DNA of 64,000 nucleotides, taken from the IMG/VR virus record IMGVR_UViG_3300040856_003274, positions 96,001-160,000 of that record. One strand, 5' to 3'. Source of the stretch: a virus. Shown piece by piece: positions 1 to 64,000 of the stretch (the first letter of the stretch is position 1; each line of letters starts with the position of its first letter). The translations under genes and the position numbers were made by a program. The notes beneath the pieces are model-generated. The model saw nothing but the letters and a program-made list of their open reading frames with translations, had not been told where the DNA came from and did no database searches.

Positions 1-124
1 AACAAGCGGTCACAAACCTGGAGCTACTCAAGTCGCATGGGCGAGAGCGCGTGTGTATTCTTTCTGCACAGGGGGCAAGACTACAAAAACAGGGGACAAA
101 GACCTCTTTGAGAAGTTAGGGTAA
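1..124 (+). CDS. 3' end of a DUF5824-like viral protein (partial, cut by window edge)
   Basis: Manual translation from nt 2: TSGHKPGATQVAWARARVYSFCTGGKTTKTGDKDLFEKLG*, TAA at 122-124. It resembles the GHRPG..qqWa.ARV.SF..GG.T..taD.DL motif I recall for DUF5824. Not in the ORF track. Confidence 0.65.
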   Translation, partial: TSGHKPGATQVAWARARVYSFCTGGKTTKTGDKDLFEKLG

Positions 125-197
125 TCTTATGTCGTGTTACTACTCAGAAGAGCTTTTAATGTGCATCTGTGAATACTTTGAGCTACTATTAGTGTAA

Positions 198-524
198 TCA
201 CCCGCTATGTGCGATAAGAGCTGCGAGAGCGCACAATAAGAGCGCCACGATACCACGCCAATTAAAGCCATAGTAGGCTGTGTTAAGGATTAGGTCTATT
301 GTGAGGCTACACAAGCCCCATGTGACTCCTGCTTTCCATACGTCACCGACCTCTACCAGCCTCCACCAAGCATGAAGAGTGATGTAGTTGGTGAAGAGGC
401 TAGTGTAGAGCCACCACTTAAAGGGAGTCCAGTCAAAACCGTAGATTTCTTTAGCGTTGCCCTTATACCAAAAGATTATGTTGGCAAAGCAAAGCCCTAA
501 TGCAGGGAGGATATATGGGTTCAT
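198..524 (-). CDS. small multi-pass membrane protein, SMR/DMT-like
   Basis: 108 aa with about four hydrophobic, Trp-rich segments and a C-terminal 'NWRGIVALLLCALAALI' helix; size and layout resemble SMR/EamA half-transporters; starts 1 nt after the glmS stop. Confidence 0.45.
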   Translation of the reverse strand: MNPYILPALGLCFANIIFWYKGNAKEIYGFDWTPFKWWLYTSLFTNYITLHAWWRLVEVGDVWKAGVTWGLCSLTIDLILNTAYYGFNWRGIVALLLCALAALIAHSG

Positions 525-525
525 A

Positions 526-2244
526 TCATTCCGTTGTAACGCTTTTAGCGAGGTTTCGTGGGCGGTCTACGTTCACGCCGAGTATTGTAGCGATGTGGTA
601 GTTGATGATCTGACCGCAAATAGTAAAGAGAATGGGGTTAAGGAAGGTAAAGTTTGAGCAAGGTATCTCGACGTAATAATCAAAAACTGACTTAGTTTCT
701 TTAGAGCACTTCTCATCTACAACACCGTATACGAGCCCGCTCCGCGCCTTAATCTCTTGTATGTTAGACACTGTTTTACTCTCGCTCTCTTTGTCCACGA
801 AAGCAAGCGTCGGTGTGCGCTCGTCTATAAGGGCTAGAGGGCCGTGTTTAAACTCGCTCGCGCTCATACCTTCAGCGTGTATGTAGCATATCTCTTTAAT
901 CTTAAGGGCAGTCTCTAATGCGCTAGAGATAAGAGTACCCCTAGCTACTACCATTAGGTTCTTAGCGGTGCTTATCTCTTTAGCGAGAACACTTAGTTTG
1001 TGGGAAGCTAAGAAAACTTCTCTTAAGGGGAAAGTCTCTGCGTAATCTCTAAGGTCATACGCTAAGGACAAGAGCGCGATAGCTTGATGTGTAACAGCCT
1101 TAGTAGACGCTACGCTAATCTCTTGTCCTGCTTCAATATAGAGGGAAGCATCGCAAGACCTGTCCAGGCTTGACCCTTTTGTATTATGAATAGCGAGTGA
1201 GGTGAGGCCGAGTTTCTTTACACATCGGAGAGTGTCTGCTGTCTCTCCTGATTGAGATACCGCGATGAGCAAGGTCTTCTCACCTACTGCGATGTGCTTG
1301 TCGTACTGAAGCTCTCCCGCGCTTAAGACTCTTACAGGTATTTTGTAGCGTGCTTCAAGAGCACTCGAAGCCATATGAGAAGCATATAGAGCACTACCAC
1401 AACCAGTAATGATAACTTGGTCTTTACCTTTGAAAAGCTCTCTTATATAGCAAGGATGCCTTGCGCTCATAAACATAGGGATGGAGGTTTCTTGCGAAGC
1501 AATCTCCTTGGACATGTAGTCTTTGTAACCATCTAGCCTATAGCTGTTATCTGTGTGTTCAAAAGGTCGGAACACTACACCTTTAACCTGATCCCCTGCT
1601 GAAATCTCTACCGCACAACACTCAGGTAGGTCAGCGTATAAGAAAGTATCTTCAGGTAAGCTGTTCTTATCTGAGGAGATGTAATAGCTTAAGGTTTGAG
1701 TAGCGCCTAATACGAGCGGGCTTCCCTTCTTAGCGACAAACAGGTTAAGAGGCTGGTGCGTAAAGAAACACACGATAGCGAAAGAGCCTTCTAAGAGCGC
1801 AATCGTGTCCTCAATCGCTTTGAGAGGACTACCCGACAGCTTGTACTCTCTCTCAATAAGGTTGGGGATAACCTCTGTATCTGTCTCAGAGTAAAAGTGG
1901 TGGCCCTCTTTTGAAAGTTGCTCTTTAAGGGCAAGGTGGTTTTCAATGATCCCGTTGTGAACAAGGAACACCTTACCGTTCATAGACATATGTGGGTGAG
2001 CGTTTTGCTCTGAAGGTTTTCCATGTGTCGCCCATCGGTTATGTCCTATAGCGGATTGGGTAGATGAGCCTTCTTCAGGAAGGTTCTCAGGATGCCCTAT
2101 GGTCTTCTCTAAAACTACCGCTGAGGTCGAAGTTGAGCTGGCTATCCCTGCGCTATCGTAGCCCCTATATGCGAGCTTTAAGAGCCCTTCTCTAACGACT
2201 TTATACGAGTCTTTGTGTCCTGTTGATCCAAATATACCACACAT
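526..2244 (-). CDS. glmS: glutamine--fructose-6-phosphate aminotransferase (isomerizing)
   Basis: MCGIFG start with Ntn catalytic Cys (ATG at 2244, not the 2274 track start), YRGYDSAG, GHNRWATHG, HNGIIEN, SETDTEV, SQSGETADT, VASTK, KHGPLALI and C-terminal PRNLAKSVTTE. Confidence 0.97.
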   Translation of the reverse strand: MCGIFGSTGHKDSYKVVREGLLKLAYRGYDSAGIASSTSTSAVVLEKTIGHPENLPEEGSSTQSAIGHNRWATHGKPSEQNAHPHMSMNGKVFLVHNGIIENHLALKEQLSKEGHHFYSETDTEVIPNLIEREYKLSGSPLKAIEDTIALLEGSFAIVCFFTHQPLNLFVAKKGSPLVLGATQTLSYYISSDKNSLPEDTFLYADLPECCAVEISAGDQVKGVVFRPFEHTDNSYRLDGYKDYMSKEIASQETSIPMFMSARHPCYIRELFKGKDQVIITGCGSALYASHMASSALEARYKIPVRVLSAGELQYDKHIAVGEKTLLIAVSQSGETADTLRCVKKLGLTSLAIHNTKGSSLDRSCDASLYIEAGQEISVASTKAVTHQAIALLSLAYDLRDYAETFPLREVFLASHKLSVLAKEISTAKNLMVVARGTLISSALETALKIKEICYIHAEGMSASEFKHGPLALIDERTPTLAFVDKESESKTVSNIQEIKARSGLVYGVVDEKCSKETKSVFDYYVEIPCSNFTFLNPILFTICGQIINYHIATILGVNVDRPRNLAKSVTTE

Positions 2245-2258
2245 AAGTTTTCTTTCCT

Positions 2259-3119
2259 TTACAGAGCAGACCAATGTTCAGGGTAAGTCCCGTCATCTTG
2301 CTCTATATTATCTAGTAATGAGTAATAAGGGCGAGGAGAGAGCTTATCGTAGCCTGGCTCGCGGGGATCAGGAAGTAGCCCGTCTTCGTAAAAGTTTTTA
2401 TCTATCACTTTAAGATTACGGGCTACGGAGAAATCTAGGTCTTTATCCTCGAAAGTCTCAGCGGTGACGATGTTAGGGGAGTCCCCTAAACGCCTTAAGA
2501 TCAAGTCCTTTTCTTGTTCGAGCTGTTCGTATAGGTCACAGAGTTTGATAATACGCGCCTCTAGCTCGTTGCGTCTAATCTTAATCTCTTGAGGGAACAC
2601 TTCTCTAATCTGAGAAACTGAGATCATCACCTCTTTGGCTTGATCCCAATAATGACCTCTCCGCCCTGTCTTGTTTTGATGGTATTTGTGGAAAGGTAGC
2701 GTGCCTTTTAAGTCTAAGGTTTGCTTTGTAGGGTCTTTTGATTGTGGAGAAGCTACTCCCCCGTAGGGATACCTTTGATAGTAAACTGTTTTACCTGAGT
2801 CCTCGTCTTTTAGAGGTACAGTGCTGTCAGGCCCTAAGAACATTGAGATGTCGAAAGGGTTACCGCCGACTGCGACATAAGCCTGTATGAGCTTATGGAT
2901 AGAAGACCCGCTATCCACTACAAGACCTAAACGGCGCTCTGTTTTCTTTGTAGGATCGGTAGGGAGGTCTTCGTAAAGGACAATCACTTCCCCTATCCTC
3001 TTTTGCTCAACGTCGATTGAGGCTAGTCTTCTAGCGGCATCTCGTCTTGCTTCGCCCACAAACTTTCGGAAAGCTCTCCATGAGCCCTCTCGGAATGTAC
3101 CTAAAAAGTTAAAGCTCAT
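2259..3119 (-). CDS. hypothetical protein, probably virion-associated, with coiled-coil segments
   Basis: Long ORF in the tail operon; likely start MSFNFLGTF at 3119, just after the upstream stop at 3121; heptad-like 'RRNELEARIIKLCDLYEQLEQEKD'. Confidence 0.5.
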   Translation of the reverse strand: MSFNFLGTFREGSWRAFRKFVGEARRDAARRLASIDVEQKRIGEVIVLYEDLPTDPTKKTERRLGLVVDSGSSIHKLIQAYVAVGGNPFDISMFLGPDSTVPLKDEDSGKTVYYQRYPYGGVASPQSKDPTKQTLDLKGTLPFHKYHQNKTGRRGHYWDQAKEVMISVSQIREVFPQEIKIRRNELEARIIKLCDLYEQLEQEKDLILRRLGDSPNIVTAETFEDKDLDFSVARNLKVIDKNFYEDGLLPDPREPGYDKLSPRPYYSLLDNIEQDDGTYPEHWSAL

Positions 3120-3120
3120 C

Positions 3121-5298
3121 TTAAAACTCCAATCCGTCAGGCAACGAGGGTAGCTCTTCGGTGTCGCTCCCTTGCTCCCCTTCACTAACGACGTTTTCTT
3201 TAATAAACTTGAAGGTGTCGATTAGGAGTGTAGGCACACCGCCAAAGACAAGCCCTACACCAGCGGAGAGATCCCTCACGTCGTCAGCAGGTTTGTTGTC
3301 AGCATTTAAGAAGTTAGTCATTAAGCCCTGACCGCCTTTTGCTTCTACAAGCAGGACATTAAAACTACTTACTGAGCCTATTCTGACTAAAAGAGCGTTT
3401 AAGAGCGCCGTTATCCTTAAGATGAAGTTTTGAAGCTCAGCGATACGGCTCTGTATAGCTTCGATGTAACCTATAATCTTCTCTACGATCCCTTTAAACC
3501 CTTTTAGGAGAGTCTCGAAGAAATCGTTAACTTGCTGGAGGATGTCCTCTACATCAGGGAATACTCTAGGGAACACTCGATAGGCTTCCCATGCGCTCTC
3601 AGGGACTGTGGAAGAGCTAACCACACTTAAGACTTTTTCAGCAGCCTCCAGCGCCGTTACCCCTAGAGCACCTTGAGTTAAAACCTCATAGACGGGCTTT
3701 TGCTCTTCATATCTACTATTAAACCTTCCGTAAAATACAGCAACGCCTGTATTTTTGCTACCCTGCCTGAGCAAGAATAACGGAGAACGGGTTTTTGCGA
3801 GCTTCTCCCCGTTCTTATATAGAGCACCTGACGGTACAAGTGTTAACTTTCCTCCCGCCGACATTTCTGATTTTCCAAAAAGGACACTTATAAATGAGCT
3901 TAGGGCAGTGCCGTACCTTTCGATAAAGTCATCACGAAAAGTCTTAGGGAGCGTAGTAAACTTCCCTAAAAGTTCTTTTGACAGGTCTGAGCTAATCTTA
4001 TCTAAGGAGTTTTCATAATACTCCAGATCAGTAATGTCGTTGAGCCCTCTAAAAGAAACCTCGTAAGTCTTTAGTATTACTTTAATACTCTGAGAACCGT
4101 ATTTACCTCCTAAAGGTGTGTTTTTACACACCATAGCAATGATCAAACTATGTTTGATGAGCTGAGTAAAGCCAGTGATGTCTACAGGCTTTTTGATCTC
4201 TAGAGGTTTTGAGATAGCGTTAAAGTTTTGCCATTCCGCATAAGAGCTTTTGATAAGCCCTGTGCGTATTCGGACATAAAAAACTCCCCTGTTGAAAACT
4301 TTTGTAGGCAAGTCTTTAAACTCAAGCGTGAGAGACACGTAATCACTCAGAGAGAACCCGTTAAAGCTACTAGATAAGTCTATTTCTTTAGTGATTTGGT
4401 AATCTTTTATGTCACGGTACTCAATCCCAGGCTTGTCTATCTGAGTGAAAAGTTGTACCTCGCTTTCAGGTAGTCCTTCTAGCTTATGTTCCCCATAAAG
4501 CACTATCTGCTTGCCCTTTGTATCTACGCAAGGGGTGACAATACCTTCTCGACTAGTCGAATGGGGAGGCCCTGCCGTGACTTTTAAAGGCATTAAGCCG
4601 TCTTTGTAGGCTGAGATGTCTACGAAAGCCTTTTCAGGTACGGGTGCGCCCTCAGGGTATTGCCAACTGATCTTAACCGCGTCAGCAGGTACACCACTGT
4701 CAGTGACACCTGCGCTACTCTTAATATTAGAGAAGCGATCCCCTACCTTTTGCAGATAAGAAAAGCTGAGGTCTGTCGCTAGCGCCGTGATCTCAGGAGC
4801 TTTTGAGCCCAAGAAGTAAGAGTCTATCTCATTAACGGTCTTTACGAATTTATGCACTAGGCTGGCGGGCGCACTGTAGTAAAAAAACAGCGCAAATACC
4901 TTCGTACTCTCGCTAAACAAGAACACGGGGTTGTTCGGGTCTGAGCTGTTAAGCATTGCCCCCGTTAAGCGTCCCTCGAACCCCTCGTACCCTCCTTCGA
5001 GTCTCTCTTGAAGAAATACTTTAGAGACATTAGTGGGGATGTCTTTATATACGTAAACACCCAAGTTACGGAGATCATTAAGTAAAGACTTAACTAAGCC
5101 GAGAAGCTCTTTAATGATGAGGTTAATCGGATTAGCGAAGTCGAAGACGAAGTTTTTAATGAGGTCTAACACGTCGTTGGCGATGTTTAGTACCTTCAGC
5201 AAAAACTCCGCTGCTTCGTTTACGCCATCTCTAACATCTTTAAGGAAGTCAGGGACGATAAGATCAGCTTTGCCCCACTCGTTTAACTGCTCCGCCAT
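3121..5298 (-). CDS. hypothetical virion/baseplate-associated protein with duplicated amphipathic helical ends
   Basis: 725 aa; N- and C-terminal long amphipathic helices, each followed by a GG..g...na...P segment; beta-rich middle; lies in the tail operon. Confidence 0.5.
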   Translation of the reverse strand: MAEQLNEWGKADLIVPDFLKDVRDGVNEAAEFLLKVLNIANDVLDLIKNFVFDFANPINLIIKELLGLVKSLLNDLRNLGVYVYKDIPTNVSKVFLQERLEGGYEGFEGRLTGAMLNSSDPNNPVFLFSESTKVFALFFYYSAPASLVHKFVKTVNEIDSYFLGSKAPEITALATDLSFSYLQKVGDRFSNIKSSAGVTDSGVPADAVKISWQYPEGAPVPEKAFVDISAYKDGLMPLKVTAGPPHSTSREGIVTPCVDTKGKQIVLYGEHKLEGLPESEVQLFTQIDKPGIEYRDIKDYQITKEIDLSSSFNGFSLSDYVSLTLEFKDLPTKVFNRGVFYVRIRTGLIKSSYAEWQNFNAISKPLEIKKPVDITGFTQLIKHSLIIAMVCKNTPLGGKYGSQSIKVILKTYEVSFRGLNDITDLEYYENSLDKISSDLSKELLGKFTTLPKTFRDDFIERYGTALSSFISVLFGKSEMSAGGKLTLVPSGALYKNGEKLAKTRSPLFLLRQGSKNTGVAVFYGRFNSRYEEQKPVYEVLTQGALGVTALEAAEKVLSVVSSSTVPESAWEAYRVFPRVFPDVEDILQQVNDFFETLLKGFKGIVEKIIGYIEAIQSRIAELQNFILRITALLNALLVRIGSVSSFNVLLVEAKGGQGLMTNFLNADNKPADDVRDLSAGVGLVFGGVPTLLIDTFKFIKENVVSEGEQGSDTEELPSLPDGLEF

Positions 5299-5495
5299 TA
5301 CTTACCTCCACCGTTTTTTATTTTGTGGATTTGGATTTTCGCGTTGATCAGCTTTTGCTTCTCAATCTCTACCTGTCCTTCAAAAAACTTCTTAAGCTGT
5401 AAGAGGCGCTCGTAATATTCTTTGCCCGCAGGGAGATCTTTTAACTGAAGGTCTTTGTCTAGCTTGCCCCATGAGTCCTTATCGTTTCCTGACAT
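5298..5495 (-). CDS. small coiled-coil hypothetical protein
   Basis: 65 aa; starts 3 nt after the giant gene stop and overlaps the next start (TAATG); helical, charged. Confidence 0.6.
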   Translation of the reverse strand: MSGNDKDSWGKLDKDLQLKDLPAGKEYYERLLQLKKFFEGQVEIEKQKLINAKIQIHKIKNGGGK

Positions 5496-5498
5496 AAT

Positions 5499-8400
5499 CT
5501 AGTCCTCCAAGTTAGTAGCGAGCCTCTTGGCTCGGTTTATCGCTTCCTTTTGCCGACGCGGAAGCTCAAAAATATCGTATCTGAGAAGCTCTTGGAAACT
5601 CCCGTCTTTACGATTAACTCTGTAATCTAGCCAAGAATATCGAGACTCTAACAAGTCTTCCCCTTGGTTTAGAAGCTCACTAATTCTCGTAAGCATCGAG
5701 GGCTGGTTGAAGTCATCCTCGAAAAGAGTATACGGCTCAGCAGACCCTGTAGGAGTTTCATTGTCAAGGTCGGAGTCTTCAATAAATACGCGCCTGTCTA
5801 GGATACTTAAGCAGTCTGAGTCATTAACGTAAGGGGCGATGCTCACTTGACCTCTCACATCCTCAACGAGAACATTCAAAGCCACTCCTAAACCTATTGT
5901 AGGATCGACGTTAGACCCTACATCTTGAGCGTGTGCCTCTTCTTGAAAGTCTCGGTATGTTCCGTACTTCTTATTCGCATACAGAGTCCTGATCTGATCC
6001 ACAAGCGATAACGTGCGCTCTCTAAGCAATAGGATTTGACCTACCGCATTTTCGGAGAGTAACCCTGTAGGCTTGATGATCTTGTAGGAGTACGGCGCTA
6101 CTGAGAGGTAGTTGCCTCCAAAAGAAAGCGTGTTCGGGTCAGCATACTCTGTAGGTCTTAAATCCATTTGACCCTCTAGCCCATTGTCTGACAAAAGGCT
6201 ACCGTTGACGGTAGGGTACACTGTAAAAGCGCGTTGATTATCGTCACTGTCTTCAATCACGTCCCCAAACGCGGAGTTACCTACAACACCTGTAAGAGAA
6301 GTAACTGTTAACTCCGTAGGACTCACGCTTAATACTTTGTAAAAGCCTCGGTTGTCATCGTAAGGGCTAGGAGAGCCCGCTTGATGTACAAGATTGCCAA
6401 GAGAGTCTAAGCGACCTGGCACTCCAATGTCTCCGAAAGGTCGAGCCCCTTGCTCCCCTAAATCGTTTAGAACACCCGCAGGGTCAATAATCACAATATC
6501 GCCCTCTTCGACACCTTCATCGACATAGTTAAGGTAAAGGGGGTCTGACACATCCCGATCCGTGTTATTGTCCTTTAAGAAATTGATAGAGTCCTCATAG
6601 TTTGTGCGCCAAGGGGTATACCCTCCAAAGCCAGCCTCTGCCGTCATGGTGACTCTAACAGTGTCTGTGATTGCGTCTAAAAGCTCTTCACAAGACTGCT
6701 GGTGAGGTATGGGGGCTTGTTTTAATAAAACTACCGCTTCATCGTATGTGTGATCTGCGTCGAGCTCCCAATCTAGCTCTAAATAAAGGCGCTCTGCTTC
6801 TACTTTTGTAATCTTAGACTGGAAAACGGTGACTCCTCTACGTTTTACCTTTAACTCGTCCCCTGCATTAATATTAACGCGGGAGTATGTAAAGAGTCCT
6901 AGTTGAGTGCCTCCGTTAGACTCGAAAACTGTTTTTAATCCGTTAGCGCCATCAGCAAAGGAGATGCTGTTAGCTCTTCTCATCTCGTAGATGTAAGAAA
7001 GCTCAGAAGCATCCGTTTTAATAGAATTGTTCGCTTCGTGGAAGCGCCTAATATGAGACACCTCAAAGTTGACATATTCTTTCTCTGTGGGGATAGCCGC
7101 AGGGACAAAACTCGATAAAGACCTTAGCCCTAGTTTAAGATTAAGGTTCAGAGGGTTATTAGTGTTTTGCTCGTCAATCACTCTCTGAGCCGTCCCTTCA
7201 CCTAAGTCTTGAACGGGCTGAGGTATTGTAGGCTCAAGATAGATACCTGCGGTTGCTCGGTAAGTAGCAGTGAAAGTGTCAAACGGGCTTAAACACCGCA
7301 AGGCGCTCTCGGCAGGGTTCGTGATTAACACTCCTCTAGGGTTATTTAACGTGAGCCATTGCGCATCCGTAAGATAGCTGAGGTTAAAGCTACTTGGAGT
7401 ATTGTTATAAAGGTAAGGCCCTGAGTACCTCTTTCGCCATTCTTCCAAGACTACATTAGTGAAGGGCTGGACGGCTAACTCGCCTGCTAAAATACCGAAG
7501 CTACCGCCTGTCGCATCCACAGGTCTGCCTACAGAGAAATCAAGAGTGTCTCCATTTATGGTATTAAATGCCATTTCTTCGACACCGTAAATGGAGCTCG
7601 CTGGGTCATGGTAGCCCTGTGGAGTGAAGCCCTCAGCATAATCAAAGTCAAGAGGTAGAGAGGTCATCCCCGATATGTAAGCACCTCGCAGATTGGTCAA
7701 AAGGTCTGCGAAGTCGTTAGCAGGTATCACATTGCCCAAGGCATCCCTAAAGTTTGAGAGTGTTTTAAACGTAATATTATGCTCAATGAGCGCATAGTCT
7801 GCGCAAATGATCGCGTAGCGGAGATCAGTAGAGCTTCCTGAGTAGAGCTGTCTAAAGTTTGTGATAATGTGGACACGTCCACTTACTACAGGGAAGAAAT
7901 ACCGATACGATTGCGGGTCGTTGATAGGCTCTTGTACCGTAATCGAGTATGTGCCTCCTGATGAAGTAATCTCTTTGAAGAGTGGGAAGGCAGATATTAC
8001 GGGCAGGTCTTTCTCAAAAGTACCGTAATCTAAGCCCGCGTCAGCAGGGACAACGCCTCTAATCAAGTAAGAACCCGCTTTTGTGGTGCAAGGGTAGCCA
8101 GCCACCGCAGAGCTTTTAATCTTAAGCACATCGCTCTTCTCAATGCCGTCGAGAGCACCTGAAGAAAGAGTCACGTCCTTGAGGATAAAGTCCGAGTCTG
8201 AGCTAGCGAGGTCTTCTGCTAAGACAGTGCCAACCACCACAGGTTCTGAGCTAGGGATCACAGACACACTTAGAGTTTCATTAGAAGCCTCTAAGATATC
8301 CTTAACGGGCTGGTTACCCGAACCCTCCCAACCGTGAGCCCTCAAACCCCACCTTGCGCTGGTAGCGTCATAGATGCCTACACCGAGGTGGTCAAGTGTC

Positions 8401-11400
8401 CTTCTCTTAAAGGTAAGAGGGTCGCCTCCGTTAATCTCTAGGGCAGAGTTTACTGAGCTATCAGGGTTTCCTGTAAGCCCTGTCTCAACTTGCTCTACAT
8501 CAAGCGTTGCTTCTAAAGAAAGACCGCTTATAGAGTGCATACGCCCGCGCTCGCCCGCGTGAGAGAGAGGGTACACCTCTGTAAAGGTGAGTCTGTCTTC
8601 TTCAATATTAGCGGTACGGGAGCTAGCTCTAATGTTAACGCTGAAGTCTAAGTGACCTTCGCTGTCGTTAGGATTAGAGACGAAGAAGTTAGCGCCCGAA
8701 GTCACTTTATGGAAGTAATGACTAGGGTCAATAAGAGGAGAGCCCAAAGTAGTGGTGGTAATGACAAGGTTTGTTTGAAACGAGAAGCTACCAAACAACA
8801 GTGCGAAACTCGCACTGACTGTTCCGTCTGCGCTTATTCTTTGTACACTGCCTGTGACACTGCCTGACGGTGTAGTTTTAGTGAGCCTAATCGTATCAAC
8901 GACCTCGCCCTCGTTTACCGCTACGAAAGGGTCTATGTCTCGTTTATAGAGATTAATCTCGATAATCGTACCGAACTCTGCGTTAAACCATAAGTCTTCA
9001 AACGGCGTAAGGTCTAAGCCTCCTATAGACTCGACTTTGAAGGTATACACATAAATATTCAACACAGCGTCATAGACGCGACGTACCGCTACCCCTGAGA
9101 AGTGGCCTGGGTCTTCGTAAGCAAGCGCGTTATTTAAAACGTAAGAAATCTTATTGCCGATCTCTGTGTGGCTTACATATCTAGGCGGCTCAACGCTATT
9201 AGAGTCTACTCTGCCTACCGAAAGGAAGCCTCTACTACCTAACGTAGAACCCTCTAATGTCTCTGAGAGCATTAGATCATAAGGCTCTGCGTCTGCGACA
9301 CCGCTTTTAGGCGTGTAAGCCCCTGCGTCCGTCACAGGGAGCAATGATCTTGAAAAATCTAAGATACCCATGTCGTCAGGTACAGCGGAACGCTCAACGA
9401 TCTCGTCAGGGTAATCTGACTGAGTAACCGTAGCGTTATCTTGGTCTAAAACCGTTTGGAGCTTCTTTTGGAGTGCTCTCAACCTAATCTTCTCTACAGA
9501 AGGACTTGAGAGGTAAGGTACGGGGTAGTCCCCACTATCAGACTTATCTTCACTAAAGAGCGCAGGTAATCTTAAGGGCTCGATATCGCTATACGAAAAA
9601 GAGATATCCGCGTCATAGAACATTCCAGGTGTAGGAGGAGTTTGACCTAACATTTCTTTTAGAGGAAAAGGCACTGTGTCTTCTAGGCTTGGTAAAGATC
9701 GGTCTGCGATCTCCCCGTTAGAGCGGAGCGTGAAGTCAGAACCTGCTCTGTAAGTATCCGAGAAAGAGGAGACGAGAACCATCTCTTCTATCGTAGGGCT
9801 AATACCTGCATCGCTAGAAGGCTGTGTTGCTTCCGCGAAGAGGGTATCGCCCTCGGAGATGACAGCCCCCTCTCTAAGGCTAGAGATGTCTTGAACGCGC
9901 CTAACGGGGTCTGACTCGTCGCTCTTTAAGTCGATTACGCATCCAGCATAGATATTTCTTACCGATACTTTGGCGTATACGGGCTCGTCTTGTATCTCGA
10001 CGTATTTAACATCTCTAAGGTTAATGATTTGCCCGTTCGCATACCCTACGTTTAGAGTATCGCCTACCTTAAACGCTGGAGTAGATAGTTCTACATCCCC
10101 TGTCGTCAAATCACTTAAAGAGCCTCCGTTAGAGATGAGTTTGGTAAGGTCAGGTAGCTCGTTCTCGTCTAGGGGGAAGTCTTTGATTAGGAGAGGAGTG
10201 GCTAAGATTGCAGGTCTAGGAGTCACTGAGAAAGACTCCGCGCCGACAAGCCCTAATGATGTGTCTAACTCAGGAAACCCGTGAGGTGAGTAACTTACAA
10301 CACGCGCTCTCGGAAACCGCTTTCTTAGAGTAGCGTCTGTAACCGCGCTCACTTCTCCTATTACGTTGTTTTGAAGCTGACCGATTACATTCCCATTTGT
10401 ATCTGCCCACCCATAATCAAAAACACCGCGCCCTGTCTCAACGACTCGACCTGCGGTAAAGATACCATCGTTAGGGTACTCGTCTGAAACGTGGCCTTTG
10501 TAGATTTGACCGTATCCTTGAGCTCTTTGAGGGAAGAGTCTTGAGAGCTTATGGAGCTCACCTAGCCTCTTATAGACTCCCCTAAGAGTGTTTTTCTTAT
10601 CGCCGTTGATTTTTATTGTTTTTTTACGAGTGCCTACAAGCACAATGTCATCAACATCGTTCTCTACGTAACGCTTCTGATCATTCGTAAGTCTTTTAAT
10701 CTCGCTAGAGGTCATGTCTTGGTCGTCAAACACAACACCATCAATCAGAGAGGGTGTAATGTGCGGGCGCAAGAGCGGGTCACTGCTAATAGGAATGTAA
10801 GGCGAGTTAGACACCGCTGAGAAAGCCTCTCGGAAGAGTATTCTTGGCGTGTAAGAGCCCTCGATCAGGTTCTCGAAGCCAGGTGTCTCGGTTACGCGGT
10901 CTTCTCGCCTAATATTAAACTTGAGCTTACCGTCTCGGTCACCAATGAAGACACCCTCTGAAGTCTCTACCATCTGCTCAAGAGAACACACTACATTATG
11001 GTAGAAGCTCAGGAAAGATCGAGCTACGCGCTCCTTATTTTTAATCCTTGTGCGGGTCGAGAGTATGCCTGATACACCTTTATCGTTACTCTCGTCAGGC
11101 GCTGAGGCGAGAAAAGAGCCGAAGGTGTTAAGGTTCTTTTCTCGGTCTTCGCTTAAGACCTCTTTCGCAAACTCCTTGAGCGGTAAAGCGCGGAAATAAA
11201 ACCCGTCAGGGTCTACGTACTCGTACTTGCCTTTTAAGATGAACCCATTGTTCTCTTCAGGAGATACGAGTTTAATGTAAGAGATGCCTAGTAAGGGGCT
11301 TACAAGCACTCCGTCTCGGAAATACGGAGAGGGCGCTTTGATTAAGCTGAACGCTCCGAATAGCTCGTCTCCAGCATCGAAGCCTTTAAAGTGGTTAGAG

Positions 11401-14400
11401 TCAAAAGCCATATCCCCTGTGGAGGGATTTATGGTGAAGTCGAGGTCTTGGCGCAGAGCTTCACCGATACCCTCACTGTTTAAGCGTATGAGGGTGTAAG
11501 GGTTTGATGTTAGATAAGCACCCTTGCCTACAACGATGGGGGTATTCTTTTGGTATATAGGTGTCTTGCTAATCTTAAGGGAGTCCGAGCTGGAGTACCC
11601 TTTCTGAAAGATGTCCGTCAACTCTATCGTGGTTTGGTTGCCGTCTTCAGAAACAGTTGCTGAAGCGATGATAAAGGAGTCTCCGCCTACCTCAAGTACA
11701 TTCCCCGTAATCGCGTACTCTAGGAAGTTACCGAAAAGAGTAAGGTTCTTCGCGCCCCTAGACACGGGCGCGAACACGGGAGGGTTGCTGAGGTTGAAGG
11801 CTTCCTCAAAAGGCACTAGGAAAGACTCTGTGACGGAACGGTCTGTGATGAGCATCAACTCAGGGTTACTTGCAGAGCGGGAGCCGAGCTCTTTTGTAGG
11901 AGTAGGGGTGATCTCAACGGAAGTCTCATTTGCGTCAGCGTCGTAAACGCTAGAAGTCACATAAAGAGTAGACGCTCCTAATCTTAAGAGCTTACCTGCG
12001 CTAATCTCAGTCCTATCTCCCTTGAGCTTAAAGAGCCTTTGATCAACCGCTAAGAAGAAAGGCTCATGATAGTAAGGCTCTCCTAGCGTGAATATAATCT
12101 CTCCACCCTGAGCTGAGAAAACCGCATATGTGACGGTTACAGGTCTGCCGTCTGTTATAGAGCGGTTGAAGTCTAGCCTCCCCTCGCTAATCGTAACCGT
12201 CTGAGCGCCTCTATAGTTTTCGAGATTAGCCTCTACGTAAACGACAGGCTCAAAGCTCGTATCTAGAGGCAAGCCGTTAAGATTAAACTCATAAGTGTAC
12301 TGAGAGCTTCTTTGGGCGCTTTCGCTTTTAATGAAGAAGGGGAGCTTCTTAGTAATCCGATCTTCCGAAGTGGCTCTACCGTCTATATCACCAGGTTGAT
12401 ACGTAACCTCTATCTCTTGGTCTTTCACAAGAGGCTTTGAGAGCTGGAAGCTCCCTGCGAGAGAGTTAGCTTTAAAGTCTGCACCCTCAATCAGCACCTC
12501 AACAAGGTAAGCAGAGGTCGCCTGCGTATTAACCACACCGTTGTGAGGGTCTAGCTCTAAGACATCAGCAGAGAAAGACTCGCTGTAATATACCACGCTG
12601 TCAGCGAGGCTTGTTACGATCTCTAAGCCTACTCTCAACTCTCCTGTGGGTAGATACTCAATGATCGCTTCGTTATCTGTGAACGCTTCAACTCGAATAA
12701 GAGTGCCTAAAAACTTATTAAACTCCCTACTTCCGATATTCAAGATGAAGTCTGAGAGGGTTTCTTTATCCGCGTTCAAGCCAGGTAGGGCGAGGTTGTC
12801 TGCTACATCACCAAGAGCCACACCTTTATTGAGGATATACGGAGTCTGATCCGCTTCATCTATACGGATGAATATCTGCCTACCCTTCGTAAGGGACTCG
12901 AAAGGTGACGTGATCTTATCTTCAGGTATGGGTGTCAGTTTTCTGACAATGAGAGGCTCTTCATTAAGATGGTTGAAGGGCTCGTAAAAGACCTCCGCGA
13001 ACAAGCTATCGCGGTTAGTGTCATCCTTAAGGATCGTGCAGAAGACATTATCTTCTTCAACCTTAAGGTTAGTCTCTACGATCCCGTTTTGCCTATTATA
13101 GTTGACGCGCACATAACGAATACCTGAGCTGAGGGCGAGCTTTAGGACTTGACCCTCTACAACATCTGCAAAGAAACTAACAGACGTGCTCTCTATGTTT
13201 CCAAAAGAGTCGCAAGACACAAGACCCGTAGCCAGCGAGTTGCGGAAAGACTCGATGAGAGTGACCTGTCCTTGAGGCTCACTGACCACGTAATCTAACC
13301 CTAATGTCAAATATTCATAGTCGTTAACACCGTCTGAATATTTGACGAAGCCTCTAAGCTCAGGTGCGGTGCTCCCGCTCAGTATTTGAGTGTCACCCAA
13401 AGAGATATTGACGGTAGGTCTTTGGATAGGGATCGTCTTCGCGACCCTCTCAACCCACTTAAACTGATTGTCCTCGAAGTTGTAGGCGATATCTTCAAAC
13501 GGATAGAGTATCTTTTGCCGTATCCCGCTGTCGTATTTAAAAAATGCGCTCTCGGTATAGCCGAGGCCGTCTTCTAGGGGATTAAAGTCTAAGAAATGGA
13601 AAGGACTCCGAGAGATTGTTCCGATAGGTATATCGTTAATGATTGACGTAGACTTAAAGTCAGAAACTTGCCTAGACAGGTCTAAGTTAACGGGGGATCG
13701 GTACACTCCAAGCGCGACACCTGACTCAATACTCCATGTGTGGTCGGAGTGGTAAAAGACAGGTAATCCGAAGGCTTCAATCGCAGAGGTGTCTTTGTTG
13801 CCATTATCGTCGTAAGGGCTTAACTCTAAGATTGTCCCCACCTCTACTCTAATGACAAGGTATCGGTTAATCAGACTTACGCTGACACCTTGTCCTAAAA
13901 CGCTATTAAGGCTACCTATAAGATTACTGCCTACATAGCGCCAGCGCACATAAGCGCCGTCTTTATGGAAGTGGAGGCTGTCTCCCTCTTTAAGCTCAAA
14001 TAGGGATCTTTTCTTAGAGACAAGCTCTCTTCCTCCAACGTAACGGCTCGGCACTAGCTCGCTCTGTCTAAATAAAATGCGCCCACCTTGATTAGACTTT
14101 TGCCATGTCGAAGGGGCATGAGTAGGCAGACCTACACCGTCTGCCTCTAGCGCAACAAAAGCAGAGCTTTCTTTTATCTCCTTACGCTTAGGAAGATCGC
14201 TTACTCTATCGACCACCTTAACTCGCTCTAAACAAGCATTCTCCGTGTAAATAAAGAAGTCTCCTACACCTTGAGCAGATGTTACGAGCCCGCACCCGTT
14301 AGGTCTAAAGGTAGGTGTGTCAGAGCTGTTAGGTTTTGTACCTGTTTTATCGGGATCACCGAGATACCCGCTTGTGAGGTAACCGTCTTCAGACAGTGTT

Positions 14401-15851
14401 GAGGGAGGTATTCTTAGTTTTGTGCTCTTGGCAAGGTTGTTGACCTCTTGCCCGTTTTCGTTCCTTAACGTCACAGGGTATTTTACGGGCAAAGGCTCTT
14501 TATTCAGGGCGATGCCGTTATAGAGGACTTGAGCGCCTACATACAACCTATTAAAGGAGTTGCTAGTGATGTCAACCTTGGCTAGATCAATCTCGCTAAA
14601 CTTGAGCTTTCCCGTAGAGAGCGCGACTCCTACGTGACCCTCTAACAGAGTAAGCCCGCTTAAAAGAGTCTCTGTATCTACTAGAGTAACGGAGAGAGGT
14701 CTGCGGTTGCCGATGTGGAGCATAGGTCGGCTTTGAGGGGGAGGGGGAGGGCTGATATAAAGGTCTTCACCGAACGTGCCGACAACACCATCGTTTTCTT
14801 CATTAAGGTTTAAGGTTGAGTACCAAAGGGTTGAACCGTAATAAGCCTCTACGAAAGTCGGATTGAATAGAATTTGACCACTCTCGACAGACAACAACCC
14901 TGAGAGAGGTGGGTTGTAGTCATCGAAGGCGATTTCTTTGTTATCGAGCTGTGTTTGAGATACTGCAAGGACACCTGAATACTCCTTGCCCATAGAAGCT
15001 ACGGGTACGGACGCTTCATTAGGGACATCCCCTAATCTTAATGTAGCATAGAGATCATTTGACTCGCCATCGAGAAACTCACCTTGTCTTATCCATGTTG
15101 GCAGGGGGCTCAGTGTAAAGGACTCTGAGGTGAGCTGTCCTAGATTGACAGGCTTGGAACCTTTAATGAGAGTCCAGTTACGAGTTGCACCATCCCATTT
15201 AAAGCGCGACTGATTAGGATCATTCTTAGTCCACCAAAAGCGAGCGTCTTCTACGGTATAGGTAGCGCCCGTGATCGTGTCTCCCCTATCTTGTGAGAGA
15301 GCGGCTTGGTTCGCACCGCTCTCAGTAAGGTTTCTCGTCTCGGTAGTGTTCTTTAGCGTAACCTTACCGCTGGTCGAGTTAAAGTCGAAATGGAGACTAG
15401 TAAACTCTACAGGGTCGCCATTGATTAAGACAGTGAGGGACAGGAGCGTATCTACTTTGAGCCCTTGCAAATCGTGGACAAGAAACTCGTTAGTTGCGTC
15501 ATAGTAAGGATCGGCTAGTCCCTGTCTAATCGTAAGATTAAGATACCTGAAGGTTACTTCAGCGTTGTCTAACACTTTTGTGGGGTCAAGGGCGAGGTTG
15601 GAAGAGTTAGCCGCCCATACAAAGTATTCTTCTAGTTGCTCCTCAGAGAGGTTTGCGCTTCGGTAAATCTCAGCACGCAGGTCAATAAAGTCGGGCAGTG
15701 TGTTAAGGAAGTTTGCGGAAAACCCGCTGAATAAATCGCCCTTCTGCTTAAAGTCTCTAACGACTTTAATCTCCGCCTCGTTTGTGGTGCTCGCGTTCGA
15801 GTCTGCGCTCTTTACGCCTTCTAATACAACACCTTTGAAAAGCTCACTCAT
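5499..15851 (-). CDS. giant (3450 aa) multi-domain virion structural protein, probably outer baseplate/tail appendage
   Basis: Uninterrupted 10.3 kb ORF two genes downstream of the spike; acidic and beta-rich, with repeated DY/DF.....G.i.f and G.l.i.....G.y.i modules; no enzymatic motif recognised. Confidence 0.65.
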   Translation of the reverse strand: MSELFKGVVLEGVKSADSNASTTNEAEIKVVRDFKQKGDLFSGFSANFLNTLPDFIDLRAEIYRSANLSEEQLEEYFVWAANSSNLALDPTKVLDNAEVTFRYLNLTIRQGLADPYYDATNEFLVHDLQGLKVDTLLSLTVLINGDPVEFTSLHFDFNSTSGKVTLKNTTETRNLTESGANQAALSQDRGDTITGATYTVEDARFWWTKNDPNQSRFKWDGATRNWTLIKGSKPVNLGQLTSESFTLSPLPTWIRQGEFLDGESNDLYATLRLGDVPNEASVPVASMGKEYSGVLAVSQTQLDNKEIAFDDYNPPLSGLLSVESGQILFNPTFVEAYYGSTLWYSTLNLNEENDGVVGTFGEDLYISPPPPPQSRPMLHIGNRRPLSVTLVDTETLLSGLTLLEGHVGVALSTGKLKFSEIDLAKVDITSNSFNRLYVGAQVLYNGIALNKEPLPVKYPVTLRNENGQEVNNLAKSTKLRIPPSTLSEDGYLTSGYLGDPDKTGTKPNSSDTPTFRPNGCGLVTSAQGVGDFFIYTENACLERVKVVDRVSDLPKRKEIKESSAFVALEADGVGLPTHAPSTWQKSNQGGRILFRQSELVPSRYVGGRELVSKKRSLFELKEGDSLHFHKDGAYVRWRYVGSNLIGSLNSVLGQGVSVSLINRYLVIRVEVGTILELSPYDDNGNKDTSAIEAFGLPVFYHSDHTWSIESGVALGVYRSPVNLDLSRQVSDFKSTSIINDIPIGTISRSPFHFLDFNPLEDGLGYTESAFFKYDSGIRQKILYPFEDIAYNFEDNQFKWVERVAKTIPIQRPTVNISLGDTQILSGSTAPELRGFVKYSDGVNDYEYLTLGLDYVVSEPQGQVTLIESFRNSLATGLVSCDSFGNIESTSVSFFADVVEGQVLKLALSSGIRYVRVNYNRQNGIVETNLKVEEDNVFCTILKDDTNRDSLFAEVFYEPFNHLNEEPLIVRKLTPIPEDKITSPFESLTKGRQIFIRIDEADQTPYILNKGVALGDVADNLALPGLNADKETLSDFILNIGSREFNKFLGTLIRVEAFTDNEAIIEYLPTGELRVGLEIVTSLADSVVYYSESFSADVLELDPHNGVVNTQATSAYLVEVLIEGADFKANSLAGSFQLSKPLVKDQEIEVTYQPGDIDGRATSEDRITKKLPFFIKSESAQRSSQYTYEFNLNGLPLDTSFEPVVYVEANLENYRGAQTVTISEGRLDFNRSITDGRPVTVTYAVFSAQGGEIIFTLGEPYYHEPFFLAVDQRLFKLKGDRTEISAGKLLRLGASTLYVTSSVYDADANETSVEITPTPTKELGSRSASNPELMLITDRSVTESFLVPFEEAFNLSNPPVFAPVSRGAKNLTLFGNFLEYAITGNVLEVGGDSFIIASATVSEDGNQTTIELTDIFQKGYSSSDSLKISKTPIYQKNTPIVVGKGAYLTSNPYTLIRLNSEGIGEALRQDLDFTINPSTGDMAFDSNHFKGFDAGDELFGAFSLIKAPSPYFRDGVLVSPLLGISYIKLVSPEENNGFILKGKYEYVDPDGFYFRALPLKEFAKEVLSEDREKNLNTFGSFLASAPDESNDKGVSGILSTRTRIKNKERVARSFLSFYHNVVCSLEQMVETSEGVFIGDRDGKLKFNIRREDRVTETPGFENLIEGSYTPRILFREAFSAVSNSPYIPISSDPLLRPHITPSLIDGVVFDDQDMTSSEIKRLTNDQKRYVENDVDDIVLVGTRKKTIKINGDKKNTLRGVYKRLGELHKLSRLFPQRAQGYGQIYKGHVSDEYPNDGIFTAGRVVETGRGVFDYGWADTNGNVIGQLQNNVIGEVSAVTDATLRKRFPRARVVSYSPHGFPELDTSLGLVGAESFSVTPRPAILATPLLIKDFPLDENELPDLTKLISNGGSLSDLTTGDVELSTPAFKVGDTLNVGYANGQIINLRDVKYVEIQDEPVYAKVSVRNIYAGCVIDLKSDESDPVRRVQDISSLREGAVISEGDTLFAEATQPSSDAGISPTIEEMVLVSSFSDTYRAGSDFTLRSNGEIADRSLPSLEDTVPFPLKEMLGQTPPTPGMFYDADISFSYSDIEPLRLPALFSEDKSDSGDYPVPYLSSPSVEKIRLRALQKKLQTVLDQDNATVTQSDYPDEIVERSAVPDDMGILDFSRSLLPVTDAGAYTPKSGVADAEPYDLMLSETLEGSTLGSRGFLSVGRVDSNSVEPPRYVSHTEIGNKISYVLNNALAYEDPGHFSGVAVRRVYDAVLNIYVYTFKVESIGGLDLTPFEDLWFNAEFGTIIEINLYKRDIDPFVAVNEGEVVDTIRLTKTTPSGSVTGSVQRISADGTVSASFALLFGSFSFQTNLVITTTTLGSPLIDPSHYFHKVTSGANFFVSNPNDSEGHLDFSVNIRASSRTANIEEDRLTFTEVYPLSHAGERGRMHSISGLSLEATLDVEQVETGLTGNPDSSVNSALEINGGDPLTFKRRTLDHLGVGIYDATSARWGLRAHGWEGSGNQPVKDILEASNETLSVSVIPSSEPVVVGTVLAEDLASSDSDFILKDVTLSSGALDGIEKSDVLKIKSSAVAGYPCTTKAGSYLIRGVVPADAGLDYGTFEKDLPVISAFPLFKEITSSGGTYSITVQEPINDPQSYRYFFPVVSGRVHIITNFRQLYSGSSTDLRYAIICADYALIEHNITFKTLSNFRDALGNVIPANDFADLLTNLRGAYISGMTSLPLDFDYAEGFTPQGYHDPASSIYGVEEMAFNTINGDTLDFSVGRPVDATGGSFGILAGELAVQPFTNVVLEEWRKRYSGPYLYNNTPSSFNLSYLTDAQWLTLNNPRGVLITNPAESALRCLSPFDTFTATYRATAGIYLEPTIPQPVQDLGEGTAQRVIDEQNTNNPLNLNLKLGLRSLSSFVPAAIPTEKEYVNFEVSHIRRFHEANNSIKTDASELSYIYEMRRANSISFADGANGLKTVFESNGGTQLGLFTYSRVNINAGDELKVKRRGVTVFQSKITKVEAERLYLELDWELDADHTYDEAVVLLKQAPIPHQQSCEELLDAITDTVRVTMTAEAGFGGYTPWRTNYEDSINFLKDNNTDRDVSDPLYLNYVDEGVEEGDIVIIDPAGVLNDLGEQGARPFGDIGVPGRLDSLGNLVHQAGSPSPYDDNRGFYKVLSVSPTELTVTSLTGVVGNSAFGDVIEDSDDNQRAFTVYPTVNGSLLSDNGLEGQMDLRPTEYADPNTLSFGGNYLSVAPYSYKIIKPTGLLSENAVGQILLLRERTLSLVDQIRTLYANKKYGTYRDFQEEAHAQDVGSNVDPTIGLGVALNVLVEDVRGQVSIAPYVNDSDCLSILDRRVFIEDSDLDNETPTGSAEPYTLFEDDFNQPSMLTRISELLNQGEDLLESRYSWLDYRVNRKDGSFQELLRYDIFELPRRQKEAINRAKRLATNLED

Positions 15852-15860
15852 GTCTTAACC

Positions 15861-16463
15861 TTATCCGATTATGCTAAAAGTAGGCGCAGAGCCGATTAAA
15901 ACGGACACGGCGGCTGGCGGGACGGGGGTTACTGCACCAACGCCAAATCCTAATAGGGTTTGTTGCCCTAAAGCTACACTAATACCTTTAGATAATAAAG
16001 ATTGATTAAGCTGAGGAGAGCCTCCACTTGAAACAAAAGCTGACTTGATCGCGCTAAGCAAAGAAGCCTCTAATGTAGGCACGTTAGCGGCGATTACTTT
16101 TGTGGAGTCAACCCCTGCGACAACACCTGACGACTGTCCTTTGTATACGATGCCACTCATAGAAGAAGCGCACGCGAGCCCTACTGCTTTATAGAGCTCT
16201 AAAGCGATAGGCCCCTTTAGATCGCTCGCTTTAGTGGCGGTGGCGACAAAGCTCGGAGAAGGAGGGAACGTAGTCACTCCGTTAACTTCCCCTTTTCCTC
16301 CCACAGAGCCTGTTGCAGTACCTTGGAATGTAATATTAGAGGGCGTGTTTACCCATGTTGCGATCCCTGTCGAAATGGCGGAAGCTAGGATGCTCCAGCT
16401 TAATCCTTTGAAAGTGCTATTAGAGAGGATTTCTTGATTTAGTGTGGCGGGTGTCAGTTTCAT
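15861..16463 (-). CDS. small spike-associated protein with threefold internal repeat
   Basis: 200 aa, Gly/Ala/Ser-rich, directly after the spike gene; three L..ai..g/a......f/y.G units. Confidence 0.5.
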   Translation of the reverse strand: MKLTPATLNQEILSNSTFKGLSWSILASAISTGIATWVNTPSNITFQGTATGSVGGKGEVNGVTTFPPSPSFVATATKASDLKGPIALELYKAVGLACASSMSGIVYKGQSSGVVAGVDSTKVIAANVPTLEASLLSAIKSAFVSSGGSPQLNQSLLSKGISVALGQQTLLGFGVGAVTPVPPAAVSVLIGSAPTFSIIG

Positions 16464-16473
16464 TAAACTTTTC

Positions 16474-18795
16474 TTATGGAGAGAGTCTTACAGTCGAGCT
16501 TCCCATATTATAAGTTGATAATGGCTTGCCTGACAACGGGTCTAAATCCGTTGAGCTGACTACTCCTCCGCCTAGAGCCCCCGTGACGAGACTGATTGAG
16601 TTAGCGGATACGGTTGCTTTGGCAGAGGAGGTAATGTTAACAGCACCCCCTGCCGTCATAGAGAGGGTAGCTGTGACATTAACCGCCATCTTTTGAGGTG
16701 TGTTAACCGTTATCCCTGTAGCGGAGTCAAAGGAAGCTGAAGAGAGCCCTGCTCCAAGCTCAGATTGGCCTAAAGTTGTTGTGTAAATCTGTCTCCCTAC
16801 CTCAACCGTTGTACTGTGTTCTCCAGCAACGAGCGTTTCTTCGCGGTTACCAAAAGTGTTGAGGTAGCTGTCAGCCTTCGGGTTTGTCGGAAGGTTCGTA
16901 ATGTTAACCTGACGGCTCGCACCACTCGTAGGTAGGTTGGAGCTAATATTAAGAGAGTGTCCGTTCGTGTAGTTTTCAGACCCGTTCTCCGCAGAGATCG
17001 CGTATCCTCCAGCAGAAGAAACCTGATATGCGCCCCCCGTATTGATCTCAATATTCTGAGTGTCAGATAGATCAAATGTCTGCGCCGAGATTTTAACCTT
17101 GTTAGCGGCTTTAAGCTGTATAAGACCTCTGCCTTCAATCAGCACATCAGGTGCGTTCTCGACAGCTTGGGCAGTGGTTACTTTACCTCCACCGAAGATG
17201 CTTACCGCGCCTCCCTCAGATCTAATGTTAACGCCAACATTACCTGTTAAGCCACCCTCTTTAGAGATGAGCTCGATTTCTTTGTCTGCCGTGAGCTTAT
17301 AGCCTTCACCTGTACCAAGCCTCATGCCCCCTAAGGAGTAAAGCTCGAAAGCGTTGTCTGCTCTGCTACCAACAAAGCTCGCTAAAAACTTACCTTCCTT
17401 TGTGACGGTGATGAAAGAGCTTTCCCTAAACGCTCCTCTACCTCTCACATCAACAGGAGGTGTCACGATTAAGCTAAAAGCAGACTGATCGTTGAGCGGG
17501 CGGTCTGTGCCTATTACGAAATCCTTAACGAGGTTATCTCCGTCAAAGACAATCGGCACAAGAGGCGCTCCGTACTTTTCTTTGCCTGCTTCTGTGAACG
17601 GGTCATTACCGACAAGCGTGCCTAACACCATCTCTACAAAGTTGGGGGTAGGGTCTGACTCGCCGTTGTCAGGATAGTTATCAGCATCAAACCCGTCAGT
17701 TTGCTCCGTAACAGGGAGTGTTCCGTTAGAGGTGTGCTTTAGCTCTATGCGGTATTCTGTCAGGGAGTTTTCACTTAAGGGGCTTGAGGTATAGCTGTTT
17801 TCGTAGTTAACAGAGCTATCTCCAACTCTATAGAAGACTTTACCTCCGTAAGAGGAATAGTCTTCAAGGTTTTCGTCTAACCTGAAGCCGTCTGAGTCGA
17901 TGAAGAGCCCCCACTGTAAAAACTCATAAGGGTTTAAGTCCTTCGCAAACGTAATACCGCCTGATCTCTCAAACGCTGTTTCACCGCTGTAGTTTTCTTC
18001 TTCTCCTATGGGAGGATAGAAGAGGTAGGACGGTGTGAGGAAGTCGTCGTCAAACAACCCTTCCTCTATGTTTTCATAAGAGTGACCCCAATCAAGCCCA
18101 TCAGAGAACATTTGAGTCGGTAAGAGCCTAGCGTCTCGTTGCACCATGCCTGCGTACACGCGTGCGCCCGCGAGACTATGGAACTGTTGCAATGAGCGCG
18201 TGACCAAAGCCTGATCTTGATCTCTAAGAATAATCTCGTTAGCTCTACGGTTCGTGATCGTCACGCTCTCGTCTAGATGGAGGTCAGCGCCTTGCCTTGA
18301 AGAGATAAGAGCCTCACCTTCTTCAAGGTGGCGCATCTTAAAACGTATACGAGAAGCAAACCCTTTGAGATCGTCCCGATCAGCCCCTGTTTCCATTTGA
18401 CCTTCTTCAGGAGAGAAGTCTTGCCCTACAACCCAATCTCTCGCGAGCCATGATGGAGGCGGGAAATAAGAGACGATGACAGGCTGTCGAGCTGAAGCTC
18501 TACCATCACTTTCTTTAGGGGCAAAGGCGACGACAGCGTAATCTCCGCTACAAGGCATCATCCCAAAGAAACTACGGCGACCGCCTCCAGGGAATGTTAT
18601 TGGCGCTTTAAACTCAAAAGTTTCGGACTCTTTAGTCTTCGAGTGTAAATGGACATACCCTTCTTCAAAGTTGACGTGGGTAATCTTAAAGATTGCCAAA
18701 CCCCACTGACCCCAACCTCGGCTACCACTTTCATTGGCGATGTTAAGAGGGGTAGTGCTGTTGATGTAAGTTGTTTCTGCGCCTTGTGGTATCAT
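16474..18795 (-). CDS. baseplate central spike protein (gp5/gpV/VgrG-like)
   Basis: N-terminal OB-fold-like 'FKITHVNFEEGYVHL...FFGMMPCSGDYAVVAF'; C-terminal Ser/Thr/Gly-rich beta-helix-like repeats; follows the hub gene. Confidence 0.7.
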   Translation of the reverse strand: MIPQGAETTYINSTTPLNIANESGSRGWGQWGLAIFKITHVNFEEGYVHLHSKTKESETFEFKAPITFPGGGRRSFFGMMPCSGDYAVVAFAPKESDGRASARQPVIVSYFPPPSWLARDWVVGQDFSPEEGQMETGADRDDLKGFASRIRFKMRHLEEGEALISSRQGADLHLDESVTITNRRANEIILRDQDQALVTRSLQQFHSLAGARVYAGMVQRDARLLPTQMFSDGLDWGHSYENIEEGLFDDDFLTPSYLFYPPIGEEENYSGETAFERSGGITFAKDLNPYEFLQWGLFIDSDGFRLDENLEDYSSYGGKVFYRVGDSSVNYENSYTSSPLSENSLTEYRIELKHTSNGTLPVTEQTDGFDADNYPDNGESDPTPNFVEMVLGTLVGNDPFTEAGKEKYGAPLVPIVFDGDNLVKDFVIGTDRPLNDQSAFSLIVTPPVDVRGRGAFRESSFITVTKEGKFLASFVGSRADNAFELYSLGGMRLGTGEGYKLTADKEIELISKEGGLTGNVGVNIRSEGGAVSIFGGGKVTTAQAVENAPDVLIEGRGLIQLKAANKVKISAQTFDLSDTQNIEINTGGAYQVSSAGGYAISAENGSENYTNGHSLNISSNLPTSGASRQVNITNLPTNPKADSYLNTFGNREETLVAGEHSTTVEVGRQIYTTTLGQSELGAGLSSASFDSATGITVNTPQKMAVNVTATLSMTAGGAVNITSSAKATVSANSISLVTGALGGGVVSSTDLDPLSGKPLSTYNMGSSTVRLSP

Positions 18796-21700
18796 TCGTC
18801 CTCCCCGAAAAGGTCAGAGATATTATCAGCTCGGTTATTCGCGTTATCGACAGCTTGATTAAAGCCATTGATGACAGCCTGTATTGGGTTTTCTTTATCA
18901 GGCCGATTACCACCTATTGAAGTCCCCCTAAGGAGGTCTTGACGCTCCTTCCAACGGCCTGATACTTGAGCGACTTGATCCTTAGACCATGCCGTGATTT
19001 GATCGACACCCTCAATGGCGATGAAGTTTTCTCCGTTAAAAGCCTCGATCTCAAACAACTCTTCAGCGGCTCGGAAAGAGCTCGGAGCTCTCAAGTCATG
19101 TAAAGGCTGTATATCTGTTAACCTCAACGCGTTGTTGGCAGGGCTAATCTTTGTCGGAGCATTGCGTCGATCTACGACTAAGTTTCTTAAGCCCTGAACG
19201 ATTTGCTCGTCTCTAGTAAGACTGCCGTCTGTGCGGGAGCCTAACTCTGCGAGAAAGTCTGAGACTTTAGATGCCTTTGTGCCTGCTTCAGCACTCGTAA
19301 GACCGCTTTTCAAGCGCACCTCTAAGTCTGACTGAGCATCGCCTTTGGAGGAAGTATAGACGGCTTTGATTAAGCCATCTACAATCTCAGGGTCTGCGTT
19401 ACTGAGAGGGTCATAGTCATAGCCCCCCGCGAGCTTAGACCAGTTAGCCCCAGGCTCTATGGAGAGCCCTCTACCGTAAGGGAAAGAGCCTATAACCTCA
19501 TAACCCCCATTGTCGGATACAGGAAAAACAGGAGTTTGTACGTCCACCTTTTCCGTCTCCTCAGTTTTTTCTTTTCGGGTTAAAGTTTTGAAGAGGGTGT
19601 TTAAAATCTTCCCGCTTGTAATGTTAAACACTGCTGCGCCTTTTCTGATAATATGTATATGGGTTGAGTTTCGTTTCAACCTCTGTTCCTTAGTTAGAGT
19701 TTGGCCCTCATTAGGAGCGAACTCAACAAGGTTAGGGTTTTCTATCGTCTCTATTATCCAAACTTGAGCCCACTTTGCGCTGTAATACTTTGCCATGTAC
19801 TTCGCAAGGTAACTCAGGAATGAGCGGAAGTGCTTTAAGCCTGTTGCTTTGAAAGCCTCTCCCACAGTGAGGCTAGTCAAGTCTACCCCCTTGCGGAACA
19901 CTTCTATCTCTTCTTCAGTACCGATTAGAGCATCTCTGTCATAGTTATCGGTGTTATTTTCGAGGTTTGATAAGCTGGAGGTATCTTCGTAATCTTCTAG
20001 TAACTCTTCATCAAAAACCCCTAACAGAGCGGTGCTTAGAGGCTCCTCGCTATCTTTCCTCAGCTTTTTCCTGTAGAGCGCCGTCAAAGACCGCGTTAAG
20101 GCGCTTTGAGCCCGAACGCTGTCAAAGACCCTCTTATTTTTTATACTTATCTGCTTAGACTTGTAGCTCATATTGTGATCTTGGAAAGAGATCGCTCTTA
20201 TGTCGTGAGTCGGTGTCTCTTCCTTTTTCTTACCTGCCTTTAAGATTACGAGCCCTCTCTTCACGGAGCTACCTGCGAGCTCGATCTCACCATAGTTTTT
20301 AGTGTCGATCCCAACGCTCTCGAAAGGGTTAATGAGGTTTGGAGTGGACTTAAACTGCTTCGGCGCAACAACACCAATAAGATTAGCCTCTTTGACGAAA
20401 CCTTCTCTAATGTCTACACCATCAGAACTTGTCTCTCCTTCCATGCCCATTCCTGGCGTGTTACGAACAGGGGAGACTCCTTGTTGCTCAGGGTTAGGGT
20501 GCGCAGAGGAGTAATATCGGTAAGAGCCAGCTATAGAGTCGTTTGTAAACTGAGATTTCATATCCGAGAGCACTTCAAGCAGAGTCGCAGAGCGGTCTAC
20601 ATCTTCACCGCCTCTAACTTGAGAGGACACTTGCTCAAACAGCTCAAAGAAGCCGAACCCTTGACTCGCCTGTGAGCCCTGTCTCTGTTGCTTTAGCTCT
20701 GTGTCAAGGCTGAGGATTTTCTCGTCTATTCGTGCGAGCTTAGCTTTGAGCTTTGTTAGCTTCGCGCTCGCTTTTCTAATTTTAGCCTGTTCCTTACTAG
20801 AGTCTAGGCTGTCTATGTTAGCCTGCTCCCTAAAGATTTGACCCTCAAGCGTAGCCTTTTGCTCTACAAGACCTTCTTTCCTTCGCTTGCGCCTTTTGCT
20901 TTTAGGTATCCCATAAAGCTCTTGGTCGGTTCGCTCTAAGGTTGTTCCGTACTCTTTCGCCTGAGTAACGATTTCTTGGACATTAAACATAACATCCTGC
21001 TCATCGTCATAAGAGACTTTATAGTAGTTGTAGATGTCTTTGTCGTAGATGCCTGATGGCACTACAGGGCTGATAATATTAAGGCTCTCCGCTTTCCTTA
21101 TAAGATTAAGGACAACATTACGGTCTTTATAATCTGTCCCGTCATCGGTAACGTAAAACAAAGGATTAACAAGAGTCGGGTCGAGCGCCATTACTACGTT
21201 CGGGAAGCCTACTTCTTTAGGGTGGTTATCCTTTGAGGTGATGATAGGCGTTGGGGGAAGGTCTAATCTCGACAAGTCCACAGTATCTACCGCAGAGGCT
21301 CCTCGCGAAGCCTCTCTCGTATTTCGAGGTGCGTGAAACTTTCTTCTCCGCGCTGTGAGTTGTAAGGAGGTCGTACATTGACCTCCATAAGAGAAGCTGT
21401 GGCTGAGGCTCTCTACGTAATAAAAAGTGTCTATGTGTGAAATATAAACAGGGTAGCCAGCTCTAAGCTCAGGTCTAAAAGGTATTGTGAGGCTCGCGGT
21501 ATTCATCTTCGAGTTAGCAACAGCCATTTTCGCAACTGCCGCGAAGAAAGCTGACTTAGGAGTGTTGTAATAGTGAGTCTCAAAGTCGCCCTGTCGCCAG
21601 CCATATTGGGCGACAAGTCGGTAGTCTACATAGCGCCCTGAGACACCCCATTCGCCTTCCATCCCTAAGCCCTGTATCTGTTGCCAATGTCCTGCCCTCA

Positions 21701-22970
21701 CTACGTAGTAAGTCGCTTCGGGCTCGTTTTCGGTGAAGCTGAGGTTAATGATGTCTTCAGGCTCTATGCGATATACTCTACTCGCTGAGGTGTCTAAGTT
21801 GTAAAACGGAGGTTTGAATACTAAGTCTCCGTCCATATCTTGATAAAACTCGAAGTCCGTCATCTCCTTAATCTTATTCGCCATGTCCATCTTAGACTCG
21901 TAAGTGGACTCAAAGAAGTTAACACTACCCCATGCGCTCACGTCATCTACATAAGCTGAGATTTCAACAGGTGACACAGTAAAGCTAGGTAGCACCGCCG
22001 CGATTTGATCAGCGCCTCCTACAATCTTACCTGTCTCAGGGTTTACTCTAATCAAACCCAAGTCGTAAGCGGCTCGGAGCACAGAGCTGGCTTCCATATA
22101 TTTAAACTCTGTGCCTACGCGAGAGTTTTTAATAAGGTTCTTAGCTTGGCTTCGGTTAAGCCCTGAGAGGAAGGCTTGTTGGGTCGCGGAGTAGAGCTGA
22201 CCCGACGCGCCGTACATCCTTAAGCCGTAAAGCCGAGTAGAGAACCTGCGTTTCCAATACTCTAAGTTGATTGAGTAAAGGTCTTGGTTTTGGAATGTCG
22301 CGTTAATGTTAGTCTTTTGAGAGAAAGTCCAAGAGACACCGTGTGCCGCGCCTTGGAAATCGCGATACAGGGTATACAAAACCTCGTAGGCATTCTTGTT
22401 AGCGAAGTTATGCCCTCTCAAGGTAGTGCGGATACCTGAGTTTGTAGGCCGAGCGCCGAAGACCGACCCGCTCGTAGAGATATATTGATAGCTCCAAAAG
22501 TGTAGCATAGAGCTACAGCTTAGAGACGCGGAGTAGTTACCTCCGCTGTAGTCAAAAGAAACGCTCGTCACCACACCGTGGAAGATGTGGTAGTAGGGAT
22601 ACTGAGGTAACTCTTCGCTCTGTTTTAGCCCTTCTACTTTAACGAGCCCTTTTGTGGGGAAATAGCCTCTAGCATAGATATGTACCTCCATGCCTGTATG
22701 AAAGATGATCCCTCCGTCTTTGTATATCTTAGCACTCTCAAAGCGCGGGATTGAGAGCGTAAGGGAAGCTGAGGTCGCACCGCTCTCTACTCCGCCGTCT
22801 ACACTGATTTGGGTGACATACTTTTGAATGTCGAACCTAATATTACCGCCGTCTGCTCCAGGTAGCTCTGCCATACCGTTAAGGTAAACTAGAGCGTCAG
22901 GGGTGTAGCTGACTATTTTCTTGCTGTTGGGTCGCCATGTACCCGAATACGGCCTATTAGCGTTAGACAT
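18792..22970 (-). CDS. baseplate hub protein (gp27/late control D-like) with long C-terminal extension
   Basis: 'IFHGVVTSVSFDY', 'FEFYQDMDGDLVFKPPFY', 'QYGWR', 'RPELRAGYPVY...YYVESLSHSFSYGGQCTTSLQL' are typical of the phage hub fold; lies between the tube initiators and the spike. Confidence 0.75.
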   Translation of the reverse strand: MSNANRPYSGTWRPNSKKIVSYTPDALVYLNGMAELPGADGGNIRFDIQKYVTQISVDGGVESGATSASLTLSIPRFESAKIYKDGGIIFHTGMEVHIYARGYFPTKGLVKVEGLKQSEELPQYPYYHIFHGVVTSVSFDYSGGNYSASLSCSSMLHFWSYQYISTSGSVFGARPTNSGIRTTLRGHNFANKNAYEVLYTLYRDFQGAAHGVSWTFSQKTNINATFQNQDLYSINLEYWKRRFSTRLYGLRMYGASGQLYSATQQAFLSGLNRSQAKNLIKNSRVGTEFKYMEASSVLRAAYDLGLIRVNPETGKIVGGADQIAAVLPSFTVSPVEISAYVDDVSAWGSVNFFESTYESKMDMANKIKEMTDFEFYQDMDGDLVFKPPFYNLDTSASRVYRIEPEDIINLSFTENEPEATYYVVRAGHWQQIQGLGMEGEWGVSGRYVDYRLVAQYGWRQGDFETHYYNTPKSAFFAAVAKMAVANSKMNTASLTIPFRPELRAGYPVYISHIDTFYYVESLSHSFSYGGQCTTSLQLTARRRKFHAPRNTREASRGASAVDTVDLSRLDLPPTPIITSKDNHPKEVGFPNVVMALDPTLVNPLFYVTDDGTDYKDRNVVLNLIRKAESLNIISPVVPSGIYDKDIYNYYKVSYDDEQDVMFNVQEIVTQAKEYGTTLERTDQELYGIPKSKRRKRRKEGLVEQKATLEGQIFREQANIDSLDSSKEQAKIRKASAKLTKLKAKLARIDEKILSLDTELKQQRQGSQASQGFGFFELFEQVSSQVRGGEDVDRSATLLEVLSDMKSQFTNDSIAGSYRYYSSAHPNPEQQGVSPVRNTPGMGMEGETSSDGVDIREGFVKEANLIGVVAPKQFKSTPNLINPFESVGIDTKNYGEIELAGSSVKRGLVILKAGKKKEETPTHDIRAISFQDHNMSYKSKQISIKNKRVFDSVRAQSALTRSLTALYRKKLRKDSEEPLSTALLGVFDEELLEDYEDTSSLSNLENNTDNYDRDALIGTEEEIEVFRKGVDLTSLTVGEAFKATGLKHFRSFLSYLAKYMAKYYSAKWAQVWIIETIENPNLVEFAPNEGQTLTKEQRLKRNSTHIHIIRKGAAVFNITSGKILNTLFKTLTRKEKTEETEKVDVQTPVFPVSDNGGYEVIGSFPYGRGLSIEPGANWSKLAGGYDYDPLSNADPEIVDGLIKAVYTSSKGDAQSDLEVRLKSGLTSAEAGTKASKVSDFLAELGSRTDGSLTRDEQIVQGLRNLVVDRRNAPTKISPANNALRLTDIQPLHDLRAPSSFRAAEELFEIEAFNGENFIAIEGVDQITAWSKDQVAQVSGRWKERQDLLRGTSIGGNRPDKENPIQAVINGFNQAVDNANNRADNISDLFGEDE

Positions 22971-22983
22971 TTGTTAAGCTCTC

Positions 22984-24267
22984 TTAAGTGTTAAGGACGA
23001 AACCCGTACCGCCAGGTACATCTTCTTCTTCCTCTTCAGCAGGTGCAGAGGTGAAGAGCGCCCCTGATGTTTGGAAACCACTGTCAACGACAGGATTAGG
23101 AGGCGGAGTAGCTGAAACAGGGTTACTTAAAATCCTCTTCGCCTGTGCTGACTTATACCTAGAGACTGAAGCGGTGTCTGAAGAGAAGTCCAGCATTTTT
23201 TTCACCTCAAACTCAAAGCTAAACTCTAAGCCTCCCATTTGCTTCTCTTCGGAAAACCCGTAAGAAAAGCTCTTCATTGTCCCTAGATAAGCGATCTGAT
23301 CGTACTCAAGCACGACTTTGCCTGCCATAAGATTAGCCTTGGAGCGCCCTATCGTGTCTCTTATCAGAGCCCCGTTGTTGTAAATATTAAGCAACGTGAT
23401 GAGTTGCTGGTAAGCCGCTGAGTGGTTGCGAGAAGCATACTGAACACCTGACGGCACGCGAGTTTCTGTTTCTCTAACACCGCTTCCTAAAGACGTAAGA
23501 TTAGGCGGTAAGATTGCCACCTCGTCTGCGGTAATCCCTTGAGTAGTGTTTCTTACTCCTGACGCAAAAGCTCCAATCACACCTGAGATAGATAGCGTCG
23601 GCAACCCTTCTCCCCATGCTTGATAAACAAAACCTGTTCTCGTAGCTTCGGAGTAGTTTTGTATGCGCTGATATTGAAGCTGAAAGCTGTTAGGGTTGAT
23701 TAACATTAATAACGGAGGTGTATCCGCCATTTTTTTAATTTGACGGAGAGTCTCTATCACCATCCTTTGATCTATAAAACCTGCTTGCTTCGAGGCGAGC
23801 CCCGTAGACTCGCGCTGGTAGCTCTCTTCAACTGAAGAAACTCTACGGTAAGCATTAGAGGCGATCCCCGACATTACGGTAGCATCGGCCTGCTCAAGAG
23901 CATAGTAGGTCAAGTCACTTGTAATAGAGCCTTGTCCCCTACCTGAGTTTAGGTAATCGTTTTTTGCGACTTTAGTCACTGAGCTGAAAGCGACACCTGA
24001 AGACCTAAATGAAGGGCTACCTCCAAAGTCGTAATCTTCTACTAATCTTAAGTTTTCTTGTAGATACCCATCATCAAGACCTCCCGAAGCGACTACACCG
24101 TCTAGTATTGTAGGGAGAGCCAAAGAAACCGTGAAGGGTGAATACTTCCTCAGTCTCTCAATGGAGCTGTCTATGGGCATTGAGTTAGGGTCTGACTCGT
24201 AAACTTGTCGGTATGAGGGGTCTTGCGCTAGCCCTTCAAATAAGCCCATATGTTGTACGCTGTTCAT
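22984..24267 (-). CDS. tail tube initiator/baseplate protein (tube-like fold, gp48/gp54-like), paralogue 2
   Basis: C-terminal half 'LMLINPNSFQLQY...QAWGEGLPTLSISG...YLGTMKSFSYGFSEE...FSFEFEV' aligns by eye with the 24264-24905 protein. Confidence 0.6.
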   Translation of the reverse strand: MNSVQHMGLFEGLAQDPSYRQVYESDPNSMPIDSSIERLRKYSPFTVSLALPTILDGVVASGGLDDGYLQENLRLVEDYDFGGSPSFRSSGVAFSSVTKVAKNDYLNSGRGQGSITSDLTYYALEQADATVMSGIASNAYRRVSSVEESYQRESTGLASKQAGFIDQRMVIETLRQIKKMADTPPLLMLINPNSFQLQYQRIQNYSEATRTGFVYQAWGEGLPTLSISGVIGAFASGVRNTTQGITADEVAILPPNLTSLGSGVRETETRVPSGVQYASRNHSAAYQQLITLLNIYNNGALIRDTIGRSKANLMAGKVVLEYDQIAYLGTMKSFSYGFSEEKQMGGLEFSFEFEVKKMLDFSSDTASVSRYKSAQAKRILSNPVSATPPPNPVVDSGFQTSGALFTSAPAEEEEEDVPGGTGFVLNT

Positions 24268-24905
24268 CGACCTTGCCCCCCTACATTAAGCGTGCGTCTG
24301 TGCTCTTCTCTGTAGACTTGAAAAGACATGCTGTACTCGAAGCTGTAAGGTTTATCCGCGCTCTCGGTAACGCTAAAGTTTTCAAACCAGCCGTAATAGT
24401 CAGACCCGTCAAATGACAGCTTGACATACCCTTGAAAAGCGATTTGACCATTCTTAGAGTAGATCGCTCCGTTGTTATGGAACAGTGCTAAGAGGTCTAA
24501 AAACTTGTCGTAGGCGATGGTGTCTCTTCTTGAGCCCCCTAAATCAATCCCTTTTATAGAATCGGGAAGCCTCGCGTTGCTAGGCCCTAATCCTGTAACA
24601 GAAGTGATCCCTGTGTAGGCTCTCATAAAGCCTCCCGTAGAGCCTTGTATGTCTATTGAGGCAGGCTGGTTGCCCCAGTGTTGTTCTATGAAGCCTCCAA
24701 GGGTCTGTATCGCTTCAGATTGTCTTGTGTAGCTAATACTGAGGCTACTAGGGTTGACGTGGAGGACGAGCTTAAGATTATCAGGTAATAAGCTCGTCAA
24801 GCCGTCAGGCGATATGAGGTCAAAGATGACGGGACGTATGCCTCTACCTGAGTATTGATCAGAAGGGCTATTAAAAGCACTCTTGATTGCGTAAGACTCA
24901 GCCAT
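24264..24905 (-). CDS. tail tube initiator/baseplate protein (tube-like fold, gp48/gp54-like), paralogue 1
   Basis: 'LVLHVNPSSLSISY...QTLGGFIEQHWG...YYGWFENFSVTESADKPYSFEYSMSFQV'; directly after the tape measure gene. Confidence 0.65.
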   Translation of the reverse strand: MAESYAIKSAFNSPSDQYSGRGIRPVIFDLISPDGLTSLLPDNLKLVLHVNPSSLSISYTRQSEAIQTLGGFIEQHWGNQPASIDIQGSTGGFMRAYTGITSVTGLGPSNARLPDSIKGIDLGGSRRDTIAYDKFLDLLALFHNNGAIYSKNGQIAFQGYVKLSFDGSDYYGWFENFSVTESADKPYSFEYSMSFQVYREEHRRTLNVGGQGR

Positions 24906-24924
24906 AGGTTACTCCCTTTGTTAT

Positions 24925-27900
24925 TTATGAGTAGAGTGAAGAGGTTCGACCGCCTCCACCAAGACCTCTCGATTTCTCAGCCGCGAGGACTTTTCTTACG
25001 GTACGGGTAACCGTAATAGGGTCACCCATAATATTTATTATAACATTAGAGTTTCCACCCCTACCGCCAGCGCCACCGAAACGACCTGCCCTATCAAACA
25101 CACCGTTAGGCTTACCGTACACGACACCCATAGCGCGGTCGAACGAGTTAATCGGAGTAACAACACCGTTACCATAGCCGTCACCTTGGTAAACAAAATC
25201 ACCTGCGCTTGGCTTTACTTTAGGATCTCCTACATTGGAGGCTGTGGGTAATGTACTACCTGGGGTAGCCAAGTTAGTGAAACGCTTAGCCGCTTCTCGG
25301 TGTTCATAGTAATGGTCAAATCCTTGACCAAAACCTTTTGTTTCTTTTACGCGCTTCAATATTTTCATCGCTTCTTCCCCGCTATAGCCTTCACTAACTA
25401 ACCTTTCAAACGCCCTCTCTACTTGTTCGTCATCTTTAATGTCTTTTAAAAGCTCCTTCATCTCTTTGTTAACAGTTAATCCTTCCTTTGCTACCTTCCC
25501 CTGTTTTTCCGCTTCCTTTACTTGGTTGTTTATTTGTGTTTCTAAATATGGGATGTTAGTCTCTATCGTATTACCCCAACCTTGGTTTAAATCTTCTATT
25601 GTCGCCTCATGTTTAGTCGCGATCTTTTCTCTGAGGTCATCTTTACCCGCCCTGACTTTTGCGAGCCCCTCATCAAGTTTTTCTCGTTTCCCCCTAATCG
25701 CGGCTATCCTTTTTTCCCTCTCTTCAGGGTGTAAGTCCTTGTCTTTTGCGACCTCGGACTCTTCTTTCCGAGTCTCCTCAATCTGCTTCTCTAAAGTTTT
25801 AATAGCTCTGTCGTAAGCACCGTAAAGCTCTTGCGCTCTCTTTTTCCCTGTACTATCGAGATTACCTCCAACAAAGAAATTTAAGATTGAGTCAAGGGTG
25901 CTGTATATCCCCTGTAGGAAATATGTGACTCCCATCTCAATACGTTGAGCGATATCTACTGTATTGTTGGCGATCTGCTCAGAGAGCTCTAAGTTTCTGT
26001 CTCTTTGCTCAGTAGCTTTAGTTAACACTCCTTCATTAAGGCGCATGAAAGCATCGAAGCTGGCTTTACCTAAATCTTTCTCCCCCACTATTTTGCCCGT
26101 ATCTTTATTATATTGGGCTTGTATCAGTTTCCCTTGTTTATCTATGTAAGCGCCATACTTTTCTATTTGAGCTATTTTTTTGTCAGTAGTGTCGGCTTTG
26201 CCCTCTCTTTGGAGGAGGTCAAAGTCTCCCCTTAAGCCGTCAATAGCCGCAATAAAAGAGTCCGTCTGTTCTCCGCTATATCCCATCTGCTCTTCTAAGA
26301 AAGATCGGTACACGATAGATGCTTGGCTGTCTGTGTTGAGCTGTCTTACATCAGTAAGCCCGAACCGCTTCATCATCGCTTGCTGTGCTTTGAGGAAACC
26401 TGTCATACCGAGAGCACCTGCCGACACCGCCCCACCTGATCTACCCTGCGTACCCACATGAAGCTGTAAGATTTGACCGATCTCCTTAGCTAAACCGACA
26501 GCCATGTCGCTCCCTCCGTCTTGTTGACGGATCGCGGCTAAGAGTCTAGAGCGTTCTTCGACGCTTACGCTCCTGAGAGCTTTTGACAGAGCCTTTTCAT
26601 TAGAGGTGTCAACTTCACCTAAACCTGCGGTTTTGAAAGCCTCTGCTAAAAGTTTGCCTTGATCCTTAGAGCGGCTAACATTACCGACCCTCGCCCCATA
26701 CTCTTGAGAGAAGATTTCTTTACGAGCTTTATCTCCCATCATCATCATCGCTTTGTAGTTTTCCTTAACTCCCTGACCCTTGAAGCCCTGAGCTAGCTTC
26801 TTGAGCAAGCCACTCTCTTCAAGACCACGCGCCCCTAATATCTTTCCTAATCTCGTCGCAAAGAAAGCGGCTTCCTCGATGCGAGTGTTATAAACTCCCA
26901 TACCAGTAGTCGCTTGTAAGACCATAGAGTAGAAGCGTTTAACTCCAAAACCGCTTTGCATAGCCTGATCGGTAATCGCGGCAAATCTTACGGCAATATC
27001 TTCGAGGCTGTAACCATAACGCTCTGTAATAGAAGCAACGTCTTCTACAGAAGCACCTAGTATACGTTGCTGGGCGGTCATGTGTTGGATAACTTTAACG
27101 TAAGCCGCTTCTGAGTCTTTAGCGTCGGTCATCGCCCCTTTCATTTCTTTAAGGGTAATACCTGCCGCCTGGAACTCTGCTACCATACCCATAGCCGCCT
27201 CTGCGGTAACCCCTAAGCCTTGGCTAAGGTAGAGGTCATTAACTCCCTCTCTAATGTCACGGAGGCTAGCATTAAGGCTTACAGACTCATCCCCTAAAGT
27301 ATTAACGAGAGCATCAGCACCGCTCGCTGATTCTAAGAAAGCCTTGTTGAGTTGCTTCCCTGCTGACTCGATATCTATAATGAAAGAGATAACATTAGCG
27401 AAGCCTTTAGCGAGTGCTCCGAATATTCTTAAGGCAGGGCCGAAAGACTTGAGCAACTTACCTATCATGCCGAAAACCTTAGCACTCGCTCCTGCACCCT
27501 TTTGAGTACCTCTGCCCTCTAATGTTCTGCCGAAGTCTCCAGCTTTGCTCAAGCTCTCCCCTATACCTTTTAGGTCACGGTTTTTGAGCTTAGATAGGAA
27601 GTCTCCTAAACCTCCCGTCATCATATCAGCGGCAGTGGCTATGTTTTCAGAGGCATCTGCGAGAGGGTTCTTACCACCTCTTTGATTAAACTGCTTATTG
27701 AGCTCCGCAACAGCTTCAGCTTCTTTCTTGTATATCTTTAAGCGGTCATCAACCTCTTGCTTAGCCTCTTCGGTAATACCCTGCATAAGCTCAAGAGACT
27801 TTTTAGCCCTCTCTCTCTCTAATCTCGCTCCGTTCTTATAAAATTCCTGATCTGCTTTATTTTTAGCCTTGTTTGACTCCTCTAATAAGAATTCTGCTGA

Positions 27901-28341
27901 CTCAAGGTGTCGATAATAGTTCTGCCTATGATCTTCTGCCATACGCATTTTTCGCTTGTATGCCCAGCTCAAGTCCACGATCTCATTTCTGTGTAGCTCT
28001 TTCGATTTTTCGTAAGCCACTTTCAGACTCGCTAAGTAGTCTCCCCCAAAGTCTACTTTTGAATGAGCCGCGCTGAGCTCCCTCATCATCCTGCTTTGAT
28101 ATTCTGCAAACTCTCTTAGGTTTGCCCCTGCTTTAGTAAAAGCCTCTTTAAAGGTATCCGAAAATTGCTTAAGCACTTGTTTATTTTTAAGCGCCCAGTT
28201 TTCTTCTGCTCGGCTCATCGTTTTGAGCCTACCGACATAATCCTTATAAAGCGCCTCCATATTACGCTTAAACTCAGCAGTAGATTTCTTTTGGTGTTCT
28301 TCGGTAAATCTCTCGCCTGCTTCAATCACTTGATTTGGCAT
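24925..28341 (-). CDS. tail tape measure protein
   Basis: 1138 aa, helical and Ala/Gly/Lys-rich, with a central hydrophobic stretch and a Gly-rich C-terminus; canonical position after tube and chaperones. Confidence 0.75.
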   Translation of the reverse strand: MPNQVIEAGERFTEEHQKKSTAEFKRNMEALYKDYVGRLKTMSRAEENWALKNKQVLKQFSDTFKEAFTKAGANLREFAEYQSRMMRELSAAHSKVDFGGDYLASLKVAYEKSKELHRNEIVDLSWAYKRKMRMAEDHRQNYYRHLESAEFLLEESNKAKNKADQEFYKNGARLERERAKKSLELMQGITEEAKQEVDDRLKIYKKEAEAVAELNKQFNQRGGKNPLADASENIATAADMMTGGLGDFLSKLKNRDLKGIGESLSKAGDFGRTLEGRGTQKGAGASAKVFGMIGKLLKSFGPALRIFGALAKGFANVISFIIDIESAGKQLNKAFLESASGADALVNTLGDESVSLNASLRDIREGVNDLYLSQGLGVTAEAAMGMVAEFQAAGITLKEMKGAMTDAKDSEAAYVKVIQHMTAQQRILGASVEDVASITERYGYSLEDIAVRFAAITDQAMQSGFGVKRFYSMVLQATTGMGVYNTRIEEAAFFATRLGKILGARGLEESGLLKKLAQGFKGQGVKENYKAMMMMGDKARKEIFSQEYGARVGNVSRSKDQGKLLAEAFKTAGLGEVDTSNEKALSKALRSVSVEERSRLLAAIRQQDGGSDMAVGLAKEIGQILQLHVGTQGRSGGAVSAGALGMTGFLKAQQAMMKRFGLTDVRQLNTDSQASIVYRSFLEEQMGYSGEQTDSFIAAIDGLRGDFDLLQREGKADTTDKKIAQIEKYGAYIDKQGKLIQAQYNKDTGKIVGEKDLGKASFDAFMRLNEGVLTKATEQRDRNLELSEQIANNTVDIAQRIEMGVTYFLQGIYSTLDSILNFFVGGNLDSTGKKRAQELYGAYDRAIKTLEKQIEETRKEESEVAKDKDLHPEEREKRIAAIRGKREKLDEGLAKVRAGKDDLREKIATKHEATIEDLNQGWGNTIETNIPYLETQINNQVKEAEKQGKVAKEGLTVNKEMKELLKDIKDDEQVERAFERLVSEGYSGEEAMKILKRVKETKGFGQGFDHYYEHREAAKRFTNLATPGSTLPTASNVGDPKVKPSAGDFVYQGDGYGNGVVTPINSFDRAMGVVYGKPNGVFDRAGRFGGAGGRGGNSNVIINIMGDPITVTRTVRKVLAAEKSRGLGGGGRTSSLYS

Positions 28342-28352
28342 AAGGATATCCC

Positions 28353-29546
28353 CTAATCATTGTCGTCTAAGATAACCCGCCTCTCTGACAAGCCCATTAA
28401 ATCTTGAGAGACGTTTGAAGAGGGCTCACTACCTTCTTTATATAGGCTCTTAAACTCTTTAGGTGCTTCATACCCTGCGTTGAACCAACGGTCGTAGACA
28501 GGGTTGACCGTCTTAGGTGCAGATATCCTATGCACTTTAGAGGTCTTCTTAATCTTAGAGGGGTCAACCGCTTCCAGCTTCGTCGCGTAGCTTTGCTCCT
28601 CTTCTGCGAGCCTAGCCTCTTCCTGAGCCTTGAGCATTTCTTGATGCCTACGGGCAAACTCCTTATCCGCGTTGCTCTTAATCTCTTCCTTGAAGTTACG
28701 GACAACCTTATCGTGTAAGTCCTCCTCGCCTGTAACCCAGCGCCTAAACTCTTCTGCTAACTCGTCAGCAGACTTAGGTTGGAATATCTTCTCCCCGTTG
28801 ACCTCTAAGACATTACCAATACCACCACTCTTGAGGAAGTCTGACTTATCCGTCTCCCCTATAAAGCGGTAGTAAGCAATATCATGCGTCCTTTGATGGT
28901 TAGCTTCATCCTCGCTAAGTTTCTTCTTATCTGCGTCTGTAATCTTTTGAACCGCTTTAGGGTTTTGAGACGACATAACCGCCTTAGTTAACTCCCACTC
29001 GCCCATGTACTGAACCCTGCTGTCTTCATGTTGATTATAAGACAGCCACACCTCTTGTATTGGGTTAAGGCTCATCTTTTCAGTGCCAGGCAGTCCTGTC
29101 ACATGACTAAGATTAGGGTAGCCTTTACCGATATCACTCCACATCTTGCGAGAGATCGTCTCGTAAAGAAAGCTCTCGATGTAAACAAAGCATTCGTTTT
29201 GCTTGGAGAAAAGCTCTAACAGTGCGTGATATATTTTGTTTATAAACGGTTGGGGCATATCCTGTAGAGTCTTGTATATCTCATAAGAGTGAGACACGCT
29301 GTCCTCTAGCAGGTATTGTCCGTCAAATAACCACACGCTATGCGCGATAGCCCACAGATACCAGTTTGAGGCGCTAGGGCTGTAACGCTCTTGTATGAGA
29401 AACAAGTCAGAGTCGTTAAGGGTACGGAGGGAAATCTGTACCCCGTTAACTAGGACTTTCTTAGTGAGGAACCCTCTCTCGATCATGGGGATGATATCTT
29501 CGTAGATCGCCTCACGTTGTTTTGAGGTAGAGGGCTCTATGATCAT
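28353..29546 (-). CDS. tail assembly chaperone-like protein 2
   Basis: N-terminal 'VLVNGVQISLRTLNDSD' resembles the N-terminus of the upstream gene; lies between tube and tape measure. Confidence 0.55.
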   Translation of the reverse strand: MIIEPSTSKQREAIYEDIIPMIERGFLTKKVLVNGVQISLRTLNDSDLFLIQERYSPSASNWYLWAIAHSVWLFDGQYLLEDSVSHSYEIYKTLQDMPQPFINKIYHALLELFSKQNECFVYIESFLYETISRKMWSDIGKGYPNLSHVTGLPGTEKMSLNPIQEVWLSYNQHEDSRVQYMGEWELTKAVMSSQNPKAVQKITDADKKKLSEDEANHQRTHDIAYYRFIGETDKSDFLKSGGIGNVLEVNGEKIFQPKSADELAEEFRRWVTGEEDLHDKVVRNFKEEIKSNADKEFARRHQEMLKAQEEARLAEEEQSYATKLEAVDPSKIKKTSKVHRISAPKTVNPVYDRWFNAGYEAPKEFKSLYKEGSEPSSNVSQDLMGLSERRVILDDND

Positions 29547-30535
29547 TAGTTGCTCATCTTAAAGTTGGGATTAGACGGCGCTGAATGATTAGGGTTAAGG
29601 GTAGCATTAGGCTTCGATTTATCGGCGCTAGGGGCGCGGTTATCAAGCGTCTGTGTAGGCATACGGTATACTTCCACACCGCCGATGGACTCAGGCTTTG
29701 CAGGAGGAGGTGGTTGCTGGGCTTCCTGCTCTTGGCGCTCTTTAAGTAGACGGAGGTTTTCTTCGTTTACTTCTCGCTGATACTCTTCATCAAGGTTAGG
29801 GTGGTAGCTCCCATCGCTTGCGCGTGCGGGCGTGGGCGCGGGAGACTCTTCCTTCTTAGGAGGAGGAGGTGGTGCTACATTAGGGATAGCAGACTCTCTC
29901 TTTATGGGGAGTCCTTTCTCTGCGAGCACGTTTTCAGGGGTGATGTCTACCTTCTCGGCTTCTTCACTGTTTGCCATATCGAGAGATTTAGAGAACGCGG
30001 TGTCTTCTTTCCCGTCTCCGCGTTTTGCCTTAAGCTCTTTCAGGCGCTCTTCAAGTCGCTCAATTTCTTTATCGAGGACTTCGGGCTCATAAACGATACT
30101 CTCTTCGACTTGAGCTTCAACAAACTCTGTTAGCTCACCAAACTTCTTAAATACGGATGAGAGCATATCGCGCCCCCATTCGGAGACTAAGCTCTCTAAG
30201 GCTTCGTGTTTAGGGATTTTGATTGAGACACCGTTAGCTAGGGTTTCCCCAGTCTCGATGTGCTTAACATTACGGAGATCGAGGCTATCAATAGCGACGA
30301 TAGCATACGAGAGTGTGGCTATACGGAAGCGTTGCAAGTAATCAGCGGCAGTGACTTGGTTAGTCTCGCCGTCTTCTGAGAGAGCTTCCATAGCTTTCTT
30401 TTGGACTTCAATCTCCTCATTAGGTCTTAAAACCCTTAAGGTGATCTTAGTGCCGTTGACCTCGAAAGATCGCTCTTGATTACCTAAATCAGCGACCTTA
30501 GAGAGCGCCGACTTCAAATCCTTTAAATTGACCAT
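29546..30535 (-). CDS. tail assembly chaperone-like protein 1 with Pro-rich disordered tail
   Basis: 'FEVNGTKITLRVLRPNEEIEV...ATLSYAIVAID' chaperone-like domain; directly after the tail tube gene; RBS GAGGT. Confidence 0.6.
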   Translation of the reverse strand: MVNLKDLKSALSKVADLGNQERSFEVNGTKITLRVLRPNEEIEVQKKAMEALSEDGETNQVTAADYLQRFRIATLSYAIVAIDSLDLRNVKHIETGETLANGVSIKIPKHEALESLVSEWGRDMLSSVFKKFGELTEFVEAQVEESIVYEPEVLDKEIERLEERLKELKAKRGDGKEDTAFSKSLDMANSEEAEKVDITPENVLAEKGLPIKRESAIPNVAPPPPPKKEESPAPTPARASDGSYHPNLDEEYQREVNEENLRLLKERQEQEAQQPPPPAKPESIGGVEVYRMPTQTLDNRAPSADKSKPNATLNPNHSAPSNPNFKMSN

Positions 30536-30546
30536 ATTTACCTCAA

Positions 30547-30598
30547 GAAAAGCCTGTGGGATTGTTGGCTTAGACTAGCTTATACCCACAGGCTTTTC
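30547..30598 (-). terminator. putative intrinsic terminator/attenuator after the tail tube gene
   Basis: Perfect 14-bp inverted repeat GAAAAGCCTGTGGG (30547-30560)/CCCACAGGCTTTTC (30585-30598), 24-nt loop; the minus-strand RNA reads ...GGCUUUUCUU at the stem base. Confidence 0.6.
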
Positions 30599-30607
30599 AA
30601 GAAGCTA

Positions 30608-31360
30608 TTATTGGCTAAAACGGACAGACCCTACCTGACCAATTGTAGGATCATTACCCGTAGCCATAAACTCGCCGTAGACACTAGCACCGTCATGGAC
30701 ATCTGAGATCATCGCCTCAGACTCTTCCATAACAATGCCTGTGTCTTTCTCGAAGCTGTTGCTGTACGAGGTGAGCCAACAAGCCTCAAAGAAAGTGATC
30801 ATGGCAGAGTGACCCGCGTTGTCTGCGTGCTGACCTCCGATAGTCACAGGGTTAGGCCCGATGCCACCGTCATTAAACTGCATTTGACGGATACCTGCCT
30901 GCTCACCCTGACCTGCTAAGCCGACATTAGGCGCGTTTAAGTCATTGTCTACGAGCGTAGAGAATACGAGCTGTTGCTCAATGTCAAAAGGCCAACGATG
31001 GTGCGCAAGGCTTCTTACGGGGCCATCTACGCCTGCCGCATAACCCATCGCCTGCCAAATATTGCTCAGATAAAGCATGGTACGGCTAAGGGAAGCTGTG
31101 GGTGGTTCGGTGACTGAGGGGACAAGCTCTGCGACCTGATCCCCAAAACCGATACCTCTCACGGGCTCTACAGAACGTGAGTTAGAGAAACTGATAGAGG
31201 CAAGGACACCTACTTGGTTTCTTTGGTTTTGCCCGTAAGCAGGGGTGAGCACACGTAGTTTTTGTGATACTACGGTGCGTGTGTTAGGTGTTGTGCCGTA
31301 TTTATACAGGTACGAGCTACCCTGCGCCCCGCGTACCGCGTTTAAGTCTTGATTAGGCAT
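30608..31360 (-). CDS. tail tube protein
   Basis: 250 aa; 'VGVLASISFSNSRSVEPVRGIG...ELVP', 'PFDIEQ', 'FEACWLTSYS...IVMEE' tube-fold pattern; strong RBS AAGGAG; upstream of chaperones and tape measure. Confidence 0.75.
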   Translation of the reverse strand: MPNQDLNAVRGAQGSSYLYKYGTTPNTRTVVSQKLRVLTPAYGQNQRNQVGVLASISFSNSRSVEPVRGIGFGDQVAELVPSVTEPPTASLSRTMLYLSNIWQAMGYAAGVDGPVRSLAHHRWPFDIEQQLVFSTLVDNDLNAPNVGLAGQGEQAGIRQMQFNDGGIGPNPVTIGGQHADNAGHSAMITFFEACWLTSYSNSFEKDTGIVMEESEAMISDVHDGASVYGEFMATGNDPTIGQVGSVRFSQ

Positions 31361-31404
31361 GAGAGAGTCTCCTTAAGGTTAGACGTGTTTATATATCAGA
31401 TACA

Positions 31405-32847
31405 TTATTCAATCATTATGAACTCTACACCGCCGACACCATTTTCTTTATCGACTCTGTAGAGTGCTACTTGCCTACGATTTCCGACATAGCCTTTAAG
31501 TCTGTGCCAGCGATCCGTCCCACTTAAACTAGGCATCGTCCACACACGGCAACCGTTAAACTCATCGGCTCTAACCTTATGACCATGCCAGTGTCCCGTA
31601 AACCATTCCCAACCGCCTTTACACTCACCCCAATCCCCTGCGCGGTCTATCGCCATAACTGAAGGTAGGTCGCTCGCTTTTGTCCCGTCTCCGTGGTGAA
31701 AGCCCAAGAGTGAGTTACCGTGGCGAGTGTAAGAAAAGCCGTCCTTCGCGATGTCAATCTCCACGGAGCTAATGTCATGGTAGCGAGCTTTTAACATTAA
31801 GCCGACACTTAAGCCTAAAACCCTATCGTGATTACCTGGGATCGCCACGACTTTTACAGGAGCAACTTTCCTGAGCCCTTCGATGATCTGCTCTAGTGCC
31901 ATAAACGCAGTAGACAGCATATCAATGGGATCGCCGTCTACGTCTTGAGGCGTGCCTTGCGTAGTGGTGTTTTGGTAGTTGTCGATATGGATCATATCGC
32001 TCCCGCAGGGGAGTATCCACATCGAAGGAGCGCCCCACTTGTTGACAGACTGCTCCATAGCCGCGAGGCAAGTGTTCACTGCCGCTTCCCTAGCTCGCTC
32101 AAGATCCCATCCGAAAAGACCTTTCTTACCAACGTGCAAATCTGTGAGCCCTACGATGACTAGGTGATCACTTTTTTCTACATTAGAGAGGTCTACTTTA
32201 ATATTATGGGTAGACGGGCGGTCTTTGAGCCTCTCCTCCAATCTTGGGAAGATGATCCTCTCAAACTGATCAAACTGCTCAGCTTGTTTGACAAGCTGTC
32301 GGTATCGAATACGCTCCGCTTTTACGAGGACACGTTGCTCTTTTGCTCGAACGAGAGACTCTATAAGCACTTCTTCATTTGCGGCTGTCATCTCTTCATC
32401 AGAGAAAGGCGCGGAGTCATGTGTTTTACCGAGCACTCTAAGGATACGGATAAGTGTAGGTCTAGCGAGCCCATACTTGCGACAGATTTCGTTGACGCTT
32501 AACCCACCTGTTTCATTAGAGTAGTCCCAAATGAGCGCGTCAATCTTTGACTTTTCAACGCACACTGACCCTTTTTGACCTGGGATCGAGTGGAAGATGT
32601 AAACTTCTCTCTTCGAGTCGTAAAAGTAGTCTAAGGTGTCCTCTGAGAAGAAAGATTGAGTTTCAACACTCACCTTTTCTTCTTCTTGACTGTCTCCGCT
32701 AACCTCTACCTGATAGAGAAAGCCTTGGTTATTAGATTTCAGCTTTCTCGGTATGATAGAGGATCGAGCGCGTTTTCGTACAGTGCTTTCGGAAACACCT
32801 AGAGCCTCACTTGCTTCTCTAATGGTAAGCCATTTTTTAGCCATCAC
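31405..32847 (-). CDS. HTH-fused calcineurin-like metallophosphoesterase
   Basis: N-terminal excisionase/MerR-like HTH 'LTIREASEALGVSESTVRKR', a second HTH-like 'LSVNEICRKYGLARPT', and metallophosphoesterase motifs DLH, GSD, GNHD, HHGD, GHWH; RBS GAGGAGG. Confidence 0.85.
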   Translation of the reverse strand: MMAKKWLTIREASEALGVSESTVRKRARSSIIPRKLKSNNQGFLYQVEVSGDSQEEEKVSVETQSFFSEDTLDYFYDSKREVYIFHSIPGQKGSVCVEKSKIDALIWDYSNETGGLSVNEICRKYGLARPTLIRILRVLGKTHDSAPFSDEEMTAANEEVLIESLVRAKEQRVLVKAERIRYRQLVKQAEQFDQFERIIFPRLEERLKDRPSTHNIKVDLSNVEKSDHLVIVGLTDLHVGKKGLFGWDLERAREAAVNTCLAAMEQSVNKWGAPSMWILPCGSDMIHIDNYQNTTTQGTPQDVDGDPIDMLSTAFMALEQIIEGLRKVAPVKVVAIPGNHDRVLGLSVGLMLKARYHDISSVEIDIAKDGFSYTRHGNSLLGFHHGDGTKASDLPSVMAIDRAGDWGECKGGWEWFTGHWHGHKVRADEFNGCRVWTMPSLSGTDRWHRLKGYVGNRRQVALYRVDKENGVGGVEFIMIE

Positions 32848-33088
32848 ACTCTCCTCCTCAAGGGTTCATGGAGTGCGGTCTATAAGGACTATATTCTCAA
32901 ACGCATCTTGAAGCGACAAGAAGAGATACTGAGAAAAACCCAATAAATAGTATACCTGTCATAGTTAACTCCTTTCTTTTTTTATGTCTGTCCGTAGCAT
33001 ATAGGCACATAAGCGAGGAGCTCAGTTTCCTTTTATTCTTTACCTGCTGTTAAGCAGACTTCAGGTTTTTAGAAAGGCGCTGAGAGAT
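32848..33088. promoter_or_regulatory. divergent intergenic region, probably carrying promoters for both structural operons
   Basis: The only divergent strand switch in the window; 241 nt with T-tracts; no promoter consensus assigned with confidence. Confidence 0.45.
32897..32962 (-). CDS. putative 21-aa hydrophobic microprotein
   Basis: AAAGGAG Shine-Dalgarno 6 nt before ATG; MTGILFIGFFSVSLLVASRCV*; below the ORF-track size cut-off. Confidence 0.4.
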   Translation of the reverse strand: MTGILFIGFFSVSLLVASRCV

Positions 33089-34171
33089 ATGAGCTACGAC
33101 TTGCAACTAGCATATAACTGCCCCCACCTCGCGGTAGACGAGAGAGTCAGTCTTGCGGAAGACAACAAGACTCTCTTAACGAGGAGACTCGTATCGAACG
33201 CAGGTCTAATCAAGATTAAGATTAACGGCTTGACCGTCCCTCCAAGTGGGCTCAAGACTCCAGCAAGCCTTAAATCTACTTCCCGAAGCTCGTATTACTT
33301 CAACTCTGCCCGAACGCTGACCATAACAAGCCAATCTTCTAGTGTTACGTTGAGCTTTAACAAAGGACTGCTCACAGCTCAGGACTTTGTAACGAAAGTG
33401 ACCTTGGAGGCTCAGGGAGTCTGCACAGCTTCCTTAAGCGACGGTTACGTCACGATTAGCGAGTCTAGGGCTCTCGGTAGGGACTCCAAACTGAAGCTGA
33501 GCGGAGATGCTGTTGAGACGCTTGGTTTTTCTTTTCAGCCTCAGTCGAGAGGCACACAAACGTATCCTGCGTGGACTCTAATCTCAGCGGAAACGAACCC
33601 TGAGAGCGGTGAGGTTTACGGGCGAAGGGTGTATTTCTTAGAACCTTTAAACAACCCTAACTTAATCGTGCAGGTGACCTACTCAATGATCTCTTCTAGG
33701 TGCTTGAGATGTCAGGGGCTCGTCGTAGAGAACGACTACCGCTACAATGAGGTCGGTGATATTAGGAAGGTTGAGAACGAGAACCTGTTACAGCAGAGGT
33801 GCTTAAAGATTTTGCTTACAGACAGGGGCAGTAATGTCTTCCATAGCTGGTACGGCTCTAGCTTGCGCACACGCGTAGGCGCGAAAGCTATTGGAGCGGT
33901 GTCAGGTGCGCTCAAGGTAGATGTTGAGAGGGCTCTTGAGACTCTGAGGGACATACAAGATCAGCAAGGAGGTTTTCAGACGATGAGTGCCAAAGAAAGA
34001 CTGATCAGTGTGGTAAGCGTAGAGGTCGCACCTGTTGAGAATGACCCTACTGCTTTTATTATAGATGTTGTGGTAAGGAACGGCTCTAATGAGAACGTGA
34101 ACATTACAGCAGTCTATACGAGCCCAGGTGTGACAGCTTATTTGAACAACAACTTAGTGTTTGGTGGATAA
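33089..34171 (+). CDS. baseplate wedge/sheath-initiator protein (gp25/gpW-like C-terminus) with N-terminal extra domains
   Basis: C-terminal 'GDIRKVENENLLQQRCLKILLTDRGSNVFHSWYGSSL...ERLISVVSVEV' gp25-like pattern; N-terminal CPH and internal CLRC. Confidence 0.75.
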   Translation: MSYDLQLAYNCPHLAVDERVSLAEDNKTLLTRRLVSNAGLIKIKINGLTVPPSGLKTPASLKSTSRSSYYFNSARTLTITSQSSSVTLSFNKGLLTAQDFVTKVTLEAQGVCTASLSDGYVTISESRALGRDSKLKLSGDAVETLGFSFQPQSRGTQTYPAWTLISAETNPESGEVYGRRVYFLEPLNNPNLIVQVTYSMISSRCLRCQGLVVENDYRYNEVGDIRKVENENLLQQRCLKILLTDRGSNVFHSWYGSSLRTRVGAKAIGAVSGALKVDVERALETLRDIQDQQGGFQTMSAKERLISVVSVEVAPVENDPTAFIIDVVVRNGSNENVNITAVYTSPGVTAYLNNNLVFGG

Positions 34172-34172
34172 C

Positions 34173-37100
34173 ATGGCGAATATATACCTACAAAGCCCTA
34201 GTCAAGATTACGCAGCCTCTCTTAGCTACACCACGAACAGGGCGCTGTTATCCTTAAACGGCTCTTTTGACGGGGACATTTCTTCATTCCGAGTCATCGT
34301 AAGAGGAGTCTATGATCCTGATGTTCAAGATGAGCTTATTGACGCTACGGACACAACCTTCACTTTACCTAACCTTGCGCTCTCTGAGGGTATCGAGCTC
34401 GTCGCAGGGGTCAATGAGATTAAGGTTGAGGGCTATAATGACGACTCTAATCTTGTAGCTACAGCGATTGCTAACATAGAGCTGGCGGTCGCTAGCGACT
34501 TTAATCAAGAGCTGACTCCGCCCACAGGCTTAAGCGCCGAGCAGTTTAGTAATCATGTGGTGATTAATGTCGAAGGGCTCAGCTCTTCTAATGTTATAGG
34601 TTACAACCTGTATTGCTCAGAGATACAGGGCGGCGGTGTCGAGGGATACCGTCAAATCAATGTCCTCCCTATTAGGGACGGCGCGACAAAAGAAAACGTC
34701 TCTGAGTACGCTACTCTCGAAACCGACTTTCTTGCAGAGGACGCAGACCCTTTAAGGCTTAGAGTCAAAGGAACACAGATCAATTCTATAAACGAGGCGC
34801 TGGTGGTCAACTTTGATGAGGCTGTGCCTATCTCAGAAGAGATTACAAAGCTGAGAGCAGAGGTTAAGATTAGCACACTCTCAATCTCTAAGACCTTTTC
34901 TTTCAAACACGTCCGTACAGCGACCACAACGAGCATACCTGCCACAATACCTTCAGCTAGGTTTTCTACTGTAGCAAACAGTGAGCCTCTCTTTTACGTG
35001 GCTACTGCGATTTATTATAATCCTGTTTCGGGCTCAGAGGTCGAGAGTAGTCTCTCTTCAGAGATATCTGCTAAGCCTATACTTCTCAACACTACCTTAC
35101 CAACCATCCCTGTAGTAGGCCGCCAACAAATATTAGAAGACGCGGTGCTGGGTATTTATAGGAACAGCCCTCAAGCATCAGTGAGCCCAGGCTCTGCAAT
35201 ACGGGATCTTTTCTTAGACCCTTTTGCATCAGAGGCTGAGCGCATTCGGTTTGTCGTAGATTACGTCTACCGCTCTGCGTCGTTCTCTACCTTACTAGCG
35301 ATAGATGATCCTGCGTTCTCAGGCACGTCTGTATCTGTGGACTCCTCAAGCTATAAGTCTTTAATGAGACAAGCACTCTTCCTGCCCTCAAACGACAGCG
35401 TGCAGAACCTCATCGACTTGTCTTTTGACCGTCTCGCTTCTAACTTCGGCGTTATCCGTAATCAAGGCACAGCCGCTCGCGGAGAGGTGATTTTCTTCAC
35501 TAGGACTCAACCTACAGCAGATTTAAGGATACCGCTTGGTACGATTGTGTCGAGCGGTAGCGTTGAGTTTAGGACGACAACACAAGGATTTATCCCTCTT
35601 AACGGGTTCGCTTCTTACTATAATCCTCTTAGTAATCGTTATGAGGTGACTATACCTATCAAGGCTTCTAGCACAGGAGCGATATCTAACGTGACCGCAG
35701 GTGAGATCAGCTCGATTATCTCTGACATTAGAGGTCTTGAAGTAACAAACACCGCAGAGACTTTTGGTGGTTTAGACTTAGAGAGCAACCTCGCCCTTTC
35801 GATCAGAGCTCAGCAAGCGATTTCTTCAATCGACACGGGAACGACTCAAGGTTATTACAGCCTTATCTCTAATGCTCCTAATGTTATATCGGCTTCCGTA
35901 GTGTCAGCAGGCGATCCTTTAATGAACAGGGATGTTGATCCAGCCACAGGGCTACACTCAGGAGGCAAGGTAGACATTTGGGTGCAAGGTGAGCAAGACA
36001 CTTACGTGACGGACTCTTTTGCTTTTACTTTTGATGTAAAAGAAAAGGTGGTGTTTGACCTTGTAGGGAGTTTGACTTTCAGGGCTTCTGATAATGATCT
36101 CTCGGTGAATAACCCTATCGTCAACATGCTCGACTTCTCGGCGCTTAACCTCGGTCTTGTTAATGCCACGACGGGCGCTCGGTTCGATCTTACAGACGTG
36201 GAGATTATAAGCTACAATACGATTAGGCTCTCCTCTAGCGTGACTCAGCCAGCTTTTAGTCTGACAGACATAATATTAGGAGACTTTAGATTAAGGACAG
36301 GGACAACACACACCTTCACGCGCCAGCCCGTCAAAGAGATTTCTTCTCTCACAGGCGAGGTGTCGGGTCAGGTAGGCTTGCTGTCTTATTATCTAAACCA
36401 CCCTAACAACATCTTAGACCTCGGAGGCTCAACCAAGTCAGGGGATGAGATTGTTATTGAAGACGTGCGCGGAGAGCTTTCGGCTTTACCGATAGCGGTA
36501 GAGGGAGAGAGCCACGTTATCTTAGAGAAGTTTACAGAGCCTCTCAACAAGCTAGGCACAAACCCTTTTAGTCTAAGGGTGTTTAACGAAGACCGCTCTG
36601 TTGAATATTACGGCCCTTATTCAGGTCAGGTAGACCTTGATTATATAATCATCGAAGGAGGCTCAACGACTCCTTATGGAATACAGAGGACAGACGGTAG
36701 TCGGATTTCTTCAGGGCAAACAGTGTTGTTTGATTACTCGCACGCAGAAAACTTCTCAGTGCGCTATAGGACAAACCTAATCTTATCAACTTTACAGAGC
36801 ATGGTAGAGAAACAGAAGCACGCTACGGCTGATGTTTTAATCAACGAGGCTTTCGAGGTTGAGCTAGATATATCTGCCGTGGTGGTCTTAAGCTCAGGCT
36901 CTTCTTCTGCTTTCGTGGACAGTGAAATCCGATCTAACTTAAGCGCCCTCGTAGGCTCATTGAGGATGGGCGACCCTTTAAGAGTCTCAGATATAGTCAA
37001 TGCTATGGACAAGACTAATGGCGTTTCTTATGTGCAGTTGCCCTTATCTAAGATGACCCTAAGCGTAGGTTCACAAATCGTAAGAGAGGCAGTAGCGGTA

Positions 37101-37613
37101 GGGCTCGGTGGCGCTGTTATAATGCCTTCCTTAAGCACACCTTCCGTAAAGGTTTGGCTAGTAGGAGACTCTCTAGACTTCATTCCTGAAGAAAACGGGG
37201 GTGAGCAAGGGTCATATCGAGGAGTCTTTAAAGGTACTGACCGTATGACTCTCGCCCCTAGTATTTCGCTCCTGTCAAACTACTCAGACCAAGCGTACAT
37301 CATAGGGTCTGAAGGCGCTATTATCCAAGGCTACACTGATGATCTTACGCTCAACCCTACAGGTGGGTTAAGTGACGCGGAAATCCTCGCTGAGAGGAAG
37401 CGACTGACGGCGAGCAAAGTCCTCATTTCGCTTCTTACGGGGGATAATCCTTCAGAGTATTCTTATGCTGTCACTTACACAATAGGGTTGAGCCCTAATG
37501 AAGCGAGAGATATCAGCGTTTCCGACACTCAGTTTATCACTTTAGGTCTTGTTAATATTACCTATGAGCAAGACCAAGTGAGATCACGCATTAACACTAC
37601 AGGAGTGCGCTAA
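34173..37613 (+). CDS. baseplate wedge protein, baseplate J/gp6-like, enlarged
   Basis: 'SPGSAIRDLF', 'FDRLASNFGVIRNQGTAARGEVIF', 'IPLGTIVS', 'GGLDLESN', 'GKVDIWV' are baseplate J signatures; likely ATG at 34173 (track start 34161). Confidence 0.85.
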   Translation: MANIYLQSPSQDYAASLSYTTNRALLSLNGSFDGDISSFRVIVRGVYDPDVQDELIDATDTTFTLPNLALSEGIELVAGVNEIKVEGYNDDSNLVATAIANIELAVASDFNQELTPPTGLSAEQFSNHVVINVEGLSSSNVIGYNLYCSEIQGGGVEGYRQINVLPIRDGATKENVSEYATLETDFLAEDADPLRLRVKGTQINSINEALVVNFDEAVPISEEITKLRAEVKISTLSISKTFSFKHVRTATTTSIPATIPSARFSTVANSEPLFYVATAIYYNPVSGSEVESSLSSEISAKPILLNTTLPTIPVVGRQQILEDAVLGIYRNSPQASVSPGSAIRDLFLDPFASEAERIRFVVDYVYRSASFSTLLAIDDPAFSGTSVSVDSSSYKSLMRQALFLPSNDSVQNLIDLSFDRLASNFGVIRNQGTAARGEVIFFTRTQPTADLRIPLGTIVSSGSVEFRTTTQGFIPLNGFASYYNPLSNRYEVTIPIKASSTGAISNVTAGEISSIISDIRGLEVTNTAETFGGLDLESNLALSIRAQQAISSIDTGTTQGYYSLISNAPNVISASVVSAGDPLMNRDVDPATGLHSGGKVDIWVQGEQDTYVTDSFAFTFDVKEKVVFDLVGSLTFRASDNDLSVNNPIVNMLDFSALNLGLVNATTGARFDLTDVEIISYNTIRLSSSVTQPAFSLTDIILGDFRLRTGTTHTFTRQPVKEISSLTGEVSGQVGLLSYYLNHPNNILDLGGSTKSGDEIVIEDVRGELSALPIAVEGESHVILEKFTEPLNKLGTNPFSLRVFNEDRSVEYYGPYSGQVDLDYIIIEGGSTTPYGIQRTDGSRISSGQTVLFDYSHAENFSVRYRTNLILSTLQSMVEKQKHATADVLINEAFEVELDISAVVVLSSGSSSAFVDSEIRSNLSALVGSLRMGDPLRVSDIVNAMDKTNGVSYVQLPLSKMTLSVGSQIVREAVAVGLGGAVIMPSLSTPSVKVWLVGDSLDFIPEENGGEQGSYRGVFKGTDRMTLAPSISLLSNYSDQAYIIGSEGAIIQGYTDDLTLNPTGGLSDAEILAERKRLTASKVLISLLTGDNPSEYSYAVTYTIGLSPNEARDISVSDTQFITLGLVNITYEQDQVRSRINTTGVR

Positions 37614-40081
37614 TGATGCCTATCTTCAACGGCTCGGTTGAGCTTATCGACCCCTCTAGTTTTGATTTTGAAGGGCAGGCTTTCCTCAATCGCGTTGAAG
37701 AGGTCAAATCCCAACTCTTCGAGAGCTTCTTAGCGTCCTTGCCTTCAAACTACGTAAGCAAGGCGCTAGGGCCTAACTATACCCTTCAGTATGAAGTGGT
37801 TTTAGATCAAGTTGCTCGCTACCACGTAATATTAGAGGTGTTTTACGGGCAAGCCTTTTATGACACCATGTCTTCTGAGACGCTACTCTCAGAGCTGGGT
37901 CGTGCGGTGTTTCCTGACCTGAGCAGAGAGCCTTTAACAGTAGAGGGCGATGTCACTTATCGAGACTTCCTAAAGAATATGCTTAGGCTCTTATTACAAG
38001 GGTCTAAGATTGAGGTCTTAAGAGAAGGTGTCAGCTTGCTGACAGAGGCTCAGGTTGATCTCATAGAAGGGTATCTAATAAACCCTGTCAGCAGTGAACA
38101 GTTTAACCTGCTCTTAGAGGTTCACAAAGACGACTACAGCGCCTTCCCTGAAGACCCTGTAGCCACGCAAAACAACATTGGCGTTATTCTCAAAGCTCTA
38201 AAGCCTGCACACGTCATTTATGAGTATCGCCACGTCTTCAAAGAAATACTTGAGGGTGTCATAAAGAGCGAGGAAGACAGCTACGTTTTAGAGTCGTACC
38301 ATTATGAAGATGCTCGCCACAACTTCCAAGCGTACCGAGAGATTGCAGGCACTTCAGGCTGGTTTGTGCAGGGTAATGTATTCCGCGCTACGACCTCAGA
38401 CCTCATCAATGTCGAGCCTAATCTGTCACGACTCTCCGTGGACGGTAGAGAGTATTTGATTACAGAGGCTTTCTCTTTCATAGACGACTCAACACCCAGG
38501 GCATACTCTACAAGTCTGTCAGGGCTTGAGGGGACAGGTGTCTTTAAGGACGGTGTGTTTACGGACTCTTCCGCAGACTTTAAGGTGCTCCAAGAGGGTG
38601 AGACTTTAGAGATTAAAGAGGGCTTAAACTTAGGAGTTTACGAGATCCATGTCATCGTTGCTAATGGAGTGCTTGGTAGACATGATCCTAACAAAGCAGG
38701 GGCTTACCCTTCTCTCAAAGTAGAGCCCCTTTTTCTTCGACTCCGTGAGCAAGCGACAGGAGTGGTGTTTGGGGAGAGACACGACTATGAGATTATCCTT
38801 AACCCAAACGGACGTGCTCAAACGTATAACCGAATAGAGGATGTCGTAGAGTCATTCTCTAATAATATAATCAGGACAACACTGACTCCCGTTGTTTCCC
38901 GCCAAGGAGACTCCGCGCTCGCTAAGCCGAGAGATGTTACCGTGTTGGTTGACGGAGAAGAGGTTGAGGTTGTACGGCTGAGCCCGTTAGAGGGTAAGAT
39001 TACGATTGCCTTGGTAGAGCCTCTTTTAGAGGACAGCACTATCGTCGTAGATTATTACTATACCCGTAAAGCGAGCCAGCGTTATCAAATGAAGACGCTG
39101 AACAGCGGTGGGTATAACCTTAATCAAGAAAGGTCGCTCAATAAAGGTTTCAGAGCGCCTGTCCAAAAGCGCGTAGCTCACAGGTATTTAGGTTTTGAGG
39201 GTTTGTATTCAAACACACTAGGCGACCTTACCTTAAACAGCGGCTCTAAGCTCAATCAGTTTAATGTGGTCAGCAGTGGTGAGTATATTGGAGACATCAC
39301 CCCTGAGTCTGTAATCTTACAGTCAACGGCTAAAGAATACCTCAGCCTTTACGATGCTGACATGAGGGCAGAACGCATCTACAGAGTTTTGGTTGACGGT
39401 GTACCTCAGATTTTCACGTTTGAAGCGCAGACGCAAAGAGTCTACGTACCTAGCTTTACAGGGTCTGACTTTACTGCTGAGGTAATCTTCCCTCCTGCCA
39501 AACCGATTACCCAAACGTATTTACAAAGCCAGCCCTTAGAGAACAGCCCTCATCTATTAGCGGAGGGGACACCTCCTTTCGAGATTGTCTCTTCGAGAGG
39601 AGGTGTGAAAACTCAAATACCTTCTGAGGGGGAGTCTGACATCTTAACGATAGCAGACGATGAAGGCTCAGTTTCGGTGTTTAGCCTTGAGTTTTCTTTT
39701 ACGGAAGAGTCAAAGCGGATTAGACCTCAAGGATCTTCTACAGACGGAGGGCTGTTCATACTAGGTGGCGGTAGCACGACGGGATATTCGACGTTAAGCT
39801 CTGAGTTTGAGAAGAGCCCTGTTTTAGGGCCAGTCGATAGGCTTGCTCAAGACCCCTTCTCGATGATTACGTTGCGCTCTGTTGTAGTTAATCAAGACGG
39901 GGACGAGACACTCCTCAGGGAGGACTCCGCTCTCAACTTGTCAGAGGAGAGCGCCTTTGGAGAGCTTGTACAGTTAGGCAGTTATCCTAGACTGAATACT
40001 TTTAATGAGTTAAATCTGAACTTCATCCTTCAAGGAGGTAGTCCCCTTGAGGGAGACGTTACGACACCTTTGAGCTTGTAG
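37613..40081 (+). CDS. baseplate wedge protein, gpI/gp7-like N-terminus plus accessory domains
   Basis: 'ASLPSNY', 'YRDFLKNMLRLLLQGS', 'ILKALKPAHVIY' (KPAH motif of gpI-type proteins); coupled to baseplate J by TAATG. Confidence 0.65.
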   Translation: MMPIFNGSVELIDPSSFDFEGQAFLNRVEEVKSQLFESFLASLPSNYVSKALGPNYTLQYEVVLDQVARYHVILEVFYGQAFYDTMSSETLLSELGRAVFPDLSREPLTVEGDVTYRDFLKNMLRLLLQGSKIEVLREGVSLLTEAQVDLIEGYLINPVSSEQFNLLLEVHKDDYSAFPEDPVATQNNIGVILKALKPAHVIYEYRHVFKEILEGVIKSEEDSYVLESYHYEDARHNFQAYREIAGTSGWFVQGNVFRATTSDLINVEPNLSRLSVDGREYLITEAFSFIDDSTPRAYSTSLSGLEGTGVFKDGVFTDSSADFKVLQEGETLEIKEGLNLGVYEIHVIVANGVLGRHDPNKAGAYPSLKVEPLFLRLREQATGVVFGERHDYEIILNPNGRAQTYNRIEDVVESFSNNIIRTTLTPVVSRQGDSALAKPRDVTVLVDGEEVEVVRLSPLEGKITIALVEPLLEDSTIVVDYYYTRKASQRYQMKTLNSGGYNLNQERSLNKGFRAPVQKRVAHRYLGFEGLYSNTLGDLTLNSGSKLNQFNVVSSGEYIGDITPESVILQSTAKEYLSLYDADMRAERIYRVLVDGVPQIFTFEAQTQRVYVPSFTGSDFTAEVIFPPAKPITQTYLQSQPLENSPHLLAEGTPPFEIVSSRGGVKTQIPSEGESDILTIADDEGSVSVFSLEFSFTEESKRIRPQGSSTDGGLFILGGGSTTGYSTLSSEFEKSPVLGPVDRLAQDPFSMITLRSVVVNQDGDETLLREDSALNLSEESAFGELVQLGSYPRLNTFNELNLNFILQGGSPLEGDVTTPLSL

Positions 40082-40136
40082 GAATAAAGCACCTATAAGA
40101 TTGAGGGTGTAAGAAAACCTTTAGAGGGAGCGATTT

Positions 40137-40766
40137 ATGATTAAGCAAGAGAGCATTAAACGTGGCAACACGAACCTTTCCATAGGGGCTACATTAGCCG
40201 AAAGAGAGACTTTCCAAGCCCCTAGAGGAGACTTTATTTTAGAGCTCCGCGACGTTGAAAGCGGAGAGCTTCTTGAGCACTTCGAGCGTAAGAACATCAT
40301 AACTAGAGACGCGGGTGTCCTAGCATCTCTTATGTTCTCTAAGAGAGAGAGCGAGAGAGGCTTATATATGCTCTCAATAGGGACAGGGGCGACAGGGGAC
40401 TTATTAAACCCGACCGCGCCGACAAACACCCAACGTAAGCTCAACAACGAGATTTCAAGAAAGAGCTTCTCAAGCGTAGTTTACAGAGATAGCAACGGGG
40501 CGGTTTCGAGTGTACCGACTAATATTGTAGATTACACTACGACGTTCTCGGAGTCGGAAGCGGTAGGGCCTCTCAACGAAATGGGAGTTATCAGCCCGAT
40601 TAGCCTTAACTCTAACATTAAGACACTCAACCCTGACTCTTATCCAAACTACGACACAACCGTAGACATTAGAGATTTTGACGTGCTCGTAAACTACCTC
40701 ACGTTTAGCGTGATCTCTAAACCGAGCACAGCGGTTTTGACCATCACTTGGCGCTTCACGTTTTAA
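40137..40766 (+). CDS. tail collar/fibre-attachment baseplate protein
   Basis: 'KNIITRDAG...SIGTG...LNNEISRK...TTFSESEAVGPLNEMG...FSVISK...LTITWRFTF' resembles tail-collar/fibre N-terminal proteins. Confidence 0.6.
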   Translation: MIKQESIKRGNTNLSIGATLAERETFQAPRGDFILELRDVESGELLEHFERKNIITRDAGVLASLMFSKRESERGLYMLSIGTGATGDLLNPTAPTNTQRKLNNEISRKSFSSVVYRDSNGAVSSVPTNIVDYTTTFSESEAVGPLNEMGVISPISLNSNIKTLNPDSYPNYDTTVDIRDFDVLVNYLTFSVISKPSTAVLTITWRFTF

Positions 40767-40785
40767 GAGGTAAAGGGCAAATAGC

Positions 40786-43700
40786 ATGAGTAAGTATTTA
40801 CAAAACACCTCAGTATCTCGCGATTTGAGTGCTCAGGACACGTCGTGGATTAGCGTTGTCTATCAATCAGGAAAGCCTGTTTTAGACTCAGAGCTAAACT
40901 TGCAACAAGAGCTTAAGAGCCAGCAAGGGGAGTTTAGCAAGTCAGGTTTCTTACTAAACCGTTCTGACATGAACCCTTTGCGCGACTTTACGTTTAACCC
41001 TCCGAGATTAAACGGGAGCGCAGACGGTGCTCCGACATACGTTAATAGCTTCGCGATGCGTAACCTAGATGCGGTTGTAGCAGGGATGCAACTTCGCGTA
41101 GCAGACACGGCTTCTACTGACGGGGAGAACCTCATCGAGTTAGAAGATGCTAGTGTTGGAGGGGGTGGTATTAAGCGAAGTGATTTTGTATTCTTAGAGG
41201 TTTGGAAAGCACAGGTAGAGCCAGGGATTAAAGCTAGAGGCTTCATTGACTTCCTTGACGTAAACTTAATTAATGACGGTGACCGCATTAGAATAGGGTT
41301 CGATAACTATACCGCACGATCAACCGCTACAGGTGTAGCAGGGGAGTTTGAGATAGGTTCTAATGTTGGGGTAGCCGCAGGTAACTTTGCAAATGAGGTG
41401 ACAGGGCTCACAGGTTACACGGCGACCGCAGTCGGAGGTAGGGTAACCCTCATCGCCAATGAAGCAGGCACTCTTTATAATAACTACGGGTTGGCATCTA
41501 CTGTTGACCCCGCAGGAGTCTCTGTTTCCGACGCTACTTTGAGCGGAGGTGAGGATGGTACTAACAAGCCAAGTCCTGACTCTGTGTATCGCTACGGTAA
41601 TGTTGAGGTAGACTCTAGTCTTTATCTTACAGACGATATCGCTGATGAGAATGTAGGCGTACAGTCTACTCAAAGAATACAGGCACAGTACCGTATTCGA
41701 GTGACAGGGGAGGCGGAAGCACTCAACTATAAAACTAATCCTGACGGCTTTTCTTCAGCTCAACTTTTTGCTAGAGGCGTAAATGACGAAGCGGTTGCCG
41801 ATTATCCTTTTGTACCAGCGGATAGGGCGACTTCTAATCTTAACTCAGATGCCTCTGCCTATCCTCACATCGACAGCGGGCTCTATATTGCAGGAGACGG
41901 TAGTGAAAACTCTGCCAACGCGCTCGGTACAGTGGACGGCTTTGTATATGCGATACCCATCGGCTGGGTGTATCGCCGTAATAATAGCCCTACGGGTTTT
42001 GACCCTTACAATGATACCAACGGAGCACTCCGTTGGCAGCATACGGGTTTCATTAATCCGATTGTGGGGACGATACCTCGGAGACGGTCAGACAGACCCG
42101 ACAACAAGTTTTATGACATAATAGAAGAGACAGATTTCTTAGACTGCCGAAAGCACGTCCTTAAGGATTTAGACTCCAAGGTCTTAATAAGACAGAACGC
42201 CCACCTCTTAATGGAAGGAGAGCTCTCTTCTTGGGTTATGGACGCAGGCGAGAAAAACCTTCTCGGTAACGGTACGGGGGATTACTCCTCCGAGATGCTC
42301 GTCTGTAATCAAATAGGGCGCGACAATACTTTAGGTGGTCAAGGCGATCTTAATGGCGCGGGGCCGATTATAAGAAACTTCGACCATATTAGCCGAAGGT
42401 TCTCAGACGCGCCCGTGATTGAGCGTTGTGTGTTTGAGTTTACTCCAGGCGACAGAGCAAACGCGGTAGACTTTGCGACTGTTCAGTTGGCTCTCTTAGA
42501 TAAAGGCGAGCTACCTGAGCATAGCCCTCGTATCAACGCAGGTAAATACGTTAATAAAGCCACCTATGGCGCTGGCGTTGAAAGTGTCTTTTGGTACGAC
42601 GGAGATCAGCTAGTCCTAGATTTAGACGAGCTAGATTGCTCTTCGATTTCAGATTGGACAGGCGGTCAAAACAAGCCGTTTAATCAGCTTGCTCCAAACA
42701 GTGTTAAGATTACGGGTGTCGTTGGTGTCCAACATAATGAAGGACGCACAGGCACATCCATAGACACTAGTGCTTACGTCAAGAATATAGAAGGGATCGG
42801 CACACAAAAGGTCACTATAACATTAGGGTCTAACTTCAAGGACGTAAATGCAGGTGGTCGATACGCAGACGGTTCTCTCAAAGCCGCTTACAAACTTGTC
42901 GGTGGATTAGACAACGGGGGTAATCCTGCCGATATTGGTAGCGATATGCGTATCTTCGTTGAGTTAGAGATCAGCTACCCTCAAGGCTATGGACTAACTG
43001 ATACCCCTCACCGCCTATTAGAGATCGGCGCATTTAGGAGAAGTAATAGTGATGAGGTATACCGTGGTCTAAAAGACCCTTCTGACGTTTACACTACCGT
43101 ACCTTTTCTTGAATACGATCCGACCGAACGACCGAGCGACAGTCGAGGGATTGCTCGCCTTGGTTTAAGAGAAGGCTTTAGGGAGGTTATGGTTAATCAA
43201 GTTGGCGGTCGAATAGACTCTAATGGAGACTTGGTAAGATACCGTGAAAAGGTTGTTCCTAGCTACGACCCTGTAACTAAAGTCTATACCATCAAAACTT
43301 CGCGGAGAGTGTTCTTCCATGCAGACAATTATTACGCGGCGGCTATTCTCTTTACGCCTATTGTGAGCCCTGACGAGGACGCATCAAGCCGTTATTTAGT
43401 GACTTTTGATGAGGACTACGGGGGATCAGAGAGGGAGATCAGGTTCATTTACCAGAACTTCCCTGATTATTTTTTATCTCGCTCCCTATTTATCCATTAC
43501 TATTCTTTAGACCCTGTGCCTAATGCTGGGGCTAACGGTTATCAAATCCTGTTCTACTACGGGTCTAAATCACCTCAAACTTTCGGAGCAAAAGGTGGCT
43601 CTATCTTAGAGAGCGGGGGCGGGGCTTTACCCCCTAATGTTTCGCTCACGGTGCTAGATTACGAAGACGGCTTGTGGTGCAACACTACAGGTAAGGGAAG

Positions 43701-44283
43701 CATGGGATTGCCTTCGCCATACCCTAACCCGTTCGACCTTATTCCTATCCGAGACAGCATCTCCGCCCCAGTTTTCTACGGAGATTGGCAGTTTGATGGA
43801 GACACGCTTATTAGCACTCCAATGGGAGCTTTTGACCTAGGCTTAGTCAAACTACCTCTAGTGAGCCCCCCTGTCTTTAAAACGGGATACGACTACTCTG
43901 AGCGGTACAACCAAAAGCAGTTTCTTATCGAGCTCAACGACCCTCTAACAGACGCTGAGGGTCGGGTCTATTATGACAACATCTCGATTATCGGAAGAAA
44001 CCGCTTTGCGGATACTCTCAGGTACTCACTGTTTACGAGCGCGATGCCTCTCACAAAGTACACACCGCATAGGAATGTGCTTTTCGCCCTCGTAACTCCT
44101 AATGAAAACCATGAGTTTATTAAAGCGGGTGAGCTATTCCTTTTGGTTTTATGTCAATGGGGAGAAGCTATTGAGAACAAGGTGCAGTATCCGCTCGACC
44201 CTAGCGACGACAGCAACCGTGTTTCCGCGTCTTTGTATAGAATTCAAGGGTGTCCGATCATTGAGAAGAGAGAGGTAAACTAA
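40786..44283 (+). CDS. large tail fibre/outer baseplate protein, paralogue A
   Basis: N-terminal 'SVVYQSGKPVLDSELN' and 'DFVFLEVW' anchor motifs; collinear similarity to 49672-55071. Confidence 0.6.
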   Translation: MSKYLQNTSVSRDLSAQDTSWISVVYQSGKPVLDSELNLQQELKSQQGEFSKSGFLLNRSDMNPLRDFTFNPPRLNGSADGAPTYVNSFAMRNLDAVVAGMQLRVADTASTDGENLIELEDASVGGGGIKRSDFVFLEVWKAQVEPGIKARGFIDFLDVNLINDGDRIRIGFDNYTARSTATGVAGEFEIGSNVGVAAGNFANEVTGLTGYTATAVGGRVTLIANEAGTLYNNYGLASTVDPAGVSVSDATLSGGEDGTNKPSPDSVYRYGNVEVDSSLYLTDDIADENVGVQSTQRIQAQYRIRVTGEAEALNYKTNPDGFSSAQLFARGVNDEAVADYPFVPADRATSNLNSDASAYPHIDSGLYIAGDGSENSANALGTVDGFVYAIPIGWVYRRNNSPTGFDPYNDTNGALRWQHTGFINPIVGTIPRRRSDRPDNKFYDIIEETDFLDCRKHVLKDLDSKVLIRQNAHLLMEGELSSWVMDAGEKNLLGNGTGDYSSEMLVCNQIGRDNTLGGQGDLNGAGPIIRNFDHISRRFSDAPVIERCVFEFTPGDRANAVDFATVQLALLDKGELPEHSPRINAGKYVNKATYGAGVESVFWYDGDQLVLDLDELDCSSISDWTGGQNKPFNQLAPNSVKITGVVGVQHNEGRTGTSIDTSAYVKNIEGIGTQKVTITLGSNFKDVNAGGRYADGSLKAAYKLVGGLDNGGNPADIGSDMRIFVELEISYPQGYGLTDTPHRLLEIGAFRRSNSDEVYRGLKDPSDVYTTVPFLEYDPTERPSDSRGIARLGLREGFREVMVNQVGGRIDSNGDLVRYREKVVPSYDPVTKVYTIKTSRRVFFHADNYYAAAILFTPIVSPDEDASSRYLVTFDEDYGGSEREIRFIYQNFPDYFLSRSLFIHYYSLDPVPNAGANGYQILFYYGSKSPQTFGAKGGSILESGGGALPPNVSLTVLDYEDGLWCNTTGKGSMGLPSPYPNPFDLIPIRDSISAPVFYGDWQFDGDTLISTPMGAFDLGLVKLPLVSPPVFKTGYDYSERYNQKQFLIELNDPLTDAEGRVYYDNISIIGRNRFADTLRYSLFTSAMPLTKYTPHRNVLFALVTPNENHEFIKAGELFLLVLCQWGEAIENKVQYPLDPSDDSNRVSASLYRIQGCPIIEKREVN

Positions 44284-44284
44284 A

Positions 44285-47200
44285 ATGGCTAAGAACTCTA
44301 ACGGTGTAACCATTACAGAGAGCGTCCCTGCGAGCAGAGCGCCTAATCTTGGTCTTAACCTGCACCTTTCTGATAGCAGGGCTCACGACGCTTTAGAGAT
44401 TATCTTTAACGGCACAGGCACTGTGGCTGAGACATTAGAGCAGATCATTAGAGACTTATATAATGTGCCTGAAGGCATTGGTTCTTCAGATCAGACTCTC
44501 CAGCCCGATTGGGGTGCTCTCAAAGCTGGCGCAGTAGAGTCTAATCAGTATGATTACAACAGCGCGTTGTTCACAGATCGCTTACATTACACAGACAGCC
44601 TTTTAGGTCTTACGACAAAGACAGGCATTCCTGCGGATAATAACTTTCTTGAAGCGATTTACCCTCGGTATGATATATCCCCTACAGCGGTAGACTCAGG
44701 GACGACGGACGCTAACTTTAACCTTAGCGACGGGTCTTACACTGGCGGTGGAGGTGGAGAGGGGCTTGAAGGCGCTTATCGTATAACAGGTGGTACAGAT
44801 AACCTGAAGACAAGTGGCATCTACCCTAACAGCCTCTCGCACGCAGTTATCTCAGGCACAGTGCTCCCCGCAGATAAAGGTGTTTTGGCACTTGTGTCTT
44901 TCTTTATCGCCCCGAATGCAGATGACCAAAAGTATTCCCTTGTGCTCCCCCCTAACCTAGAAGAAAGATGCGTCTCTGCAATCTTACTAGGTGGAGGCAT
45001 TGCTACGGGAGACGACGGTGAGACAGGAGACAACCTCTTCAAGAGCGGAGAGGGCTTCCCAGGCACTAAGTCAGGGCAGTATGACCTTTCCGAAATCCAT
45101 AACGGAGTTGATAGGCTCACGTCTGATGCGATTGAGGGTGGGGCTAATGAATATGCAGGTCTTGTAAGATTATTTGCTGACCCACGAAGCTCTGACGTAG
45201 AGAGCCCGATCCCCATTTTAGGGGCTACTTCTGTGGCTTTTGGTGGTGGAGACGATAACAACTTCTTCCGATACCGACTCCCTATGCTCAAAGACTATGA
45301 GGGGCTCTCTGACACTCCCACGGATCACAAAGACCGTTTCTTTGATAAGCCCGCGCTTTCACTAGATAGCGGTGTAAACTTCACGTTTGCAGGTGGCTAC
45401 TCTAACTTTGCAGACCAAGACCCACTCTATACTCAGTTAGCGAAGTTTAGACACCGCTTTGAGGTAAGCTCAGATACTGTCTATGTACTCTTCCACTTCC
45501 GAACCGAGAGGGCTTTTGAGAGTCTCGTCAGAGATGGTAACATGCCAACGTCTTCTGACTTGTACGGGGTATACACGGGAGTATCGAGTGGGAGCTTCGA
45601 GGCCACCTTGCCTTCTAGTAGACCTTTTGCGCTCCCCCTCGCAAAAGACGTGAAGAAACTCTCTAGCACACTCCCTAATACGGTTAATCAGGATATGGGC
45701 TATATCTTAAAGCCCGTTGAGAGAGCGAACTCCGCAAGCATTTTGCCTCTTATCGCCACCTACGGAAATGAGACATATTACTCTTTTTGGGCGCAAGACG
45801 GGCAGGCTAATGTTATGTCCTTATCGGGCGCGAAATACATCGTAAGCTCATCAAGATTACACCCTAACGACATCACAGGTGGCGCGGGAGACTCTGAGTT
45901 TAAAGACTACGGCAACCTCTCTTTAGTCATCGAAGGCTCGCTTAACGAGACTTCCTTCTACAACTTTACCTTTTACGACACCGTTAAGACGGATTGGTTG
46001 AACAGCCGAGGTCAAAGCCCAGGTTTCTTCTCGACAGGAGCTTTCGGACTGCTCGGTATAAACAACACACCTAAGCGCGTAAGCGACCTTGTTAGCGCCA
46101 CTGAAACGGTTGACCTGCCTAGCTCTTTCGACGGTAGTCAAATAGGCGTTTTTAAAGGTGACGGTGAAGCACACGGCTCACACCTCATTGTGGAGCAAGG
46201 CTCTCTCCTTAGCCATACTGCGGAGCCCACGGATGTAAACACGACATTCACAAACTATAAGCATCTTTACCTGTCTTCTGATGGTGGTGCGCCTGTAATT
46301 TCTTCAGACGCTAAGGTTAAGATAGGTATCCACAGGCATGGGGATAACGTGAGAGTCGGTGAGGACACTGCGATTGACTTAATAGAGCTCAGCCACTCTG
46401 ACTTACCCTCTTTCACGGTAAGTCAGAGTTTGGTGTTTTCAGGCAAGTTTAAGATCAACTCTGAGATCGACCCAGCGGCGATCAACTACGACGTTGACAC
46501 TCATTACGGCAACTTTGTTGTAGGGTTGACGAGTAGCAGTCGCGTGGCTGATTATACTAAACCTATGCTGAGGACTAACATTAGCCCGATAGCTGAAGAA
46601 GAGGTTTACACTCTAGGAGCGCCGTTACCTTCGCTCTTCAGCGCGGAAAAGGACTCCGAGGAGCGTTTTCTTGATGAAACTTACCGCTTACAGTCGAGCC
46701 TCGCTAATGATTACGGAGTACAACAAGGTTACCAGACCCTACCTTTCTTCCTAGCAATAGGACAAGACCTCGCTGAGAGGCAATCAAGCCTTAACAGCTA
46801 CGCGATGTCCTTTAATGCGCTAACAGAGGAAGACCCTACTTTTGGTAGGAAACCGTTCTACTTGCCTGTGCGCCCCTTCTATTACCCTGCTGACAGCGAA
46901 GACCCTTACTCAACGTATGAGTTACTAGGGTTAAGCTACCTTCTCTCTCAAGGTTCTTTTGAGTTCAAACGTCCTGATGCGTACCCTCCTGTCTCATATG
47001 TGACTCCAGGCATATTAGACCGTGTAAAAGTCACTTTAACATACACTGATGCTAAGCGGTTAGACCCGTTCTACATCCACCTTGGGTATGACTTAGATAT
47101 TACAGCAAATAGGTTAGACTCGGCAGGTAGGGTTGTTGAGGCTTACGGTGAGCTAAACGGGGTAGAGAGTAGTACAAACCACGCTACTGAAGACGGGTCG

Positions 47201-48910
47201 AACAAGTACATGGGGCGAATGTTTAAGAGCTTCTTAGACGCGTTTAATGGCTATTTAGCGGTTAGCCATAGTAGCTTTGAGGTGTCATATCCCTCAGGGT
47301 ACGAGACTTCAGTGCCAGGTGATTATCTCTATCAAAAGTTTCAAACGGCACTAAGACCTATTCTAAATGGGGGCTCGCATCACCCTGCTTCTGCAACTGT
47401 GAGTCACTATTTCGGCGCGACCTTTGAGTATCAAAGACGTATAGACAATGACCCTTTCGCAGATGCTCAAGCAGAAGGGATTGCTTTCTTTATAGCCGAT
47501 GCTATCGCGCCAGGGGACTCAATGACTATAAAGTTTGGGCCAGGTGTGCTTTCGATACAGGCGGTAGCGGGGGCTCCTAACAGGGCAATAGGGGAGTTTC
47601 AGACGCATGGTGCAAACATTGAGCTGACGGCATTAGATGTAGTTGAAACCTTAGAGGTTTTGATCACATTAAACTCCTACCCCTTAGAAGCTGTGAGAGG
47701 AACAGACTTTAAATTTAACTCCCTTTCTGTAGTAGCTCTTACCTCAACAGATCCTAGCGTTAAATTTCTTGTGAGTGTTGCAGGCACGCTTGTATTGGGA
47801 ACGGGTAACTTTACAGATTACATTGCAGGTACTCCTAAAACTATCTACCACTTCGGCACTTATGCCGAAGCCGACTCTACGACTGCCTCGGTCACCAACC
47901 CTTCTTTTGCTTGGAAGAAAGATTGGACTCAAGCAGACCACGACTTAGCGGCTGGGACGACAGGCATTGAGGTAGGTTACACCACTCCGCGCACTCAGTT
48001 GGTAGACTTTGCAGGGTCTATGGGTATTAACTTTATGTCTCGCATAGGTTTCTTAGCCAACGACTCCCACGTCGAGTTACCTTCTGACGAGCTTCAGGTT
48101 GCAGGATTACCTAACCTAAACCCGCACTCAACAGATATGGCGTGCGATCCGACTCTCCAAAGAGGTCGATTGATATACCCCACAGAAGACCTGTCGAGTG
48201 CTCGACCTATCCAAGGATTTGATTACCACAATGATCTCGGAGCTCAGCCTGATTACAGCAGTCGGACAGGGCTCCATTCTTATGTGAGAGCTTTTGATGT
48301 CGGGTTTACCAACACCGTTGATTGGATAGATTACACCACACAGCAGACCTCAGATTACAGTCCGACGTTTGCTCAGTGGTACATTGATAACATTAATGCC
48401 TCTGCTACCCTCGCAGACATTCCTAATGTTACGAGCCAGTTACCTCAAGAGCGCATCTTTAGGGTTTACGGTATCAGTTTAGCTGAGTTACCCGATTACG
48501 GGATTTTCTTCAAAGTCCCAGGTCAGACCGCGTGGTTGGACGCTACTTCCACTTTTACGGTCACCTCTGACAGTGATTTAATGTTTAATTTTATTAAGGA
48601 TGCGAGCACTCAAAACGGTACAGCTTGTCTTGTTGACTCCGCAGAAGGAATAGAGGTCTTAGACCGCACCAACTTCCCTGTTAAGTATGTCGATCTTAAA
48701 GTGCTCTTACCTGGGCTCTTTATTAATCCTTACATCTTAAGAAGAGTTGGCGCTAAGATTAACTTTTGGGGAGAGACTCCTGTCCTAATGAAGATCGAGA
48801 TTGACGAAAGCTCAAAAGCAACAAGTTATGTATTTGAGCAGACGACTTCATCAGTGCTCGACAACGTTGGTATCGTCGGTGTTAAAGTTTTGAATAAAAC
48901 TACACTCTAA
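44285..48910 (+). CDS. large virion structural/fibre protein
   Basis: 1541 aa between two fibre-like paralogues; N-terminal 'LHLSDSRAHDALEI' resembles the H....AH.A..I motif of trimeric fibres. Confidence 0.5.
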   Translation: MAKNSNGVTITESVPASRAPNLGLNLHLSDSRAHDALEIIFNGTGTVAETLEQIIRDLYNVPEGIGSSDQTLQPDWGALKAGAVESNQYDYNSALFTDRLHYTDSLLGLTTKTGIPADNNFLEAIYPRYDISPTAVDSGTTDANFNLSDGSYTGGGGGEGLEGAYRITGGTDNLKTSGIYPNSLSHAVISGTVLPADKGVLALVSFFIAPNADDQKYSLVLPPNLEERCVSAILLGGGIATGDDGETGDNLFKSGEGFPGTKSGQYDLSEIHNGVDRLTSDAIEGGANEYAGLVRLFADPRSSDVESPIPILGATSVAFGGGDDNNFFRYRLPMLKDYEGLSDTPTDHKDRFFDKPALSLDSGVNFTFAGGYSNFADQDPLYTQLAKFRHRFEVSSDTVYVLFHFRTERAFESLVRDGNMPTSSDLYGVYTGVSSGSFEATLPSSRPFALPLAKDVKKLSSTLPNTVNQDMGYILKPVERANSASILPLIATYGNETYYSFWAQDGQANVMSLSGAKYIVSSSRLHPNDITGGAGDSEFKDYGNLSLVIEGSLNETSFYNFTFYDTVKTDWLNSRGQSPGFFSTGAFGLLGINNTPKRVSDLVSATETVDLPSSFDGSQIGVFKGDGEAHGSHLIVEQGSLLSHTAEPTDVNTTFTNYKHLYLSSDGGAPVISSDAKVKIGIHRHGDNVRVGEDTAIDLIELSHSDLPSFTVSQSLVFSGKFKINSEIDPAAINYDVDTHYGNFVVGLTSSSRVADYTKPMLRTNISPIAEEEVYTLGAPLPSLFSAEKDSEERFLDETYRLQSSLANDYGVQQGYQTLPFFLAIGQDLAERQSSLNSYAMSFNALTEEDPTFGRKPFYLPVRPFYYPADSEDPYSTYELLGLSYLLSQGSFEFKRPDAYPPVSYVTPGILDRVKVTLTYTDAKRLDPFYIHLGYDLDITANRLDSAGRVVEAYGELNGVESSTNHATEDGSNKYMGRMFKSFLDAFNGYLAVSHSSFEVSYPSGYETSVPGDYLYQKFQTALRPILNGGSHHPASATVSHYFGATFEYQRRIDNDPFADAQAEGIAFFIADAIAPGDSMTIKFGPGVLSIQAVAGAPNRAIGEFQTHGANIELTALDVVETLEVLITLNSYPLEAVRGTDFKFNSLSVVALTSTDPSVKFLVSVAGTLVLGTGNFTDYIAGTPKTIYHFGTYAEADSTTASVTNPSFAWKKDWTQADHDLAAGTTGIEVGYTTPRTQLVDFAGSMGINFMSRIGFLANDSHVELPSDELQVAGLPNLNPHSTDMACDPTLQRGRLIYPTEDLSSARPIQGFDYHNDLGAQPDYSSRTGLHSYVRAFDVGFTNTVDWIDYTTQQTSDYSPTFAQWYIDNINASATLADIPNVTSQLPQERIFRVYGISLAELPDYGIFFKVPGQTAWLDATSTFTVTSDSDLMFNFIKDASTQNGTACLVDSAEGIEVLDRTNFPVKYVDLKVLLPGLFINPYILRRVGAKINFWGETPVLMKIEIDESSKATSYVFEQTTSSVLDNVGIVGVKVLNKTTL

Positions 48911-48922
48911 GGAGAGTTTAAT

Positions 48923-49654
48923 ATGCAGATTGTCGTAGACGGTATAAGAAACTTTGGTCAGATCGTACAAGCCTTTTCAACGAGGCAAGAGGTGGTCGTC
49001 AACGGTAAATACGTGATCGAAAGCCCTGAGGGTATCGAAACTGAGATTACGAGCGATAGTTATGTCTATCCCGTAGACGGAGGGGACTTAAAAAGCCTCA
49101 TGATGGAGGAGCTTAGGGCTTCTTCAGGGCTCTCGTACAAGTATTTTAACCCTCTCTCCTCTAGCTCAGACCTTGACGTGGTAGACACTTCTTCTACCGC
49201 TCAGGTAGGTGTCTTTCCCGCGATTACCGAATATCAAACACGATGCCAGCAAAGCGAAACTCCGAACAATACCAAGCTCTTGAAAGCGATTGATATTACT
49301 GCGTGGGGTGGTGCAATAGAGCGCGTCAATGGGGTACTCTTAACAAATGCTATAGACATCTCTGCTGATGTTCCTCTTGGCGCAGATGTATTCCTTCCTT
49401 ATTGGGAGGCTCACACATTCGATCTGAGTCATGAGTCAGAGACGAATAATACACCCGTTGTTAAGACCTACCAAAGATTAGAGCCTAGCGACCTTCAGGC
49501 TTATGCTTCGACGGACGGCGGGGCTTTTTGGCAAGAAATAACGCACCTCAGTGCTTTTACTGCGCCAGCCGCTAGCACCTCTATTCAATTTCTCTTTATT
49601 AACACGTCTACATCGAGAGACGTTTACTTAAACGCCTTCGGCTTCATGTACTAA
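48923..49654 (+). CDS. hypothetical virion protein (beta-rich)
   Basis: 243 aa, RBS AAGGAG, acidic, includes 'ASTDGGAFW' (Asp-box-like); within the fibre cluster. Confidence 0.5.
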   Translation: MQIVVDGIRNFGQIVQAFSTRQEVVVNGKYVIESPEGIETEITSDSYVYPVDGGDLKSLMMEELRASSGLSYKYFNPLSSSSDLDVVDTSSTAQVGVFPAITEYQTRCQQSETPNNTKLLKAIDITAWGGAIERVNGVLLTNAIDISADVPLGADVFLPYWEAHTFDLSHESETNNTPVVKTYQRLEPSDLQAYASTDGGAFWQEITHLSAFTAPAASTSIQFLFINTSTSRDVYLNAFGFMY

Positions 49655-49671
49655 TAAAGGGTGCGCTTAAA

Positions 49672-52600
49672 ATGATAAACTTCGGCAGTGGTGTTAGCAG
49701 AGTCCTCGAAAACTTTAATCGACAGTTCAGTAATGTGATTTGGCAAGAGGGCAAGCCTCCTCTCGACTCTGAGCTAAACTACATGGGTCAGGTGAGCTGG
49801 GATAATCTTACAAGCCACGTCAGGAGTAGCGCCCCATCGGGTTTCTTCTTAGATCCTACAAATACAAAAGCAGATTACACCACCAGTGCTCATTACAGTA
49901 ATCTCTTCCTTTTAGGCCAAGAAGGTAGCCCCCTTACGGCTAATGTCAACGGCTGGATCATCCCTGTCTGCGGAACGGCAACTGATAACCTCCTAAACGC
50001 GATAAAGCTCAACCCCCCTCCTACAAGCGACTCTCGCATAGACTTCGTTTTCTTAGAAGCATGGCAGGCGCTTGTGTCTCCAAACCCTGACAGTGTAAAT
50101 AAACCCAGCCAAGACCGTATCTACCGCTACGGTAATGTAGAGTACGGTGGAGATAACCTCACCGATGACCTCACTGATCCTAGCGTTGCCTTTGAGACAA
50201 CAAAGCGCGTCCAAGTCCAATACCGCCTACGCGTTTATGGGTTCGGTCAAGGCGGAGGCTCAGGAGTAGATTTGGGTGTTTACGTTGACGGACTCGATGA
50301 CCCTAATATTAGGGCGCAGGGTACTGCTACGAGCGCAGGAGGTTTCACATTCAACAATATGGGCGAGGAGCTTGGGGATGCTTCGCTTTGGCGTGCAGGT
50401 GACGGCGACACCTCTAACGATCTCGGCACTGTAGACGGCTATTCTTACGCGATCCCTGTGTGCGCGATTTTTAGACGTAATAGCTCTGCGTTCGTAGCAG
50501 TATCTACGAATGGTAGCCCTAACCATAACGGGGCGACTAACCGCAAGCCTAGCGTTTCTGAGTTAGCTGATCCGAGGACAGGCGCAGGTGAGCTTTATGA
50601 GGTGCGTACAATCTCATCTCTTGGTGTCGAGGACACAGGCGCTCTTCAAGTAGGTAGAGTCTCTAATGGTGTTTTAGAGCAGTCCGTTGAAGGCACGTTC
50701 CTCGCAGACGACAACTTTTTCGACCTCTCAGACTCCCGCTTCCTTAAGATTAACGGTGAGATTATCGAGATTGATAATGTAGACACCTCAGTCACTCCTC
50801 CTACGGTAAACGTGATTAGCAGAGCGCGAGCGGCGACAATTTCTTCTCTCCATAACGGGGAGTCTGCGTTGGAGCTCTACAACACTCGGCCTGATGGTGT
50901 CTATTCTGATCAAATCACTGAGAGAGATATTCTTGATCTCAGACGAGGTGTGAGTTTACGCGGTTGGGATTACACCCAACTCCTCACACACAACTTGACT
51001 AGACTCTTGAAGAATAATCTCACCACTGCTTTCAAGACGAGCGGGTCAGGAGGCGGTACAGAGGGAGTGTACACGACTGAGGTGTCAGTCCTTGATAATG
51101 ACTCTAATATTAACATTGAGGGCGCGGATATGCTCGACGGGGCAGATGGTATCCGCACCATCTTCTCTGATACCGCGCACTTCCAAAGCGATGTAACTCT
51201 ACTGATCGACAATGACCCTAGCCTCAACGCAGGCGCGGTGTCGGGTCAATATGATACCAACACGGTTTGGGACATCGGCGCAGACTTCAAGCCTGACGGT
51301 TGGTGGAACAACATCAATCAGGGCGCTACACCTGGCTTCAAGAACGGTACACTCATTAACCTCTACCTTGGAGGAGAGGACGGTACAGATGGAGCGCGTG
51401 GCACATTTAGAGACGGTTCTACCAAAGAGGTGCGTTTTGTAGCGCCTTGGGAGATGGAGAAAGAAATCGGACTCTCTCACCCTTTTAAGATCAAGTTTAC
51501 CTCTGTGGAGTCTACCACCGTAAACAACGTCGAGGGCTCTTCCTATAACGGCTATCTCTACCCTCTAGCTAAGTACAACTTTGAGTACCCTTTCATTGTC
51601 CTCGGCGGGCTTGTCCATAACACTTTGCGAGGTAACGTGGCTTCGGCCTCGTTGACAAACATCCATTTAGACCCTCAAACAGGTAGGTTCTCAGTTGATC
51701 TCGGTATTGATTTCGACTCTATCCGCGACTTACCTATATTAGGAGGCCGTCAGACTCTCTTTGAGGCACTCACAAGAAAAGGTGAAGACCTTTCAGGACT
51801 AGGCTCGATCTTGTATTTAGTCTTGAAAGGAGACGACGCGGCTGAGGACAATAACGGGGTATTCCGTATAGTAGGGCTAAGCAACTTTGTTGAGACATAC
51901 TCTGTGGGCAACACCTTTGCTGAACTAATCCCGCTCTCAACCAACTTCAACTTAAATACAGGGTTCTCTCCGCTGACAGGTAAGACGCTTACTTTTGAGA
52001 TCAGAAGCCAATACCTAGGGTTTGATGACGGTGGTGGCTTCAACAGTGGGATTGGTTCAGTGGTCATCGGACTGACTGACATTAATGATAAACTCAGTAG
52101 GACTTGGTTTACAGACGATAAGATTAGTGGCGGTAACTCTGACCCTTTGACGACTTTCCCTATTAACTCAAAGATCGAGCTCACCACCACGCTCATGTAC
52201 GCGCAGGCGCGTGCGGGCATGGCGCGTAGGCCGAAAGACATATTCGCAGTTAATGTTAAAAATGGAGGCACAGGGTTTATAAGAAACGTGGCTTCAGACA
52301 TTGACAGCAGTTTCTCTACCAACGCGCCTGCGCCCACTAACGAACGAGTTTACAGTGCTCATGGTGTACAGACATGGAACGCCCTGCCCTCATTAGGTCT
52401 TGAGACAGTGAGAGCCCCTTCAATGGGCGGTGAGGTATTTGGTTTCACTGAGCAGAGTCGAGACTCAGAGCTTTTCGTAGATAAGGGTAGTAAGACGATT
52501 GTCTTTAAACCTCTCCAAAGAAAGCTCATGAGCTTGAAGGCGCTCTCTTATGATGCTGTGCTCTCTACAGCGAGTCTCATAGGTGATCTTAACTATCCTA

Positions 52601-55071
52601 ACGGCAACCCTAAAGACCCTAAGGGTATGTTCACTAACTTGAAGACAATGGGTGTGGATGTTCCTTCAGTGTGTATGCCTAAGTTTGGTAGGCAAGACAT
52701 ACCTCTCCACCAGCGCACAGGCGACACAGACCCCGTGTTAGGCGGGCTACACCACCTGTTTTCAGATAACACTGACCCTGCTAACGTGGTGTTTAATCTT
52801 ATTGGCGGAGAGCCTAATGTTGCAGGAGGCGGTAATCTTGTACAACCTATCCTGTTTATTACCAGCCCTAACTCAGGTCTTTCTTATGGAGAAGCTGGCA
52901 CAACAGGCGGGCCAGCCCATCCCTGTATTCAAGCACGTAGTTTCTCCTCTTCAAGTGTCCGATCTTCAGATGTTGGCATCGGGTTAAAGGGTATAGAGCT
53001 TCCTCCTCACTATGGGATAGCGAGGCTCTATGGTATTTATGAGCGTTCTGAATACGAGTCTAAGATTGGCGACAATACGATTGGCGCATTTGAAGCAGAC
53101 CGCATCACTCCCAAGACCAACGGCGCTAACGGTGTTGTAAGAAACTTGCTCCGTCTCGATGCTGACAAGCAGACACTGTTCATCAAACAGGGCGGGGCTG
53201 AAGACTACACAAAAAATGCTGACGACCACACTTATATTATCCCTGCTAATGTAATCGACCATACGAGAGCTGTAAACTACGACTCCTCAGCCCCTAACTT
53301 TGAGGATTACGAGTATGTCGTTGAGTGTGTAGTGTTTGGCTTTGCTCGCGGGTTTATCAACAAGAATAACCTTATCCTCGCCCGTAATGTTAACGGCGCA
53401 GGAGTGCAAATCCTAGACGTTGATCAGAACGACGCTGTAGACAGCACGCTGATTAATAACACCTTAGAGTTTGTAAACGTGCCGATGGCTATCCACGCTC
53501 CAGCCCCTAACGGGACACAGACGTATGTAGGCTATTCAAGACTTGTTTACCAAGGCGATCCTTACTTTACTTCAGGGATCACTACGGCACAAAAGAGAGA
53601 CTTCCCCGTCAAGTACGGCAGACTCAGTGAAGAAAACCACGACTCTCTTAACATCCCTCTAACTCAGTTTAACGCTGACGGAAGCGATAAGATAGAGACA
53701 CCTAACCTTAGGGCTTTGAGAGTCCTCGCTTCTGCTGACTTCTACACTACGCTAGGCACAGGCAAAGTCGGAGGTTCTTTCTACGAGGGTACTGTGCTCG
53801 ACTGCGCACACAACGTCGGCTCTGCTTATGAGGGCTCGATGACCTCGATGAACGTGTTTAGCCAAACGGAGGGCTCTGCTACAGACCTCAAGCCTGCGAT
53901 AGCGATTAGCTTTGGTGGATTCTTTACAGGTCTACAGCTTTACTTACAGGCTGACCCTGCTAACCGCATTAATCTTGTGTTTACGGTAGGTTCTCAGACG
54001 ATGACGGTGATCTTGTCCGAAGACACTATCTTGGATGGTAATCTCGGAGGGTCGGCTCTTGACGAAGCGTATGCGTGCTCAGTCTTAGCTACTAGGATTA
54101 ACATTCAGCGCGTAACCGAAGGTTTCCCTGTCCAAGCCGTCGCGCTTGGTAACATTATAAAAGTCACCTCAGAAGTTAGAGGTATGTCTGTCTCTTTTGA
54201 CGTTAAGAGAGCAGCGGATCAGTCAAACGTGCTACCTCTTAGACTACTAGACCCGTTCACTTTTAGCACTCTAGCTCCACCGACCTTTGGCATTCTTAGA
54301 GGAATAGGTGATCTGCTCTCTGCAAGCATTTACCTGACGACCAGCTACGACTTTATCGAACCGAGGGTTGCGCTTAACGGAGGTAACGGAAACAGCACTC
54401 TTTCATTAAGCGGTTGCACTGAGCAGTTGCCGTTAGGTGCGCTTATCTTTGACTCAGATTTCTTATCCGAAGACCCTGTTCAAAACGGCGCATCGTCGCT
54501 TGTAATAGAGCCCTCTCTCACTAAGTCCGTGTTCGCTAACACACCTCTTACGGGGACAGGCGATGAGTATACCTCTTTCTTAGGCGAGTCGGGTACAGTG
54601 ATCGGTATGTGTGATGGTGCAGAGAACCAATACTCTGAGTTGTCTACAGTGTACCGTACCCACCGTGGAGGGTCAGCGTTCCTGTTGTCAGGCGAAAACC
54701 CAGGTGGCCCTATTTCTTGGTCTGCGGGCAACTTCCCTTCTTCCGCGAGCCCTATCCTTAAAGGTAAGATTATCGCAGGGAAGGCGCTCTTGGTACAAAA
54801 CTATAAAGAGACTGCGTTTGCCTCAGATCACCCGGGCTCTGAGAGAAGCTACGGAGGCGAGCTCCAGCTCGTAATCTTAACAGGGGCGGTATTCGGAGGT
54901 GCTAATGTTAAGACTGACGGACTTAATCTTAACGGTGTAATCTCCCCTTCAGGGTTCGGTGAGGGCTTCTCAAGCGCCGAAAGGTATAGAATTCAGGGGC
55001 TCCCCATGCTCAAGCAGACTGACGATGAGCAGAAGTATCTAAACACAAAGCCCGCTCCATATTTGCCCTAA
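49672..55071 (+). CDS. large tail fibre/outer baseplate protein, paralogue B
   Basis: 1799 aa; 'NVIWQEGKPPLDSELN', 'DFVFLEAW', 'YRYGNVE', 'LGTVDGYSYAIP', 'RPDG' and C-terminal 'YRIQG' are shared with 40786-44283. Confidence 0.6.
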   Translation: MINFGSGVSRVLENFNRQFSNVIWQEGKPPLDSELNYMGQVSWDNLTSHVRSSAPSGFFLDPTNTKADYTTSAHYSNLFLLGQEGSPLTANVNGWIIPVCGTATDNLLNAIKLNPPPTSDSRIDFVFLEAWQALVSPNPDSVNKPSQDRIYRYGNVEYGGDNLTDDLTDPSVAFETTKRVQVQYRLRVYGFGQGGGSGVDLGVYVDGLDDPNIRAQGTATSAGGFTFNNMGEELGDASLWRAGDGDTSNDLGTVDGYSYAIPVCAIFRRNSSAFVAVSTNGSPNHNGATNRKPSVSELADPRTGAGELYEVRTISSLGVEDTGALQVGRVSNGVLEQSVEGTFLADDNFFDLSDSRFLKINGEIIEIDNVDTSVTPPTVNVISRARAATISSLHNGESALELYNTRPDGVYSDQITERDILDLRRGVSLRGWDYTQLLTHNLTRLLKNNLTTAFKTSGSGGGTEGVYTTEVSVLDNDSNINIEGADMLDGADGIRTIFSDTAHFQSDVTLLIDNDPSLNAGAVSGQYDTNTVWDIGADFKPDGWWNNINQGATPGFKNGTLINLYLGGEDGTDGARGTFRDGSTKEVRFVAPWEMEKEIGLSHPFKIKFTSVESTTVNNVEGSSYNGYLYPLAKYNFEYPFIVLGGLVHNTLRGNVASASLTNIHLDPQTGRFSVDLGIDFDSIRDLPILGGRQTLFEALTRKGEDLSGLGSILYLVLKGDDAAEDNNGVFRIVGLSNFVETYSVGNTFAELIPLSTNFNLNTGFSPLTGKTLTFEIRSQYLGFDDGGGFNSGIGSVVIGLTDINDKLSRTWFTDDKISGGNSDPLTTFPINSKIELTTTLMYAQARAGMARRPKDIFAVNVKNGGTGFIRNVASDIDSSFSTNAPAPTNERVYSAHGVQTWNALPSLGLETVRAPSMGGEVFGFTEQSRDSELFVDKGSKTIVFKPLQRKLMSLKALSYDAVLSTASLIGDLNYPNGNPKDPKGMFTNLKTMGVDVPSVCMPKFGRQDIPLHQRTGDTDPVLGGLHHLFSDNTDPANVVFNLIGGEPNVAGGGNLVQPILFITSPNSGLSYGEAGTTGGPAHPCIQARSFSSSSVRSSDVGIGLKGIELPPHYGIARLYGIYERSEYESKIGDNTIGAFEADRITPKTNGANGVVRNLLRLDADKQTLFIKQGGAEDYTKNADDHTYIIPANVIDHTRAVNYDSSAPNFEDYEYVVECVVFGFARGFINKNNLILARNVNGAGVQILDVDQNDAVDSTLINNTLEFVNVPMAIHAPAPNGTQTYVGYSRLVYQGDPYFTSGITTAQKRDFPVKYGRLSEENHDSLNIPLTQFNADGSDKIETPNLRALRVLASADFYTTLGTGKVGGSFYEGTVLDCAHNVGSAYEGSMTSMNVFSQTEGSATDLKPAIAISFGGFFTGLQLYLQADPANRINLVFTVGSQTMTVILSEDTILDGNLGGSALDEAYACSVLATRINIQRVTEGFPVQAVALGNIIKVTSEVRGMSVSFDVKRAADQSNVLPLRLLDPFTFSTLAPPTFGILRGIGDLLSASIYLTTSYDFIEPRVALNGGNGNSTLSLSGCTEQLPLGALIFDSDFLSEDPVQNGASSLVIEPSLTKSVFANTPLTGTGDEYTSFLGESGTVIGMCDGAENQYSELSTVYRTHRGGSAFLLSGENPGGPISWSAGNFPSSASPILKGKIIAGKALLVQNYKETAFASDHPGSERSYGGELQLVILTGAVFGGANVKTDGLNLNGVISPSGFGEGFSSAERYRIQGLPMLKQTDDEQKYLNTKPAPYLP

Positions 55072-55131
55072 TCTTTGAGAGATAGTGTATAGGTATAGCC
55101 CTATAACACTTAACCTCAAGGAGGAGTCGGC

Positions 55132-56742
55132 ATGGCGACTGTAGATGAACATCTATTGCCAACGTATGAGAAGCTGAAGAAAATCAGAGAACGTAAAGAC
55201 CTTAAGAGCCGAAAGCCCGCTTACCTAAGAGACAAGCTGATCTTAGCAAACGGCACTGAGGTAGACTTTAATTTACGCTACTATCAAGTACAGGGAGTGC
55301 TCCACCTTGTAGCGATGAACCGTTTTCTTCTCGGTGACGATACGGGTCTTGGTAAGACCGCTCAATCTATCGCGAGCCTCTGTTTCGTATGGGAGAAGAA
55401 GCCTGACACTAAAGTGATTATCCTCACTAATAAGTCTGCTGTGGAGCAGTGGGTAGGTGAGTTTGAGAAGTTTACGACAGGCATCACAGCGTTCTCTTGT
55501 AAGGGTACTCCTAAGAAGCGAGCAAAGGCGCGTGAGCAGTTTTTCAACACAGAAGGCCCTGTGGCTATGGTTATGGGCTATCGGAGCGCCATAGGCGATT
55601 TTGAGCACTATCAAGACCTGCATGACCACATCATGGTTTTCGATGAGGCGACCGCTTTCAAAAACCCCTCTACTCAATGCCACCAAGTCTGTGCTCATTT
55701 GTCTAAGAACGCGAGCAGGGCATGGGCGCTCACAGCTACCCTAATCAAAAACAACCTTATCGAGGGTTGGGGTATCTACAAGGTGCTTGTGCCTAATCTA
55801 TTTGGGAACAAAAACAACTTCCTAAACCACTACTGTATCACTCGTATGCAGAGCCTGCCTGGGTCTAGGAGACAAATACCTGTCATCGTCGGGTATCGCC
55901 CCAAAGACATTCAAGAGTTTAGGGAGAAGATCGACCCCTATTTCTTAGGTCGCCCTAAGTTTGAGGTCGCATCAGAGCTCCCACCGCTCACTAAGCGCAC
56001 GATTAAGTGCGGTATGTCTAAGATACAGCAAGAGAAGTACAAAGAGGCTCTAACAGGCATCCTCGAAGTCGGTAGGGGTGATGAGGCAGAAGAGAAAGAG
56101 GTCACAAAGCTCACCGCAGTGACATACTGTCAAGTGATCGCAAACCACCCTGAGTTGATTGACGTGGATGGGAAGTCGGAAAAGCTCGATACGCTTGTAG
56201 AGCTTCTCTGTGAGGGGGATTTTGCAGGCGAAAAGGTTATTGTATTCTCTAGGTTTAGGAAGATGGTTGATATCATCGAGAGGACATTAGAGAAGAAAAG
56301 GGTTAAGACTTGCCGTATTACAGGCGCTGAGTCTGAAGAGGGTCGCGCTAACTCTCAGAAGCTCTTCCAAAACGTAGACTCTGGAGTTGACGTAATCTTA
56401 ATCACATCAGCCGCCGCAGAAGCTGTAAACCTGCAAGCGGCTAGAGCGATTGTTTTTTACGATACGCCTTGGAGCGCAGGTGATTACTTACAGCTCTTGG
56501 GGCGCATGATCCGTATTGGATCAACCCAAGACCGCTGTTTCGCTATCCACTTGGTGTGTCGTAACACGATTGACGTGAGGGTCATGCAAGTGCTCAACAC
56601 CAAGATGGGGCTTGTAGAGAGCGTCTTAGGTAAGCGTATAAAGGGTGACGATGATGAGGAGGTGAAGCAAAATGAGATCATCGAGACGAGCAGTGAGCTT
56701 AACGACTTGTTCGATGCTCTGACAGAAGATGCTCTCAAATGA
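55132..56742 (+). CDS. SNF2-family (superfamily II) helicase/ATPase
   Basis: LGDDTGLGKT (motif I), VFDEAT (II), LTAT (III), KVIVFS, AVNLQAA, DTPWS, QLLGRMIRIG (VI); RBS AGGAGG. Confidence 0.93.
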   Translation: MATVDEHLLPTYEKLKKIRERKDLKSRKPAYLRDKLILANGTEVDFNLRYYQVQGVLHLVAMNRFLLGDDTGLGKTAQSIASLCFVWEKKPDTKVIILTNKSAVEQWVGEFEKFTTGITAFSCKGTPKKRAKAREQFFNTEGPVAMVMGYRSAIGDFEHYQDLHDHIMVFDEATAFKNPSTQCHQVCAHLSKNASRAWALTATLIKNNLIEGWGIYKVLVPNLFGNKNNFLNHYCITRMQSLPGSRRQIPVIVGYRPKDIQEFREKIDPYFLGRPKFEVASELPPLTKRTIKCGMSKIQQEKYKEALTGILEVGRGDEAEEKEVTKLTAVTYCQVIANHPELIDVDGKSEKLDTLVELLCEGDFAGEKVIVFSRFRKMVDIIERTLEKKRVKTCRITGAESEEGRANSQKLFQNVDSGVDVILITSAAAEAVNLQAARAIVFYDTPWSAGDYLQLLGRMIRIGSTQDRCFAIHLVCRNTIDVRVMQVLNTKMGLVESVLGKRIKGDDDEEVKQNEIIETSSELNDLFDALTEDALK

Positions 56743-56879
56743 ACCCCTGCCTATTCTTAGACTTAGCATGGGTCATCGCTTGGGTTACCAGCCCTCCCTA
56801 CGTTCGTTTTTTCGGTAGGGACGGGCTTCCCTGTCATCTAATCATGGTCGGAGGACACGTTATACTTTGGTTGTGTTGA
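56739..56879 (+). CDS. putative 46-aa hydrophobic small protein
   Basis: ATGA overlap with the SNF2 stop; MNPCLFLDLAWVIAWVTSPPYVRFFGRDGLPCHLIMVGGHVILWLC*; not in the ORF track. Confidence 0.35.
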   Translation: MNPCLFLDLAWVIAWVTSPPYVRFFGRDGLPCHLIMVGGHVILWLC

Positions 56880-56941
56880 GCCTCTTTTTAGAGCATATAG
56901 TGTATATGCTCATACACAAGTAGTGTAAAAGAGAGGACAAT

Positions 56942-57781
56942 ATGATTTACAAAGAGCCTGAATGGTCAAGAGGCGACGGGCTACCTAACTGCCCTAAATG
57001 CGGGGGGAGAGGGTTTTACGACTCCTCAAGCAAAGAAAATCCCGTACCGCAAGTGGTGAGATGCTCATGCACACTGAAAAAGGACATCTTAAGGAATGTT
57101 GAAAGGGGCTGGAAGGGGCTTACAAAAGCAGACAAGATCAGTGAGTCTAGTCTTCTTGATAAGGTTGAGGACTACTGCCACATTACGGCAGACGACAATA
57201 CCCTAAAGGCACACCTTCGGTTTGTCGGTTTAAGACAAGGGCCTGACTGGTCTTTTAAGGTTGTCTCTGACGCAGACTTAATCGTTGCATGGCTCGCCTC
57301 AGCGACGATTAAAGGCGGTGAGATATTCGACCCTGACGCTAATAAGATTTCTACAAAGTTTCTGACGCTTGTAGACTTAATCGAGCCACCTGAGTTTCTT
57401 GTCATTAAGCTCGGTGTGAAGACCGCAAACAACAGCGCCATGCCAAGGGTGCTCTTAGAGGCGATCCAACACAGAAGCCACTTAGGTAAGATTACATGGA
57501 TTGTCGATCAGCCCACCGCAAGACTCAATGAGAGCCACCTTTGCTATTCGATAGAGGTGGATCATGCGCTCAGAGATTGGGAGAAGATTGACCTAATGTC
57601 TAATGTTGTCTCAGCGAAGAAGACTTCTAAGTCTAAGGCATACCGCCCAGGTAAGAGCACCTCCTCGGTATTCGCTAGAGGGCAATCCTCCTCCCAATCC
57701 CACACTAAGTCTGTTGAGATTGGAGATAGGGAGCGTAAGAAAAGTTCAAGCACGTCAGCTAGGGGGGGATGGAAGCGATGA
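56942..57781 (+). CDS. DnaC/DnaI-like helicase loader homologue with Zn finger and degenerate ATPase motifs
   Basis: CPKC...CSC Zn-binding N-terminus, then a loader-like layout ('FLVIKLG', 'LLEAIQHR...KITWIV') without Walker A/B consensus; directly upstream of dnaB. Confidence 0.55.
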   Translation: MIYKEPEWSRGDGLPNCPKCGGRGFYDSSSKENPVPQVVRCSCTLKKDILRNVERGWKGLTKADKISESSLLDKVEDYCHITADDNTLKAHLRFVGLRQGPDWSFKVVSDADLIVAWLASATIKGGEIFDPDANKISTKFLTLVDLIEPPEFLVIKLGVKTANNSAMPRVLLEAIQHRSHLGKITWIVDQPTARLNESHLCYSIEVDHALRDWEKIDLMSNVVSAKKTSKSKAYRPGKSTSSVFARGQSSSQSHTKSVEIGDRERKKSSSTSARGGWKR

Positions 57782-59268
57782 ATATCTTACTTAGGTCTTG
57801 TATCCCTACTACCCCTTCAGAAGACAGTGAGCTATGCGCCCAAAATGCCCGTATTCTTCATGAGAGCGAGCTTGATTTCGGTCAGACTTCTGACGGCGCA
57901 ATCTTTACTTTCATCAAAGACTTTGTGGACATTCACCAACACGCCCCCTCATCTAAGACATTAGAGGAGCACTTCTTAAGCTCAAACGACACCGCATCTA
58001 TCGACAGGCTTCGTGTCTTAGAGACGTATACTCCCTTGTACAGAGGGGACTTTGAGGTGCGCCTCAAGGCTAAAGCTGAAGAGCGCAGAACGAAGCTCTC
58101 TTTAGAGCTTCTAGACGAAGCCAAGAAGATCATCACGCAAGGCATAAAAGTCAAAGAGGGGCGCAAAGAGAAGCTCTTACACGGCGCAGAAGACGCTATC
58201 CACTACTTGATGAACCGAAGCCACGACCTTGTAGCACCTGTGCTCGGCACTAAGCTGAGTGGAGAGGTTACGATGGACGGTCAAGACTTCTATGACAAGT
58301 ACATGAAGACTAAGAATGACCCTCTAGCAGGGCTTGGTCAGATGACGGGCATCCAGCAAATGGATGCTACCTTGAGAGGCGCTAAGCCGAAACAGCTATG
58401 GACACATGCCGCTTTTACAGGAGGCTTAAAGTCAACCTTCATGTTAAATTGGGCTTACAATCAGGCAGTATATTACGGTCACGACAGTATCATCTTTTCG
58501 TTAGAAATGCCGTATGAGCAAGACCGAGATATCCTGTTCGCCATGCACTCTACAAATGCGAGTCTTGAGTCACAGCGTAAGAAATATAATATTAAGACGG
58601 GGCTCGATTATCAGAAGATCAGAGACGGCGAGCTTATGCCTAATGAGGAAGATTACTTACGGGAAGTGGTCGCAGACTTTAGCTCAGGAAAATATGGGAA
58701 AATCCATGTAGAGGTCGCCCCGCCTTCAGCCGAAAACTACACCGTCGCAGACATTAGGGCTCGCGCTGAGCTTATCCACAGCTCGTCTCCTTTAAGCCTC
58801 CTCTTCGTAGACCACGCGGGGCTCATGTCACCAAGGCATTACTCTAACTCGACAACGGAGCGCCTTAATGAGGTACTCCGCGACTTTAAGAAGATGAGTA
58901 TGGGCTTCAATAAAGGAGAGGGGATAGCCGTAGTCTGCCTGTTTCAGATTAGCCGTGAAGGTTTTAAGTCAGCAGAGAAGAATGGCGGTAACTACAATCT
59001 AACTCACCTAAGCTACGCTAATGAGGCAGAACGCTCCAGCGATATTGTCACGACCTCTTACGTAGACGATGACTTGAGGAAGCAAAACTTTGTGCGCTTC
59101 CAATGCCTAAAGTCTCGCGACAACCCACCTTTTGAGCCTTTCCACAGCTCAGTATATTGGCCTACCCGCAGGGTTCAAACTTGCACTCAACAGCCTCTAA
59201 CGGATGCTGAAAAGCAATCTCTAGGTGATCAGATCGACACCGAAGAGATTGACCTTAACGACATCTGA
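57769..59268 (+). CDS. dnaB: DnaB-like replicative helicase
   Basis: 'MTGIQQMDATLRG', Walker A variant AAFTGGLKST, FSLEM, LFVDH, FQISRE, AERSSD, LKSRD. Confidence 0.85.
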   Translation: MEAMNILLRSCIPTTPSEDSELCAQNARILHESELDFGQTSDGAIFTFIKDFVDIHQHAPSSKTLEEHFLSSNDTASIDRLRVLETYTPLYRGDFEVRLKAKAEERRTKLSLELLDEAKKIITQGIKVKEGRKEKLLHGAEDAIHYLMNRSHDLVAPVLGTKLSGEVTMDGQDFYDKYMKTKNDPLAGLGQMTGIQQMDATLRGAKPKQLWTHAAFTGGLKSTFMLNWAYNQAVYYGHDSIIFSLEMPYEQDRDILFAMHSTNASLESQRKKYNIKTGLDYQKIRDGELMPNEEDYLREVVADFSSGKYGKIHVEVAPPSAENYTVADIRARAELIHSSSPLSLLFVDHAGLMSPRHYSNSTTERLNEVLRDFKKMSMGFNKGEGIAVVCLFQISREGFKSAEKNGGNYNLTHLSYANEAERSSDIVTTSYVDDDLRKQNFVRFQCLKSRDNPPFEPFHSSVYWPTRRVQTCTQQPLTDAEKQSLGDQIDTEEIDLNDI

Positions 59269-59275
59269 GTGTCTT

Positions 59276-59842
59276 ATGAGTAGAGCGAGAAACATTAAAG
59301 ACAACACTTCTATCGTGGAAGTGCTCTCAGACCTCGGCTATCACGTACACGCGCATGGGGGAGACAGGGAACAGCAGTTTTCTTGTGACCTTCATGGAGA
59401 TGGTAGTGACAGCAAGCCTTCTGCGCGTGCCTATCCTGACAGCAATAGCTGGTACTGCTTCGCTTGCGGTAAAGTTAGGGACGCGATTTCAACGGTACGC
59501 GAAAAGTGGGGGTATAGCTTCCCTGAAGCGTGCAAGTACCTAGAAGACAAGTACGGTGTAGATTATACTCCATCAGCATATTCTCAAGGGTCAGAGACAG
59601 AGGCTGAAGAAGACCGTACACAAGCGCAGTGGGAACAAGAGGTTAAGAGAACAGAGGCGCTCTTAACCAACTTTAGTAGAGACTTCCAAGACCGATCTTG
59701 GCTTATCCCTTTGTGGGAGGGTTTCGACTACCTTACGTGGCAAAACCAAAAGAAGGGCTTAACACCTCTCAAAGGGCTTGAGTCTTTAAGAGAGAAAGCA
59801 ATCCGATTAGCTAGCATGAAAGTAGCTAGAGGTGACTTATGA
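59276..59842 (+). CDS. stand-alone primase-type CHC2 zinc-finger protein
   Basis: 'FSCDLH....DSKPSA...WYCFACG...DAI......SFPEA' DnaG zinc-binding domain; no TOPRIM domain in the 188 aa; likely ATG at 59276. Confidence 0.85.
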   Translation: MSRARNIKDNTSIVEVLSDLGYHVHAHGGDREQQFSCDLHGDGSDSKPSARAYPDSNSWYCFACGKVRDAISTVREKWGYSFPEACKYLEDKYGVDYTPSAYSQGSETEAEEDRTQAQWEQEVKRTEALLTNFSRDFQDRSWLIPLWEGFDYLTWQNQKKGLTPLKGLESLREKAIRLASMKVARGDL

Positions 59843-60213
59843 TTATTGAGAATGACGTGTTTTACGGTGTTGTTGAGAGGGGCGACTCCCCTAAAGACGC
59901 TTTTAGGAGATTAAAAGCGAGAAACCCTTTCTTCGCCTCGGTGCAGACATACCTAATCAATCAAGAAGATAAGATTAGTAAAGAAGATGTGCTCCGATGT
60001 TTAGGTCTTGAGAAACCTGTCTTCCATGAGAGAAAGTGCAAAGTCTACTTCCTGGGCGATGACACCTTCTACTTCTTCAGGAATAAGAGCCCTGTATCGC
60101 CTATAAAGATTTACGAAGAAGCAGAGAACATTATATCTCGTTGGAAGAGCGGGGACTTAGACGAGAGTGCCATAGAGCAACTAGAGAAAGCTATGAGGGG
60201 ATCACATGAGTGA
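59839..60213 (+). CDS. hypothetical protein
   Basis: 124-aa ORF with ATGA overlap upstream and a short overlap downstream. Confidence 0.55.
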   Translation: MIIENDVFYGVVERGDSPKDAFRRLKARNPFFASVQTYLINQEDKISKEDVLRCLGLEKPVFHERKCKVYFLGDDTFYFFRNKSPVSPIKIYEEAENIISRWKSGDLDESAIEQLEKAMRGSHE

Positions 60214-60442
60214 GTATGAGAAAGTAAAAGACCCGAAGCATTACCAAGGAGAGGGTGGGCTCTCTGCGCTCGACGTAATCAATGCTTTCGGTTTCGGTGA
60301 AGGCTACGCTTTAGGGTCTGCGATTAAGTATATTTTAAGAGCAGGGAAAAAGCCTGGCGAGAGCGCCATAACCGATCTCAAAAAAGCAATGTGTTGCTTA
60401 GAGTCTGTAATCAAGGAGTACGAGAAGAATGAAGAGCAGTAG
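60206..60442 (+). CDS. DUF3310 family protein
   Basis: 'VKDPKHY...ALDVI...GYALGSAIKYILRAGKK....DLKKA' signature. Confidence 0.85.
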   Translation: MSEYEKVKDPKHYQGEGGLSALDVINAFGFGEGYALGSAIKYILRAGKKPGESAITDLKKAMCCLESVIKEYEKNEEQ

Positions 60443-60665
60443 CTGTATCGCAGGTGAGCTTTTCGGAGAGCTTTTCGAGCTCACAGGAGGCAAAGTGGAG
60501 ATAACCCGAAAGCCCACATTTCTTACTCACACTGTATGGGTCGTTTATTACTTAGAGCTAGATAAATGGGCTCAGGTGACCTCTCCACATTTAACAGACG
60601 CTCTCAGAGATGCGATCTCTAATATTAAGAGGCACGATCCGTTAGAGGGGGTTGAGGTATTATGA
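60429..60665 (+). CDS. hypothetical protein
   Basis: 78-aa ORF overlapping both neighbours; RBS AAGGAG upstream. Confidence 0.5.
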   Translation: MKSSSCIAGELFGELFELTGGKVEITRKPTFLTHTVWVVYYLELDKWAQVTSPHLTDALRDAISNIKRHDPLEGVEVL

Positions 60666-61129
60666 ACCCTAAACACCTCAAAGTGCGTGTCGCTCAGTGT
60701 GATCTTATTGCCTCTAACTCGCCTTGCCCGCGCAGGAAAGTAGGGGCGTTAATCATTGACCCTGAGACTAATGTTATCATTAGCGAGGGTTATAACGGCA
60801 CTCCTAGAGGCTCAGATCACCTTTACTGCGGAGGCGCTGGCTGTAAGCGTGAAGAGAAAGACATACCTAGCGGCACAAGAAATGACGTAGGTTGCCACCA
60901 CGCGGAAATGAACGCGATCCTCAACGCTAGCCGAGTAGGTCAATCGACGTTGGGGAAGTGGCTTATCGTCAACTGCGACCCATGTCTAATGTGCGCTAAA
61001 GCAATCCATCATAGTGGTATCGTTAAGGTTTACGCGCCTCTCGATACCTCGTATGATGGTGAGGGACTAAGCTATCTTAGGAAAAACGGTATTGAAACAT
61101 CCTCTCTAAAAGGGGCTACAAGAGAATGA
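60662..61129 (+). CDS. dCMP deaminase (ComEB/T4 Cd-like)
   Basis: SPCPRRKVGA, GYNG, HAEMNAI and PCLMC zinc deaminase motifs. Confidence 0.92.
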   Translation: MNPKHLKVRVAQCDLIASNSPCPRRKVGALIIDPETNVIISEGYNGTPRGSDHLYCGGAGCKREEKDIPSGTRNDVGCHHAEMNAILNASRVGQSTLGKWLIVNCDPCLMCAKAIHHSGIVKVYAPLDTSYDGEGLSYLRKNGIETSSLKGATRE

Positions 61130-61449
61130 TTAAGCAGATACCCAACAGATACAAAATACCTTTAGACGACATAGAAAAGATCGTCATAACCATAGAAGCC
61201 TACCAAAAGCTAATCTCCTTTTATGAGGAGTGGCTCGAAAAGCATGGCCCTTACGAGTATGTTGACGAGAGGATTTGCGCCCTTACCAGTGAGTATTGTG
61301 AATACTTGTTTGCTAAAGAGTATGCGAAAGAGGGGGCTCGAACATTTGGCTCGGATATGAACATCTATAGGTCTGTAGAGAAGGACTTTAAGAGGCATTT
61401 CCCTCACTTAGAATTTATACCTCCGAGGAAGTCTGATGATAGAGATTAA
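61126..61449 (+). CDS. hypothetical protein
   Basis: 107-aa ORF with ATGA overlap upstream. Confidence 0.55.
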   Translation: MIKQIPNRYKIPLDDIEKIVITIEAYQKLISFYEEWLEKHGPYEYVDERICALTSEYCEYLFAKEYAKEGARTFGSDMNIYRSVEKDFKRHFPHLEFIPPRKSDDRD

Positions 61450-61987
61450 GACAGGAGATTGTGTCGAGCGCCTAAAAGACCTAGAAGATAACTCAGTTGA
61501 CGCGGTGATTTGCGACCCACCTTACGGACTTAGGTTTATGTCTAAAGGTTGGGATGATATTGGTGACGGCAGTCAGCAAAGAGAGTGGCATAGAGCATGG
61601 CTGACAGAAGCTCATAGAGTCTTAAAGCCTAATGGAGTCCTCAAGGCTTTCTCAGGGACTCGAACCTTCCATCACCTAATCGCGATGATGGAAGAAATAG
61701 GCTTCTCAGAGTTACGGATAGAGGCTTGGAGTTATGGATCGGGTTTCCCCAAATCTCACAACGTGGCTCTTGGTATAGACAAGAAATACGGTTACGGTAA
61801 CAGAGGTAGGGCAATCCCTACTGCTTCTCGCTTCCAAGCCTCTGACATACAACAAGAAAACAAGCTCACCTCTAACCCTGTGGAAGCATACGAAGCTAAA
61901 ACAGAAGCCTCCAAGCCTTTCCAAGGCTACGGTACGGCTCTAAAGCCTTCATGGGAGCCTATCTGTATTGGAGTAAAACGATGTTAA
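61436..61987 (+). CDS. DNA N6-A/N4-C methyltransferase, N-terminal catalytic fragment
   Basis: GDC, DNSVDAVICDPPY, RVLKPNG, WSYGSGFPKS, GYGTALKPSWEPI; ends without an FxGxG SAM motif. Confidence 0.88.
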   Translation: MIEIKTGDCVERLKDLEDNSVDAVICDPPYGLRFMSKGWDDIGDGSQQREWHRAWLTEAHRVLKPNGVLKAFSGTRTFHHLIAMMEEIGFSELRIEAWSYGSGFPKSHNVALGIDKKYGYGNRGRAIPTASRFQASDIQQENKLTSNPVEAYEAKTEASKPFQGYGTALKPSWEPICIGVKRC

Positions 61988-62172
61988 CCTGTCGAGTCTG
62001 CTTAAACGAGAGTAACCGTTCTTCAATCTGCTCTAAATGTGCAAAACTTACAGCAGAGGGAATAATGGATAAACTGGATAAGAAGAATCAGTTAAAACCT
62101 CTAGAAGCATATAGAAGAACCAACTCAAAAGATGTCTTTGTAGGTGCTCTTAACGGGAGTCGTTCACCATGA
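61981..62172 (+). CDS. small zinc-finger protein
   Basis: MLTCRVC...ICSKC (two CxxC); ATG 61981 overlaps the MTase fragment 1 stop and has GGAG upstream; track start 61951 is less likely. Confidence 0.5.
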   Translation: MLTCRVCLNESNRSSICSKCAKLTAEGIMDKLDKKNQLKPLEAYRRTNSKDVFVGALNGSRSP

Positions 62173-62567
62173 TTGTCACATTATTAAGAAAGCCCTTAGA
62201 GGGAAGCGTAGCCGATAACGTACTGGAACATGGGTGCGGGGCTCTCAACATAGATGCCACTAGGGTAGGTTATGCAACAAAGGGCAGGTGGCCTGCTAAC
62301 TTTATCCTTACTCACCTAGACGTTTGTATTCCTCAAGGTGAAGATTGGGCTTGTGTAGAAGGCTGTCCTGTCAGAGAGCTAGACCGACAAAGTGGTCATC
62401 AAAAGAGCGGTATCGCAGGGTCTAAAAGCAGGGCTTGGGGGGTGGCGGGTAAAGGGCAGCTCTCTTCTACAGAAGATGGAGTAGGATGGAAGGCTTACGG
62501 ATCAGAGGGTTATGGAGATGAGGGTGGAGCTTCGAGGTTCTTCAAACAATTTAAGGAAACAAAATGA
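62169..62567 (+). CDS. DNA methyltransferase, middle fragment
   Basis: RKPLEGSVADNVLEHGCGALNIDATRV, GRWPANFIL, CPVRELDRQSG, YGDEGGASRFF: the middle region of long phage beta-class MTases. Confidence 0.8.
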   Translation: MIVTLLRKPLEGSVADNVLEHGCGALNIDATRVGYATKGRWPANFILTHLDVCIPQGEDWACVEGCPVRELDRQSGHQKSGIAGSKSRAWGVAGKGQLSSTEDGVGWKAYGSEGYGDEGGASRFFKQFKETK

Positions 62568-63007
62568 AAGATGACTTCATGGATCGGATAGACGACATTC
62601 TTAACCCGCCTAATGAAGAGGGCAACACAGGCTTCCCTGCTACCCTCTCAGCACAAGAGCTGCCGAGTAACATTAAGGTGCTCCTCGAACGCTTCTTATC
62701 TGCTTACGAAGCGAACAACTGTATCGACAACAGGGCTTCGGAGAAGCTCTTAGAAGATACCGCAATAAGCGTCCTTCTCGAAATAGCTGAGAGGGTAAAG
62801 AGCGTCAGCCTTGAAAGCCACATCTTAAGATTAGGTGGTGAGATTATCTCTGCAAGCTACACATTAGAAGGGAGACTCACAGTATATAAGCTCCCTCCTA
62901 ACATCATTGAGCCCCTAAAAACAGAGATCAAAATAAGGCTGTATAACCCAATGGTGCATGTTATTTTCGAGGGTGATACTCTCAAGGTATTAGAAGAGTC
63001 TGACTGA
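62564..63007 (+). CDS. hypothetical protein
   Basis: 147-aa ORF, ATGA overlap upstream, TGATG overlap downstream; no motif recognised. Confidence 0.55.
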   Translation: MKDDFMDRIDDILNPPNEEGNTGFPATLSAQELPSNIKVLLERFLSAYEANNCIDNRASEKLLEDTAISVLLEIAERVKSVSLESHILRLGGEIISASYTLEGRLTVYKLPPNIIEPLKTEIKIRLYNPMVHVIFEGDTLKVLEESD

Positions 63008-63666
63008 TGATTGATTACCTTAAAGATATGATCTCACCGCCCTTGGAAGAGGTTGTTATATTAGAGGGTACGACTTCTGAGCTTAATCTCTCTAAGTTGC
63101 CTGACTGCTACGCGCATGGTTTAATCTTAAAGGGAGAGCCTACAGAAGAGGAGTCTTCTGAGATATTCAGAGTCCTAAAGCCAGGTGCTCACGTCGCCAT
63201 AATACCTGAAGGAAGCGGGGTTGGACACAGCGGTGTGATTTCTTTAGAAGATGCAGGCTTCGAGGTTAGAGACGCGATCTTTGTGGCAGAAGACCCTGAC
63301 AGCTTTTATTACACCTCTAAAGCCTCACGGAGAGAGAGGGAAGCAGGGCTTAAAGAAGCTGAAAAGGGTAATAGGTCTAACCCACACCCTACCGTCAAAC
63401 CTATAGACATCATGGAGTGGTGTGCGAGGGACATTGGAAAGAGTAGTCTCGTCGTAGACCCTTTTATGGGTAGCGGTACGACAGGGATAGCTATGGCTAA
63501 ATCAGGGCATAGCTTCATCGGCATTGAGCTCCAAGAAGAGTACGCAGAAGTCTCTCTTAAACGTATACAGCATTGGAGTCCTAACAGTGAGGCAACTTTT
63601 AATGGAGAGCCTGCTAAGAAAGACCTGACAGTATTAGGAGGACTCTTTAGTCTCTTTGGCGATTAA
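63007..63666 (+). CDS. DNA methyltransferase, SAM-binding fragment with degenerate catalytic motif
   Basis: FYYTSKAS..ER, HPTVKP, VVDPFMGSGTTG, FIGIEL; its N-half echoes the catalytic domain (LPD, RVLKPG, LEDAGFEVRD) but DPPY is replaced by GEPT. Confidence 0.85.
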   Translation: MIDYLKDMISPPLEEVVILEGTTSELNLSKLPDCYAHGLILKGEPTEEESSEIFRVLKPGAHVAIIPEGSGVGHSGVISLEDAGFEVRDAIFVAEDPDSFYYTSKASRREREAGLKEAEKGNRSNPHPTVKPIDIMEWCARDIGKSSLVVDPFMGSGTTGIAMAKSGHSFIGIELQEEYAEVSLKRIQHWSPNSEATFNGEPAKKDLTVLGGLFSLFGD

Positions 63667-63716
63667 GCGTCTATTATTCTGTCTCACCAAACACTGGATA
63701 CAAGAGGTGAGATGAG

Positions 63717-64000
63717 ATGTTTAGTAAGCAAGCGAAGCGCGAAGCGATCCGCAAAGTGGCGAAGGCTAATGTTAAGCCTGTGCGCCAACGTACTCAATAC
63801 AACTGCATGACCACAAGCATGGCGATGTGTTTAGAAGCTCTAGGCATCCCAAAAGCAGAGTGTGAGATTAACGTTGTAAACAAGGTGATGGGTGCGATCC
63901 CCATGAAAGGTGCTTCATGGGAGCAGGCGCTCGCGTGTGCTCAGCATTACGGCATTCGAGCTACCCTCACAATGCCGAGCACTGTACGCCAGCTCAAAGA
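63717..64000 (+). CDS. C39-like cysteine peptidase (5' part, cut by window edge)
   Basis: Manual translation MFSKQAKREAIRKVAKANVKPVRQRTQYNCMTTSMAMCLEALG...; Q-x5-C....AM.L pattern of C39 peptidases; RBS GAGGTG; not in the ORF track. Confidence 0.6.
   Translation, partial: MFSKQAKREAIRKVAKANVKPVRQRTQYNCMTTSMAMCLEALGIPKAECEINVVNKVMGAIPMKGASWEQALACAQHYGIRATLTMPSTVRQLK

Follow-up and report, generated by a model that had tools for sequence, protein, structure and literature searches.

The window, a 64,000 nt stretch of DNA from a very large estuarine phage, contains on its plus strand a run of five tightly coupled ORFs (61436-63666), three of which (F1, F2, and F3) we consider likely to encode a beta-class DNA amino-methyltransferase made of three polypeptides that are rebuilt non-covalently, with one hub serving several specificities against restriction. 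The reading is based on the split itself, its conservation, the selection acting on every piece, the variation in copy number among relatives and the mosaicism of F2, all of which were observed; the assembly of F1, F2, and F3 is what we infer from a structural model, and their catalytic activity, the methylated base, the multiple specificities and the anti-restriction role are all putative. F1 would contribute the catalytic DPPY together with strands beta4-beta7 and a variable loop between beta6 and beta7; F2 would supply the target-recognition region, framed by two conserved handles; and F3 would be the single common hub, carrying motif X, the FxGSG SAM pocket and, at its N-terminus, a conserved pseudo-half that is catalytically dead. 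Beta4 of F1, lying against beta1 of F3, would close the Rossmann sheet, and F2 would pack onto the beta7 region of F1 through its NID and GRWPAN motifs. In relatives, with one F3 and up to four variants each of F1 and F2, recombination at the handles would shuffle the variable blocks, so that one hub would give several specificities and shield the phage DNA from host restriction. The other two ORFs, Zn63 and O147, would have landed in the two intergenic junctions as lineage-specific genes and not as core subunits.

The ORFs lie where a previous sequence-only reading had placed them (F1, a CxxC ORF at 61951-62172, F2, a 147-aa ORF and F3), and its proposal that each piece has its own coupled start agrees with the overlaps of 1–7 nt that exist at every stop/start junction (Table 1). 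The longest ORF for Zn63 begins at 61951, but its likely start is the ATG at 61981, with GGAG 7 nt upstream, and the product is probably of 63 aa, as called in the protein collection. Contigs bridging the junctions, identical or near-identical, are present in other estuary and seawater studies, which are independent metagenomes, so the arrangement does not stem from faulty assembly. Promoter and terminator scans of the locus gave matches at chance level only.

Table 1. Coordinates, in the window, of the five ORFs and of the motifs and variable segments in the three methyltransferase pieces.
Feature	Position	Strand	Basis
F1, catalytic-half subunit, 183 aa, beta4-beta7 of a putative beta-class amino-methyltransferase	61436..61987	+	PF01555, phrog_67
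F1 motif IV DPPY, residues 27-30	61514..61525	+	invariant in 29/29 aligned F1 copies
F1 variable loop flanked by EAWxYGSGFPK and GWGTALKPSWEP, about residues 107-160	61754..61915	+	alignment
Zn63, zinc-ribbon-like CxxC-x9-CxxC ORF in the F1/F2 junction	61981..62172	+	ORF list
F2, putative middle/target-recognition subunit, 132 aa	62169..62567	+	phrog_3008
F2 N-terminal handle (MIVTLLRKPLEGSVADNVLEHGCGALNIDATRVG), opening with the second copy of the beta7/RKP strand	62169..62270	+	nearly invariant, 36 F2 copies
F2 internal anchor GRWPAN, residues 39-44	62283..62300	+	(nearly) invariant in F2 alignment
F2 C-terminal handle GGASRFFKQFK, copy of the segment repeated by F3 as SFYYTSKAS	62523..62555	+	alignment
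O147, 147-aa ORF in the F2/F3 junction	62564..63007	+	ORF list; without family
F3, 219 aa, putative hub subunit for SAM binding, with motifs X and I-III preceded by a dead pseudo-half	63007..63666	+	PF01555
F3 pseudo-motif IV HGLILKGEPT, residues 37-46, replacing D..I.DPPY	63115..63144	+	alignment
F3 FYYTSKAS, residues 100-107, continuation of the enzyme past the TRD	63304..63327	+	alignment
F3 motif X HPTVKP, residues 127-132	63385..63402	+	invariant
F3 motif I DPFMGSGT, residues 151-158, SAM-binding loop after beta1	63457..63480	+	alignment

Alignment to intact one-chain homologues (gp155 from Mycobacterium phage Omega and the IMG/VR loci L049, L050, and L054) confirmed the earlier proposal that the three pieces tile one methyltransferase in the order F1, F2, F3, with F3 resuming at its residue 100, and that both junction segments (F1/F2 and F2/F3) occur twice. 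The C-terminal end of F1 is ..KPSWEPICIGVKRC, and F2, which starts with MIVTLLRKPLEG and ends with GGASRFFKQFKETK, aligns end to end with the central part of unsplit mycobacteriophage methylases (40–46% identity). F1 matches positions 1–92 of the PF01555 profile and F3 positions 159–219; likewise, F1 covers positions 11–132 and F3 positions 183–255 of the PADLOC Type II MTase model (260 positions). The tiled pieces follow the beta-class order of motifs (IV-VIII, TRD, X, I-III), with DPPY (motif IV) in F1 and HPTVKP and DPFMGSGT in F3, and depart from PF01555 enzymes in that these consist of one polypeptide, instead of three ORFs with stops that are so kept in about 40 contigs. As judged from these comparisons, F1, F2, and F3 are one beta-class N6/N4 DNA methyltransferase in pieces, and DPPY suggests N6-adenine as the methylated base.

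In sequence, the pieces come closest to methylases of actinophages, for instance Omega gp155, which are single-chain PF01555 proteins and share with them the succession DPPY...KPxxEPI..RKP...NID...GRWPAN...ASRFFY.AK...HPTVKP...FxGSG in the same order. The predicted sheet topology is also that of the single-chain beta-class enzymes, of which M.RsrI, CcrM, and M1.HpyAVI are solved. Unlike these, the system described here has three genes, duplicated junction strands and an extra dead N-half on the SAM half, and its relatives multiply pieces 1 and 2, but never 3. Positions 61000-64000 had no match at the DNA level in the phage collection, and protein searches retrieved only relatives of <60% identity, all of them single-chain, which leaves no cultured relative to rely on.

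The three-gene split was found in 39 distinct IMG/VR contigs and in the ENA contigs L060 and L061. The split-bearing contigs show at least 14 gene orders, in all of which F3 is single and last, and include a sole fusion, of F2 with F3 in L037. In most relatives, F1 and F2 overlap directly, at an A-rich ATGA, and F2 and F3 overlap or are separated by a gap of a few bases. The dN/dS values of the five ORFs against L005 ranged from 0.06 to 0.24 (0.06 for F1 and 0.15 for both F2 and F3), and those of 16 other pairs with usable dS from 0.05 to 0.31. Additionally, DPPY was invariant in 29 F1 copies and so were FxGSG, HPTVKP and the EPT pseudo-motif in 19 F3 copies and the handles in 36 F2 copies. 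This pattern of substitution indicates that each piece is kept as a separate gene by selection. The sequence-only reading had argued against simple frameshift decay, which is borne out by the recurrence of the same breakpoints in these related phages with dN/dS well below 1. Frameshifts were present in F2 of L060 and in one F1 of L048; these may be assembly errors or affect dispensable pieces.

The pieces could also be decaying, or be rejoined into one chain by splicing, frameshifting or protein splicing, as they are colinear and the overlap of F1 and F2 in relatives is A-rich; this is largely refuted and we regard it as extremely improbable. Besides the low dN/dS in all pieces, the same breakpoints are kept by about 40 contigs in which the gene order is permuted and the pieces differ in copy number, and unrelated coding genes separate the pieces of the window. 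A search of positions 60500-64000 for Rfam families, including introns, gave no match at E ≤ 1; similarly, no Hint or endonuclease domain was found in Zn63 and O147 with Pfam and PHROGs, nor a Hint domain in any of the ORFs of the locus. With two copies of each junction strand, a fused product would differ from the ancestral chain. We specifically rejected that a -1 frameshift at the A-rich ATGA might join F1 to F2, because here there is a whole ORF between them and a strand would be doubled.

Residues 1-99 of F3 appear, from alignment, to repeat the N-terminal half of the enzyme in degenerate form, with KGEPT replacing DPPY, and not to be a new element. Residues 48-91 are 43–49% identical to the N-half of intact methylases, and H37, G38, I40, L41, E44, P45, and T46 from the pseudo-motif IV are invariant in the 19 relatives aligned; a direct profile comparison of this half with F1 was weak (probability 7%, E 0.005). 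The invariant positions of motif I in the F3 copies are D151, P152, F153, G155, S156, G157, and T158. METTL3 and METTL14 form a pair of an active and a dead methyltransferase, in which METTL14 contains the pseudo-motif IV EPPL. The EPT of F3 recalls, by description, this dead motif IV partner kept for structure or substrate binding; in contrast, F3 would combine a dead half and a live SAM half in one chain. When modelled alone, F3 reached a pLDDT of 62.7, with a confident N-domain; its SAM half came out ill-defined, which would be the case if F1 is needed for its completion. Foldseek comparisons with this lone model gave weak matches to beta-class methylases (TM about 0.26), and the pseudo-half could not be placed. 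If strand beta4' of F3 filled the site beside beta1, there would be no room for F1 to dock there.

A model of the three chains together reached an ipSAE of 0.90 in 3/3 runs, vs. 0.37 for the best control. This mark was attained by 58/80 solved complexes and 2/110 mismatched pairs, a calibration that holds only roughly here, since the model was made with our own alignments. At least 93% of the contacts were common to the runs and the pLDDT of the partners was ≥78, although the model may pass through likeness to solved single-chain enzymes (RsrI, CcrM, M1.HpyAVI). In it, residues 22-25 of F1 (beta4) pair with residues 148-151 of F3 (beta1), which is the canonical beta4/beta1 arrangement, and F100 and Y101 of F3 pair with A97 and W98 of F1 (beta6). 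Likewise, residues 43-45 of F2 pair with 169-173 of F1, which is also contacted by F2 residues 2, 4-5, 13-19, 24-29, 121, and 124-125. A hetero-oligomer with catalysis, middle region and SAM binding on separate chains had been postulated before; the split is conserved and selected, and its assembly is predicted by the model.

The conserved dead motif IV (EPT), which might denote a pseudo-enzyme fold, together with an N-domain that folds confidently alone in the model, could also mean that the pieces have left DNA methylation, with F3 (and F2) being a non-catalytic SAM- or DNA-binding protein, or F1 and F2 acting as decoys or regulators. We find this highly unlikely, because the invariance of DPPY in F1, and of FxGSG and HPTVKP in F3, is hard to explain without catalysis, and the model rebuilds the canonical active-site geometry, with beta4 beside beta1.

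Whole-genome counts in five relatives of 227–376 kb revealed one to four copies of F1, one to four of F2 and exactly one of F3, in one cluster. In an alignment of 29 distinct F1 copies from relatives, the loop types were mutually unalignable and the flanks on both sides were conserved; among paralogues from the same genome, nucleotide identity was 15–55% in the loop vs. 82–100% at the ends. Likewise, an alignment of 36 copies from relatives revealed mosaicism in F2, where variable cassettes are shuffled within a frame of conserved handles, with 18 types of variable region 1 (VR1) and 22 distal types in many combinations. In same-genome paralogues of F2, the handles shared 82–100% DNA identity (68–100% nucleotide identity for the N-terminal handle) and the stretch between them was unalignable. 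A single F1 loop type precedes five different F2 VR1 types across phages, and in the nearest relative, with 94% identity in F1 and 92% in F3, the N-terminal part of F2 is replaced whereas its C-terminal part is 99% identical. The recombined F2 of this relative, the one to four F1 and F2 copies per F3 and the combinations of F2 blocks fit the swappable specificity that had been suggested previously, and we are probably dealing with a modular enzyme for escaping host restriction. The F2 copy in the window is short and lacks VR1, and with one F1 and one such F2 a modular advantage cannot act within this genome.

Going further, any F1 and any F2 might plug into F3, with m F1 and n F2 giving up to m × n specificities and recombination at the handles between co-infecting phages renewing the repertoire; the F3 pseudo-half and the duplicated strands would then be docking sockets, and Zn63 and/or O147 might tune assembly in their subclade. 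We put forward this fully combinatorial version only tentatively, as a possibility that we somewhat doubt.

The locus could instead encode an ordinary, single-specificity methylase that was neutrally cut by insertions or duplications and still works, the extra F1 and F2 copies of relatives being redundant or decaying and there being neither exchange of modules nor combinatorial benefit. Genes split by selfish elements and yet functional occur in T4-like phages, an example being nrdA of Aeh1, and in relatives this gene family is a target of inteins and other inserts in frame, albeit at sites other than the breaks seen here; moreover, the phage of the window has only a minimal 1:1:1 set (F1:F2:F3), and certain relatives contain truncated or frameshifted copies. 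Nevertheless, this reading is rather unlikely, given that extra copies are also constrained (dN/dS of 0.15 between two F1 paralogues within L023), that the variable blocks are highly diverse whereas the handles are homogenised, and that permuted orders, such as F2-F1-F3, are not a product of simple insertional splitting. Additionally, F3 stays at exactly one copy per genome however many F1 and F2 genes accompany it, which suggests a hub used in common.

To our knowledge, the only DNA methyltransferases that are split in nature are rare, fixed pairs of the C5 class; an incomplete literature search for split or three-piece beta-class methylases in phages found nothing relevant, which leaves novelty unproven. 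Precedents for the modular three-piece enzyme proposed here include the two-subunit C5-cytosine methyltransferases M.AquI and M.EcoHK31I, as well as the fragment complementation of M.HhaI, M.BspRI, and M.SssI (PMC3404938). By description, M.AquI and M.EcoHK31I build one fold from separately translated chains, as F1, F2, and F3 would, and M.AquI is likewise cut in the variable region, but they belong to the C5 class and are a fixed pair of two pieces, without spare or shuffled modules or a hub. In Type I systems, a separate specificity subunit, HsdS, accompanies HsdM and its two TRDs are reshuffled (PMC3510504, PMC6158711). As in HsdS, specificity would here be on its own chain, with two variable regions parted by conserved segments where recombination leads to new combinations, and overlapping start and stop codons couple translation; however, the catalytic fold of HsdM is intact whereas the Rossmann fold is cut mid-way here. 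F2 had no match to HsdS/Methylase_S families in Pfam, NCBIfam or PADLOC, and a PDB search with its profile retrieved no solved homologue; the resemblance would be functional only, a mosaic of two variable regions. Finally, Bacillus phages SPR, phi3T, and rho11s have multispecific C5 methyltransferases (Trautner et al., 1996, cited in PMC12707154) that, as outlined in the citing article, oppose several target-recognising modules on one catalytic core to many host restriction systems, as the proposed enzyme would, although these modules are in tandem within one chain, instead of in separate genes with the catalytic half multiplied too.

If the proposed reading is true, a widespread and selected three-way split of a beta-class enzyme, with one hub and variable numbers of modules, would be a new route for large phages to diversify DNA modification in the face of host restriction and a natural template for programmable, split methyltransferases. 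The split would also explain many of the 'partial methylase' calls in metagenomic phage genomes, and the 1:1:1 set of the window would be its simplest version for reconstitution.

The sequence-only reading, which stands as to a split, selected enzyme and fits the evidence as to swappable specificity, had also suggested a possible part for the interleaved ORFs in the system, which was not supported: Zn63 and O147 are absent from about 36 of the 39 split-bearing contigs, where the pieces abut. Zn63 homologues, all of 63 aa and all in the same position, form only three protein clusters among 5.8 billion, and the relatives of O147 are limited to two strong representatives among 1.84 billion proteins plus closer copies in L005 and L060. 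No family match was found for Zn63 in Pfam, PHROGs, NCBIfam or PADLOC, and nothing usable on the family or fold of O147 was obtained from these or from the Atlas; O147 shows weak repeated matches to long proteins. Other relatives have a dCMP deaminase as the interleaved gene, which shows that the cluster is open to interleaving in general.

A five-component system, with Zn63 and O147 as assembly factors, extra DNA-binding subunits or regulators, would account for both ORFs being exactly in the junctions, with overlapping stop/start codons, in the same positions in L005, L060, and L061, and under purifying selection (dN/dS against L005 of 0.24 for Zn63 and 0.18 for O147), as well as for the zinc-ribbon-like CxxC..CxxC motif of Zn63, followed by a basic tail, and for the presence of an identical RNA-library contig on O147. 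We consider it unlikely, in view of the scarcity of both ORFs, their lack of family or fold matches and the different interleaved gene of other relatives. Moreover, O147, in the same place in L061, has in L062 a homologue that is elsewhere, after an upstream 107-aa gene and not F2, and Zn63 occurs with F2 copies both lacking and bearing VR1, indicating that it does not compensate for a missing VR1. The RNA contig, of 202 nt, came from one metatranscriptome (X19), in which there was none on F1, F2, or F3; this lone contig says nothing on transcription of the methylase pieces. Zn63 and O147 are thus real and selected genes, apparently late additions of a narrow subclade, and are unlikely to be parts of the machine; as the window illustrates, the junctions of the putative split enzyme can accommodate unrelated genes with no harm to the system.

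The window spans bases 96001–160000 of a 168-kb IMG/VR virus record with an estimated completeness of 40% (CheckV), indicating a very large phage, and the sequencing runs containing it are metagenomes from estuaries and seawater. The methylase cluster closes a co-directional, densely packed block of replication and nucleotide metabolism genes (a DnaB-like helicase, a primase-like protein, DUF3310, a dCMP deaminase and a 107-aa ORF), and a scan of the + strand of the cluster for sites resembling promoters or terminators gave none above chance. ORF calling returned five + strand ORFs at exactly the positions given in the sequence-only reading, every start overlapping the previous stop by 1–7 nt: the methyltransferase pieces F1 (with DPPY), F2 (the middle, target-recognition piece) and F3 (the SAM-binding hub), interleaved with Zn63, a zinc-ribbon-like CxxC..CxxC ORF, and O147. 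The more likely start for Zn63 is the ATG at 61981, with a GGAG 7 nt upstream; the resulting 63 aa product is also the one called in the protein collection.

Coordinates of the methylase cluster and of related features in the window (W), in the rest of the record (G000:C1) and in relatives (L numbers)
Feature	Coordinates	Strand	Length or remark
dCMP deaminase	W 60662-61129		upstream of the three pieces
F1	W 61436-61987	+	183 aa
Zn63, longest form	W 61951-62172	+	73 aa
F2	W 62169-62567	+	132 aa
O147	W 62564-63007	+	147 aa
RNA contig within O147	W 62614-62815		202 nt
O147 residues 31-61	W 62654-62746		
F3	W 63007-63666	+	219 aa
C39-like peptidase ORF	W 63717-64000		runs off the end
Second PF01555 methyltransferase	G000:C1:21213-22199 (= L001:1351-2337)		328 aa, one chain
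F1 with insert	L009:2495-4258		588 aa; insert of roughly 400 aa after residue 101, no Pfam match
F3 with insert	L048:6190-8103		638 aa; insert with Hint and LAGLIDADG domains
Intact methylase with inserts	L057:4959-8087		1043 aa; two inserts
Frameshifted F2	L060:4189-4476		
Second F1 subtype	L011:334-927, L023:6184-6768, L023:7981-8568, L037:4415-5011, L044:2536-3120, L047:3230-3817		

F1 and F3 cover positions 1–92 and 159–219, respectively, of the PF01555 profile, and positions 11–132 and 183–255 of one PADLOC Type II methylase model (260 positions). F2 has no match in Pfam, and aligns over its full length with the middle of intact mycobacteriophage methylases (40–46% identity). When the three pieces are aligned with Omega gp155 and with three intact homologues from IMG/VR, F1 ends in ..KPSWEPICIGVKRC, F2 starts with MIVTLLRKPLEG and ends with GGASRFFKQFKETK, and F3 picks up the enzyme at residue 100 (FYYTSKAS) and continues through HPTVKP to DPFMGSGT. 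Each of the two junction segments thus occurs twice, so that the tiling with duplicated junctions proposed earlier is seen against intact enzymes. Residues 1–99 of F3 repeat the N-terminal half in degenerate form (RVLKPGAHV.., LEDAGFEVRDAIFV), with HGLILKGEPT standing where D..I.DPPY would be; a direct profile comparison of F3 with F1 is weak. Judging from its motifs and their order, the split system belongs to PF01555, departing from it in not being a single polypeptide. The same phage has a second PF01555 methyltransferase outside the window, whose SAM-binding part precedes the catalytic part, and which is therefore permuted with respect to the split enzyme.

Back-translated searches of IMG/VR retrieved 54 loci from 39 distinct contigs in which F1, F2 and F3 remain three individual ORFs, at 47–94% identity; many of these contigs measure 170–376 kb, and two ENA contigs also carry the split. 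Intact one-frame homologues were found only at 32–43% identity and in other kinds of contigs (L049–L057), and the sole fusion within the clade joins F2 and F3 (477 aa, L037). DPPY is invariant in 29/29 distinct F1 copies, as are HPTVKP, FxGSG and the EPT pseudo-motif in 19/19 copies of F3, while the ends of F2 and its GRWPAN motif are invariant or nearly so among 36 copies. The dN/dS values against the nearest relative, L005, were 0.06 for F1 and 0.15 for both F2 and F3, and ranged from 0.05 to 0.31 in 16 additional pairs with usable dS from other lineages. Metagenome contigs from independent studies span the junctions with the same arrangement, Rfam, including introns, gave no match in 60500–64000, and no Hint domain was found in the ORFs of the window. 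Decay of a frameshifted gene, already disfavored by the sequence-only reading, is rejected on these grounds: the breakpoints recur in the 39 IMG/VR contigs, the motifs are invariant and dN/dS is below 1.

Whole-record searches of five nearly complete relatives found 1–4 copies of F1, 1–4 of F2 and exactly one of F3, in a single cluster. F3 is last in every contig, and the order of the other pieces varies, including F1-F2-F3, F2-F1-F3, F1-F1-F2-F3 and F2-F1-F2-F1-F1-F2-F1-dCMP deaminase-F3. F2 has conserved handles at its N- and C-terminal ends, and between them, in this order, variable region 1 (VR1), the anchor GRWPAN and a distal part that is also variable; among the 36 copies there are 18 types of VR1 and 22 of the distal part, combined in many ways. 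Paralogs within one genome have handles with 82–100% DNA identity and are unalignable in between, a pattern characteristic of cassettes exchanged through recombination. F1 has a variable loop (residues about 107–160), and one loop type precedes five different VR1 types in different phages. Compared to the window, L005 shows 94% identity in F1 and 92% in F3, and its F2, 93 aa longer overall, has a replaced N-terminal part (44% identical) and a C-terminal part 99% identical. The F2 from the window is the shortest form, lacks VR1 and resembles the intact actinophage type.

A three-chain model, built from our own alignments and with F1 as the scored partner, reached an ipSAE of 0.90 in 3/3 runs, versus 0.37 for the best control, with at least 93% of the contacts common to the runs and a partner pLDDT of at least 78; the mark it passes is attained by 58/80 solved complexes and 2/110 mismatched pairs. 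The best-defined predicted contacts correspond to the canonical beta-class geometry: F1 22–25 (beta4) with F3 148–151 (beta1), F1 97–98 (beta6) with F3 100–101, and F1 165–173 with F2 26–28 and 43–45. Modeled alone, F3 has a confident N-terminal domain and a poorly defined SAM half, which fits a half-fold needing F1. The model may pass through likeness to solved one-chain enzymes, and it supports, without demonstrating, binding among F1, F2 and F3. The hetero-oligomer with swappable specificity put forward earlier gains support from the comparative evidence and from this one model.

In the literature searched, the methylases that are split in nature are two C5 enzymes with two subunits each, M.AquI and M.EcoHK31I (PMC3404938); the searches found no description of a three-piece beta-class kit. 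By analogy, and with no homology, F2 may be likened in function to Type I HsdS and to the several recognition domains found in multispecific methylases from Bacillus phages.

Participation of the interleaved ORFs in the enzyme, also proposed from the sequence, is improbable. The remaining contigs, roughly 36, lack both, and most of these have F1 and F2 overlapping directly and F2 and F3 overlapping or a few bases apart. The O147 homolog lies between F2 and F3 in L061 and after the upstream 107-aa gene in L062. Across 5.8 billion proteins, Zn63 forms no more than three clusters, each sited between F1 and F2. In favor of a role, Zn63 and O147 are both under selection (dN/dS of 0.24 and 0.18, respectively, against L005). 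Two strong representative relatives of O147 were found, besides the closer copies that L005 and L060 carry; neither ORF gave a lead to a family or a fold. In our reading, both genes are specific to this lineage and came to lie in junctions that permit insertion. Residues 31–61 of O147 match, with weak E-values, 4–5 repeated stretches in each of two long proteins, P0006 (630 aa) and P0007 (986 aa), and may be a short repeat motif common to other proteins. In a metatranscriptome library from seawater, one contig has exactly the sequence of a part of O147, possibly by DNA carry-over, and no RNA contigs from that library fall on F1, F2 or F3.

Large in-frame inserts occur in the methylase pieces of relatives and in an intact homolog (see table); the domains in the insert of the L048 F3 identify it as an intein near HPTVKP. 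Selfish elements repeatedly target this gene family. In L060, a pilon-polished ENA contig, a frameshift truncates F2 just before GRWPAN and the downstream out-of-frame text resembles GRWPANFIL, which could reflect an assembly error or real loss of F2.

F1 also occurs as a second subtype, which carries SGMP, TLKKSWEP and a long basic loop and shares about 50% identity with the main type; often no F2 follows it, so it may use a different partner or none. The ORF immediately downstream of F3 has a homolog in L060 that matches Peptidase_C39_2. Lastly, the dCMP deaminase gene lies inside the cluster in L020, L023, L035, L043 and L044, between the last F1 or F2 and F3, reflecting either a recurrent linkage or merely a permissive insertion site.
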